Source: Amphiscolops sp. MND2022 (Eukaryota). From it: DNA of 64,000 bases. The notes under the pieces are model-generated. The model saw nothing but the letters and a program-made list of their open reading frames with translations, did no database searches and was not told the origin of the DNA. The DNA lies in NCBI GenBank assembly GCA_964187785.1, contig OZ076409.1, forward strand, positions 37,140,001 through 37,204,000. Direction: 5' to 3'. The position numbers and the translations under genes are program-made. Below are positions 1-64,000 of this stretch, in pieces; position 1 is the first letter of the stretch, and the number at the start of each line of letters is the position of its first letter.

Positions 1-210
1 ATCTCAGACAGTCAGTAATTCTATATTCCGCCGGATTTCGGATCGTATTCGAATGATGATGTCAACCGTCAACAGGCAAGTGACCAAATGTTGTTCACAA
101 GACGACTTCTATCCAAGCATGATATCATTCTGATTATGTTCAATTGCACTCTCTGTGGACATAGAGTTTCGTCATGTTGCTCTGGACAGGTCTTCTGTCT
201 GATGATCAGA

Positions 211-328
211 CGAGGACTTCCATTAACATTTTTTCTGTTGCATTTATTCAATACTTCCGAATGAAACGTACGTTTCATTTGGAAGTATTGAATACATCCA
301 ACAGAAGAAATGTTAATGGAAGTCCTTG
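211..328. repeat. 118-bp spacerless palindrome
   Basis: Arms 211-269 and 270-328 are centred on AAACGT|ACGTTT, with 5 mismatches in 59 bp. Confidence 0.92.
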
Positions 329-330
329 TA

Positions 331-527
331 GTCGACAAGAAGTGAATGCTTCTAATTGTAGGTAATTTCGTGAGTGCTACATCTGGCACGTGAGTGCTAC
401 CTCTAACACGTGTTACCTATGGCATTGTTTCCTCAGTATTTCCACAGCATGTTTTAAAGAGATTGTGATATTTTGATAAGCACTCACGAAATTACCTACA
501 ATTAGAAGCATTCACTTTTTGTCGATG
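331..527. repeat. Inverted repeat, arms about 48 bp, spacer about 100 bp
   Basis: AAGTGAATGCTTCTAATTGTAGGTAATTTCGTGAGTGCT (about 340-378) is the reverse complement of about 479-517. Confidence 0.9.
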
Positions 528-3500
528 ACTTGTCGACACCGCATGACACATTTGAAAGCAAAAACGTTAGAATTTGGATTCCCACTTCGTAAATAGTATC
601 AAGCGCTGCAGAGTTGATTGAAGAACTACATAGAATCTGCTTTGAAACGTATTTTTTGGCAGTCAGTTTGTTTCCAAAAAGAATTTGTCAGTCCTTGGTA
701 GAATATTGGATCCGATGAGTTGACCATCTCCAACTATCCACTGTAGCAAAATTGGCTCTTTAATTAACAAAAAATGATGAAGTTCCAGAAGACATTCACA
801 AACAGATAACCTAAATGTACGACGAACTTTGCTCCAGACGCAGCTGCCATTCCCCAAGGTGCCTACTGCTCTGATCTAGATCACTTCAGTATATGCTCTT
901 TCGGATGTGTCTTTCGGAAATTGTGAACTCGGAAACCAATGGTTCTTTTCTACAAGATTGTCAGTGGAATTTGTGAGCGTACAATTAAGTAATGTTGACC
1001 ATTAGCCCCTTTAGAAATCACACGTGTGAGATTTTCATGTCATATCCAGGCAGATTCTTTTCGATGTGCTCTCCATAGAACGTGCATTAGTCATTGCCAG
1101 TCGCTGAATCTCTTCTCTTATATCCAGGAAATCATCAAGAGAAAAATTAGAAAAATGTACCAACCCACAACAACCGCACCGACCTAGCATCAAAAGGACG
1201 TTCTGTGTGAAAAATTCGTTCAAGGCAAATTTAGAGCTGAGACATGCCATTCAAGTACCAGCCAAGCAGAAACGACTGCAAAAAGAGACATGCGAACACC
1301 GCATGGGCCAACAACACGTGAAATCGAGAACATGTATGAGTCAGACCACGGTAGTGCGTGAGTACGTCTTGTTTTTTTTGTTAAAAAAGAAGAATCAATG
1401 TACTTTTTACTACCTACAGTGCCAACTACCCGGAGAACGTGTACAGTGTAAATGATCCAAATTAGTGCCCTTTGTAGCCCCCAGCTTTCGGACTGGGAGG
1501 ACGTATGTCAATTTCTGTCGTATTTGATGTTAGTTATTATTGTTATTATTGCTGCGTATTTGTCAATATTATTGTGCATGCTCGAGAAACGTTAACCATT
1601 CGAGAAACGTGACATTCAATGGTGGGGACGTTCACCCATCGGAGGTAAAATGGGCTGGTACCTTAAGACTGTCAGTCCCGGACAATAGGTAATCGTACTA
1701 GCTCCTTCAAATGTCGACGAACAAAGCGAGAATCGCTTGTCGCTACAGAACAGCACTTGAGACAACTTTTTGGCTAGCAAGTTTTAGGGTTTGAAGAACT
1801 GCTGACACTCACACATCATAACTAAGACAATCTCAACTTTTGACGACTACACAATTCTTAATTGGAGATACCTTTATAGCAATATCAAAAACATTTTCGA
1901 ATTTTCTCCAATTGAGAGATTCAAGCTGCCGCAGCATCAAGAAGGGGTTTTAAAAGTCTCACAGTGCTTCAAATTTACTTGAATGGCTCTAAAAGTCAAA
2001 ACTACAATTTCTACCGTTAAACGACGCATATTGAAGTATATGAAACTTCGTTTAGAAGCTCCCACCATTTCGTTGCCGTCTACGGGTTATTAAATACTCC
2101 CTACAGTTAAAGTTACTAACCATGTACAAACTACGTCGAAATTTGACCACTTCTAGAAAGTCAAAATTGTCTCTTTTTGACATGTCTCGCTGTTGGACGA
2201 TGTTTGCTCCAATTTGTCACAAATTACCGGTAGTTTTCCCTTTGACAAGTAATACCAATTCAACAGAGCTCACGCTTGAAAAAGCCTTTGGAACCTATAT
2301 TCAGTTCAATCAGAAATTAACTTATTTTGATGATTTTTTGGAGTATATAATTTTTTCTTCAGTAGATCGCATTATAAAACCTGTAAAACAACTCACTTTC
2401 ATTGTCGTCGGGAAATCCTCTAGATTGCCATCAGATATATGTGGTCTTTCTCAACCACCATCTTCTTGCAGTTGTATCACACTGCTCAAAGACGCAGGCC
2501 GATCCAGAGAAAGTTCGTGAGAAGATGTTGAAACCTACTGTGAACCCACGCTCCATAAGCGTCCAAAACATCAACTTCGCAGCCTTAGCACAAAACTGAT
2601 GAACTTTGACAACTTCGCTGTAACTCTTGTCCAAGTCCTTGCTTACCGACGGTGGAAGACATGTTTTCTCCCTGGTTAAAAATGTAGAGGAAACATTCTA
2701 TCTCCACAACATGAAAGTTTCTATACCTGAACTCTTCCTTCCACAGAAATCGTGTTATTAGCTGCCACTAAGCTTATTGAGGTGAAGTTAAGAAGTTTAT
2801 GGCAGAAACTAATGGAGGAAAACAAAATTTATTGATGACGTTTATTATTACAGATGCTTTTGGATCCTAAAAGAAACAAAATTGCGGACCAGCGAGTGAA
2901 GGGCTGTTTCCTCAAGTTTTTTGTTACTTTCAAACGTTGGCGAGTTTTTACAGAAATTATTGAACCCAGTTTTTGATGGATTTTTATTCAGTCCATGTCA
3001 ATTGGGAACTCCTAGAAAGATCGCCATCTTTTCAAAAAGATGTTTCGCAAAAAAGAAAACAAACAAGACAGGAACAGCATAAATCGGCACCCTGCTTGAA
3101 GCTCAAAAAAGCAAAACGCTTCCTTGCGTCAATTCTCAATTTTACTGGTCCAAAAGCCCAATAGGAATCTTTTTGGGCCAAAAAGGCTTTTTTTCTTTTA
3201 TTCTCACCTAAGCATTTCAGCTTCTTTCCCCTTCAGAAACATCAATTCTTTCGGAAATAGCGTCAAAATGTTTTCAATTTTGGAATGAAACGAAACATCG
3301 AAACAGATAATGTGAAAGGCCATTTACTTCGGATATAATGTCAAACATTCAAACATAGGGCAATCTTTTTGAACCTCGGCCTCCTCCTACGAAAAACGCA
3401 ATTTATTCAGCGAGGTCATACATAGAACTCGGACAACGGAGTTTCTTAGAAAAACCAAAATTTTCTGAAATGAACGTTTTTTTAAAAGAAATTCTTGGGT

Positions 3501-4204
3501 CGAACTGGGTCGAACAGTCCCAAAAAACTGTAAGGGTGGCCTATATACTCGCAGAACACTTTGTTCCTGCGGAAAATCTACGATGTGTTCGGTTCAAAAA
3601 ATCACATAGTGCCGAAACAACTCAAAGGTGAGATTCTCTGATCTCTCTTCAGAAAAATGGTTTACTGCGGGACTCGAATCCAAGTACACGCAGGGGAACA
3701 CATTTACCTTGTACGAAAACTATAATTAACCTAAAAGATGGTGAGAATCTACACGGAAAGTGAACTTGCCCGGCTTTCATGACCAGGCCGATCATAATCT
3801 GACCATATTATGGCAAAATACAAATCATACAATTTTCTGTATAATGATCTTGCCATGGTCGGTCTGAAATCATAGATGGTCCAGAGTATGGACAGCCTGA
3901 AAACATATATGATCCAGAGTATGGACAGCCTGAAATCATAAATGATAAATGGTCCAGAGTATGGACAACCTGAAATCATAAAAACCTAAAAGTTCAATTA
4001 CAATCAGATAAATGTCGGACATGGCAACCACTTGTGCATACTTAGCCGAGGGCCTTATGCTGTATTTTTAGGGAGGCGCTCAGCTCGTGAGTTACATAGT
4101 ATCGCACTTGACGAGACCCACGACAAGAACGTGGCCTCCTTCAGGTCTCAAAAAATTAAAGCACAATAAGCTCCATTAGTTTGGAACTGCAGTGAAAAGT
4201 TTGG

Positions 4205-4676
4205 CACTGCAGTGAAACCTTAAGTCAAATTTAGAGACGTTTACCAGTATCATGGTAGATGATGCAATTGAATGACTCTAAAATCTATTTTCTTATAGCC
4301 AAAAAACTTTTTTAAACTGCAGGTCATATGGTCATACATTGACAACGATACTTTTGAGAAAATGAAAGCTCCTGGTTATCTTATATTGCAATGAAATCTT
4401 AAATCGAATTTAAATATCTTCACCAGTAGGATGGTAGTTGATGTAACTGAATCACTCTATAATCTATTTTATCATGGCCGAAAAACTCTTTTTCAAACTG
4501 CAGGTCATGTCAAAAATTGACAACGATAGAGTTGAAAAATGAAAACTCCACGTTTTTTTACACTGCAGTGAAATTTTATATCAAATTTGGAGAAGTTTAC
4601 CAGTATGAAGGTAGTTGACGCAATTGAATTCCTCTAAAACCTGTTTTCTTATCATGAAAAGTTTATTATGAAACTG
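4205..4676. repeat. Diverged tandem repeat, unit about 178 bp, about 2.6 copies
   Basis: Units start near 4205, 4384 and 4561 (CACTGCAGTGAAA..TTACCAGTA..GGTAGTTGA..AAACTGCAGGTCAT). Confidence 0.85.
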
Positions 4677-5682
4677 AATTAAATTGCAAAGTAGCCTTTT
4701 ATTTATTATTTATGCAAAGTAACAGATTTATCCTTTTTTCTTAGCATTTCCCTAAGTTTTGAATTGTCTCGGGGAAAGGAAAAAGTTCCAAATATTGGTT
4801 CAGGCCGATCATAGTCTGAACCATATATGGCCCAGAATAGTGTCTGCCTGGAACCATAAACATTTATAGTCCAGAGTATGATCAGCTTGGAATCATACTG
4901 TGAGTATGATGGCAGAGTATGATTTACCTGTTTGTGTATGGGAGGGAAAACCGGGCGAAGTTGTAGAAGTTAAGGCAGAAACTGGGCAGGAAAAGAAAAA
5001 AATCCTCAACTCAAGCTAGAATTTTTAAAGTCTTCCGAAAGCAAAAAATAATAAGCTCAAAATGCTGCATTCATCATATGGTATCTTTAAATTCTTTGAC
5101 AAAAACGTCCGGCGGCACCTTTTGGAGCATGTGTTCTTGAAGATGCATTTCGCAAACCTGACTTCTGTTCAGGAGAAAGCTTCGTTAGACAAAACTTTCA
5201 TTTGATTTCGAAGACCTTAGAGATGTTATTTATTGATGTTATTTAAAATGGTTAATTGTCTGGCGAATTCCTGAGTGTCTTGGAATTTTAGAGGACTTTC
5301 GGCCTTTAGCAAAGAAGGTGTTGATGGGGAAGGTTAAAGGGTAAGTTTCTTAGAAACACTCCTTTTTACATATTTAGAGGTTTTGAATGTATCTCTTATT
5401 TATCGAGTATTTAGTGTTGATGAAACATGTTTCGTGAAAACACAACTGAGGAGTTTCTGAAAGTTATCACTGTTTCGGCAGTTCAATAAATTCTAATTTT
5501 AATCGAATAATAGCCTGTCTCGGAGAAAACTCTTGATTGGGATATTCAAAGCTTCTCATGCAATGTTGACCTGTAAACAAAACAGTAAGAAATACTTTTC
5601 TTCAACAGGTTCGGCCGTTGATAAAGACGATTTTGAATGTTTATTCGAGAGTCCGCAATGCTTGAACACTCGACATGAGCAG

Positions 5683-7062
5683 TTTTAGTCGGCGCATTTT
5701 TTAAAAAACATTTCGAGAACGTCTAAAGTCGGCGCCATATCTAAGGCTCAAAAAGCGCAAAACATTTTTTTTGGAAAAAAAAGTCGCACAGTGCTGAAAA
5801 AAAATCCAAAGGGGGACACTTTAGGCACTTAGGCACGTCCGGTTTTGTAGGTTTCCTTGAAAAAGTGAAAAAATGAAAGGTGGACCCTTTGGACTAAGTC
5901 TCCCTTGGCCGGACTTGGCCTCAGGTGGTTTCAGGATTGTTTCTAAAAAGTGGACCGATCAGTGTGAGGATTGTACTCTGAAGAAAAAACAAGACGGGCA
6001 CGTCTAAAGTCGCCGCTATATCTAACGCTCAAAAAGCGCAAAATTTTTTTTTAAATTTTTTGAGTATTTCTTCTTTCAGAAAATGTCGCATAGTGCCGAA
6101 AAATGTAAAAGGGGGACCTTTTGGGCTTTATTAACATATATTCTGTTGCAAAATATCAAAAAACTCGAAAGGGGGACTCTTTTGATACATTAAAAAAATT
6201 TTGGAAAAAAAGTTGCACAATGCCGAAAAAAATTGGAAGGGGGGACCCTTTAGTCTTTTCCGGTTTTGTAGGCTACGGTAAAATAGTAAAATATGAAAGG
6301 GGGAACAATTTTGCACTATTTTCCGCTGACCGGACTTGGCCTTATGCTAGTAGTTTTAGTAGTTTCGATTGTAAGAAAAGTGACCCAATCAGAGTGAGAT
6401 TGTAGTCTGACGAAAAAAAGAAAAAAAACTAGCCATTGTAAGTGTCGGGCACTTTTCACTAGAAACGCGCCGACTAAAAAACAGTCACTGCTATAGTCGG
6501 GCATCTTTCCCTTAATGGAAAAGCGCCGACTAAAAAACAGTAACTGCTATAGTCGGGGATTTTTCCCTTAATGGAAAAGCGCCGACTAAAAACTGGTACC
6601 GACCAATACAGTAACTTGTTTTTAGTCGACGCTTTTAGTGAAAGCGCAGACTATAGCAGTGACACTTCTTTTTTTGACCAACGAAGTGACAGATTTTATA
6701 AGCTTTATAAGCTGCCGTCCACTAACACTAACTACCACACTAAACCGCTACTTCTACTGACACTTGGCATTGAAGTTATTTAGGATTTTCTGAGGTCTGG
6801 GTTCGAATTTTTTTGTGCATGTTACTTCGGCTTTGTGAGACTTTTTTCAACAGAATGAATGTTCAAAAAATCCCAAAGGGTCCCCCTTTCATATTTTTTG
6901 GCACTATGCGACTTACGGGAAACTTCAAAAAAAGTTCAAAAAATTTTTGGAAAACTTTTTCTTCATTCGGGTACTGTATAAAAGAATTCTTGATACCTTG
7001 AAGTCCTTTTGCTATTTTTGAGCCTTAGATATGGCTCGGACTTGGGCCGTTCCCGACTTATT
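5683..7062. mobile_element. Cluster of the same HINE-like family (minus copy 5988-6480, two extra 5' ends to 6590, plus copy about 6619-7062)
   Basis: Repeated GCGCCGACTAAAA ends, AACAAGACGGGCACGTCT hairpin end and GGGGACCCTTT core motifs. Confidence 0.7.
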
Positions 7063-7908
7063 TTTTGTGAGACCAAAGAACATATCCGAAAAGTCAACCT
7101 TTCAGCAGAACTTTTGTTCACGCTGCCGGTTTGTTCACGCAACCAGTAAGCGCTTCCGAAGCAGACGGCCATCGGTTCGATGTCTTCCTAGGAATAAATA
7201 TATTTGTCTACAAACCCTTGTTTACAAACCTCTTTGGGTTTTTTGGCACTTCGAAAACGAAAGCAAAATTCTTCATGAGAGTGTCCTTTTCAGTTTTTCT
7301 CATGTTCCAATATATAGGAAGTCATTGTTCATGTCTAAAAGGTCCAATCTTTGGTGTACAAAGTTTGATATTTGTTCCATCAATTTGGGTATTTTCTATA
7401 TTTTCATTCAAAGAGAAGCGTTGTTTGAGGCCGCAGGTTGCCTTTTTGGGTATTTTTGTCACTCTGAATGTTAAAAAAATTCCCGAGAGCCACTCTGTAC
7501 ATTTTATTGGGAGTTTGAGCCTTGAGCGGGGCGCCAACTTTAGACGTTCCCGTTTTAATATTACGTTACGAGCCCACTCCAACATTGCCAAATCCTGAAA
7601 ATGTATGTTATAAACCTTGAAGCGGTTCCAACAAAAAACATTTCCTAGAACGAAAGGCTTAATTAGAAAAATTGAAAAATAAAAGAATAATAGCCATAGT
7701 CATTCTATGTTACAAGAATCACAAATCATGCCAAATTCTTCCAAAATTCTTGCAAACTTTGCATTTCTTACATTGGATTTACGTCTGAAATTTCATGTTT
7801 TGACATAGAATAACGTCTAACTTCCCTAGTTTTTCGGGATAACGTCTAAAATCACTTTTTGGGAGTAACGTCTATATTTGCCGTGTTTCGTCTTTATTGA
7901 GTCTTAAG

Positions 7909-8495
7909 CTTTGGTGGACCTGCTGGTTTCGACTGTACCTCAGTTTGCCCCACAAAACTCAAAAAAATTGTTTCCAAAAATAGACGTGTTTTCTGAAGTT
8001 TATCAAAACTGATCAAACATTCATTATAGTATTTTCTTTGAATTCTATTTTGGTGAAGCTGATGGTTTCGACTGTTCCTCGGTTTGCCCCAAAAAACTCA
8101 AGAAAGAAATATTTGCCGGAGTGACATATTTTTTTGATGGATCTCAAAACAGATCAAACATTCATTATAGTGTTTCCTTTGTATTTCAACTTTTTTCGGG
8201 TGCTTCGCAAAAGGTTTTGCTCTTTGGTGGACCTACTGGATTCCTCTGTTCCTCATTTTCACCAACTAGCCTAAATAAAAATGTTTGCCGAAAAAATCAC
8301 GTGCTTTTTTATGTATCTCAAAACACATCAAACATTCATTGTAGTGTTTCCTTTGAATTCCATCTTTTGTAAGGTGCCGTCCTAAAAGTTTTGCTCTATG
8401 GTGGACGGGCTGGTCTTGACGTCTCGTCAGTTTGCCAAGTGGAGTCCAAAAATGAATTGTTTCCCGACGAATTGACACGTTTTTTGAAAGATTTC
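7909..8495. repeat. Diverged tandem repeat, unit about 140-175 bp, about 3.5 copies
   Basis: TTGGTGGACC..GGTTTCGACTGT..ATCAAACATTCATT recurs near 7909, 8050, 8222 and 8396. Confidence 0.8.
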
Positions 8496-9692
8496 CGACA
8501 TCGATGTTTTTCTGACTCAAATTTTCTTTATGAGTATATGTTTAAAATTTTTGATTTAAATGTGAAATATTGTGCTTGATGTATTTGAAATTTTCTGTTG
8601 TTACAGCTGTCTTAGATCGTGATTTCAGAGAGAAAAGGTTTCTTGGTGAACTCGAGACTAGGGAATTTGAAGTGAAAAAGATCTCTAATATCCAAAGTTT
8701 CCTTCAATCAACTATCTAGAATCTGCAAACTATTTCAATGATTTAAGATCTGGATGCTCTTGATGTAGGTTTCCGAGAAAGAAGAGTCGTTCATCTAGAA
8801 TACCTTAGCTATACAATGGGCAATTGTATCATTTTTCGCGTTCAAATGGCTTTTTTTGCTTTGGTAGCTGAAATTGGTCAAAAATTTTCTCACTAATTTT
8901 TCACTTGAAGTAGATAAAACATGCTACAACAGAGGGTTCATTGGAAAAGGCCCATCGCTGAAGCTAACAAACCGTGTTCAGCAAGTGAATGAAGTCGCTG
9001 ATTCTTTGATTTGAGTCTCGTTTTCCAACTAAGATTTGAGAGGGGGTACTTCTCAACAAAAGTGTCCGGTGAAAGTTTATCCAGAACTCTGCTAACAAGT
9101 TTTTCCGAATCACAGAATAACTCCTCGATACCCACCCCTTAAAGCTTTGCGGTAGAGTTTGTTCCATCCTTTGAATGTACAGTTTTAGGTTTGCTGTCCA
9201 TGTAGCTATACCCTCGAGTTTGTTTCCTGTAATCCCTCGTTACAGCTTAACACCCGGGTTGACACTCTTGGCTGTATTGCTGACTTAGCTCGAGTCTGTG
9301 GTGAACTTGTGGAACGTTGGGACGATGTTAGTCTGTACTTCGGGACACATCGTTCAACTGCCGTGGCTGAAGTCAAGACTCAACCGAATTTTGAGTCGCA
9401 TGTGTTCGAGGACAGATTGTCGAGGCCACAATTTGCCGTTGTCAGATTTCTTTCAAACATTAGTAAGTTAATACCAAGAATTTTGTTTTTGTTTGTCTTT
9501 TAGTCTTGTAGTTTTTTTCTAGTTTGCGGGGGTAAAGGGATTGCTGGGATTGGGCTCTTTAGTGTATTGGTTATTGTGATCATTGAATTGTCAGGGGAAG
9601 CTAACTTTTTGATTATATATTTTTTGAAGGTTGCGGCTAGTCGTCAATGGTTGTTTGTTTTTTTCTTTTAGTCGTGGAAAAGTGTCCCAGAA

Positions 9693-11060
9693 TGTGTGCG
9701 AACGGACGGGATCGCGATGTCTGTTTTGCTCGTGCGTTCACTGCTTTTGTTCAAGAGTTGCGGTTGCTCGTGGAGCCTTCTGGCAGTGTGCCTGAGTCGT
9801 ACGAGCTATCGGGAATATTAACCGTGCCGACTGCTTGTAGAGGGAGTCCTAGTGAAGAGAAGTTTAGAGCTCTTTTTCGTCAGTACTTCCGGTTCGACAT
9901 AAATTGACAACAGCCTTTCTTCTACCGAGAAGTGCAACAGTTTCTGAGTGGCCTGTGTCTTTCTCTGGCTTGATGAGTCTCGCAGTGAAAATGATGATGT
10001 GTTGGACCTTACGCCTTCTGATCCGGTTTTGGTCTTTCGTGGAAATAAGGATCGACTGATTGATTCGTTACTCGATACTTGTCAAGTTCTGGTGCGCCAC
10101 CATTTTTGTGAGGAGGACTCAAGTGTCACTGTCTTGCTGCAATACAGTGACGTCAGAAGATTTTCTCGAGAAAAGTGACGGAGCCAGTCAAATGATGAGC
10201 CGGTAGTCGAAGACGTTTTCAACATGTGGTTATCGTACCCACATTGGCAGCGGTGCATCAAATCAAAAACTGTTTTACAATTTTGTTTTTCTGGGATACT
10301 ACGCAGCACATACGGGATCGCGTTTTGGGATCAAGAAGGTACTGTGCTTTCGGAAGTGGAGGTTGTATCGAGCCTAAATTTTGTTCGGAGTTGGTTTTCG
10401 CGTGGTGTCTCTGGTCGAACTCTTCAGCTGATCTCAGGAATGCTACGTCCTTGTGAGTCGACTGATTTACAAGTTTCCCGATTGCAAGACGCAGGGCGTT
10501 GTCATCCTTGGGATCAGTTGCTAAAGAAAGGCCTTAGCGAAACTCAGAATGTCTGTGAACTATCATGTTATCCGGTGCGCCAGCGGAAGTTACTATAGTT
10601 CCAGTTGACGAGTATTCTTCAAAAGTGTGTGCGCAGTTAGAGAGTCTGGAGAAGTCTCTTGTTAGTCCGCGATTACCCGGTAAAGGTGCTGGTAGAAATT
10701 CCCGAACGAAATCTCCCAAGGCTTTAGTTATTCGCGAACGACGTGACGCTGATGATGTTACCGTCTCGAGCGAGCAATCGGGACCGACGTTACAGAGTGC
10801 TGTGCTGTGACTATTGCTGCGAAATCCCCTACTGCCTCACATTCCAAGAGTGTGGGTTCCCGGTTTTTGGCGGCAAGGAGAAACCGTGGACGAAGGACCG
10901 GGGGTGTGGCCAAAAAACCTGTATGACGTCGTTATATGGTGGTCGACAGTTCTGACATGAGTTCGGAAGAAGGACCTACGCGTCGGCGAGCTGTCGCAAA
11001 ACCTTCAACTAAAGAGTCGAAGTCAAAGGTGATTGAAAGTGAGAAATCGGATCCTTAGAC
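9693..11060 (+). pseudogene. Decayed ORF of unknown function, antisense to the adjacent gypsy gag-pol
   Basis: A chain of ORF pieces (9647-9907, 9948-10178, 10224-10598, 10565-10810 and beyond). The 9948 and 10224 pieces share a frame separated by one TGA. GC content is raised and coding-like against T-rich flanks. Confidence 0.55.
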
Positions 11061-12776
11061 ATTCCTTATTCGAAGTACTCGTGTGATGTTTTTGGTTTTT
11101 GTTTGATTTATTTTATTTGCTCTTGTGGGCTGTTCCGCATTTATTTGGGACGTGTGTTTAGTTGTTCCCTGATGCTACGTATTGGTAACTGAATTCTTGC
11201 TGGTTAAATCCTCTTTTGTTCACTTTTGTTGACTGCATTGTAGCTGTATTTCGAGTTAGTTAAAGAGTTCTTTCAATTTAGAGATGCTCAACATATTTTT
11301 GCATGTTACATGACGTCTTGCGTTGTCAAAATGTGTACCCTGGATTTGCATGTTTTTTACTTATTCGGTTTCAAAATATTGGAGTTGCAGGCTTAGCTGT
11401 ACTTGTTGTTTCGTAGATGGTAAATTAATTACTTTCGCGACTACCATAGTAATGCTCTCACTCACCAAGCTCCACCTGCTGCTCAGCGTTGTTCATGATG
11501 AGGGCTTACATGTGACAGAGGTTGAAACATGAAGGGTGGCTGGAGCCGCAATGCTCCTACAGATGACGTGGTTTTGCGTCGTTTTTTATACCTTACTGAC
11601 AAGTTTTGTGACGGTTGTTTGTCAATATTTTATCTTGCTGTGGCTGTCAGTCAGTTTTTGGTTTACATGTCTTTTATTGCGTGACGTACTGTTTTATGAC
11701 GTCATCATCGTTGATAAGTGTCTTTCAACGTCATCACTCGTGATGCGTCTCATTGACGTTTTTGACGCTTAGTCGTTACATGTCTTAAGTCATGTTGTTT
11801 GCATTAATACATAAAGTTTTCTGATGACGGACTTTCTGTTTTGTGTTGTGACGACTGTATTTTACTGTCTTCATTTTTTCTTTTATTTCGTTTCTAGGGA
11901 AAGGTTTTTGTCGTCACAAAAACCCATCCAAAACTAACACTGAATCCACTTGCTAAAGAGCAAGCTTCATCTGAATATGCATGACAAACCACACAGACAC
12001 GCTTTTGACAACGGACGCACCAACATAGCCGACACTATGATTCTTGCGGCGGGAGGTTGAGGTTTCGGTTGAACAAGCGTAACCTTATTCAACCAGTTAG
12101 GTCTTGAAAATTTGTCATTTCAAAGTGTTTGGTGGCTTATTTTTGTTGTTTTTTCGTTTAATGAGCGATAGTATTATGTAGGACATTTCCTTTTGAGTGT
12201 GGCTGGTGAATGATATTACGTGAATTGCATAAATTATCAGCGATTTAATTTCCAATTAGATGTTTTTTGTTTTGCGGGAGTTCTTTGACGACTAAAGGTA
12301 CGCTTTGTCATAGTTACCGTTGTTGTGTAATTACTGCGTTGCTTGAGTGCGGCGTTTCTGATCCGTCTATTTCCGCACTGTTGAACGCTAGACGACGGTG
12401 AGTAGCAGTCGTCACGTAGCATTGCGAGTGTTTTTTGTTGAATGTTTGTAGGAATGTTAAATGTCTGAGTTATGTGTTACATGTGTTTTTTAAAAAAAGT
12501 GTAGGACACTCTCATTTTAGTTTCGTGTGCTGGAAATTTCTGTGTTGTACATTTATTTGTTTTTCAAGTGAGTTGCTAGTTTTGTCAGCTACGAGGCGAA
12601 GCTTACCAATTAGCAGGGAAGGACAAAAAGTGTGATTTTTCCGAAAGGTGTTGTAAACGTAGAACGTTTACCTGGTAGTGTCCACTCTTGATTTTTTTGT
12701 TTTAAGGTCTAAGCGTGGGACGCCTATTTGAGAACTTTATATGACTCTTAGTTAGTCCTCGTGTCTTGCATGAATT

Positions 12777-15700
12777 TTAGTAAGGCGTGTTTGACTTGGA
12801 GTTCGTGATGTCGCGGTAAGTTTCCGGGTTTGGTTCGGACCTTAGTAGATAACAAGTGATGTTATTACGTGACGTGACTTGTGTTCTGATGTTGTTGTTT
12901 GTCAGTTTGTTATCGTCGGCTGCAGTTCCATCGGGTTGAACGCGGTATTCGTCGTTTGTATTAGTTCTGACGACCGAGTCGTCAAGTGGTTGCTCCACGG
13001 TTTGCGGGAAGTTCTCAGGGATCAGTTGTAACTGTGGTCTGTCAGTTAACCTTTGCGCCTGCTCATAGTAAATGATGCCGTGTTCGGTATCAAACTCTTC
13101 ACGTTCTACTGTTTCGGGAGTTGGTTCGAAGTGACTTAGTTGAGGGATGTGGTCATTGGAGAGCTCTTGATCGTCGGACGCATCAGGGTCAGCAAAAAAG
13201 AGATTTGGGTCTTCGTCAATGTCCGGTATTGGTGCGTTCGGAGTGAAAGGACGTAGTCGCATCCTATGAACGCACTGAGTGCCGTTTTTTCTAATTATGT
13301 AGTTGAAGGTTGAGAGGACATTTACTACATTGAATGGGCCTTCCCATTTGAAATAGTTGAAGGCGATTTTGTCAGAATGAGTTGTGACTTTGGGGTTAAG
13401 TAAGAATGCGAAGTCGTTAACGTTTAGCGGTAACGCCTGTGCTTTGAGGTCGTAGTAGCTTTAGCTAGGCTTGGAGTATGTTGTTGTTTACTTGTTTGTA
13501 CGTTTCGTTGACTTGATTAAATAGTTTAGCTATGTCAGTTTCCGTTGTCTTGCTTTTCAGAGGGTTACTGAATTTAAGGTCTAGTGCGGTAAACGGAATC
13601 CTACCGTGGAACACTTCGCTGGGTGTACACTTAAATGACTGGTGGTAGGTGGTGTTGTGTGCCATGACTGCTAGGTTGACATACTTGTACCATTGGGGGT
13701 AGTCAGCTGAAGCGTTGAGTTTCAGAATCTGCTTCAGTCATTGATGGAAGCGTTCTACCATCCGTATGGTCTTGGTATGTTTTACAATCGCGTGTTCAAT
13801 TTTGATCCAGGCAGTTTTCATTTTTTCGGTCATGATGCTTGAAGTGGAAGCAGTGCCTTTGTAGGTAATGATAGTCTTCGGTACGAAGGCGTGTTCAGTG
13901 AATATCTGCATGAGGGCGTTCACTACAGATTTCGTGTCTGGTTTACGGATCGGGATAGCGAACAGATAACGCGAGAAGTAATCACCCACCGTCAGGATGT
14001 GCGTGTAACCATTTGAGCAAGGTAGTTCACCTACTAGGTCAATCTCTAGTACGTCTTCAGGACCATTGGAGGGGTCATAGATTTTCTCTAAAGGAGGGAC
14101 TAGTCGCTTTGGGTCAACAGACTTGGCTTTGATGCAATCGGTACAGTTACTTACATACTTTGAGACGTGTTCACTAAGTCCTGGAAGGTAATAACGCTTG
14201 CGGAGTTCTACCAACATCTTTGATGCCCCAGGGTGTCCCTGCATGAGGTCGCCATACATGGTCCTAATTATGGGCAGAGTAGAACTCTACCAGTGGTATT
14301 GAAAAAAATCCTGTACAAGACCTTGTCAACCACTTCTTAGACGTTTTTGGTTTTTTAAACGAATTTTTGGAAAAACGAACTTGCAAAGTTTTCGTGGTTA
14401 GGCAGTGGTTCGCTGTTTTCCAGGACGCGAACCATTTTTTGAACGTCCTGGTTACTTACCTGATCTTGGATACCTTGCGAATTCCCTTGCGGACATACCT
14501 GGTTTACCGTGTGTGGGTGTTGGCGCCGGGTAAACTTCGTCAGCATGATGGACGGAGCCTCGCCTGTTAGTACTGGCTCGAGGTGACGACTGATCATCTG
14601 AATCATCTTGACACGGTCGTCGTCATGCTGGTGTTGGCTGTGTGCGAGGGAATGCAACAAGCATTGCATTTGAGTGAGGTCGTTGTGATTGTTAATTGCG
14701 CCGAGTTGTTGTTGTTTGGGCGGGTCAACCGTCTCAGGTTGTTGCAGTTGTTCAGGGTCATAATCTTCTTCATCGTCATCTTGTTTCGGTGTTTTCGATG
14801 CCAGGTCGATCTTTAAGTAATGGACAGGAATCGTTGAATTTCAAGTGAATCCTACTTTCGGGGTTGATGTCGAGTCGAAACAAGTTGTCTGCTGCTGTAT
14901 TTTCTACCCCTGGCACATGGGCGAGCACGAAGTCAAACTGCAGTGCTTGGTCACATTGGTTCCAAAGTTTGGGTGGGATCCGTTTTGACTGGAGAAAGCG
15001 TGTCAGCGCTTTGTTGTCGGTCATCACAGTTGTGGGTTTTTTGACTCCCCGCAATATGTGTGCAAATCCGTCGAAAGCGAAGTGCATTGACAGGAACTCT
15101 TTCGCGTACATTGTCAGTGACATCTGGCCTTCAGTGAATCTCTGGGAACCGAGCGCTACAAGTGCATACGTCTTCTTGTTGCCGTCCTTGGTCTCTGTGT
15201 AGTCTTCGATGAGAAGTAGGTACCCCGCTGCATGTTCGCCTGCATCACACATGATGACGAGTTGCTTTTCGGGTAGTGGTAACATTAACGACAATTTTGC
15301 AGCCCGTACCAGATTCTTGTTGATGTCATAAATTGCATCCTTGTGTTCTTGTGTTAGTATGAAGTTGACATCTTTCTGCAACAGTTTGTACAGTGGTACA
15401 AGTTTTTTGGCTATTTTCGGGCTGTACTGTCTGTAAAACTGGACGAATCCGATGTATCTCTGCAATGTATTGACTGATGTTGGTAATTTCAGGTTTTTGA
15501 GAAATTGGTCGATGTGGCCCTCAAGGGGTTCGATGCCTTTTTTCGTTATGCTCCGACCCAGAAATTCAATCTTCGGGTGTCCAAAGGCGCACTTTGACAT
15601 TGAGAATTTCAGTCCTGTTTTTTGAATCTGCTGAAACACTGCCTCAATGTTGTCTACCAGCTCGTATACGTTGTTTGCCGAGACTCCGATGTCATCAACG

Positions 15701-17160
15701 TACTGTGCACGTTTGTGTGCTTTCACTATTGCATCAAGGTACTCTCGGATCGTACTGTACGCGAAGGTTTTGCTGCCAAAGTTGAATGCAAGAAGCTGGA
15801 TTGATTGCTCGTCGGCCATCTGGAGGCAGTTGTGGGCCTGTCAACAATCGAGCTTGCAGAAGTACTTCTTGCCTGCCATGTGTTGGGCCGCATCTGCCAT
15901 TGTGGTTTTAGTCGTTTTTGAGGAGGTGGTTGATGCGTATCAAGTCGACTAGTATTCGAAGTTTGCCATTGGGCTTCCGCTGTGCAAATATCGGGGAAGA
16001 GTATTTGTTGTACTGAAGTGTTGTGATAATCCCGCTTTCCTGCATCAGAGCCAGTTCAACCAGTAAGTCATCCTTCAAGTTGGTTGGAGTGGGTAAACTC
16101 TCGCGTACACAGGATCATCATGTTTAGGCGTTAAATTGATCTTGAAATCGGTGTTGAGGCCGATGTCCATACGATGACGTGCAAAAATCATGTGGTGTTT
16201 GACTAGTAGTGCTTCAATCCTCTCTTGCTCCTGCTCATTTAGGATTGAGTTGTCCCAGCTGAAACTCTTGAGAAACGTGTGTCGTTGTTCGCCGTCGCAC
16301 GTAGGATCAACTTTTTTTTTGCTCCTCGGAGTTGTGTGATTTCGTCGTATATTCGACGTTCGATTTTGTTGAGTTATTCGGGGTTGTCTCGCGTTTTGGG
16401 TGTTGGGTACCATCGTTTGTCCATGGTTGCTTCGGGTCTTGGATCAACTGGTTGATTACGTTGTCAACTTCGTCAGGGAGTTTGAAGATCAGTGTCAAAT
16501 GTTCCTTGGTCATGGGTTGGATGTTTCAGGCCTGGTTTGGAGTTAGTATTTTGAATAGTGCAATTGTTGTGTTCTGGGGGATTGTTATTGCGTGGTCCAT
16601 GTGGTTGGTAATTTGGGCGTAACTCCGTTGTTCCAGTATCTCAGACATCAATGGGGACAGTAGTAGTTCCGTCTTGCGTCCGAATGACGGGAACGCTTCT
16701 ACTGTGCCTGTTACAGTGCCAATGTCCTTTTCAGCTAGAAATGGAGAAGGACTTGTTATCGTACCATTGGTAATTTGGATTCTGAAGTCTGGTGCTGGGT
16801 ATGTTTGGAGTAATCGTCTCAGTTCGTTCTCAGACATTGCGCTCTGGATTGCTGCTGTGTCTAGCAATCCGTAGTTCTCGTATGCCCCGAATTCAAGAGG
16901 GACATAGAGCATCTTGTTCCTTCTGTCAAGTTGCTGCGTAGCGCCGAACTGTCTGATGGGTTTGTTTGTCTTGGGGGGTTCTTGTGGTTGTTCGTCTCTG
17001 CTTGTGTTGGGTGGTCAACTTGTTTGCCTGTGGGGTGAGTCTTCGTGTCCCGTTTCCGTTTGCGGTCATGGTTGTTTTCGGTCTGGCTACAGTCATTAGT
17101 CGTGCAGGTGGCGTCGTCGTCAACTAGAAGAAGGTTGTGGTAAATGTAGTGAGCCACCTT
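12777..17160 (-). pseudogene. pol of the large gypsy element (PR-RT-RNaseH-IN), fragmented
   Basis: Protease LLDTAAIQSAM; RT QYVDDIGV and KCAFG..IEFLG; RNase H MCDAGEHAAG and YAKEF; integrase GHPG..CTDC, EIDLVG and VERFHQ; C-terminal tail to 12777. Confidence 0.92.
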
Positions 17161-17419
17161 TTGAACGTAGTATCATTTGGAGGGTTGAGACTTTCTGTCA
17201 GTATGCTGCGGACATTCTGACATCTTGGCCGTAGAGTCGTAGTAGTTGTTAGTCTGTTGTTTGTTGCGCGCACTTGTAGTCTGGTTTAGTGGAGGGTGAC
17301 GTGGCTTCACAAGGTTTTTGATATGGATTCGATTTCGTCATTGTACTCCACGTCATAGCAGTCGTTGTCACAAGTCGTTGCCACAAGTCGTTGCCACGGT
17401 GGATTTCGATTTGGGTTGT

Positions 17420-18765
17420 CTATTCGGTCACTTGTGTGACCTGGTAAGCTGGTTGTTGGTTATTCTGGGACTGTTTAAAATCCCTGCGGAACTCTCGATT
17501 CTCTGTTGTCGACTGTTTCTCGTAGGGTACGTTTCTAAATGCTGAAGCTCCTGGTACCCTGTTCCTGCAATCTCGTGCTGAGTGCCCGACTTGCCCACAG
17601 ATCTGGCATACCAGCTTCGAGCTGTACCGTGGTTTGTCGATCTGTTGCTGCTGGCCGTTGTTGTTTGCTTGCTGTGGCCGTTGTTGGTTTTTTGTGTATG
17701 TGCAGTTTGCTTCATCTCTGAGGCGTTTACGGCACTCGATCCACTTATGGCCAACAATGTTGCAGTATCGGCAGTTGCCTTCGAACTTCTGTGTAACTTC
17801 TTTAGTGGTTGTGGGCTTTCCGGAGTCGTTGTTGGTTGGGGGTGATTGGTTAGCTTGTTGTCTCTCTTGGTAGTTGTCATGATTCAAGGGTTGCATGCCA
17901 GATGGCGGTTTTCTTGAAGAAGATTTTGTAAGAAAATCCGTAAATGATTCCACTGTTGGATCGTACCTCAATTGGTCAAATTTGTTTTTTGACATTTCTT
18001 TGAGGTCTTCCTTGGCGTATTCTTTGTTGAATGCTTGAAGAATGTCTGCCAGCGTCGTTTCGGTATTGATTTTCAGGGATGCCTGAACTCAATGGCCTCA
18101 TCCCTGAGAAGGTTTTGAAAGTAGTTAAGCTTTTGCTCTTCCGTCAGTTTCTGCATGTGTGGGCGGAGGTGGTTTTTGAGTAGGTGTTCAAACTCATTAT
18201 ACTTTTCTCTATTTCCACGAAAGAGTTTCCACGAAAGGGACTTGAGTTTGTGAGAGATTCGGTTGGATCACTCCATCAGTCATTGTGGTACGCAAGTTTT
18301 GTATTTCCGTCATTACGTCTTCCATTTGTGGTTCGGTAATGGATTGGGTATGTCCTCTTGCGTGGTGAACTACAGGCGTTGGGGGAGTTCTGCGTGGTTG
18401 TTGCAGGTTTGGAGCCGGCATTAAGTTCGTCGAGAGTCCTGTCACAATGTCAGAATGAGGCAACGACTTGAAGTTGCGGACGTTAGGGTCATTCTCTTCC
18501 CTACTGTTTGTAACTTTTTCAAAAAGGGCTCTAACCATACTTGTCCATTCGCCAATCTGTCTATTCATTTCTAAGAATCTCTGTTCTTTCCTTGATCTAT
18601 CGTGATCCCTTTCTTGGGACTTATCGCTTCATCACTACAATCGTTAAAGTAACTCCCCGAGTAGTGATCTGCCACGCTGATGTTATCTTCTTTATAAGAA
18701 TATTCATCCTCTCTTGTTTGCTCTACTCTATTCTCTCTAAGGATCTGGGATCTTGTATTCACCAT
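17420..18765 (-). pseudogene. gag of the large gypsy element, fragmented
   Basis: Zinc knuckles CRYCNIVGHKWIEC and CQICGQVGHSARDC, with a capsid-like segment (FDQLRYDPTVESFTDFL) upstream. Stops and frameshifts present. Confidence 0.85.
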
Positions 18766-21489
18766 TTTCGAGTTAAAACGTTAGTTTTGAAAGGTTTGAA
18801 TTATTGTTGAATTGGAAAAATGTTAATGTATTGGTAAGTGAGCTAGGTAAAAGGTTAATTTCGATATAGTGTAAAGTACGTCTGTTCTCAATGCTAGCAC
18901 AATTTAAACTGGTGATTTTCTACTTCGTTTTAGCTTTTTCTATATTTCAAGTCAAGCTTACATAATACCTAAAACTTTGCGTCTGTTTCTTCGCTGTTTC
19001 TCATTGATTTGGCAAGTCACACTTCAAGGTTCGTTAGGTGACTGGTAACTTCAGTCGTCGTTAATCTCTTACGCAGCACTTTCGCACCTGTTACTACAAT
19101 TCTAATCTTCACACTTTTAGCTCCGACTAAATTACGATTAAAGCATTGGTGGTAACTATGGATACAAAACTTTTAAATAATATAAATCAAAGCACTAATT
19201 GTTGGTGACGACTAATTGTTTCAGTTGTTGGTTTGAATCGACGCAATACATGAAATTTAACACTAGTGAATTCAATGGATTGATGAAAATGATGATGATT
19301 TTAGTGAAATACTAATCGATGCACTGTATAACTATATGTAAAAACTGCATGCAATGTGTTTTAGGGGAATTCACGACAGGATAGGCCGGCCGTTCTTCAC
19401 CGTAAAAATATTTCATTAGTTTTTAGTTGGTGTTGAGTTTCAATTGCATCTTCTGACGACTGTGGTGTGTCGTCGTTAAGTAAATCATGTCGTTCGGCAT
19501 GACAAAATGCATAATAAATTAGACTCTAAGAACCTGATCACGCATTATTTGATCTAAAAGGTGCTACCGAACAAAATGCAAGTCATTTATGTGTTTGAGG
19601 TAGGTGTAATTCATGGCCCCTGATGCAAATCTGATGGAAAACAAAGCAATGACATCAACGCATCTACGACCAAATTTCCACAGCCAGATCAATCCAAAAC
19701 TCAATGACACTCTTAGTCATCACAAAATCTTTAATCATTCGAAATTCATTATTGTGTTCGCCAGTGTGAGATTTATAACTACAGTGCAATTAAATACTCA
19801 TCAACTTCACCCCATTTTGTTGTGCGAATTGATGGTTTCACGAGATAGAACAAATTAGCACTTCATCATATCAGCCAATGGTAAAGAGAGAGTGGTGATA
19901 ATTGCGTCTTGACACCTGAAGTGACACTCCTGAACGTTACGCAATTGCAAAACCGAGTGAACCCGTTAACGAAATCTGCAAACGGTTAACCAGTTAATAC
20001 AATGAAATGATACCTTTGAAACTATGAAAAATCCCCAAAAACATCTAGTCGAAAGCAACTCGCCGAATGTTCTGCGGCAGAAAACTCGTCGCAAGAACAA
20101 GATACTCTCCGACCAATATAGAGCCTATTTTATAGCACTGTGTTTTTAAGTTCTAATTTATTATGAAGTATTACACTGTAAACAATAGAAGTGAAACATT
20201 TCGAGCAATTATATAACCAAAAAGCTATATTATGCGTAAAGCTGATAATTCTAGGCATAAATTATTCGACGAATTTATTAAAAATAAAATTCAGTCAATT
20301 TCCCTATTTTCCTTCCTGATAGAGGAAAGCAGGTTCCGAGGCTCCACATGGTTACTTTTTTCTACTTTTATATTCGGGAGATTTTCTTTGAAATTGCCCT
20401 GAGCATATTTTGAAAACTTACGTTCTTTATGCCTTGAGCAGGGCACCCTTTGCTGTCGCACCTGTCTTTTTAGTAGCAGTTTCGGCATGAAGTTTCAGCA
20501 AAAGTAGAGTATTTTTAGTCGGTTCTTTTCATAAAAAAGAGAAGACTCTTACAGTGACTAGTTTTTCGTCAGACCACCGACGTCATTCCACTTTTTACAG
20601 ACTTTGAGCTGAGAAGTTTCAAAGAGTACGCAAAGATGGCAAGGGGTATCCTTTTGAAATTTTTTAGGGGCTTGAGCCTTGCGAGGTGCCCATATGGTCG
20701 AGTTTTTTTTCGCAGATTTCAGGACATCAACAAACTTTGCAAATTTGTGAGACGATTTTCTCAAAACCGATAATAAATATCCATACCATGTTTTCGCTGA
20801 AAGTTCTGCAAGATCCTAGGCTACACTTTCGCGGCAAAAAATCCAAAAAAAATCGTTCTATGGTTTTTTCGCAAGTAGTTTTGGGAAACGCAGTTTTTGA
20901 CCTTTGGCGCGAGAACAAATACAGAGACAATGGTTTCATAAATTGCACAAGCATTTAATAGGCTACATTTTAGCCTAAGATGACGTCAAGTTTTTTTTCG
21001 TCTTCAGTTTTTTCGGGCAATAAAAGGCAAGAAAAAAATGTCGAATTTTTTTTTCATTCGTACCTCACGGAGTAAGGCAAAGATTTAGGCTAGTTGTTGT
21101 ACAAACGAAGTTTCCGTCATCAAGTATGACGCCTTCGTTTTTCTGCCGAAAATACTAAAAATTAAAAAAAAAACTCTTAGTTCGTTTATACTTGAGCTCC
21201 TATATCTCATGACCCAGATCAAATTAGGAGTTCATGGTTTCGTAAATTGTACGAGAGTTATGTAGGCTACGTTTTAGGTTTGAAGTGACGTCGAATTGTT
21301 TCCAGCTTGCTTTTTTGGGAAATTAAAAGGTTTAAAAGACATATCCGCATTTCTTTCGAACTTTTTTTCGTTGAGCATTTTAGTAAAACTTTTGATCTTT
21401 TTGAAACGTTAAATGTTTCAAGCGTCGACTTAAGACGTTCTCAAATTTTTTCCAACTGAATGCGAAAGACCACAACTCAGATTTGCAAT

Positions 21490-24400
21490 TGGAATTGCCA
21501 ATGACTCTTCGCATAAGGCGCTTCATCGACTTCATCGCTGCTTCCCATTAGTCCGCCGAAGTTGGGTGAGCGAGGAGGACTGGAGAGTCAATCAAACTTC
21601 CTCCCGACCAAAGATCGCCTTGAGGTCTTTCTTGAACGCCACTTTGCAAATGCACAGTGTTCTGAACAACTTCACAGGTGAATTGAAATTGTCCGGGTCT
21701 ACTAACGAAATACTAGGTGACGTAAACTCTATCATGGCTTTGACTTCTTGGCGGGATTCCACCTTTGTGAGGAGGGTCTGCGATTGGTCAGGAAAATATG
21801 ATCCCAACCACGTGGGTTCTTCAAACCAGAACTTCTGCTGAGCCACCAACTGCGTTGCTAGCCTTCCACGTAAGCACAGATTGCTGTGTTCTCTTCTGAC
21901 GACCCGTGAATGAATTGAGTTATTGGGACCATTGATTCAATTTGATAGACACAGTTAGAGACAAACGTGTTCCTTGGAGCGGGATCTGTCTCGATCCATG
22001 AGAAGGCGATCGTTGATTCTGAAAACAACATTGACATGTTCAGTGCGTGCTTCGAGTTTGATAGTTTCTAATTAACCGCTGATGCAAGTTAGGCACAGGT
22101 GCGTAGTGCTAGGAGCTCGAGACGAGGGAGTGTTGAGGGTTTGATTGGAGTCATCTTGCATTTTGAGTAAACGAGGTTTGAGGAGACGATGCCATCTTTG
22201 ACTGAGACCAGATAAACACAAGTACCATATGCTTTCGAAAGTATTACAGAAGATTGGCAGGGGCGCTTCATAAGTTTTGTGATGATGGGTTTTAGGGGTT
22301 TTGTAGCTGTTTTCGTAGGCCTTGTTAGGTTCTAGAAGGGCTTTGGGAAGACAACTAATCAGTGGGATTCAACTTGCGTAGAGGGAGACAGTTCTTCGTG
22401 AAGGCTTCAATCAAACTGGATTGAAGCCCGCATGCTTCCACCAGTGTATCAGCGTCACTAAGTAGATCGTCATTCCAAAAGTCACTGAGAATCACATTCT
22501 TTCTGTAAGTATTGTGTTCGTGATTTTTACCAATCTATTTGAGTGCCCGAGTTGAATGCTAGGATGAGCTGGCAACACCACACGTCACACGAGTCAAACG
22601 CAATCCTCGAATCTCGTCTGTCACGTAATCACGCCTCGATGGAAGTCACAATCTGATCCGTCCAGAGCCATTTGCCGGTACATCTTTGCCACATCTGCCG
22701 ACAACGCATGTTGGTGTAGGCGAAAGCGAATGAGGATGTCAAAAACATTGTATTGTAGGCGGGGTCCAAGCAGCAGGCAGTCGTTCAGGGAAAAGACTTT
22801 CGGAGAATTGCTGCCGGCATAAAACACGACACGAAGCTTGTTCGTCGTACTATCCTTGAACACACAGTATTGAGGTAAGCCTAAGCTCAAGCCTGAAGTC
22901 TGAGGAGCTTCTTCCGTGATGAATTCGCGATACTCTTGATTCACGTCATTGTGATTCTTGAATTTCCTTGCAATGTGAATTTTCTCTGCTTGGCCGTTTG
23001 AAAATTGTTCGAGGGACGAGCCTCAGACTTGAAGGGGAGACAAACAGTGATGCGGCCGTCATCTGCAACATAGGTCGCTGTGTTGTATCGTTCCACGCAC
23101 TGACGATTTTTTTGACATCAGCTTCACTCGAGGAATCTCGTCTACTTCCCAGAACCGAGCAAGGTCCAGTTCCACTGCAACTTGGGATATTGGCAACTTG
23201 GGATTGATATTCAAAGCCACGCACATGGGATAACACTCCTGTAACCACGCAGCCGAAGATATATTTGTGACAGTGCAGCCCGTGATCCTTCTTTTCCTTT
23301 AGAAAGAGATCATCATACGCATCCGCCCCCAACAGGAATTGAACAGGGCCAGGTTGATGACGTTTTATGTTTGCTAGTTTCATTGACTTTAATTGTTTCA
23401 AGTTATTGGGTTGAAGGTTTCTTACCTGTGATTGAGTTCAGCACCAGTGCTCTAACAGGCAAGTTTTGAGGACCAACTAGGAGACTGACTGACTCCTTTG
23501 CTGCTAGTTGCCGTCCACCAAACCCAGAGACCTTTATGACTGTTGAACGGGCAAGGTTGACTTTTGAAGCAGGATCCGCTGTGATGAAGGATGTTTGGGA
23601 CCCAGAGTCCAGCATGGCTCGAATCATTAGTGTCCTTCCACCTGTATCATCTGTGCCAACTATTGCTGTTGACAGAAGCACTGACGGGCCACTGATCATT
23701 GCACCGTTCGTCACACCACCATGCTGCTCAACTGAACGATCAAAGTGTAGCGATGTATGATGCATCCACATGCAAGTGCGGCAGCTAAAATTCGACGTCC
23801 AATCAGTCACGAAATACCGCCCACACAGTTCATGCACAATTCCTCACCATTGCTTTCCTCTCACGCGTGCGCAGTGCCCAACTGCTTGTAGCGATCATAT
23901 TGGAAGTTTGGATGGGGCCATTGCATTCTTTCATCTGACAACTTGCGGAATGCTCGCCAGTTGAGGAGTAGGTTTCTTGATGCATCGTCTTAGGTGTCGT
24001 TATGGGAACATAATCTACAGACTGGTCAACTCTAGATTCCAATGCGCGCTTTGTCTATTCATGAAGGAAGTCAATTCTTTGAATATCTGCGCCGGGATGT
24101 GCCAGTTCAAATGGGTTGCTTCATTGAGCATCAAGTTTCTCCAGTATACTAGTATTACATCCCATTGACCGACAGGAAATATCAATGCTTGCACATGTTC
24201 ATTCATCGAAACCGCAGGCTCGGCACTTGACTCCTTCTTTGTGGCTGGTAGAGCATGATGAGCATGAATTGCCGCTAGGTGCGCGTTCTTGATTCAACGC
24301 TTGTTGTTGAAGCGCTCCTCTAGCTTTCGCCTTGCAATGACAAGGGACGTGAGACAACTGCTGAATAACTAGATGTCAAATGATGCATAATATAAGTGGC

Positions 24401-24623
24401 ATGAGTTTACAAATCATTGCTCCTTTGAGGGTATGAGTACGAAAAGGGCAATGATTGAAACAAAGGTTAAAAACTGGAAACAGGGAAAAATACAAATATG
24501 TCAAAAAGAAACGCTGTCATAGATTCGATGTCGCTCACACCGGTTCGAAAGTAAAGACTGAACAATCACGCTGAGTGAACTAATAATTACTGCGCGATCA
24601 TTGTGATGTCATGCGCCAGCACA
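21490..24623 (-). mobile_element. Truncated, degenerate BEL/Pao LTR retrotransposon
   Basis: Protease RAMLDSGSQTSFIT; RT LRVVF..SLNDCLLLGPRLQ..ILIRFR..ADVAKMYRQ; Pao RNase H region SKAYGTCVYL..LPRLELLA; integrase piece PNFGGL.EAAMKSMKR near 21500-21570. Possible 5' LTR at about 24338-24623; the 3' end is lost. Confidence 0.88.
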
Positions 24624-25256
24624 TGTAAATACTCTACCAACCCCTAAGTGTATCCAGGCCCTTTTTACGTGGCTAGAAACCAGCACAAGATTCTCTTTCA
24701 GAGGTATTCCGACACCTTGCAAGTTTTCCCAAATTTTTCTCGTTTCACCAAAGTGTTTACCATTGAATTCAGCTGAGAAAAAAACTTTAGCAGCACGAAT
24801 ACGTTTTGAAAGCGATTCTTTGCAATGTCAGACTCTCAAGCGAGGCTTTAAAAAAGTTTTAAAGTGTGGCCATGCACGAAAATAGTCATAGGTGCCCTGA
24901 GTCAAATAAGGTTGAGACCTATATTTTTTGTTATCAGTGCAAGTTGCTCTGTATCTTGTGGATGAAATACAGGATTCCATTGAACTCATTCTCAACCACA
25001 TTCACTCATAAAATTCCGCATAGGTTCCTTTGAAATCGGAATTCCCAAGTTTACTTGCAATTTTCACCTTACTTTTCGTTCTGCACAATTTCATGTGTGA
25101 GTTTTTAAAATCCGAAAGACGCCTCGTGTGAGAAAATGTTATTGTTTTTTGGCAATTTTGTTTTTCACTTAAGATGCTTCTACTTTGTTTCAAGCATTCT
25201 GTCTATGATTCCCTGCTTAAACACTTCTCCAAGTATATACTTCTCTGTATTCCACG

Positions 25257-25490
25257 TGTTAACGTGGAGCTCAGTAGGAAGAAATTTGAAACTTCAAAAG
25301 AGTCAGAGGATTAAGAATGTATTGATGATTATCAGAATTGACCTGTTGTATTGCTAATCTGTTTTTCATCTAGGCTCTCAGGCAAAATGGCACTAGCGTG
25401 AGAATTGTCAAGCCAGACGGTTACCAGGTACTTCATAAATATTTAAAACTTCACTCTTCGAAGATCAAGTATTTCCACACGCCTATCACT
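25257..25490 (-). repeat. 3' LTR of the 25257-30901 element (diverged)
   Basis: Clearly homologous to 30660-30901 but with many substitutions. Left edge approximate. Confidence 0.8.
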
Positions 25491-28400
25491 TTCCCAGTTA
25501 TTGGGAAGGAATGTAACATCACCAAAATCCTCAGATTTTTTACGACTAGTCAAACGAAAAACGGTTAAATAAAAAATTTAACAATGGAAATAATAATGCT
25601 TACAGTCTAAATTTGTAGCATCGGCTGGTTCACTGTTTTTTCATTTATCCGACTCGGAGTCCAATTGGACATAATCTGTCCCATATCGCCTTGTTGGAAA
25701 TTTAACTCGTTGCATCACTCTTGGAGACAGTGTTGGTGTCTTGCTCTCTATTTCCGATTTGGTGATGGCGATTGTTGGGACTGCCTTCGCCCCAGGGTTT
25801 TGTAGTACCCGTTCTTCCGTCTCTTCCCCCAAATTCTGCTCCGTTGTTTCCTTGTTTCCATCACCTTCCGTGCTGCTGGTTGCGAAGTCGATCACCTTTG
25901 GTCCCATCTCTTCATCCGGATCGAGCTCAAATGCCATCTTAGGTCCTTGCTGCTTCCTTCTCATCTTTTTCTGAAGCTACTCCTTCGGAAATTGTCTTCG
26001 CTGCTCTGCGATTCCGTTTTCGATGTTTGCCCTTTTTTGCGTTTGCCACTCTGCGCACGTCCCAACGCTTCTTTTTGTTCTTTGATTGCGATAGCGATGT
26101 CCCTTTTCGCATACATTGGGTTTGCCCGACGACCCCTCAAGCATAGTCAAAGTATGCGTGATTTCTTTTATTTTTCGGCCCGCCTACTTGTTAACCGTTC
26201 CTCGCAGTTTTGATCCACGTGCACGTTCCCTGAAACAAACGTCGAGTCCAAATCGTTTGAAAGTCCGTTTGGTCGAATTCGAGGTTCTGTTTGTCGAAAT
26301 AACCAGAAATTTTGAGACTAAGTTGGATTTTACAGTATTGGCTGTCTCCCCATTTGCTCTTCGAATGGTGAGCTACTATCTTTTTTTATTTATTCGTCGC
26401 GCAAATAGGATTTCAGACAAATCCGACTAATCCTTGGTTACTATACTTTGTCTATTCGTGCGTAAGCATTCATGATTCGTTCTTATCAGTCGCTCTATTT
26501 TGCCGTTGCCCCTATGATCATGCACTGGGCAGGTCACGTGTTCTATTCCAAACTGTTCGCGAAATCGGGCGAATTCCTCACTGACGAATACCGTACCAGG
26601 CTCTGTCCTTATTTTCTTAAGCACTAAGTATTGTGCTATTTACTGCTTCAAAAATTCAATTACTTTTTTCGTCCTTTGGCACCGTAAAAATTTCGCGTCA
26701 GGACATCCTGAAAAACGATGATATAGACTTTAATAGCAACTTCTTTTTCTTCTCTTGCATTTGGAAAAGACCTGCAAAATCTAGTGCTATTTCTTCGTTT
26801 TGCTCTTTAGTTTTGGAATTTTTCCGCCTTTTTTTTACTTTCAATGCATTTTAAATTCTTACACGATTGCAGACATTATTCGCAGAGTATCGCTTGGTCA
26901 ATTACTTCCCGATGAAATCGGGGCCGCCAGGCAGATAACGCCCACCAATTATAACATTGAGTCACGCCCCGGGGTGCCGGTAATGTGATGAGCACATTAT
27001 CATGGCACCATAGAGCTTGGGATTACTAGATGATTGTCCATAAATAGAAACGTTTGCTCGTCAATTGAAAATGACTGAAAATTTTTGCGCCACGGTGATA
27101 GAAATCGGCTCACGGCTGTTTGATTACAACTTCTTACATTGGAAATGACTCGTTGGATAATCTTCTCCCCATGATAATTTGCTGGTAAAAGTTTTTCGTT
27201 CGAAAATTTTAATGCGGAGTTTTCGTTCCCGTTCATTTTACTTGAATTGCCACCAAGTGAAGCTTACTTGAACCCCCGAAATGCGTGCGTCCCGTGTTCT
27301 GATTGGTTCACGCGCTTTAGCTTTGCTTACGCAATTGACGCTGTTTCTCTCTAATTACACTGTTTACAGCAAACCATTCATTCCATAATGATTTAGCTTT
27401 TAATGATGCACTCTGTAATTCGGTTGAGCGTCTCAATAGGTAGTCTGCCATTTCCAAAGTTCTTCCAGCTACATGTACTACTTCAAATTCACTTGGCAAC
27501 AATCAATAAACCCATCTTGTTAATCTACTGAAAAACATTCTACTTCCACCTTTAGATTTTACCACGTACATTAGGGCTTTGTGATTTGAAACTACTTTAT
27601 ATTGTAAACCGTACACGTAATTTTTAAATTGTTCAACTGCCCAAACACTTGCTAAGAGCTTTTTTCATGAATAGAGTATTTTGTTTCAAAATCGGACAAG
27701 AAACTTAATGCAAAGCAGATTGGTCCAAATACATTATCAGTTTGTCTTTGTCGGAGTACTGCGCCTAGCCCTTGTTTGCTGGCATCACAGTTTCGGATTT
27801 CTTTGTTCCTGTTAGATGCGATAATTCGTCAACATTTTTGATTTTTTTCTTAAACTTGGGAAAGGCTCTCTCATGATTATCATTCCATTCCCACTCTTCA
27901 TTTTTCTTTGAAGTTGATCTAAACGGAAAACTAATTGTAGGAAAACTAGATATGAAAGTTATAAATTGGTTGACTGCCCCCCGTAATGATCGTAATTGCT
28001 TTAAAGTATTTGGTCGAAGCCTTTCGCTTATACCCTGCGATTTTGTTTTGACGGGAGAAGTGCCAGTTCGCGTTTATCTAAAACCCATCCAATCCATTCT
28101 TTCTTGAGGTACTATACATTTTCCCGCCTTTAGTTGTATATCTCGTCCAGAACAGTCATGTATTCTCTCATTTTCTTCTTATGATCTTGTTTGGTTCCCC
28201 TAGTTACAATTAAATTGTCGTCTATGTACACAAATACACTATTTATTTTAGCTAAAGTGAGATCAATCACATTCTGAAACTCAGTTGGCATTACCGTAAG
28301 ACCATAATAGCCTTTGGTAAATCGATATGTTCCGGTAGAATTTCCTCCTACTATTTGAAAAAGACAATGTTTTTTGTTATTTCATGTAATGGGATTTGCC

Positions 28401-30377
28401 CATAAGCGTATCACGTCTACTGACGAACACAAGCTTCCCCCTCTTTCTTCTCTAACTCTTCTGCAATTATATCACAAAAGATTTTCTAAAATGGGCATTT
28501 GGTATTTGTCTTTAGCTATCGATTGGTTCAATGCGCGCGCATCCAAAGCTATTTTCACTGACTTGTCCTCTTCGACTGTTAATATGGTTGGCTGGATAAA
28601 ATCCTCATCCTGAATTTTGTCGTTTTTTTCAATACGCCAGTCTCTTAGTAATTTTTTATTTTCATTATCAACTTGCTCTTGTAATTGAATTGGGATTCTA
28701 CGGCCTTTTGCTGCGTAATTTTTGCATTTTCTTTCATATCGGTTTTTCTTTCGTAGTTCTTTACCCGTCCTTTACGTTTAAACAAATATGGAATTTCCCG
28801 CTTATTTTGCTGAACCTCGGAAATTATCTCTTCTGCGAACTTATCTCATATACCGCTTCAGCGCACTTTACAGTTTTGCTATTTACTTTGCACTCACTTC
28901 TTTCCATTGGTTGACTAATTTTGTAACAGAGAGCATTTAGCCAATCGCGGCCGATGATTCACTTTCCGGTGTTTGCTGCTACCAGCACCCTCGCTTTTGA
29001 AACTGTCACGCCGGGAACCTCTAAACGCAGAAATTGATGTCCCAATAGTTCGAGGTCTTTTGTTATAGTCTACGTAACGTTCGTACCTATCCTGTCCCTG
29101 ACCACCAATTTTCTTTCACCAATAATTTTTCGCGTATCACGTTTGTGAAAAAGGATATTAGAGACACAGTGTCAAAGATTGCTTTAAAAAAGTTTTCGCA
29201 CATTGTTTCTTTCTTTTAAAATGATTTGCTCCCATTTCCAACTATTTTGAGAACTAACTGCATTTCGTTGTCGTCAGATGAATTGTCATCGGTGTCTTCA
29301 ACGATATAATTCACCCTTTGCGTTCCTTGCATGTTGTTATTTTTTTTCTTCAGTCGTTGCATCGTTTCTTTATGTCACTGGGGTAGCTTCTTGTTGCAAC
29401 ACTTTTTCAGATGCCCGACTAATTCGCAGAATTTACATTGATTGTTGGTGGCTACACAGTTCTCTATGTGTTGCGGGGTAAAGTTTAATTCCCCACTTCT
29501 GAAGTTTTCCCGGATGTTAGTCGTTTTTTCTATTGCGTACACTGGCTCACTTTTCACTACAGTTGTAGAGGGTTCTGCAGCTTGTATGCCATAAGACTTT
29601 TGTCTTTTTACCCCCGCCTCTACAGCAATTGCAAACTCTAAGGCCTGCTCTGGCTCTCTAGATTCTGTGCAAAGTTCTTGCACTCTCTTGTTGTTCATGT
29701 GTAATATGAACATATCCAAAACCATCGTATTTGTTATCTCCACGAAGTCGCACAGCGCCACCAAGCCGTTGAATGTGTGCCAAAATAGTTGTAGCGACTC
29801 TCCTGGTTGTTGCATCTTTGAGTAGAATAAATGGCGGTCGAGGGTGCGATTTCTTTTATTTGAAAACATTCTGTGGTCAGTTTTATTTCTTTTCTAACTT
29901 TCAAGTTCCACATGGTTGTGTGCGAGTACTTATCTTTGAACTGTTTTCTTGCCGCCTTTCTTTACGATAAGTACATGACACTCACTACCTTTTCATTTGC
30001 AGGGTCTTCATGCTTGTCCCCCAATCATGCACGAACCCTTGGTGTTTGGTCGGTCACATCCCGTGTTAACTCAGTGGTGGAATTTGAGAACTTTGCAATA
30101 ATAACATTCATTTGGAACAGATCCAGCCACTTGTTCCAATCCATCACACGGGTTGAACTAGCCTCGTGCCAGTACACTTGTAATCCCACAAGGTGTGATA
30201 AAGCAGTTGTTGATAACCACGAAGAAGAGGAATTGTTATTTTCTGCTCGCAGCTCCATGCTAACGTATGACGGTTGTTTTTTGAATGGCCACGAATGGCT
30301 GTTTTTTGGTCCGAATAAATTTTTAGATACTAGTTACAATTTGAAGATAAGAGCTCTGAATTTTCCAAAAGTTTCAC

Positions 30378-30555
30378 TACTGGTACCATGAAACCCTTGC
30401 CAAGATCATGGTCAATCATGGTTAGCCTTTGGGCGATCTTGCATGGCCATGGTATCCTTGCCAAGATCTTGACAAGATCATGGCAAGATCTTGGCAAGGC
30501 TAGCAAGGAACTTGCCATGGATCTTGGCAAGGGTACCATGGCTTCGAACACTGGC
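30378..30555. repeat. Short palindrome-rich dispersed element (GCCAAGATCTTG/CCATGG family); other copies at 42505-42650 and 49696-49862, decayed copies near 51219-51310 and 56135-56290
   Basis: Built from repeated CAAGATCTTG, CCATGG and CTTGCCAAG units. Shares the terminus CCAGTGTTCGAAGCC. Confidence 0.7.
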
Positions 30556-30659
30556 TTGCGCAAGTTCCTCTCCTTATTTGACCTACTAAGTGACACCTTA
30601 CCGCTTGTCTCCACATATTATAGATGCTGATCATGGTGCAGACATTAAAACAATCGCCA

Positions 30660-30901
30660 TGACAGCTAACGTATAACGTATGAAGAAACTTCAAACTAAG
30701 AACTTCAAAAGATGCAGATGATTAAGATTGTATTGTTGATTATCCGAATTGACGTGTTTTATTGCTAGTCTGTTCTTTATCTAGGCTCTCAGGCAAAATG
30801 GCATCAGCGTGAGAATTCTCAAGCCAGACGGTTAGCAGGTACTTCATAAATATTTACAACTTGACACTTCGAAGGTTAAGTAACTTCACACGCCTGTCAC
30901 A
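30660..30901 (-). repeat. 5' LTR of the 25257-30901 element
   Basis: TGTGACAGG...GCTGTCA on the minus strand, followed by TGGCGA. Shares ATCTAGGCTCTCAGGCAAAATGGCA...CAGGTACTTCATAAATATTTA with about 25370-25445. Confidence 0.85.
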
Positions 30902-32117
30902 AATGTTTACCGCTATTTGGAGAGCATTTTGCCAAAGTCTTTTTTGACTCCATGCATACCTGTTTCTAGTACATTTACAAAAACCCTTAAATAGGGTTTG
31001 CTATTGGTCTTCAGCAAACAATTTTAAAAACTTAAGCACTTCAAATGACTCTGCTTTCGTAAGCTTTCCGTTTTTGTCTCAAAATTTAATTGCCAAAAAA
31101 TTATCACAGAGATTTCTGTGACAAAACGAAACGGTCCTTCATGTGACATTTTTCGACACAGTGACATTTTTCTACATTGTAAACTTGTCTCAGAAGTTAT
31201 TAAAAAATCTTCACCTATGACAGCAGTAAACTATAGTATTATAGTACCAATTTACGTTAATTGCGGGCGTCTTGGAGATTTTCACAGAACGTGTCTTAAA
31301 AAAACATAGAAACTATCAACTAAAAACTACCAGCGGAGGATGAAATGTTTTCGATGAAATTACATGCGTGATTCTAACTTTTTTCTTATCAAAGGTACAA
31401 AATTTCACTGCTTCGATGTTTTGCTGCTGAAATCTGTTGCAGTTTGTTTAAAGTTTTGAGGTTTTTGGAGTTTCCAACACGTTCTAATTTTTTGGAAATT
31501 CTATTCAATTTTCTCCGAATCTTTCTGGAATTCTGATTACTGAGACCTTGTTTCAAGTTTCGTAGAAACAAGACCATTGAGATTTGCTTAATTCTCTGTA
31601 TACAGTTTATTTCTACCAATGAAGTTATCACAACCAACATTTTGGTTAACTTCACAATTGGAAAACCATATTTGGTTTAAGTGGGAGAAAGATGATCAGA
31701 AACTATCGAAAGAAGCGAAAACAAGAAAGACAGTCAGAAAACAGACGTCTATAACTTCACGTTGATGGACAAACGAAGGCAGAACTAAACATTGTTCATG
31801 ACTACAATCTTTGGGCCCTAATCGGTCAATGCAAATAGTCCTGTATTTGTTTGGAAGAAATGGCCAACTTTATCTCCAATCGGTCGACTGGGCCCAGATG
31901 TTCTTTTTCCCCTCAACAAGAGAATCTTTGACCCAAGTTGAGCCGTGGCTCCATACTCCTGAACTAATCTCACTTGAATATTTACCTTTTCCAGGTCTCG
32001 AAATTCAATCATCAGATAGATTTATATGATTCAATGTAATCACATTAATTACTTATCAACTTAATCGCCTTGAAATCGAAAGAAAATTTATTGGAGCCAA
32101 AAAGTGTGAATATTTGA

Positions 32118-32277
32118 ATGGCAATCAAGTTCCCTTCAATAAGGAGGAAGGTAGCCCTCCTTCTGGCAATTCTGGAGTCCTTTGGGTTCGCTGGAACTAT
32201 TTTTGGATGGACGTCTTTTACGTATGTGTTTCAGTCCCAGGGGTATTTTGCGTCTGATTGGAATGCTGCCTCTCAAA
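32118..32277 (+). CDS. SLC43A3: SLC43-family (SLC43A3/ENBT1-like) MFS transporter, coding exon 1
   Basis: Translates MAIKFPSIRRKVALLLAILESFGFAGTIFGWTSFTYVFQSQGYFASDW, matching the SLC43 TM1 signature (LE..GFAG..FGW.S...VF...GYF). Ends at donor AAA|GTAAGT, phase 1. The family call is firm; exact orthology to A3 rather than A1/A2 is less certain. Confidence 0.9.
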
Positions 32278-32819
32278 GTAAGTTAATTTGTATTTTCTGC
32301 CGTTCAAGTCTCAATAATCACGCCCAAGATTCCTATCGTCGGCTTTCTCCGGAATTAACAGACGATTTTGACGTAACTGTCTGCCAAAAGTTGCTTTCAA
32401 TAAGTGAACTGTTTCACAAATAAGTGAATAAGAAGAAGTTCTGTGAGCCTTAAAGAGAAATGGACCATTTTCAAAAGTAATAGTGGGCATTTGTCAAAGA
32501 AAATGAAAGCGTTCAAGGATAGCATTTCAAATCTGATTCATTTTTCATTTTGATGCGCTATTTCTTTTGGATATAAAAATCACTCTCAATGATAATTTGT
32601 TCAAAGAAAAAGAAGAAAGTTAATTTCCCCAATTCCGCGGGGTGGACGCCGAACAAGCAGTTCTGCTTTTCTAAGTCGGCGCCTTTCGGCTACTATCTCC
32701 CCATAGCAAGCTATGGTACCATACTTGCAGCCAAATGGTCAAGCAATGGTGGACTTGAAGCAATGGTTTCAAAGTGACTTACTCAAGGTCACAAATATCT
32801 GACTCCTCACCGTTGCTCT

Positions 32820-33462
32820 TTTTATTAGTCGGTGCATTTTCCTTTAAGGAAAAAAGCCCGACTATTACAGTGGCTAGTTTTTTTTTTCTTTTTTTTTTCG
32901 TCAGACCACAGAGCTCATCGCGTATGTACCACTTTTTACAGAAACTGATAAGTTCACTCAGGCCAAGTTCCACCAATGCAAACTTACTGCAAAGGGTCCC
33001 CCCTTTCGTTTTTTTTACCTTTTTTACGTAACCTACAAAACCGGAAGACTCCAAAGGGTCCGCCCTTTCAATTTTTTTTCGGCACTGTGCGAATTTTTTT
33101 TTCGAAAATTTTTAATTTTTCAAAAGAGTCCCCCCTTCGGATTTTTTGATATTTTGCAACAGAAAGTATGTTAATGAATCCCAAAGGGTCCCCCTTTTTC
33201 ATTTTTCGGCACTATGCGACTTTTTCGAAGTTTTTTTCAAAAAAAAATTTTTCAAAAAAATTTTCAAAAAAAAATTCAAAATTTTTTTTTGTTTCCAGTC
33301 GAGAAAAGTGATTTTCCAGTCATATCGAACATGAAAGGCACACTTTGGGTGTCTCGAAAGTGTTTTCAAAGCTTTTCATGAATACATCCTGGGCATATTT
33401 AGAAAACTGAGCTTTTTGAGCCTTAGATATAGCGCCGACTTTAGACGTTCCCGTCTTGTTTT
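32820..33462 (+). mobile_element. Non-autonomous interspersed element, Helentron/HINE-like, complete copy
   Basis: 5' subTIR AGTCGGTGC (32827-32835), 3' subTIR GCGCCGACT (33432-33440), then hairpin AGACG-TTCC-CGTCT and TGTTTT. T-rich flanks; internal AAAGGGTCCCCC / TTTTCGGCACT repeats. Confidence 0.7.
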
Positions 33463-33547
33463 GCTTTCGCCGCCAAATGCGTTATTTTTTGTCACTGACC
33501 ATACCACTAAGCTAGGGATGAAAGACTTGCTTGAGGCCCAACAATGG

Positions 33548-33620
33548 TGAGTTGAGAGAGATTCGAACCTGATATCGCCCCAGTACGGGCCGAATGCTCT
33601 AACCACTACGCCATGCTCCC
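33548..33620 (-). mobile_element. tRNA-derived (SINE-like) head or tRNA pseudogene
   Basis: The minus strand reads TGGCGTAGTGGTTAGAGC...AGGTTCGAATCT (A and B boxes), but the T and acceptor stems do not close. Confidence 0.55.
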
Positions 33621-36600
33621 CTGTTCTGATTTGTTATCAAGGGCTCCATTTTTTGGTCATCGATACTTCTGACAAGCTTTTTGCCGATATACGATTGCAA
33701 TCTTTATCGATTTTACAAAACTGTAGTTTTATAAAACTGTTCCGAAGTTATGATAAACTCAGTTTGTGAGAAAATGTTCTTAGCAGTTCAAAGTCTTATA
33801 GATAGGATTATTCAAAAATGCTAAGATGGTTTTTTTTCAGCAATTAATCGTAGCATAAAGCATTTTAAAGATGATAACTAGAATCTCAGAAACGATTGAA
33901 CTTTTCTCATAATAAACAAATGACTTGGCGATTTTGTGTTGCATTCTTGTTGAATTTCCATATCTTGTTATTGAAGTTCCATATCGAGTTGATCCAAGCT
34001 TGGCGAATTCACGTTTTCATGTTAGCAAGTTGTGTTCCAAAACATCAGCAAAGATACTATGGTTTTCAGTAACTAAAGTTGCAATTTATTAACTTGAATG
34101 AGTTAATTCTGTTACAAATATGGATTTCCTATAATTGGCACTAAAATTTGCTAAAACAAAGGTTAAATCAATTTTCCGAACTCGCTAGTAGTTGATTGAA
34201 TCAGCTGACAAAAATTTAATTTAATTAACTCGCCGTGATTGGACAAAAGTTCTGAGTATTCTGCCAAAAAGAACCCGGTAGCCTCGGTAAGACTCGGTAA
34301 CCACTTTTTTTCCAACTGAAAACACAACCATTTTTTTCGGAAAATTCTCGTAGTGCCGAAAAAGTAGCTTTCATCTAGCAAAACAACTTTTTCTCAAGCC
34401 GAAATCAACGATGAAAACGAGAAGGTACCCTTTGACCAAATGAAAGCTTCGGAAAAAGACACATCGAGCCGGAAAAAACGTCAAGGTTTTCTCAAAATAA
34501 TTAATAAAATTCACTAGTTCCACAGAATCAGAAAGTAACAAAGAGATTACACCCTCAAGACTCGGAAAACATGTTTGCTTTAAAGAAAACCTCAAAACAC
34601 CAAAAATTATGAAAAAATGTCACATTTTTTGTGAAAAGTGTGAAAAGATGTTTTTCAAATTCTTACTTGAATTGAGGGAGGGAGTTTAGGCTTGAAAAAA
34701 AATAAAAAAAGTGCCGAAAAATTCTAAAGAGGGGACCCTTTGGTCTTCCCCTACTTTTAAAAACATTAAAAAATTGGTTAAGTGCGTGCGGTACTCGAAC
34801 ACGCGTACCCCTGCTTCTCGGACCTCGTCTCAGAGCTCAGAAATCTGGGTTAATCTCCACGCTTAGTGGCAGTTGAAAATTGCAAACTTTGCCAAAATTG
34901 AAGAGCTTTTGGAAGAACTACTTTTGGCTAATTCAGGTGTATCGAAAAAAAACTGACGAAAAGCCAAGTTGCTCTTTTCTAAAGAAAAGCGCCGACTGAA
35001 AACAATCTCCTAGACCGATTGTCAGTTAATTTCCAAGTTACGTTTACTGGGGAAAAGCTGACCGAAGGACTCACATGGGTTTCCAATGACTCACATGGGT
35101 TTTCAATGATTTGCGAAGTAATGGACCAGAATCCACACAGAAACGGTTTATACCCTTTTCAAGAATCAGGACCTCAAAAACCTCAGTTTTTTTCATCTTG
35201 GCTGGCAGTTACGGAAACAAAGACTTCATGATTTGATTGTACCTAGTGGCCAAATTGGGTTCAACTCTTACCACTATCATGTCATAGTTTTTGTTGAAGT
35301 AGCATTTGTTCAGGCATTTGCAGAACAGAGTTTAGAGAAGCTTTAGTTTCAGCGATGTGTCATAAAATGTTTGTAAGGCAGTTATTAACTGAATGCTTTC
35401 AAAAATCTCAATTTTAGAGGAAGTTTTGAGATCATATACCCATAGTTTTTTTATAGTTCATATATCATAGTTCATATATACCTGAGTAGTTTTTCAACCT
35501 CTCAGGAACATTTTATAAGGCTAGCTTTCCTGTTAAGTTGTCGCTTCGGATTAATTGGTGATGTCCGAGTTTCCTCATACGTTTTTTTTGCACCTAGATA
35601 ATAAAACATCAGTTCTCTTTTGTGTTTGCAGTTCCCTCTACAAACACTGACAATGATATTTTAAGAAAAATATTTAATTGAGCTGCGTATTTTTTTTCAA
35701 AATTTGCCACGATCCAACACTACACACAAGTTAAAGGGTTAAACCCCTGAAATTCAACTGATGTAAGTTTACCTTCATGCGGTTTCAGTATGTATGTGTA
35801 GAAATTTTAATTTTCAGGTGGACACCAAAGACCCCAAAATGACCACAAATAAGCTAAAATTCCAAAAATTTACAATTTTTCAACGTTTTTAAACAATTGT
35901 TTTAAATTTCTCTGTGAATTTTCTGGATTAAAAAGCCATATACGTTTAACAAACAACGAACGAATTGGTTGTCTAATAGACTTTTTAGCAAAAAGTTGCA
36001 ACAAAAAGACCACAAAAAAGTCAAAAAATACTAAATTATATACTATTTGAATTTCTAGGGTAATTTGCGTGATTTTCGTGAAATAACTTCGAAACTGTTT
36101 AACAACAATTGAATATGTTGTGAGGTAGACTTTTTGAAGAAACAAATTCATTTTTTGCTTCAAAAACACTCCAGAATGACCCCAAGGAGTCGGAAAATAG
36201 GCAAAAACATCGAAACTTCGAAACTGCATTTTTGTCAAAGTTTTTGAAAATGTTTCGATAATGCAGTCGATATCCAGTTGGTATTTTGCAGAGATAATTG
36301 CAGATTTGTGATAGCAAGAAGCCTCAAATGACCAGGAAAAAGCTGTAAAGAACCAAATTTTCCATTTTCTGATACTTCAAGTGATTATCTATGGAACTTT
36401 TCGTGAATCAAACGGTTGTAGAATTCCAAAGGCTTCATCAAGCAATGACAAGCGCATTTTGCATTTTTCGAGGTAGATAGATGGGGCAATACTTCAGAAT
36501 GACCATAAAAAGTCAAACTTCCAAAGTTTTAGGATTTTTGTTGAATTTTCATTTAAGTTGCTTGTTAGAAGAATGGGAAAATTCAACAGCAAACAAACGC

Positions 36601-38324
36601 TTTACGAGTAGTCTCTTTGAAAATCCAATGCAGCTTCATTAAAAAAAAAACGCCGAAATAGCCACCAAAAACTCCAAAAATTTGGGAGACATATTTGAAT
36701 CGTTTTGTGAAAAAGATCTATTGAAAGTCTGAAAAAAATAATTAGGTACGCATTGTGCTGTTTTGATGCTAAATTTGTGCTTAGTTTGTGAAGTATGCTA
36801 ATTTCTGCTATTTCTGTTGAATATGCCGATTTGTGCAAAAAATTCGAAAGACCTCAAAAAAGTTCAAAGTCTGAAAGTTTCATACATTTGCCCTGCCCTT
36901 TTACTACGAAACTTCTGTGAAACATCAAAGATTTAATGGCTTCAATCTAAAAAACTCAATGACGAGTTGAAATATTGATCTGTTTCGCTTCTTTGTAGTT
37001 TTGCCTGCAGTTCGCGTTGGTATTTTCGCAATTCAGAAATTAACAAAACACTCCAAATCATCTACATGGGTAGGCAGTGAGTTTATAAAACAGAAAATAT
37101 TTAAGTTTTGTTAGTACAAAATTATCTCACAATGACCCAAATTAACAAAATTTTGTTGTTTTTTTGTTGTTTTTTGTTGTTTTTTTAAAACAATTCGAGC
37201 TCTTTCAGAAGTTAGCATGATGTATGCATTCAACAATGACTGAATCCTGTTTGCAGTTGGTTTTTTTGAAAGAAAAACAGTTGCAGTTTCTTAGGAAGGT
37301 GCCCTAACGTTACCGCACAAGTGTCTCAAAAACTAAAACTTTCTTCTTTATGAAATTTTTAGAAGAGTTTCAGCTCCGAAATTCTGAAAATAGATGCATC
37401 AGCAATTAAAAAACATGCAGCAAGTAAACCAGTTATGCATTACGATTTTTGAAAAAAACCTCTGAATGAACCCAGAAATTTACAATTTGTCGTTCTTTAT
37501 TTTGCAACATCTGAAAAAAGTATGAAAAAACGTATATCAGCATGATAAATATGTCCGACGACGCTAAAGTACTTATCCTGTACTATTTTATTAATGCGCA
37601 AAAGCATTACCTGCAAGAATTTTTGGAGATCCTTGCATTTTGCGCTAGGAAATAATCCTCAGAATCCAACAATGCTGAGTTTTGAATAATTTCATGCACT
37701 TTTCGTGAAATTTCGAAACATTTGCTGGGTTAAAATAATGAAACTGTTTAGGACGAAAAACTGAATATCCAATAGGTTTTGTTGAATAATAACACAAGCT
37801 AAAATAAGGCACAAAAGTTTAAAAAAAAAAACAAAAATGTCCAAAAGCTAGTTTTTGGACAACCTTCCACATCATGATATTCATTCGATTTGAAGTTCCA
37901 TTGACTAGTTTCTAGCTAGAAATTTAAAAATTCAGCAGAGAAAGGTGGTTAAATTTCATAAATGCTTTCCTAACTGACTAAGATCAGCAGGCACAGCATT
38001 GATGTAGCGAGCAGAGCGCGTTTCAAATCGAAATCGGACAAATTTGTCATCGAAACCATTAAAAGTTTTTTGACCCTTTCTGCTGAGTATTGTTCAATGC
38101 TCTCCGGATGAAAAAATTAGCCATGCAAAACGCCTTTTGGAGGAAAAGTTTGCAGTTTTCTGGAGATAAAAATTACCGCACGATGACTCAAACTCTAGTA
38201 GAACTGCAAACTTTTTCTTGTTTGATTAACGTTTTGTTCAGTTTGTTCTACCAAAAGAAACTAAACCAATAGTAGTACGTGGTGCGAAGTTATAAAATCT
38301 TTTAGTGCGAAGTTATAAACAAAA

Positions 38325-38530
38325 CAGTAACGTCTCAAGTCGACGCTATATCTAAGGCTCAAATAAAATCGAAGGGGGACCCTTTGGAGACATAAAAAAA
38401 TCGAGAAAAAGTCGCACAGTGCTAAAAAAAACGAAAGGAGGGACCCTTTACCTTCATCCGGTTTTGTAGGTTACGTTTGAGAAGTAAAAAACAAAGGGGG
38501 ACCCTTTGGAAAACCTTACATGCGTTTCCC
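38325..38530 (-). mobile_element. HINE-like family fragment
   Basis: AACGTCTCAAGTCGACGCTATATCTAAGGCTCAAA and three GGGACCCTTT motifs. Confidence 0.55.
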
Positions 38531-38917
38531 GGGTGGTCGTTTAGTTTCTTTTGGTAGAACAATTTGAACAAAACGTTAATCAAACATTTCGGTATTTAGT
38601 GTGTCCTTAAATTGATGATTTCTTCGAAAGTGTGATGTCAACATGAATGAAAACGTATCAAATCTTTCTTTTCCTTTAATTCACCTCTATGCATTTTCAT
38701 ATTGCATTGACTACTTTTGAGCCTCAAAATTGTATCGTTGCTTGATCGGTTTGGATGGAAAATACCCTGCCGGTCAGCGGGTGTGTTGTTAAAATTCATG
38801 ATGTGCGAAATCTGAAAAATAATTGTAAAAAAGTTTCAAAAAATGTATATGATACTTCGTATACTTGGAAATGTATTTCTAACAATACAGTCATCACTTC
38901 GCACATTTCTCTTTAAG

Positions 38918-39140
38918 ATGAAGCTTCCCTGGACTACTACATTGAAGAAAACGGTTCCTCGCTGAGGGCCAATTTCTCGAACGACATCTGGGTCAACTCT
39001 GGGTCGTTCAGTGACCCCGAGCAGGATGAGATGTTCAGTCTCATCTTTGTGTGGGCAATCTTTCTCCTCAATTCTTCCACCATAGCCACTGGGTGGCTAT
39101 TCGACACTTACGGCACCCGGCGATCCAAAATTATTCTCAT
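38918..39140 (+). CDS. SLC43A3: SLC43A3-like transporter, coding exon 2
   Basis: Acceptor tttctctttaag|, and phase 1 joins in frame: NEASLDYYIEENGSSLRANFSNDIWVNSGSFSDPEQDEMFSLIFVWAIFLLNSSTIATGWLFDTYGTRRSKIIL. It contains the SLC43 QDE.FSLIF motif and the MFS G.L.D..G.R loop. Donor AT|GTTAG, phase 2. Confidence 0.92.
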
Positions 39141-39664
39141 GTTAGACTTTTGGGAAATAATTTTCGGATATTTCTTCGAAATATTTTTGCAAAACTGCTG
39201 CTTTTTTGTATGCATACCCATTCCACATGCACTTTTTAAGAAATAGTTGTTTTTCATCTCGTCATTCATGTCTTCTTGCATTCATGCTAAATAAAACTGT
39301 TAGTTTCATTTGTTGTGCCCAGGCCTCCAAAACAAATTAATTTTTGTTATTTATAGGTTTCAAAGCTTCGTATTCCATTATCAAATTGACAAACGGTGGT
39401 TACATACGTTGAGTTCTTGAGAAAATGAAGTGTGACGACAAAATGATAGAGACGGTGACGAAGTGGAATTATTATCAGTTTTTGGTGAAATAGTGGACGC
39501 TTCATTAGAATCCTACTAAATTTTTTCAAGCAGGCTCCCGGAGTTTTCCATGTATTGTGAAAAATAGCTTTTCATGCATGAAAGCAGCATGAAAACTTCC
39601 CTGCAGATCCAACTAAGGCTACACTCTTTCCAACGAGACAATTCGGGAATGACGTCTGTTTCAG

Positions 39665-39711
39665 AATTTTTCTGGCGCTTGGATATGTTCTGTATGGATT
39701 GAGCTCTCCTG
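39665..39711 (+). CDS. SLC43A3: SLC43A3-like transporter, coding exon 3 (47 bp)
   Basis: ctgtttcag|A ATT TTT CTG GCG CTT GGA TAT GTT CTG TAT GGA TTG AGC TCT CCT G|gtaagt. Phase 2 in and phase 1 out fit both neighbouring exons. It encodes a hydrophobic TM3 (IIFLALGYVLYGLSSP). Confidence 0.85.
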
Positions 39712-40109
39712 GTAAGTGTAAATTTTTGATTCCACACACCTAACTGTAATTGAAAAACAGAACGATCAAGACAAGATCTAAACGAATGTAGACACCCGTA
39801 CTGACAACCCATGGTAACCCACCATTGGCCATCGGTGGACTACCGATGGCCACTGGTGAGGGAAAGTTAGCTTGCGTGGAGGCTTTCCCATTGGTGGACA
39901 ATTAGAAAATTTCGAAAATGAAAATTTCGTTCAAAATTTCTAGCAACTGATAAGATTCACTACACGAAATACCTTTAGACGTTATTCGCGCACCTGATGC
40001 TGTCAACTAGGGTAACAAACCTTTGGGGACCTTTCATCGACGGCCCTCCGGTGGCCCACTGTAGTCCACCGATAGCCCATCGGTGGCCATTGATCCTCAC
40101 CGCAAAAAT

Positions 40110-40364
40110 CCCCACCCCATTGATCCCCACCCCATTGATCCCCACCCCATTGATCCCCACCCTATTGATCCCCACCCCATTGATCCCCACCCCATTGATC
40201 CCCACCCCATTGATCCCCACCCCATTGATCCCCACCCCATTGATCCCCACCCCATTGATCCCCACCCCATTGATCCCCACCCCATTGATCCCCACCCCAT
40301 TGATCCCCACCCCATTGATCCCCACCCTATTGATCCCCACCCCATTGATCCCCGCCCCATTGAT
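40110..40364. repeat. 15-bp minisatellite (CCCCACCCCATTGAT)x17
   Basis: 255 bp, equal to 17 units, with three variant units. Confidence 0.97.
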
Positions 40365-41569
40365 CCCCACCGCATCGGTGGCCACCGATGGATTTCCCTG
40401 GGTTGTCAACTCAGCTAACGTTTTCATGAATCTTGTAAAAATCCTACAGCTTAGACAGCAATGGGACATGAATGAAAAAAGTAGCTTTGCCATATATGAT
40501 GGAACAGAAAAGTTTATATGGAGTTTTCAAACAGATATACGAATCCCAGTTCATGCATTTTGTATCGAATTTCTGTGCATATCCGAATCCATATAAAAAA
40601 AAGTTGAAATGCATGAATTTTAAGGAACATATTTAGTGGCTATAGGAGACAACGTCGTATGAGCAAGTGATTATGCAAACAATCGATGCAAGCAATCCGT
40701 CTGATTTTCAATGTATTTTCCAGGTAAGAGTCTATGTTCTAACGCCTACAATCTTAGAGCCTAAGATTTAACAAATTGACATGCTCAGTTGCAAATTTTG
40801 ATGAAAATCTAATTTTCCATTTGTAATGGCATTTAAGCAACGATCTTTGAACAATCGTAATCTTGTCCTGATGTGACAAACAGATTTTACAAAACACGAA
40901 CTGAAATTTATCAAATGAAATTGTTCAAACCACATAAGAAACAATACACATCACGTCAAATTTATCAATCATTCATGTTTGTCCGGCGTGTGACTTCGTA
41001 AAAGTTTTTGAAACATTGTCCGAATGCTGTGCAATTATCATGGGTAACATGAATATTTTATTCGTAGTCCGACAAATGCTTTTCTCGATTGACGTGAAAA
41101 TCTGATTTGCTAGTTTTATTATATTGTTAATTCGTAAGAAGTTGCCATTTCGCTCATCTTGTGAGGCTTTTGCTAAGCGTAATAACAGGCGTCCAATTAG
41201 CAGTTTTTTGTGGCCAAAGGTATAAAAAGACTACTTAATTGAGTCACTCGCCACGAAAATGTCGAATTTAATTAGATCATTATTCAAATATCGACGTGGA
41301 TGTATGAGGGACGTAATTTACTTTGTCAATAATAAAGGTGCAATAAAGTCACACTTTTCCCACTGAAAACAGAAGGAGAGACTAGAAACGAGGGTTTATG
41401 GCAGGAAAGGAGAAAGCATTTTTATGACACCTTGCGTCTCTTGTCGTGTCTGTGTTGACAACAAAGGAGGCAATCAACAAAGAGGATTACCGCCACAGAA
41501 TGTGAAAAAAGTGGGACCAAATTATTTAACAGCAAATGGTAATAGCGAGTAAATAGCATGCAATCATGT

Positions 41570-42074
41570 AACAAGCCGGGAACGGCCAAAGTCGGCGCTA
41601 TATCGAAGGCTCAAAATTGTAAAAGGGAGACCCTTTTGGCTTTCGGAAACTCCAGTTGGTTGCCCAATATGAAAAAAAATTGAAATCGAAAAAAAATTTT
41701 AGAATGAGGTTTTTGAACGGTGTCACACTGCCGAAAAATGTAAAAGGGGGACCCTTTGACATTTTTTGACATCCAATCTGTTGCAAAATATTGAAACAAA
41801 TGAAGAGGGACTCTTTGGTGGAATCCAAAAAATTTCAAAAAAAGTCGCATAGTGCCGAAAAAAGTGGGGGAACTAAGGGAACTAAGGGCGATCCTTAGTG
41901 TGTTTTCCAGTTTCTGGACGTTTCTTTTTGTTTTGGTCAAGTTCTGAGGTTTCGAGTGTTTTGAACTTCAGTAGTTCAAGTTGTTGAACATGAACAAAAA
42001 AGTAGACGTACGCGTCTAAAAAAACCCACTGCAAGAGTCGGGCACGTTTTCTACTAAAATGCGCCGACTAAAAA
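41570..42074 (-). mobile_element. HINE-like family copy
   Basis: Runs from AACAAGCCGGGAACGGCCAAAGTCGGCGC to GCGCCGACTAAAA, with the same internal motifs. Confidence 0.7.
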
Positions 42075-42963
42075 TTGACCGCAGAAGTCGACAAAAAGAA
42101 AATAGTAATTGAAGAACAAAAATAATCAGAAAACACCCCAAGTCAGCACCCGCTCAACAAGGCCCCACAAAACAGTCACCGAGAAACGAATAAATCGAAT
42201 GGGAGAAACCTCTGGCTTTCTTTTTTTAGTGGGGCTCTTCTAGTTTCGTAAACGGGTTAAGCACTCAGTTAATAAGCAGACGCTTTGGATGCCATCAACA
42301 AGTTGGATCGAAGTTAGTGAATTCGAAAACAACCGGATATGGATTTACCTTCAATCCGAAATACTTTACTTTATAGGCCCTTTTATCAAAATCAAATGGA
42401 AAAGATGAAAACATTGGGGTTGGCTAGTTTTGCACCGACTTTGTACCTGACAAAAGCAAAATTGCTATAATTGAATTTTTGACGCCATTTAATTTAATAT
42501 CACTACCCAGTGTTCGAAGCCAAGCAAGGTATCCTTGCAGGGTCCATGGCAAGGTCCTTGCTAGCATTGCCAGGATCTTGCCATGATCTTGCCGTGATCT
42601 TGGCAAGGATGCCAAGATAAACAATTTTCTTGACAAGGGTTCCATGGTAGCAAATCCGTTTTTATGGTAACCCCAGTGTTCGACGTTCTTCCTTAGACGT
42701 TATTCCCTCTCGCTGCTTTTGACGTTATTCCCGTTTTGCATTTTGGTGTTATTCCTTTGACGTTTTTGCACTGAACCTTCAGCTACTCATTTATAAAACT
42801 CACTCAGATCAAAAAAGTTTCAGTAAGCTGTTCAGTAGATGAGAAGTTACCGACATTTTTCAGATATTTTGTATTTTGAGGCTATTACATCATCAAAAAT
42901 CAGATACAACTAGAGAAACAGTGAATTCCAACTAGGGACATGGTCAAAAACTGAAAGAAGAGA

Positions 42964-43290
42964 ATTTATTTATTCATTTGTTTGACATTACGCATTACAA
43001 ACAAAAGGGACAAAAAATGCGCTCATCAGCTCTTCTATTGTCTTCGCCCCAGAGAACCAACAATGACTTCTTAAAGCTACCCCGTATTTCCTGTCTTTTT
43101 ATTTCGTGTAGTCAATTCATATATGATACATTCAGTACTAGTTTTGTTATATAACGTAAAATAATTCAAAGAGTTCTTTATTATTTGGTGTTAATACCTC
43201 CATAAAATGACAAAGATGGACATCACTTGTGCGTCTGTTGATGATTCAACATTCTGAGGCATCAGATCACATGACTTGAACCAGTCATAG
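42964..43290 (-). mobile_element. LINE 3' end (rest of ORF2 and 3' UTR), part left of the gypsy insertion
   Basis: The reading frame continues across the removed insertion (NAVIRAY|DWFKSCDLMPQNVESS). It ends in an AATAAATAAA-type tail on the minus strand near 42964-42974. Confidence 0.65.
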
Positions 43291-43500
43291 TGAGAAGAAG
43301 ATGCCACTAAGAAGATGAACTAATTAGTTCATAGTACCTGCCAGTTGTCTATCGTAAAAAGCCTTACAGTATGAACATTAGTTGAAGTTGTATTCTATGA
43401 TACAGTATAGCTAACAGTTCGTATGTTAACGATCTTTACTTTGTGTTGATTTGTATTACTTTTAATTCATTCTTCTTAATCCAAGTTCTCCGTAATAACA
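43291..43500 (+). repeat. 5' LTR of the 43291-49215 gypsy element
   Basis: TGAGAAGAAG...TAATAACA. It matches 49006-49215 with 4 differences by my count. Confidence 0.97.
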
Positions 43501-43512
43501 TGGCGCAGTCAG
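43501..43512 (+). other. Primer-binding site (probably tRNA-Ser)
   Basis: TGGCGCAGTC directly after the 5' LTR is complementary to a tRNA 3' end ...GACUGCGCCA. The tRNA identity is inferred. Confidence 0.75.
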
Positions 43513-43519
43513 CAATTTA

Positions 43520-46500
43520 ATGGACAACCCAGACCCAAACACCTCAGAACGATCCGACCAACAAGCCGCAAACCAGACGACAGTGAACCAGACGACGGCA
43601 GATAGACTGGAGAAAAACAAATATAAAATTCCGACTTCATCGGATAGAGAAACGGCTCTCACCAAAATAAACCCACGAATGTGGTGGGAGCAGATTTCGG
43701 AATATATACACCTCACATATAACCGAAATCTAGAAGAACTGATGGATCAAGGCGTTGACCAAATGGACCCGCATACGGTGTATCATATCAAAGGAGACGT
43801 CATCTGGGGTCTAGGCCCCAAGGCCAAACATGAAATTTTGAGAGGACAATGGGGCAAAGAGCTAAAAGACATTGATCTCCCAGAAATGCTGAAGCTTTTC
43901 AAGAAAACATTCATACCAGCAAGGAATGTATTCCACAGCCGGGCACAATTCTTCAATATCCAACAAGATGACAACGAAACTTTAGACGAGTACTGGAAAA
44001 GATTAGTGGACATTGAGCGGAAATGTGAATTCAACAGCATCACACCGAAGAAATTATTACATACAAGTTCGCAGCAACAATTAACGACAAAAAAGCCCGA
44101 GACAAATTCATACAAGGACCGCTGAAACTTCAAATGATACTCGAAACCATCGAACAAGACAATTACAACCGTAAATATGGAGATAAAAAAGCAAACAAAC
44201 GACCCCGAAAAGTCAAACTGGAAAGTTCATCAAGTGAAGAACAAGTCGCCCACACACAACCAATACGGAAACAAAAAACCGCCGAAACGTGGAAGAAGAA
44301 AATGCCAAACCGTAATTGTCGCTTTTGCGGTAAACCAAATTGGTCAATGGAACATATTTGTCCAGCACGGAGAGCACAGTGTAATAACTGTAAGAATATG
44401 GGCCACTTCGCCAAAGTGTGCAAATCCAAAACCGTCAGCCGGATACAAAAAGAACCGCCAACGGACAGCGACACCGAATCATGGCCTGAAATTGACCACA
44501 TCCAATCCGTCAACGCCATAAATCGGATCGATTTCTACAAAGCGATACTATTGGTCCAAGGACAGCCAATAGAATTCATTATTGACACTGGCTCTCCGGT
44601 AACGATAATACCGCCTATAATTAATACAGCGGAAATACACAAAACCACAAAAAACTTTGTAGATGTAAATAAAAACCGATAAAGTTCAAAGGCGAAACCA
44701 TGGTTGAAGTAAAAACGGAGAAAAGCAAAATAACACTTCTCATATTAATAACCGAGAACAAAAACACCCAACCCTTATTGGGACTGGATTGGCTGGACAA
44801 ACTAGAAATTGGGCTACAAGGGAACACGAACACGACCATTATCAGACACATCGAAACAGACGAGAGAAGACAGAAGATCGTAAAAGAATACGAAGACCTA
44901 TTGAAAAACAACCATACGATCAAAGATTTGGCCATCGACATTCAACTGAAAAAAGACACAAAGCCGATACAACAAAAAAGAACGACCAGTGCCGATACAT
45001 TTTCAAAAAACGGTCAAAAATGAGTTGAAAAAACTAATCGAAACCTGACACCTGGAAAAAGCAAACAATACCACAGAGAACTGCTTTGTCTCACCGGCTG
45101 TCATAACAATAAAGAAAGACAAGTCCGTGAAAATTGCTCTCGATTCAAGAAAACTGAATGAGGCATGTGTCAAAAGAAAACCGACAATGCCAAATATGGA
45201 AGAACTGATCAGCAAAAGATCCGCGGAAATCACCCGAAGCGACGGAGAAATCTGGATGTCAAAGATCGACTTGGATTACGCCTACGGACAAGCAAAATTA
45301 ACCGCGGAGGCAGCCAGACACTGTGTATTCTCGATAATTGGCGGTCATTTCACCGGCCATTACCGTTTCAAGAAAGGATTCTACGGACTGTCGGATATTC
45401 CCACCGTAATCCAGGAACACATCGACAAAGTGCTAGAATTTAAAACACCGGTCTGGCTAGATGACATTATATGTGTAACAAACGGAACAATCGATGATCA
45501 CGAACGAGAAATTCGGGAAGTACTCACAAAGCTACAAAACGCCGGTTACAGGGCAAGTGAGAGGAAAACTGAATTATTCAAACAGGAGATAACTTGGCTG
45601 GGTTATCATATCGATCAAAAAGGAGTGAAACCAATAAAAGATAAAACGGAAACAATAACAAAATTGACGGCTCCAAAGAATGCTAAAGAACTAAAATCTC
45701 TTCTCGGCTCAATACGACACCTAGCGAAGTTCATCAATCACCTGTCCAAGAAAACAGACAGAATGAGGAGGCTGTTGAAGAAAGAAACCCGCTGGGAATG
45801 GACGCCCGAAATTGACGAAGACTTCGAGAACTTAAAGAAAAAAATAACTGAACCCCCATGCTTGGCCCACTTCGACCCGAAGAAAGAAAATTATGTGACG
45901 ACTGACGCATGCAACACGGGACTCGGAGCGACACTATGGCAGAAGGAAGGAGAAATTTTCAGACCAGTCGCGTTTGCTAGCAGATTTCTTACTGATTGTG
46001 AAAGAAAATATGCTATCAATGAGTTAGAATTGCTAGGGGCATTATGGGGGCTAGAATACTTCAGGTATTTTACGTACGGAAAAAGGGTAAAGTTGGTAAC
46101 AGACCATCAAGCGGTACAGCCGCTGTTAAAACGGAACAGGGCACATAAACAATATAGCGCCAGGTTAACACGGTGATTAGACAGATTAAGCCACTTTGAT
46201 GTAAATGTTCAATATACCGCTGGTAAAACATCCCATTGACGGACTACTTAAGCCGGCATCCGATCGTAAACACCGATGAAAGCGCAGCGGAGAATAACTT
46301 AAGCGGTCAAAACGAAGCGGAATCCGAAGAAGAGTTCGTAATAAACCAAGTACACGGCTTATTTGATTTCATTCAAACGAACGGAAGCATAAAACGATTC
46401 ACAGAACGAACCAAGCCGAGACAGAAAATCGACCAATCACAGCACGGCATGTGTAAGCGTGAACAAAATAGACAAGATCATTTGCTCAAAACTTCGATAC

Positions 46501-48851
46501 CACTGAACGGTGTTAATCAAATCACATCCGTAAATTCTTCAAATAGACTCGCAAAACCATCAAATATGGACAAAGTAAACGGAATCGACATGCACTTCAT
46601 ATTCAAGAACAGAAGGCACTCACCAGACACTCTCAAACTCTGGACAGAAAAAAAAGACTACTGAAACCTGAAAAAAATGAGAATCGTGGGAAAGGGGACA
46701 GACAACGAAAGACTTCAAGAATACCGACCCTCACAGCAAGTACGAAAAAGAATTGTTGAACTAAACGTGCAAATATACAACAGATTCTTTAATTACTGCG
46801 AAACGCTGGGTACGACGCCGCTGAAAGAGTTCCAGCAGAACAACTACGAATCGTGGATAACACAGTCATCTGATATCGAAAGTCAAACGAGCAATGTCAG
46901 ACAAGAAAAATGTCCCACAAACGCCATCAAAAAGTTTCGGAAACACGAAACAGTAAATTTAATCCGACTGAAACAAACCGTCAAGACAAACATCCTAGAC
47001 GATGAACACAACGAGCGGACAGAGGAAACCATCAAAAAGGCCGAAAAAGTTTTTGCACTGGACTTGCCGATGTTAGTAGAAGAAACGGCGAGAGACAAAA
47101 AAATTCTGAATGATATCACTGCCGTCGAAAAGAACCAGATTGAGGAGATTTTTTACCTTTATCGGCCACACAGACATCACCTGACAACCCGATTTGGCCT
47201 ACTTTTATATAACGACAAGATCGTTAAACCTGAAGCAATGAGAAGCACAATCATCGCCATGCTCCATCAAGGCCACCCATCAGCCACAAAGATGGACCAA
47301 TCGTCCGCAGCCTTCTGGTGGCCCGGTCTATATCGGGAGATAAAGGAGAAAGCAGAACACTGTCCCAGCTGCAGATCGTCAGGTAAAAATTTAACAACGC
47401 AATTACCGTCAACGGAAAAAAACCATTTAGAAATTTTGTCTGAACCGAATCAAGAAATACAATTGGACTTTGCTGGTCCAATAAAATCAAAGACTCGCGG
47501 CGATGTATAAATTTTAGTCGCAGTCGACCGTTTTAGCAAATGGCCAACCGCCAATGTTTGTAAAAACACCGACACACGGACAGTTTTAAAATTTTTAACG
47601 GAATGATGTTCAGATAACGGAACACCGCGGAGCGTACGCACCGATAACGGTAGTTGTTTTAAAAGTAACGAATTCGAAGAATTTTGTAACCAAAAAAATA
47701 TAAAACGCATTAGATGTACACCGAATCTACACACAGGTACCGGCCAAGTAGAAAGAACGATACGGACAATTAAATCATTAACTAGAGCAAATAAGGCGGA
47801 CGGCTTAACATTTGAAGAGGGTGTTAAATTGGCGATTAGAACAATTAGACAAACGCCGCATAGCAACTTGAATATGACGCCTTTCCAAATGCATTACGGA
47901 CGTAAGCTACGCACGGCAATAACCAATTTAATCGGCCGACCAGAATGTCTTCTCTCTAATTGGAAAAAGACATTGACCAATTACGTTTCAGCACAACCCA
48001 CTGAGCTACAGATGTTCACAATTAATGACTCAGAGGGAGAAACGGCAGATTATTTGTTCCTTAACGACTCGAAGAAAAGAAATATATCGGTAAGCAAGGA
48101 ATTTAAACAGTACCAATTTTTCGAAAAAGAAAACAAACCAAATGCAATGAAATGCAGATTTAAAACCAACAAAATACTGACAGCCGTGAATGAAACTAAA
48201 CACACTATAGCAACGTCAGATGGAAAAATAATCCATAAAAAATTAGCGTCGAAATCGATAAAATTTCAGTTGCCGAAAAAGCCGGAAGAAAAGAAGAAAC
48301 CAACAAATCGCTGTGTCAGATGGGGAAAATTTAGCCAAGGAAAATACTGCGACACCCACAAACGAGTGTACGGTACCACTGACGAAACAAATGAACCGGG
48401 ATGCAGCTACACCCTTCCAACAATGCCAGAGAAAAGGTCAACTTACGGCGATGTCATAGAGCCGAGCAACGGACAAGACGTATCGACGGAAGAAAAGGAA
48501 CCGCAAGCAAGCAACACCACCGCCACAGCGGAAACTCAACGGTACGAAGAAGAAACCGCACCCGAGATACATACTCCACCACCGTCTACGCCGGTACAAT
48601 ATAGCACCAGTTACAGCACGCAACCAACACAACCGGAAGGCGAACAGCAGACGCCAATACGTGCCACCGCAAGTACCGAAGCTACTTCGAAGAAAAAGAC
48701 AGCAAGCCCTAGAAAAGGTAACTTAAAAATAGTAGACAAAAAGGAACCAAAAAACCATAAAATACAAAGAGAATCACTAGACCTTCGTAGATCAAGTAGA
48801 ATAAAGGACGCTAACCGAACCGTGAATTTACGAGGGGTAGAGTATTTCTAA
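43520..48851 (+). pseudogene. gag-pol polyprotein of the gypsy element, broken by frameshifts and stops
   Basis: Zinc knuckles CRFCG..HIC and CNNCKNMGHFAKVC; protease IIDTGSPVT; RT KIALDSRKLN, SKIDL, WLDDII; RNase H TTDACNTGLGA and ELELLG; integrase HQGH..CPSC, QLDFAGP and RTDNG. Split over at least 7 ORF fragments. Confidence 0.93.
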
Positions 48852-48994
48852 TTGTTTAGTCGTTTAGAGTTCTCCAGCCCACTACAACGATTTCTGCGAC
48901 AGCCCTTTCCGAAAATCAAAAAGGAAAACCCAACGACTGATGTCAAGGTCAAGTGGGAGCCCACAGAAGCTCAACAATGGCTTCCCTGAATTAC

Positions 48995-49005
48995 AAAGGG
49001 GGGAA
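48995..49005 (+). other. Polypurine tract
   Basis: AAAGGGGGGAA abuts the 3' LTR. Confidence 0.9.
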
Positions 49006-49215
49006 TGAGAAGAAGATGCCACTAAGAAGATGAACTAATTAGTTCATAGTACCCGCCAGTTGTCTATCGTAAAAAGCCTTACAGTATGAACATTAGTTGA
49101 AGTTGTATTCTATGATACAGTATAGCTAACAGTTCGTATGTTAACGATCATTACTTTGTGTTGATTTGTATTACTTTTAATTCATTCTTCATACTCCAAG
49201 TTCTCCGTAATAACA
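49006..49215 (+). repeat. 3' LTR of the 43291-49215 gypsy element
   Basis: Direct repeat of 43291-43500, preceded by a polypurine tract and followed by CATAG. Confidence 0.97.
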
Positions 49216-49650
49216 CATAGGCTCTGATGACGGCATTTTTGATAAAAACGTCTTTTCAGTTGTGTTCTATCGATTGTTGCTGGTAGCAAACTTTTTGACT
49301 TTCTTCGTCTATTAATTTGATAAGCAACAAAATGATCGTGCATATGGTCAAATGGCGAATTTCCTCTGAATTGTCTGAAAAGTTCAACTAATTCTGATAT
49401 ATACATTTCGTAAACTGTTAGGAATTTTTTCTGCAATAATATTTTGGAGAGATTCGGATTTTTTAAAGAAAAATATTGCTCGAATAATTCTCTTTTGTGC
49501 ATTATCGATAGGTTCAAGATTCGTTTTGGATGTACTGTCATAATTGAAAAGACCATATAACATAAGGGGTTTTGCATAAGAATTATAAAAGAGAAGTAAA
49601 CCATGCAAGGGATAAAAGTGTCTCATTCTATATACCAGCCCGCAAAATTT
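49216..49650 (-). mobile_element. 5'-truncated non-LTR retrotransposon (LINE), ORF2 C-terminal region, part right of the gypsy insertion
   Basis: LLLFYNSYAKPLMLYG..YDSTSKTNLEPIDNAQKRIIRAIFF is the typical post-RT thumb region of CR1/L2-type LINEs. Frameshifted. Confidence 0.8.
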
Positions 49651-49921
49651 TCAACCCCTTGAAAATGGTTCAATCGACTTTTTGACCTGTTATCATTGGT
49701 AAGAACCATGAAAGCCATGGTTATCTTGCCACGATCTTGCCATGATCTTGACAAGCGTTCCATGTATCATGATTTGCCATGATCTTGACAAGGGTACCAT
49801 GATTAACCATGATTTAGCAAGATTAACCATAACCATGGCAAGCGTTCCATGCGTTCGAACACAAGTTATATACGTTTTATCCGAAAACGCGATTTTTCTC
49901 GTTGAAAATACCAAACAAATT

Positions 49922-49990
49922 TTGACTCTGAGTGGTATTCGAACCCTGATTCCTAAACCGACGCTCTAACTTCTTGGCCTTCGAGCGTTA
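49922..49990 (-). mobile_element. Degenerate tRNA-derived repeat
   Basis: The minus strand reads GGCCAAGAAGTTAGAGCGTCGG...GGGTTCGAATACC, with decayed A and B boxes. Confidence 0.4.
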
Positions 49991-51060
49991 CATATGTGAC
50001 TTCACAGTGAAATTTGAGGAAAAACAATAAAAACGTGGCCATCACAAGAGATGGCCAACACCTGGAGAAAGAAAAACTTGAATTTGAAAAAAAAACACTG
50101 ATTAACAACATAGAAAAAATCATTTTCAAACATATCTCAGTTTGGTACGCATTCAGGATAGAATCTATTTTCTGTGAATATAACAACGAGTCAATGCAGA
50201 TCGAATCTTTTATTTTCTTAGACCAAAGTTTTTAATTCAAAAATTGATTTGACTACTTCAATTGAGTAAAATTTTGAATGAAGTATGACTCCAGATTAAT
50301 CATCAGTTGAGAGATCAAATATTTTCAGTAATCATTTTAAAACTAGTTCCCTAGAATGGTACCACCGCATAATACGGAATATCGTTATCGCTAAAAAGAA
50401 TTTGGAACCTGAGGCGTAGTAGCATTGCTTTTTTCCGTGTCTTTGCCGAAACGAAGACACGGGCTGTGCAAACTTCTGCGTAGTGCTTTTTTTGGCTGTG
50501 ATTTATCCTGTAATGCAGCACTGTATGCACTAAAACTGAAATTTTGGAAACGGAAAAATTTCAAATGAAAAAAGTTGAAAACTGAAAATGCTTCAAATCA
50601 TGAACACCATGAAAAATATTTCGCATCGTTATCCATTTTTTCTTCAAGATCTTTTTCTTCCAATAAAATGTCCACATCATTTTAAAAAATCATTGTGAAC
50701 AAAAAAGGGATGTAATTCAATTTTTTCGTGCTCTCATATTTTTCTTCGTGCATGAAGACGTAGAAGTGAAGTCCAAACTAAAATAGGCTCTTATACAGTC
50801 ATCACCAATGCGTCCTTCCTGTTTCAATATTGAGACGTTCAGGGATCAAATGGGTCAAAATAACAGAAAAACACTTATTTTGCTAGTTTTTTTTCAATTT
50901 TTCAGTTTTAAAACATTGGCCAGAGCTGAAGGGTAATGTTTGGATGGTTGTTATTTTCCTCCCACATATAATGGGGGAGGCAAACAATAATCTGTGTTGC
51001 AATTTTTTCCAAATTCTACAAAATGTTTACTTAATCACTGCATTTAGTTAGTAAATTTTA

Positions 51061-51180
51061 GTCACCATGGCGCAGCTGGTAGTGCGTCTGCCTGGCAGAC
51101 ACGAGATCGTGGGTTCGAATCCGTGCTGATGCGTTTCATTTTTAGCAGAAAATATCCCGGTTCTTAGAGGGCGTCTTGTT
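51061..51180 (+). mobile_element. tRNA-derived (SINE-like) repeat
   Basis: Pol III A box TGGCGCAGCTGG and B box GGTTCGAATCC, with no intact acceptor stem. The tail ends GGGCGTCTTGTT. Confidence 0.65.
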
Positions 51181-52064
51181 GGAACCCGGGTTGAACCTCT
51201 TACTAGCATCTCAGCTGTCTTGGCAAGATCTTACCAAAATCTTACTACATCTTGGCAACCATGGAACCCATGGCAAGATTCCTGATAAGATCTTACTAAG
51301 ATTATACATTATTCCAAGGTCGTATTTTATTACGATGGACAAGATTCTAAGATTATAAAAAACACCATACCTTAGATACAAGCAGCCGAGACTCAGTCTA
51401 AAGGCTCATTTCACCCAACAACGGCTATTTCTACTAGTTTTCATAATCAAATGCTCTTAAACGTGTTGAAACACATTTGCATGCAAAACTGTGCGAAAAA
51501 TGACGATAACGTATTCTGGCTTCCGGAATTCTGACAAGAATTGTAGTAACTTCTCACCAGTTCAAGACTGAGAAATGCAAATGTACCAAATGGAAGCTCA
51601 TTTCAAGGACTTTTGAAGAACTTGTAACTTATCACTCCTGTCGATTCCCGAGACGGCGAAAAATAGTCTCAAACGTCCGAAGCCACTGTTGGAAAGTTAC
51701 ACAGGGAACACAAAGAAATCCGGATTTTTTTGTTATTGCATATCTCTGTCTTTCTTTGAGCCTATTTCAGCAGCCGTATTACTGCAAGGTTTGGATAATA
51801 ATTGAGCTCGAGGCTTTTCTGACGAAGTCTGAGTTTTCCGCAAGAGAATTTTCGGCGAGTTGTTTTCGACGAGTTTTCCTAGATTCAAAATGAACGAATG
51901 AAAAAATTTCAAACAAAAGTCGAAACACTCATCAACTCTCGGGGACCACAAAATAATCAAAGAGATCACCCTTAGGACTATGAAAGAGTTTTTCCTTACA
52001 GAAAACCTCGAAAAATGGGACAAATGATTCAAAAACTTTTTTCAACAACTTTTTCAAAAAAGCT

Positions 52065-55000
52065 CTTGAGTCGCATTGTGCCAAAAAAAAAACTAAAATG
52101 GCCTTCTATGCTCGCAAAACGCTTTCTTTTTGCAAAAAAAAAATCAAAAGGGGACACTCATGTTGAGAAAACTTCAGAAAGAAAGTCACCTAGTGCCGAA
52201 AAGACCATTTAGGCTCCACCCTAGTCGAACCTGCCGGATCGTTTTCCATGTTGCATCCATGCATGCATTCTAACTTTTTGATAAACATAGAAAATACTGA
52301 GAGCATTCATGGAGAAATTTTGTTGGCTTGCAATGCAGCTTTCACTATTTCAATTAAAACTGATAACATTTCCACTTCTTCACTGTGAGTACCTTATGTA
52401 ACCACCGTTAGTCAAATAGCACGCTAAATATGACGTTACTTTGAAACTTATAATGTGACTGAAGTTTATTGGCCTTGAAATCTCGGTACAATTATTGAGG
52501 TCACAGCTGCTTTCAAAAATAGAACGGCGTCTTTATGAAACCTGCAAAACTTCGTGTCTCGGAATTGCCGCTAAAATTAGGATGCATTTTATAGGCAGCT
52601 TGATGAATTCAAATTTATTCAGTGAAATTTTGATGCATGGAAGTCTGCTTGAGAATTTTATAAATTCATGAAAAATTACCTTGGTAACCTACAAAAACGT
52701 GTAAAAGTTCAAACAGTTCCAACCAGGGGGTATTATATATAAAGAACTGAATGCATCATTGCATTCTTATCAGATAGGTTCTCTTGAATTCTTATCAGAG
52801 AGATATTCTTTCAGAGATGTTTCACATCCACAAAACAATGATAAAGGCTGTATTCTTGACAACCATTCCGTGAATGGAAAACCATTCTTAGTAAGTGAAG
52901 ACTGTCAATGACTTGAATCATACTTTTTTTGAATGAAATCATTGTTTTTCATTTTCAAGCCTTGATTCCTGAGGGTTTTCTGAACTCATAGCACCTGCAA
53001 TGACGTTACAAAGTGATAATCAGTTTCATGTCGTTAAAAGTCGATTAGAAAATTGACTCAATGAGTAAGCTGGTTGAAACTCAAGTCTTCGGTTTTTCCC
53101 AAGTTAAATGCCACGCAAGCAATTTGCTTGAAGGGGCTGAACGAAAACAAGCTTGTGAAAATTTGCTGATCCATTAACATGAAAACCCTCCAGATCTATA
53201 ATGGTGAACTTTAAAGTAAAGAAGCAACTCCTTATACGGATGAATATGGGAAGTGCAGAAAACTATGGCGCCAAAGTTGTTAGAGAAACTTAAATTTTCA
53301 ATTAAACGCATTCAATGATCGTAATCACATAATTTGGTTCATAGATGCAATGTCTATTTTAAAGTTTTATCAATTTAAGTCGCATCGTAAAAATTTAACC
53401 TCAAATATTCGCTATCTAACTAGGTTGTGATAGTCCGGAGCAGTAATTTTCACCATAGATTTTCTTAATATATGAACTAAAAAGTTAGACTGCAAAAGTT
53501 TATTTTCTTATCCTAAATTTATAAATTTTTCATGTCTGTTCTTTCCTTATGGCAAAATTTTTGCTTTTTCCACACAATATTTCCTAATGAAAACTCAATA
53601 ATTCTCATTTGCTTTTGCGAGGATCCTAATTTCTTTCTGCAAGATCGTGCAATATGGGATTTTGGCCAATGTTTGAGAGCCACGCTAAGACTTAGACAGT
53701 GAAAGCGGCTCACTGTTGTGGTGAAAAAGTTTCCAAACAAAAAATTCAATGAGAAAAACAGAAAGTGCCCTTCTCCCGTAGGAGCTAATCAACATCAAGT
53801 TTTGATCTTTTGTCACAATCGAACTCACGAAAAATCTAGAGAAAAATCAGACCATTGGTTTGAGAATTGCATTAAAAATCAAATGTTGGATTCAGTGGTA
53901 ACAATTCGAGAATTGCAAGACATCTTCAAACAAATGCATATAAATATAGTCTTTCTAGAAACATAAAAACAAATGACAAAATACTGATCATTAAGGAACT
54001 AACCAATGAACTTTTACTCGACAACTTGTATCACGTCAAATTAATTGATTGCTGTAAAAATATTTTTAGAAACGAAAAGGAACGTTTTTAGATCTTTAGA
54101 TTACCGTTTTCAAGGATATATCAAAAGTAGGTATGTGGACCTCAGGCCCTCTATGAATAATTCAATAGCGCGAAATTATATGTAAACTTTGATAGTTTTT
54201 GTCGTAAGTGTTACTCCTGTCCATCTTGAATTCTAATGCATTTTAAGTAGAGGAATTTCGAATGAAATGAAATCGGGAAAAACTCAGAAACGTCGGTGGT
54301 TTCATGATATCTTGACAGGAGTTTCAAGAAGTATCCAATTCTGTGAACACTAGTTTTAAGAAAAGTTACAGAACCTAAAACAGCTAGAAATTGGGAAAGT
54401 TTTTGACCGAGCAAGCCGGGAACGTTCAAAGTTGGTGCCCGCTCAAGGTTCGAAAAAAAATTTAAAATTTCTAAATATGCTAACGGACACTATTGTTAAA
54501 ATATCATCAATTTTACAGTGCCGAAAAATAACCGAAGGAGGATCAAAACCATTTTTGAAAACAATTGTTTCTCACCGCAATGTTTTAAGGAAAAAATGTC
54601 CTGGTGACATAAGCGAACTTTAAGCTTGAAAAGCGCTTTTTCAAGCCAAAACATTCATGAAAGAGAAGCGGTTGCTCTTTGAACAAATGAAAAAATTCAA
54701 ACAAAAGTCGCACTGTGTCGAAAAAACCGATGTCGAAAAATGATTCGAAAACTTTTTTCCACAATTTTTTCGAAAATTTTTTTGAGTCGCATTGTGCCAA
54801 AAAACCTAAAATGGCCTTTTATGCTCGCAAAACGTTTTGCTTTTGCAAAAAAAATCAAAAGGGGGCACTCATGTTGAGAAAACATCAGAAAGAAAGTCAC
54901 TTAGTGCCGAAAAGACCATTTGGGCTCCACCCTAGTCGAACCTGCTGGACAGTTTGCATGTTGCATCCATGCATGCTTTCTAACTTTTTGATAAACATAG

Positions 55001-55425
55001 AAAATACTGAGAGCACTCATAGAGAAATTTTGTTGGCTCACAATGCAGCTTTCACTATTTCAACTAAAACTGAAAACATCTCCACTTCTTCACTGTGAGT
55101 ACCTTATGTAACCACCGTTAGTCAAATGGCACGCTAAAGATGACGTTACTTTGAAACTTATAATGTGACTGAAGTTTATTGGCATTGAAATCGCGGTAAA
55201 AAATTATTGAGGTTACAGCTGCTTTCAAAAATAGAACGTCGTCTTTATGAAACCTGCAAAACTTCGTGTCTCGGAATTGTTGCCAAAATTAGGATGCATT
55301 TTATAGGCAGCTTGATGAATTTAAATCTATTCAGTGAAATTTTGATGCATGGAAGTCTCCTTGAGAATTATATAAAATCATGAAAAATTAGCTTGGTAAC
55401 CTACAAAAACGTGTAAAAAGTTCAA
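52065..55425. repeat. Direct duplication of about 650 bp (52065-52715 and 54782-55425)
   Basis: TTGAGTCGCATTGTGCCAAAA through GGTAACCTACAAAAACGTGTAAAA occurs twice at high identity. Confidence 0.92.
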
Positions 55426-56502
55426 GCAATTTCAACAGGACACTCTCTTATTTTGCAAGTCCTAAAAATTGTTGATTTAGTGAGCGATTTGAAACTACGA
55501 ACTCCTGCTTCTCAGATCTCAGGAAATCCGGGTTATCTTCTATGCCAAGTGGCAGTTAAAAGTTACAAGTTATTAGGTGACAAGTTACTATAAATTGTAG
55601 AACTGCTCTTAGAAACTGTCAGTTCGCTGGTCTTAACAAAGCCACTGCTTTTGTCTGTTCTTTTCTCCGGAAAGCGCTAGCTAAAAACTTGTCACTGGAG
55701 GAGTTTTACCCTTTTATTCAAAAAGCGCCGATTGGAATTATAACACATAACTGTGGGTATAACCGGATGTTCATGGACACCTATGCTTATGATTTTGGTT
55801 GATCTTCGACTGAATCCAACATGGTTCAACTTAAGGTCCGGTAGTTTCGTCGATATCATATTAGCATAACGTAGACACAAAATGCAGACAACGAGAGACT
55901 TGTTGTAGGGTCCCTGTTAGCCAATGTGCCTACTTTCACAACAAAAATCGAAGCAAAACACCGAAATTTCTTTTGATAAAATGAATGACTCAGCTAATCC
56001 TTGACGTACAGCTTCAACTCTGCTACTGACTGTACCGCCATTCTACCCTTGTTATATCTTTTAGTTTTACTAAAGTGTAAAAAAGGCCTAATCACAAGTT
56101 CTACCTCAAGATTCAAAAGCAGCCCAGTGTAAATTATCATGGAACTCGTGCCAATGTTCTTGCATTTTCCAGAAACCCTTCCTACCAAGATCCTGCCAAA
56201 AGTTTCCAAAAAACACACAAAACGGGTTTTTAGTACCAATAAAACTATCACGCAAATCCAAGAATTGCCAAGAATCTTGTGAAGAAGGCCAATGAAATTT
56301 CAAGGAAAAGCGGGAAGAAGCAAGAGGTCTCCAGATCCCCGTTTACAACCTAGCCGCTGCAAGAAAACCCTTTACCAAGAAATTAGTAATGGTTAAGACG
56401 TTTTTGTTGAACTCTTTTAGACGTTATTCCTAATGCAAAAGAAACGTTTAAAGAATAGAGTCTGAATAACATTTGAATCTGAAGAAGACTGGATTAATGT
56501 CT

Positions 56503-56990
56503 AACAAGACGGGAACGTCTAAAGTCGAGGCGTTATCTAAGTCTCAAATAGCGCAGTTTAGGACGTTTTCATGAAAAACTCCAGTTTTCGAACCTCCGCC
56601 TCCTCCTTACTAAAACGCAATAAGGATCGGATATAACGTCAAAAGTTCGGATATAGCGCTTTACTCCGGATATTATCAGCGGGGACTTCAGTAAAATTGA
56701 AAAGGGGACCCTTTGGAGACAAAAAAATCGAAACCAAGTCGCAAAGTGCCGAAAAAATTGAAACAGGGACCCTTCTGTCTCGTCCGGTTCCGTGTGGTAC
56801 GGTTAGCAGGGACCCTTCTGTCTCGTCCGCTTCCGTATGGTACGGTTATAAAGTAAAAAAAAATGAAAGGGAGGACACTTTGCAATAACTTAGATTTTCC
56901 CAGATATTCGTTTAGTTGAACAAACTGAACAAAAGTTTCGTCGCATTCGAGACTGTCCTGAAGAAAAAAAAGAAAAAAAAACGAGTTACT
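56503..56990 (-). mobile_element. HINE-like family copy (5' end missing or decayed)
   Basis: AACAAGACGGGAACGTCTAAAGTCG end plus AAAGGGGACCCTTTGG and AGTGCCGAAAAA motifs. Confidence 0.6.
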
Positions 56991-58685
56991 GTCTAAATAG
57001 CCATCGGGAGTAATATCAATCTGAGAGACGGGATTATTGTGTAAAAAGGGGTTATCGTGTTCCCACCAATTTACGCTTTCCGAACTGAATTGTTGGTAAA
57101 GCTGCAACATAGTACAACTTTCAGAGAAGTTTAGTGAAGTTCAATTTCTTAATAAGAATTTTCGCAAGATTTTCCACCGTTCAAGATAATTCAAGAGTTT
57201 ATCAGGGGTTTCAAGAGATAACGTGAATTTGCAAGAAAATCCAGATATTGGCAGAAGTTTCAAGATATTGTACACTGAGAGAATACACAATTTAGTTTTT
57301 GTCATGACAAAGTTGATAGTCAAACCAAACAGGGAGCAAAAAGTAACTTGAAACTTTTCTGTACAGGGGGACGCATCAAAATTTTTACATTTCAAATCCT
57401 TTTGTTCTAATATGAGAGCGGATATAGAAGTGACTTTTTCACTGCTAACAAGTAGTTGTTATTGTTTTCACGGCAATTTGTTGTAGAATTAGGGTCTTTT
57501 CGTTGTTTGCTCAAATTTATCATCAATTCAAATTGAAATTTTCTCCAAAATTGGCTGTTACTCTAAATTGCGTTCCTGAATTTTCGGGCAAAGATTTCTC
57601 ATCATCAAACTAAATGATGATGGTCGTCAGTGGAAAAATAAGAATCCTTGAATTAGATTTTTGAGTCAAGAAATTCCAGTTTTACATTAGTTGAACTTTT
57701 TAGTTTGAAAATGAGACGCTGGTTTATTTCTTCTTACTTGGTGACTGGAAAAAATTTCAGTCATTGACGCCTTTTCACGTTGGCGATGATCAAACTTATG
57801 AAATGCTTTTGGACCAGCAACTTTTTTTCAATTTGGATAATTGAAAGTTCATTTTTTGTTGGAACACCCTGCAGTAAGATTTGTAGAATTCGAACAATTT
57901 CCATAGTGCTACACAGTAGCCAGAATATGATCAATCCTCAAAATTGACCAAAAAGTTATTGCATCAATGTAGTTCCATTTAAGTATCCCATTTAGGTATG
58001 AGCCTCTGTTCTGCTATTAAGAGCTCCGCTTAACATGTCCCAGCTAGATCGTTCTGCACGGCAACTGCCGTACCCCAGAAACAAAAAATCAATTCCTGGA
58101 ACAAATACTGACTCTATCGAATTCCCATCATTGCGGGACAACTAGTATAACAAGAAGAAGCAACAAAGTGCTGCGAAGGCGAATAATGGAGTTGGTGAAT
58201 AAACACCAAAAATGGAGATCAAAAGATACATTTTGTGTTTTTTTTTTGCTATTGTAGGCGGCAACGCCATTCAAAAAGTTTGTGTACATTACGTAGTACA
58301 GTTAGTTCATATTAGCTCACAGTTGGTTTGTTTTGTTTTAGGTTTTTTTCAAAGCGAGTTATGCTTCCTTGAACTGACTTTGTGCCATAATAGGAATTTT
58401 TAAAACAAGACGCCCGCTGAGCAGCGGGATACTTTCCGCCCTAAAATTTCGGGAACGACATACTGTTGAGGCTCGAGAGTTTTTGACTATTTCTAATAAT
58501 TTCGGTGTCATTTTGGGGCCAACCTGGTCATAACCAAAAAATCCAAAAGATTCTATGTATGCCATTGAACGAAACTAATTTTATGATAGTTGAATTCTGC
58601 GGAAGAACTTCTATCTTTTGGGTATGTTCTTGGATTATTGCAAATTTTGGAAAAAAAGCATGAGCGTGTTTCAGTTAGTTATTTT

Positions 58686-59020
58686 CCTTTACCATATGGG
58701 GATCTCTTTCACTATGCCCCCTCAGCAATAAAGGGTGAAAAAGTGAAACACTATTAAGTTAAGTGTATTGCAAATTCTAAAAGCGCAGATCTGCTCTTTT
58801 TTATTAACGCTTCTGATTGGCTGAGTGGGATTTTGATAATATGAGCCAATAAAAAGTGTCGATAGTTATGACGAGATCAATTGATTGACAGAATACCATG
58901 AGAGATTAGCCAAAAGGAGATGAATATGAATGAGCCGTAAACAATCTTTTTCTCTAGGAGGAACATAGTGTAACGAATTATATAGGGGGAGGCACAAAGA
59001 GATCCCCATATGGAAGAAGG
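58686..59020. mobile_element. MITE-like element with imperfect TIRs
   Basis: CCATATGGGGATCTCTTT near 58692 and AAAGAGATCCCCATATGG near 58996. Confidence 0.6.
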
Positions 59021-59261
59021 GGCGATAGTTGTATAAGACGCCCGCTGAGCAGCGAGATATTTTTCGAGCCAAAATGTTCTACAACTATATGAATTTGAGG
59101 CTCAAGAATAGCCAATGCACTATGAAAAAAGTTCGAAAAAAAGAAAGCTTAGGCCATTTTTAAAGACAACAACACATAATGTATTATTTCTGCAAAAGCT
59201 ACCCATTTTTCGTATTGTCGGCACTATGCGACTTATGGCGTGAAAAGAGACGTTTCGAAAA

Positions 59262-61060
59262 CCACAAATTTTAGTTTTTAAGGATTTCTGTAAAGGAAAT
59301 AATTTTCTAGAGTCTTAGGGTGACCTTGTTACTTTTGATCCTTCGGAACTAATGAGATTTCTTGATGATTGTGGAGAATGCCTCGTTTTGATTTTTGATT
59401 TTTGGGTCATTCTCAGATTTTTTTCTACGTCGGAAACTGCGAAAACGTTTTCTTTTGGAAAGTTTACTGCATATATAGTGATTTTGCTTGGAGCTTCTTG
59501 AATATTAAATCCTTCAGGAATAAGGTCGAAAAAAAAATTATGTATTCTTGTATTTTTTTTAAAATTTGATCTTAAAAACATGTCTGATATCTCTCCGAAA
59601 CACTACCGGTATCTACACCTTTTAATCCTGAGAATTCGGGTTTTCTGACTGAAGTAAAATTTTGGAAAGATTCCAAAATTGATACTTGGTTGTCGGAAAT
59701 TGAGAAAGTTCGGAAATTGTGACACCTTTGTTGTAAACTCGAACTTCATCACACTTTCTATTCCAAAATGCGTTTTGATGCCTTTTTGTTTCAACGTTCA
59801 GGTCAATGGATTTCCTATTCCACAAAATTTTTGTGGTTTGAACAAAAATTGGGACTAATTTGTCAAAAAACGAGCTTTTTTGTCGTTTGTTGGGTTTTGG
59901 GGTGTTTTTGATGCCATTTTCAAAAACATTGCAGTTATATCTTCAAAGATGCCTACTGGATACCGGGATTAGTCATTGCTGAGTTTTTTTAAACCTCTTT
60001 ATACAAGGAAGTAGCTTAAAATTGTACAAAAAAAGCGCATTAAAAAAGTTTTAAAAAAGGAAATACTCAGTTTTTGCATTATTTTGGTCATTTTGAGGAA
60101 CTTTTCTGCCAAAAATAATGCAAATAACACTTCAAAAAAACGTGCTGCGGACCTAATTTTATCCACAAGTTTTAGTTTTTAAGGATTTCTGTAAAGGAAA
60201 TAATTTTCTAGGGTCTTAGGGTGACCTTGTTACTTTTGATCCTTCGGAACTAATGAGATTTCTTGATGATTGTGGAGAATGCCTCGTTTTGATTTTTGAT
60301 TTTTGGGTCATTCTCAGATTTTTTTCTACGTCGGAAACTGCGAAAACGTTTTCTTTTGGAAAGTTTACTGCATGTATAGTGATTTTGCTTGGAGCTTCTT
60401 GAATATTAAACCTTCAGGAATAAGGTCGAAAAAAAACTATGTTTTCTTGTATTTTTTTAAAATTTGATCTTAAAAACATGTCTGATATCTCTCCGAAACA
60501 CTACCGGTATCTACACCTTTTAATCCTGAGAATTCGGGTTTTCTGATTGAAGTAAACTCTTGGAAAGATTCCAAAATTGATACTTGGTTGTCGGAAATTG
60601 AGAAAGTTCGGAAATTCTGACACCTTTGTTGTAAACTCGAACTTCATCCCACTTTCTATTCCAAAATGCGTTTTGATGCCTTTTTGTTTCAACGTTCAGG
60701 TCAATGGATTTTTTATTCCACAAAACTTTTGTGGTTTGAACAAAAATTGGGACTAATTTGTCAAAAAACGAGCTTTTTTGTCGTTTGTTGGGTTTTGGGG
60801 TGTTTTTGATGCCATTTCCAAAAACATTGCAGTTATATCTTCAAAGATGCCTACTGGATACCGGGATTAGTCATTGCTGAGTTTTTTAAAACCTCTTTAT
60901 ACAAGGAAGTAGCTTAAAATTGTACAAAAAAGCGCATTAAAAAAGTTTTAAAAAAGGAAATACTCAGTTTTTGCATTATTTTGGTCATTTTGAGGAACTT
61001 TTCTGTCAAAAATATTGCAAATAACACTTCAAAAAAACGTGCTGCGGACCTAATTTTATC
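59262..61060. repeat. Tandem duplication of about 900 bp (59262-60162 and 60163-61060)
   Basis: Near-identical copies; the ORF track repeats at an offset of 898. Confidence 0.95.
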
Positions 61061-63128
61061 ACATCAGGCTTTTCGAAGTTTTTATCTCGGAACTGTCAGA
61101 AATTGGGAAAAGTTAGGCATTTCGACTTTTTGCGGTCAATTTTGAGCATTTTCCAACGGAAGTCTGCAAAGTTTTTCTCAAGAGCATACTGGATTTTGAG
61201 TTCAATCATTATCGAACGTTTGACATCATTCTGACTCCAAAACGATTCAAAAAGTACCTAAAAGTGGCATGAAAACAAGAAGATGTTGAACTTTTTTAAT
61301 TTTTCGACTCATTTGGAGACATTTTGAAATGTTTTTGAAACAAAACGCTCTAACGTGCTCTTTAAATAATGCATAGCTTTTGTTCTTTTGTTTTGACTGT
61401 ATTAGAACTTATAACAAAAGCTCTCGGAAATTGTACAGAAATTGCATCAAAACGACAAAAACTTCAAATTTGTCGACATTTTCTGAGTCAACTGGAGGCA
61501 TTTTCTAATAAAAATTGTTATTATCTCTCAACAAAAACTTATTTAAACAACGAGTCCTTCCATTGTTTAGGGGTTTAACATTCTAGCCACGAAGTATATT
61601 GATAATTTGACAAAAACTGCATAAAACTTTCGAAAAATTCAAAATTTTGTGTTTTTTGTCATTTTTGGTACCCATTTGAGACATTTTTCATTTGGAAAAC
61701 AGCAATTATCTCTTCATAAAAGACAAATGGACAACGGATTCTTACCTTGATTACTGTTTTCAACATTCGAATCCACGAATCCTGTCGCAATTTTAACAAA
61801 AGTTGCATAAAAATTTCTAAAATGGAAGGTTTTGGACTTTTTGTCATTTTCGGTGGCAACTTGAGATATTTTTCTTATCCACGATGTCTATCGATAAATT
61901 GACAAAAATTGCATAAAAACTTTGAAAATCTGCAATTTTTTAACATTTTGTTAATTTTTGGGGTCATTTTGGGTCATTATGGGGTCCTTTGCGTCATTCC
62001 CAAAAAAAGTCCAAAAATCTCTACAAATACATATCGCACGAAGCTAATTTCATGTGAGTTGAATTTTATGGGTAACAAACTTAAAGTTGAATATAATTTT
62101 GGTGCTTGGCAAATTTTGTTAAAAAAACCGTTTGATTTAAATATTTTCCTTTCCCATATGAAATATCGGCGGAAAAAAAATAAACATGCATGTCTGACGT
62201 GTCATGTAAGATGCTACATCAGAACGCCATGCCAGGAAAAGGCTGTGATCTTAAATGAATTGCTGAGAACGAGCCATGATAGTCAACTTGGCAAATTCTG
62301 CTTTTCAGTTAGCGAGTCAAAAATCATCGCCAGAAAACGTTGCGAGCATCTACAGTAGCGCTCTAAAATATTGCAACCTCATTGCTTAATATGGCAAAAT
62401 TCAAAATCAAATCCTTCGAAAACTGTCACAAATACGAGAAATTGTCAGCTAGGAAAATTTCTTAGAATTGTATCTAGTTTACAAAAATGTTTGTTTGAAA
62501 TTTCTACGACCCATACTGAAAAGTTAGAAAATGCAAATTTCGACAAAATTTCATCAAATTTGCCCATTTCCTTGATTTTCATAAAATTAAAAAAATATTC
62601 TTGAAAACTTTTCAGCCAATCATTTGCCTCCAAATCCTCCTGTAAATCCGGATAGCGATTTGCACTAGTCCTGATTCCGCAGTATCTAGAAATGTAAAAT
62701 TGACAAAGTATCTTGAAACTCTGGCCAAAATCTTGGATTTTTCAACCAATTCCCGTTACCTCGTGAAACCCTTGATAAAATCTTGAAATATCTTGGGCTA
62801 CTGAGAAACCTTGAATTTCTCGAAAGAGTTTTTCTTAGGGTTTATATCAAGAATTCAAGAAGTCCAAAACTAATTGAGTTTCAAAAAAATTGTGAGCAAG
62901 AAAGGTCTAGCATTTCAAAAGTGGCCATTGTAATACTACTAGTTGGAGTTTTTAATATTCTGTTCTGAAAGCGTTTATTGAGCATACAAGTTCCTGTGTT
63001 GAGCATTTCGAGAACCATTGGAAAAACGCAAACATCTAACTGCCTCTAGTGGAATAATAATTAGAAATATTTTTGAAACACTGCTTTTGGCTGTCTTAAT
63101 ATCATTGTTTGTTTTTTCTTGGTTTTAG

Positions 63129-63205
63129 CCACGCCTTGGTTGCTTTTTCCCGCATCAGCAATCACAGCCATCGCTGGCAACGGTCTTATGGTCACCAACG
63201 TGCAT
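63129..63205 (+). CDS. SLC43A3: SLC43A3-like transporter, coding exon 4 (77 bp); gene continues beyond the window
   Basis: T-rich acceptor ggttttag|CC ACG CCT TGG..., read as (A)TPWLLFPASAITAIAGNGLMVTNVH|gttagt. This matches SLC43 TM4 (LLF.A......G....TN.Q), and the phase 1 junction fits exon 3. Confidence 0.85.
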
Positions 63206-63692
63206 GTTAGTTAATTTTGATTTCAAGTGAATGCGAAAAAACCCGAGGCAAACGAAAAACGTTAATTGCTTGCTTGCTTACGGGATGACATTCATTTGCA
63301 GTTTGAAAACTTTTGTACAAAATACCTTAAGGTGCTTGGAGTGATTGAGTTCAGTGAACCGCTCATTGCAGTTTAAGCATGTCAATTAATATTTTAAGGG
63401 AAAATTCAAGTTCACTATTTGATGGTTGTATTTATTTTGCAATACAATTGCTATCTTTCTACCACCGGTAGATGCCTTTAACGAAATACGAAAGATTTTT
63501 TAGATCAGCAAGTTTGTAATTTTGATTGCTCATAGTTGGTAAAAAAACATGAACCACAAAATTAGCATTACTTCAGACGTTAGACGTTATTGCCGAAACA
63601 CTTTTAGACGTTATTCCTAGTGTGCGAGCTGGTTGTGTAATTTATTGGTGGCAAAATCTGTACACTGTGGAGGAGTATTTCTTTGGGGAGCG

Positions 63693-63838
63693 ACAGATTT
63701 CGTCCCAAACAGATTTCGTCCTACGTGGAATTTTGACAGATTTCGTCCCACACAGATTTCGTCCCACACAGATTTCGTCCCACACAGATTTCGTCCCATT
63801 TTTAAACATTAAAACAGATTTCGTCCCATTTTTGACAG
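63693..63838. repeat. 16-bp repeat ACAGATTTCGTCCCAC, 7 copies, probably the subterminal array of a non-autonomous DNA transposon starting GGGGAGCG at 63685
   Basis: The repeats are seen directly; the transposon reading is inference. Confidence 0.8.
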
Positions 63839-64000
63839 ATCCCAGGTTTTCGATCTTAGCGAATCTGTGCAGATCTGCAGGATTTTTGCAGATCTTTACA
63901 GATATGTGCAGATTCCAAAAAAACTGACACCCTCAGAAACGCAAGGAAAACCCCACAGGGATGTCAAACGAATAGTTAAAAAAGTGTAAAACTGGAAAGA

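Follow-up and report, generated by a model that had tools for sequence, protein, structure and literature searches.

Does the broken plus-strand reading frame at 9693-11060 of this window (the whole 64,000-nucleotide stretch of Amphiscolops sp. MND2022 DNA that we analysed) belong to a real gene, and if so, why would a gypsy retrotransposon carry a gene that points back at its own pol? The first-pass annotation had described a frame of about 450 codons, of no recognised family and interrupted by a few stops and frameshifts, in a GC-richer block antisense to and downstream of a gypsy pol. The peptides that it quoted are present in translation, in pieces across the three plus-strand frames of 9693-11100, and alignment to an intact natural relative recovers the region as four pieces of 60-78% identity covering 458 residues. 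Measured against that relative, the window copy has three frame changes (near 9960-9970, 10560 and 10804) and 3 in-frame stops, and the GC content of the block is 0.45-0.51 versus 0.38-0.42 in the spacer. The ATG at 9693 that had been taken as the start we reject, because it is unconserved and the frame opens at a splice acceptor at 9672 (AG in 78 of 81 loci).

Searching the organism's own genome with the window ORF gave 31 DNA matches, several holding an open frame of 411-464 codons, and 1030 protein-level candidates. The best 117 of these went on to scoring, and every one matches, mostly at 40-47% identity; 95 are free of stops. Across 330 codons the exon 7 frame (numbering below) contains 0 stops in all six intact copies checked, compared with 7-21 in each of the other five frames, so it did not arise by chance. 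The window ORF is genuine and a member of a large, diverse family, and the window copy is decayed. A protein collection yielded 193 relatives, some of which (P0059, P0119 and others, on short contigs) are 21-28% identical to the scored own-genome copies; since the collection includes proteins of at most 27-28% identity to those copies, the family is probably present in other organisms as well. The viral contigs searched held no family member, and a lone metagenome locus proved to be a chance match within a bacterial gene.

The carrier is a large Ty3/gypsy clade in which the antisense gene lies between pol and the 3' LTR. Its architecture is clearest in a young 15-kb relative (L061/L062) with 1101-bp LTRs 99.9% alike, a 5-bp target duplication, a gag, and a pol in the gypsy order protease-RT-RNase H-integrase. 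Among full elements in general, LTR identity reaches 99.9% and target duplications measure 5 bp. The relatives possess paired LTRs, a primer site, a polypurine tract and a short target duplication, where the window copy retains only the 5' LTR. The window element spans 9272-19504 and, with gag-pol on the minus strand, comprises the 5' LTR (18448-19504, 1057 bp with TGT..ACA ends), a primer-binding-site-like sequence (18430-18447, one change at its start versus 13 relatives), a broken gag (approximately 17420-18780, beginning within the 5' LTR), and a broken pol (approximately 12780-17170, domain order taken from an intact relative). On the plus strand stand exon 7 (9672-11058) and a remnant of exon 6 (9272-9462, recognised by homology to relatives); this copy has neither a 3' LTR nor exons 1-5, and element homology stops at 9272. 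The block at 8599-9244, earlier proposed as a 3' LTR-like promoter for the gene, turned out to be an unrelated neighbour, as comparison with the 5' LTR and with 52 flanking stretches taken from relatives gave no match and its first 300 bases are part of another repeat.

Several other features of the window deserve mention in their own right. A separate interspersed repeat occupies 8560-8860, near the element's break, and 40 of 40 scored candidates match it. The start of gag inside the LTR means that each of the two LTRs carries a copy of about 112 gag codons (L061:37-372, L062:5123-5459, window 18448-18780), with the primer site falling within gag in L061/L062 and in the window; this arrangement recalls that of yeast Ty1. 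Outside the element, broken minus-strand frames at 21434-24000 resemble a second retroelement, of BEL/Pao type, and 40012-40446 is a tandem array of 15-base units. Between exon 7 and pol, the spacer holds non-coding blocks conserved across many subfamilies (11440-11742 and, within it in part, the short motif at 11698-11751), one of them hairpin-like with GATGA-type motifs flanking.

We assessed the linkage between gene and carrier in 83 loci with 10 kb of context, consisting of the window, 42 loci chosen for diversity and 40 further protein-search matches. At a distance of 2.5-3.5 kb downstream, 71 of them (39 of 40 in the last batch) have an antisense integrase; a conserved spacer motif occurs in 77, and neither is found in 5; the exon 7 core is intact in 66, a share that is overstated because the loci are best-scoring matches. 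The earlier placement, antisense to and downstream of a gypsy pol as an accessory gene tied to one pol clade, is borne out. So is the view that it does not look like env: we dismissed an env or env-like ORF given that the gene runs opposite to gag-pol and that exon 7, with a maximum 19-residue hydropathy of 1.35 in an intact copy, is therefore without a TM anchor, while a single peak of 2.07 in exon 5 corresponds to a predicted strand pair. As a separate observation, four copies 96-99% alike (L084, L088, L096 and L260) have an intact accessory gene and no integrase within 10 kb (for L084, another 9 kb contained neither RT nor gag), and they also carry an inverted second copy of the accessory gene from a different subfamily.

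How much larger than this ORF is the gene? In L061/L062, the strand opposite gag-pol has seven open segments between the polypurine tract and pol; they are bounded by GT..AG, and their phases join into 1093 codons (1093 aa). We number them exons 1-7 (analysis labels e1, e2 and e4-e8, such that exon 6 is e7 and exon 7 is e8); one further candidate, lying between exons 2 and 3, was discarded by eye for a stop in its frame. Conservation of the six exon 4-7 splice sites stands at 68/72, 69/72, 74/76, 73/78, 74/77 and 78/81 loci (94-97%, counting the loci in which the site could be located), compared with a background in introns of 0.13 for GT and 0.04 for AG; upstream donors behave alike (21/22 and 32/36 loci), and intron lengths vary in all three phases. 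From these conserved sites and intron lengths we predict an antisense gene of seven exons and six introns, and the window preserves one predicted phase-1 GT..AG intron at 9463-9671 on the plus strand (donor in 74/77 and acceptor in 78/81 loci). Ten copies share no AATAAA near the stop codon, and no longer spliced database protein appeared among 7989 candidates, which we regard as weak evidence. The window ORF is the last exon of this larger predicted spliced gene and no stand-alone gene, such that the reported frame of about 450 codons holds as a reading frame and falls short as a gene.

Codon substitutions indicate that this antisense gene is under strong purifying selection. Among 20 pairs of copies, the five measurable distant pairs (between subfamilies) all gave dN/dS of 0.06-0.14, far from 1, another 10 had saturated synonymous sites (pS 0.76-0.83, pN 0.08-0.27), and the 5 close pairs gave 0.10-0.46; the window copy against its intact relative gave 0.08.

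What kind of protein is being maintained? Exon 4 contains a CxxC..H..H finger (C37, C40, H57 and H63 in 12 of 12 rows) that Pfam zf-BED matches in 7 of those rows, at a best E of 0.028 and with scores below the curated cut-off. The exon 5 model (48 sequences, pLDDT 81.5) runs helix, three strands, helix, strand, helix, strand, helices. Foldseek puts Hermes, a hAT transposase, at ranks 1-7 (best E 6.3e-4), and VIA-align, which confirms an RNase H-like fold, places model residues 1-132 on Hermes 152-283 (Z 6.8, rmsd 3.7, 122 aligned). These similarities could also be read as a BED-like finger joined to some other RNase H-like domain from a host gene, an origin for which the sequence searches and generic folds offer some grounds: hmmsearch and hhalign against the genome's hATs and 120 database hAT-like proteins gave no significant link beyond the BED finger, and in VIA-align Pelota (Z 8.2, 83 residues) scores above Hermes, with other RNase H-like folds level or above. 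We judge that origin very improbable nonetheless, as Hermes leads Foldseek, as only Hermes and the ISCth4 transposase (tied with it in VIA-align) align over the whole 163-residue model including its flanking helices, and as the succession of finger, helices, RNase H core and long helical region is what we take to be the hAT order. Descent of the protein from a transposase is, in our assessment, very probable, and descent from a hAT in particular is probable.

Exon 7 would supply the last part of that order, as a predicted helical region followed by a basic, Ser-rich tail (17 K+R in 90 aa). We predict that it corresponds to the hAT helical and dimerisation region, based on its position in the gene, the motif order and the best hhalign register (E 0.17, non-significant, 168 columns on the hAT C-terminal region). 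Modelled alone, exon 7 is all-helical at pLDDT 50 and found no structural match in two libraries, a result that is uninformative at this pLDDT, and its Pfam and PDB sequence searches, including the Pfam hAT dimerisation domain, gave no match. Profiles of exons 4 and 5 had no useful match in PDB, DUF4371 matched nowhere (with controls silent too), and Atlas gave no match at 0.9, its rows at 0.83 being leads only. The first-pass description of an unknown family with no recognisable motif therefore still fits exon 7 itself and fails for the upstream exons, with their BED-like finger and hAT-like RNase H fold. Elsewhere in the genome, a multi-copy sequence (L205, L206) combines a tandemly repeated frame of 414 codons with, downstream of it, a short hAT dimerisation exon.

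Though built like a hAT transposase, the protein is no active member of that group, since both the catalytic triad and the terminal repeats fail. At exon 5 positions 22-31, in the first strand, 0 of 48 rows have D or E; the first catalytic Asp of Hermes, presumably residue 180, maps near position 29 of the model. The DDE triad is thus missing its first Asp, and its third position was placed by eye. Acidic residues do occur near the second catalytic position in 34 of 48 rows, and one Asp is invariant in exon 7 (17/17), so some metal site is possible. The CxxH that we assume to follow the fifth strand in hAT transposases was sought at exon 5 positions 106-119, where neither C nor H is among the four commonest residues. 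In none of the 3 elements checked is the gene flanked by a terminal inverted repeat (the best candidate is 11 bp, E 0.3). The 5 of 83 loci without downstream integrase or RNA motif, and the many hATs in the genome, might suggest a separate hAT transposon that can still move, either inserted into the retroelement or hitchhiking with it, but in view of the missing repeats, the absent first Asp, the fixed position in all subfamilies and the selection that persists inside the retroelement, this reading is largely refuted and in our view scarcely credible.

We then asked whether the gene and its carrier share a history. RT is 84-99% identical across most subfamilies, whereas the accessory protein falls to 35-45%; between L061 and L164, integrase dS is 0.002 and the accessory exons are saturated in dS; and one accessory-gene clade (support 99) is found on two pol backbones. 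Judging by these divergences and trees, the accessory cassette has been swapped between pol backbones (L061 versus L164; L086/L099). The finger itself comes in two types, named for Asn or Ser in its presumed recognition helix, and these coincide with a palindromic dyad, GACTG-N7-CAGTC. Of 9 LTRs from Asn-type elements, 8 contain the dyad, with 18 copies in all where shuffles give 3 or fewer, and four representative lineages contain 8 copies (shuffles at most 2), compared with 0 in 9 Ser-type LTRs; within 10 kb, the dyad occurs at 34 of 37 Asn-type loci versus 1 of 27 Ser-type loci, the 19 remaining loci being otherwise labelled or unlabelled. In the window the motif search located one, a candidate binding site in U3 at 19040-19056, and none in the 53 kb outside the element. 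The Ser type forms a single clade on the tree, so that the match between BED type and dyad amounts to one change; given that, and the physical linkage of LTR and gene, we read it as one event and not as repeated co-evolution. A host factor could be what binds the dyad. A second dyad for the Ser type was picked after the data were seen and is common in the background, and we dropped it as support.

A palindrome of fixed spacing is what a homodimer binds. ZBED1/DREF bind palindromes and self-associate (PMC7471704). On our preferred reading, which we hold with somewhat better than even confidence, the window ORF is the last exon of a selected antisense gene, whose product, predicted to be a disarmed hAT-type transposase, likely works as a dimer that recognises a specific sequence, the palindromes in its own element, and so activates that element or counters its silencing; their binding would likely switch the element on. 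Such a gene may have begun as a hAT DNA transposon inserted backwards in a gypsy ancestor, after which terminal repeats and catalysis would have been lost and DNA binding and self-association retained. The introns suggest that it was captured as DNA and not as mRNA, and they would survive reverse transcription because an antisense orientation hides them from splicing of the genomic RNA. The broader proposition, that a gypsy clade domesticated a whole intron-bearing hAT transposase as its own activator, with finger, palindromes and gene as an exchangeable cassette, we find about evenly balanced between true and false.

The same DNA binding might serve other ends. Transposase scaffolds hold DNA ends, and a gene of identical origin might act at integration, holding the cDNA via the dyads and aiding nuclear entry, end pairing or target choice; dyads in U3 and beside the pol end and the basic tail would suit this, but the U3 dyads sit 100-600 bases inside the LTR and not at its tips, and an integrase that shows the usual domains is already encoded by the element, which leads us to consider such a role unlikely. 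Repression is a further candidate: the protein might repress the element that carries it, limit its copy number, or regulate host genes, and domesticated BED proteins reportedly include repressors such as ZBED6 (PMC2780926). Convergent transcription could also yield double-stranded RNA (PMC7264820), but many carrying subfamilies were recently active, with near-identical LTRs, and we hold a repressor to be improbable.

RNA, finally, might be the target. At 11895-12025, on the gag-pol strand (minus), lies a conserved structured non-coding element without an Rfam match, present in 77 of 83 loci, in which 6 of 38 predicted pairs show two-sided changes and G-U pairs favour the genomic-RNA strand. 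A factor resembling Rev or CERV might bind it and export or package genomic RNA, as CERV of C. elegans Cer1 is needed for genomic RNA export (PMC10309623). We see this as decidedly unlikely, for the RNA element is nearly invariant across relatives where the protein falls to the low identities given above, and BED fingers are DNA-binding (PMC7471704). Self-activation or anti-silencing is favoured over integration, RNA export and repression because of the dyad data and the transposase and TnpA precedent, in which transposases activate their cognate copies and TnpA arose from a transposase (bioRxiv 10.64898/2026.08.24.746577).

How does this gene compare with known systems? In plants and in a fungus, antisense ORFs 3' of pol have been described whose origin and function are unknown (PMC7264820; PMC11963269). 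The gene here resembles them in position, orientation, presence in most copies, conservation and a suspected nuclear DNA-binding role, but those ORFs encode TRP28 or unknown domains and are called similar to no other TEs, and the word intron does not occur in PMC11963269, whereas here we predict six introns, a BED-like finger and a transposase-like fold. Pfam TRP28 (PF04195, Retand-type) had no match in the exons scanned (1, 3, 4, 5 and 7). Hermes and DREF/ZBED1 likewise have a BED-like finger before an RNase H-like core, with loss of catalysis predicted as in the domesticated proteins (PMC7471704). Unlike in those cases, the "host" here would be another transposon, and the gene is multi-copy, moves by reverse transcription, and has neither terminal repeats nor a Pfam hAT dimerisation match.

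By analogy, close functional parallels may be TnpA of Spm and, reportedly, VANC of VANDAL (PMC5735166), as TE-encoded, non-catalytic, sequence-specific factors serving their own family, which is what we predict here. TnpA is also transposase-derived, and that preprint (bioRxiv 10.64898/2026.08.24.746577) contains 0 occurrences of "retrotransposon" or "LTR". Both TnpA and VANC act for plant DNA transposons that belong to their own superfamily, whereas the gene here would put a class II protein to work for a class I element. Accessory genes that are novel or were captured, some crossing TE classes, are known in gypsy and other elements, including ORF3 genes in rotifer LTR elements (PMC5408684), captured ORFs in planarians (PMC6431247), a plant mobile domain (PMD) common to gypsy and MULE (PMC5418596), and CERV. 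The rotifer ORF3, PMD and CERV systems involve esterase, exonuclease, env-like, PMD or novel proteins, unlike here; "transposase" and "intron" are absent from PMC5408684, and CERV (PMC10309623) is made from a spliced mRNA of Cer1 itself, unlike an antisense gene. In the literature covered, with subscription journals and repeat databases lying outside it, we found no LTR element described with an antisense gene that bears introns and derives from a hAT or a BED protein, and what is new is likely a variant antisense accessory gene with a cross-class origin and a candidate target.

Antisense ORFs located 3' of pol have been recognised as a puzzle (PMC7264820), and here one likely has a traceable origin in another transposon class; together with candidate target sites and a module for DNA binding, that likely origin opens the question to direct testing. 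If our reading is true, a transposase would have been domesticated by a transposon and not by a host, the idea behind TnpA and VANC would extend to retroelements, and there would be an explanation for the presence of an intron-rich gene in an element that is copied through RNA.
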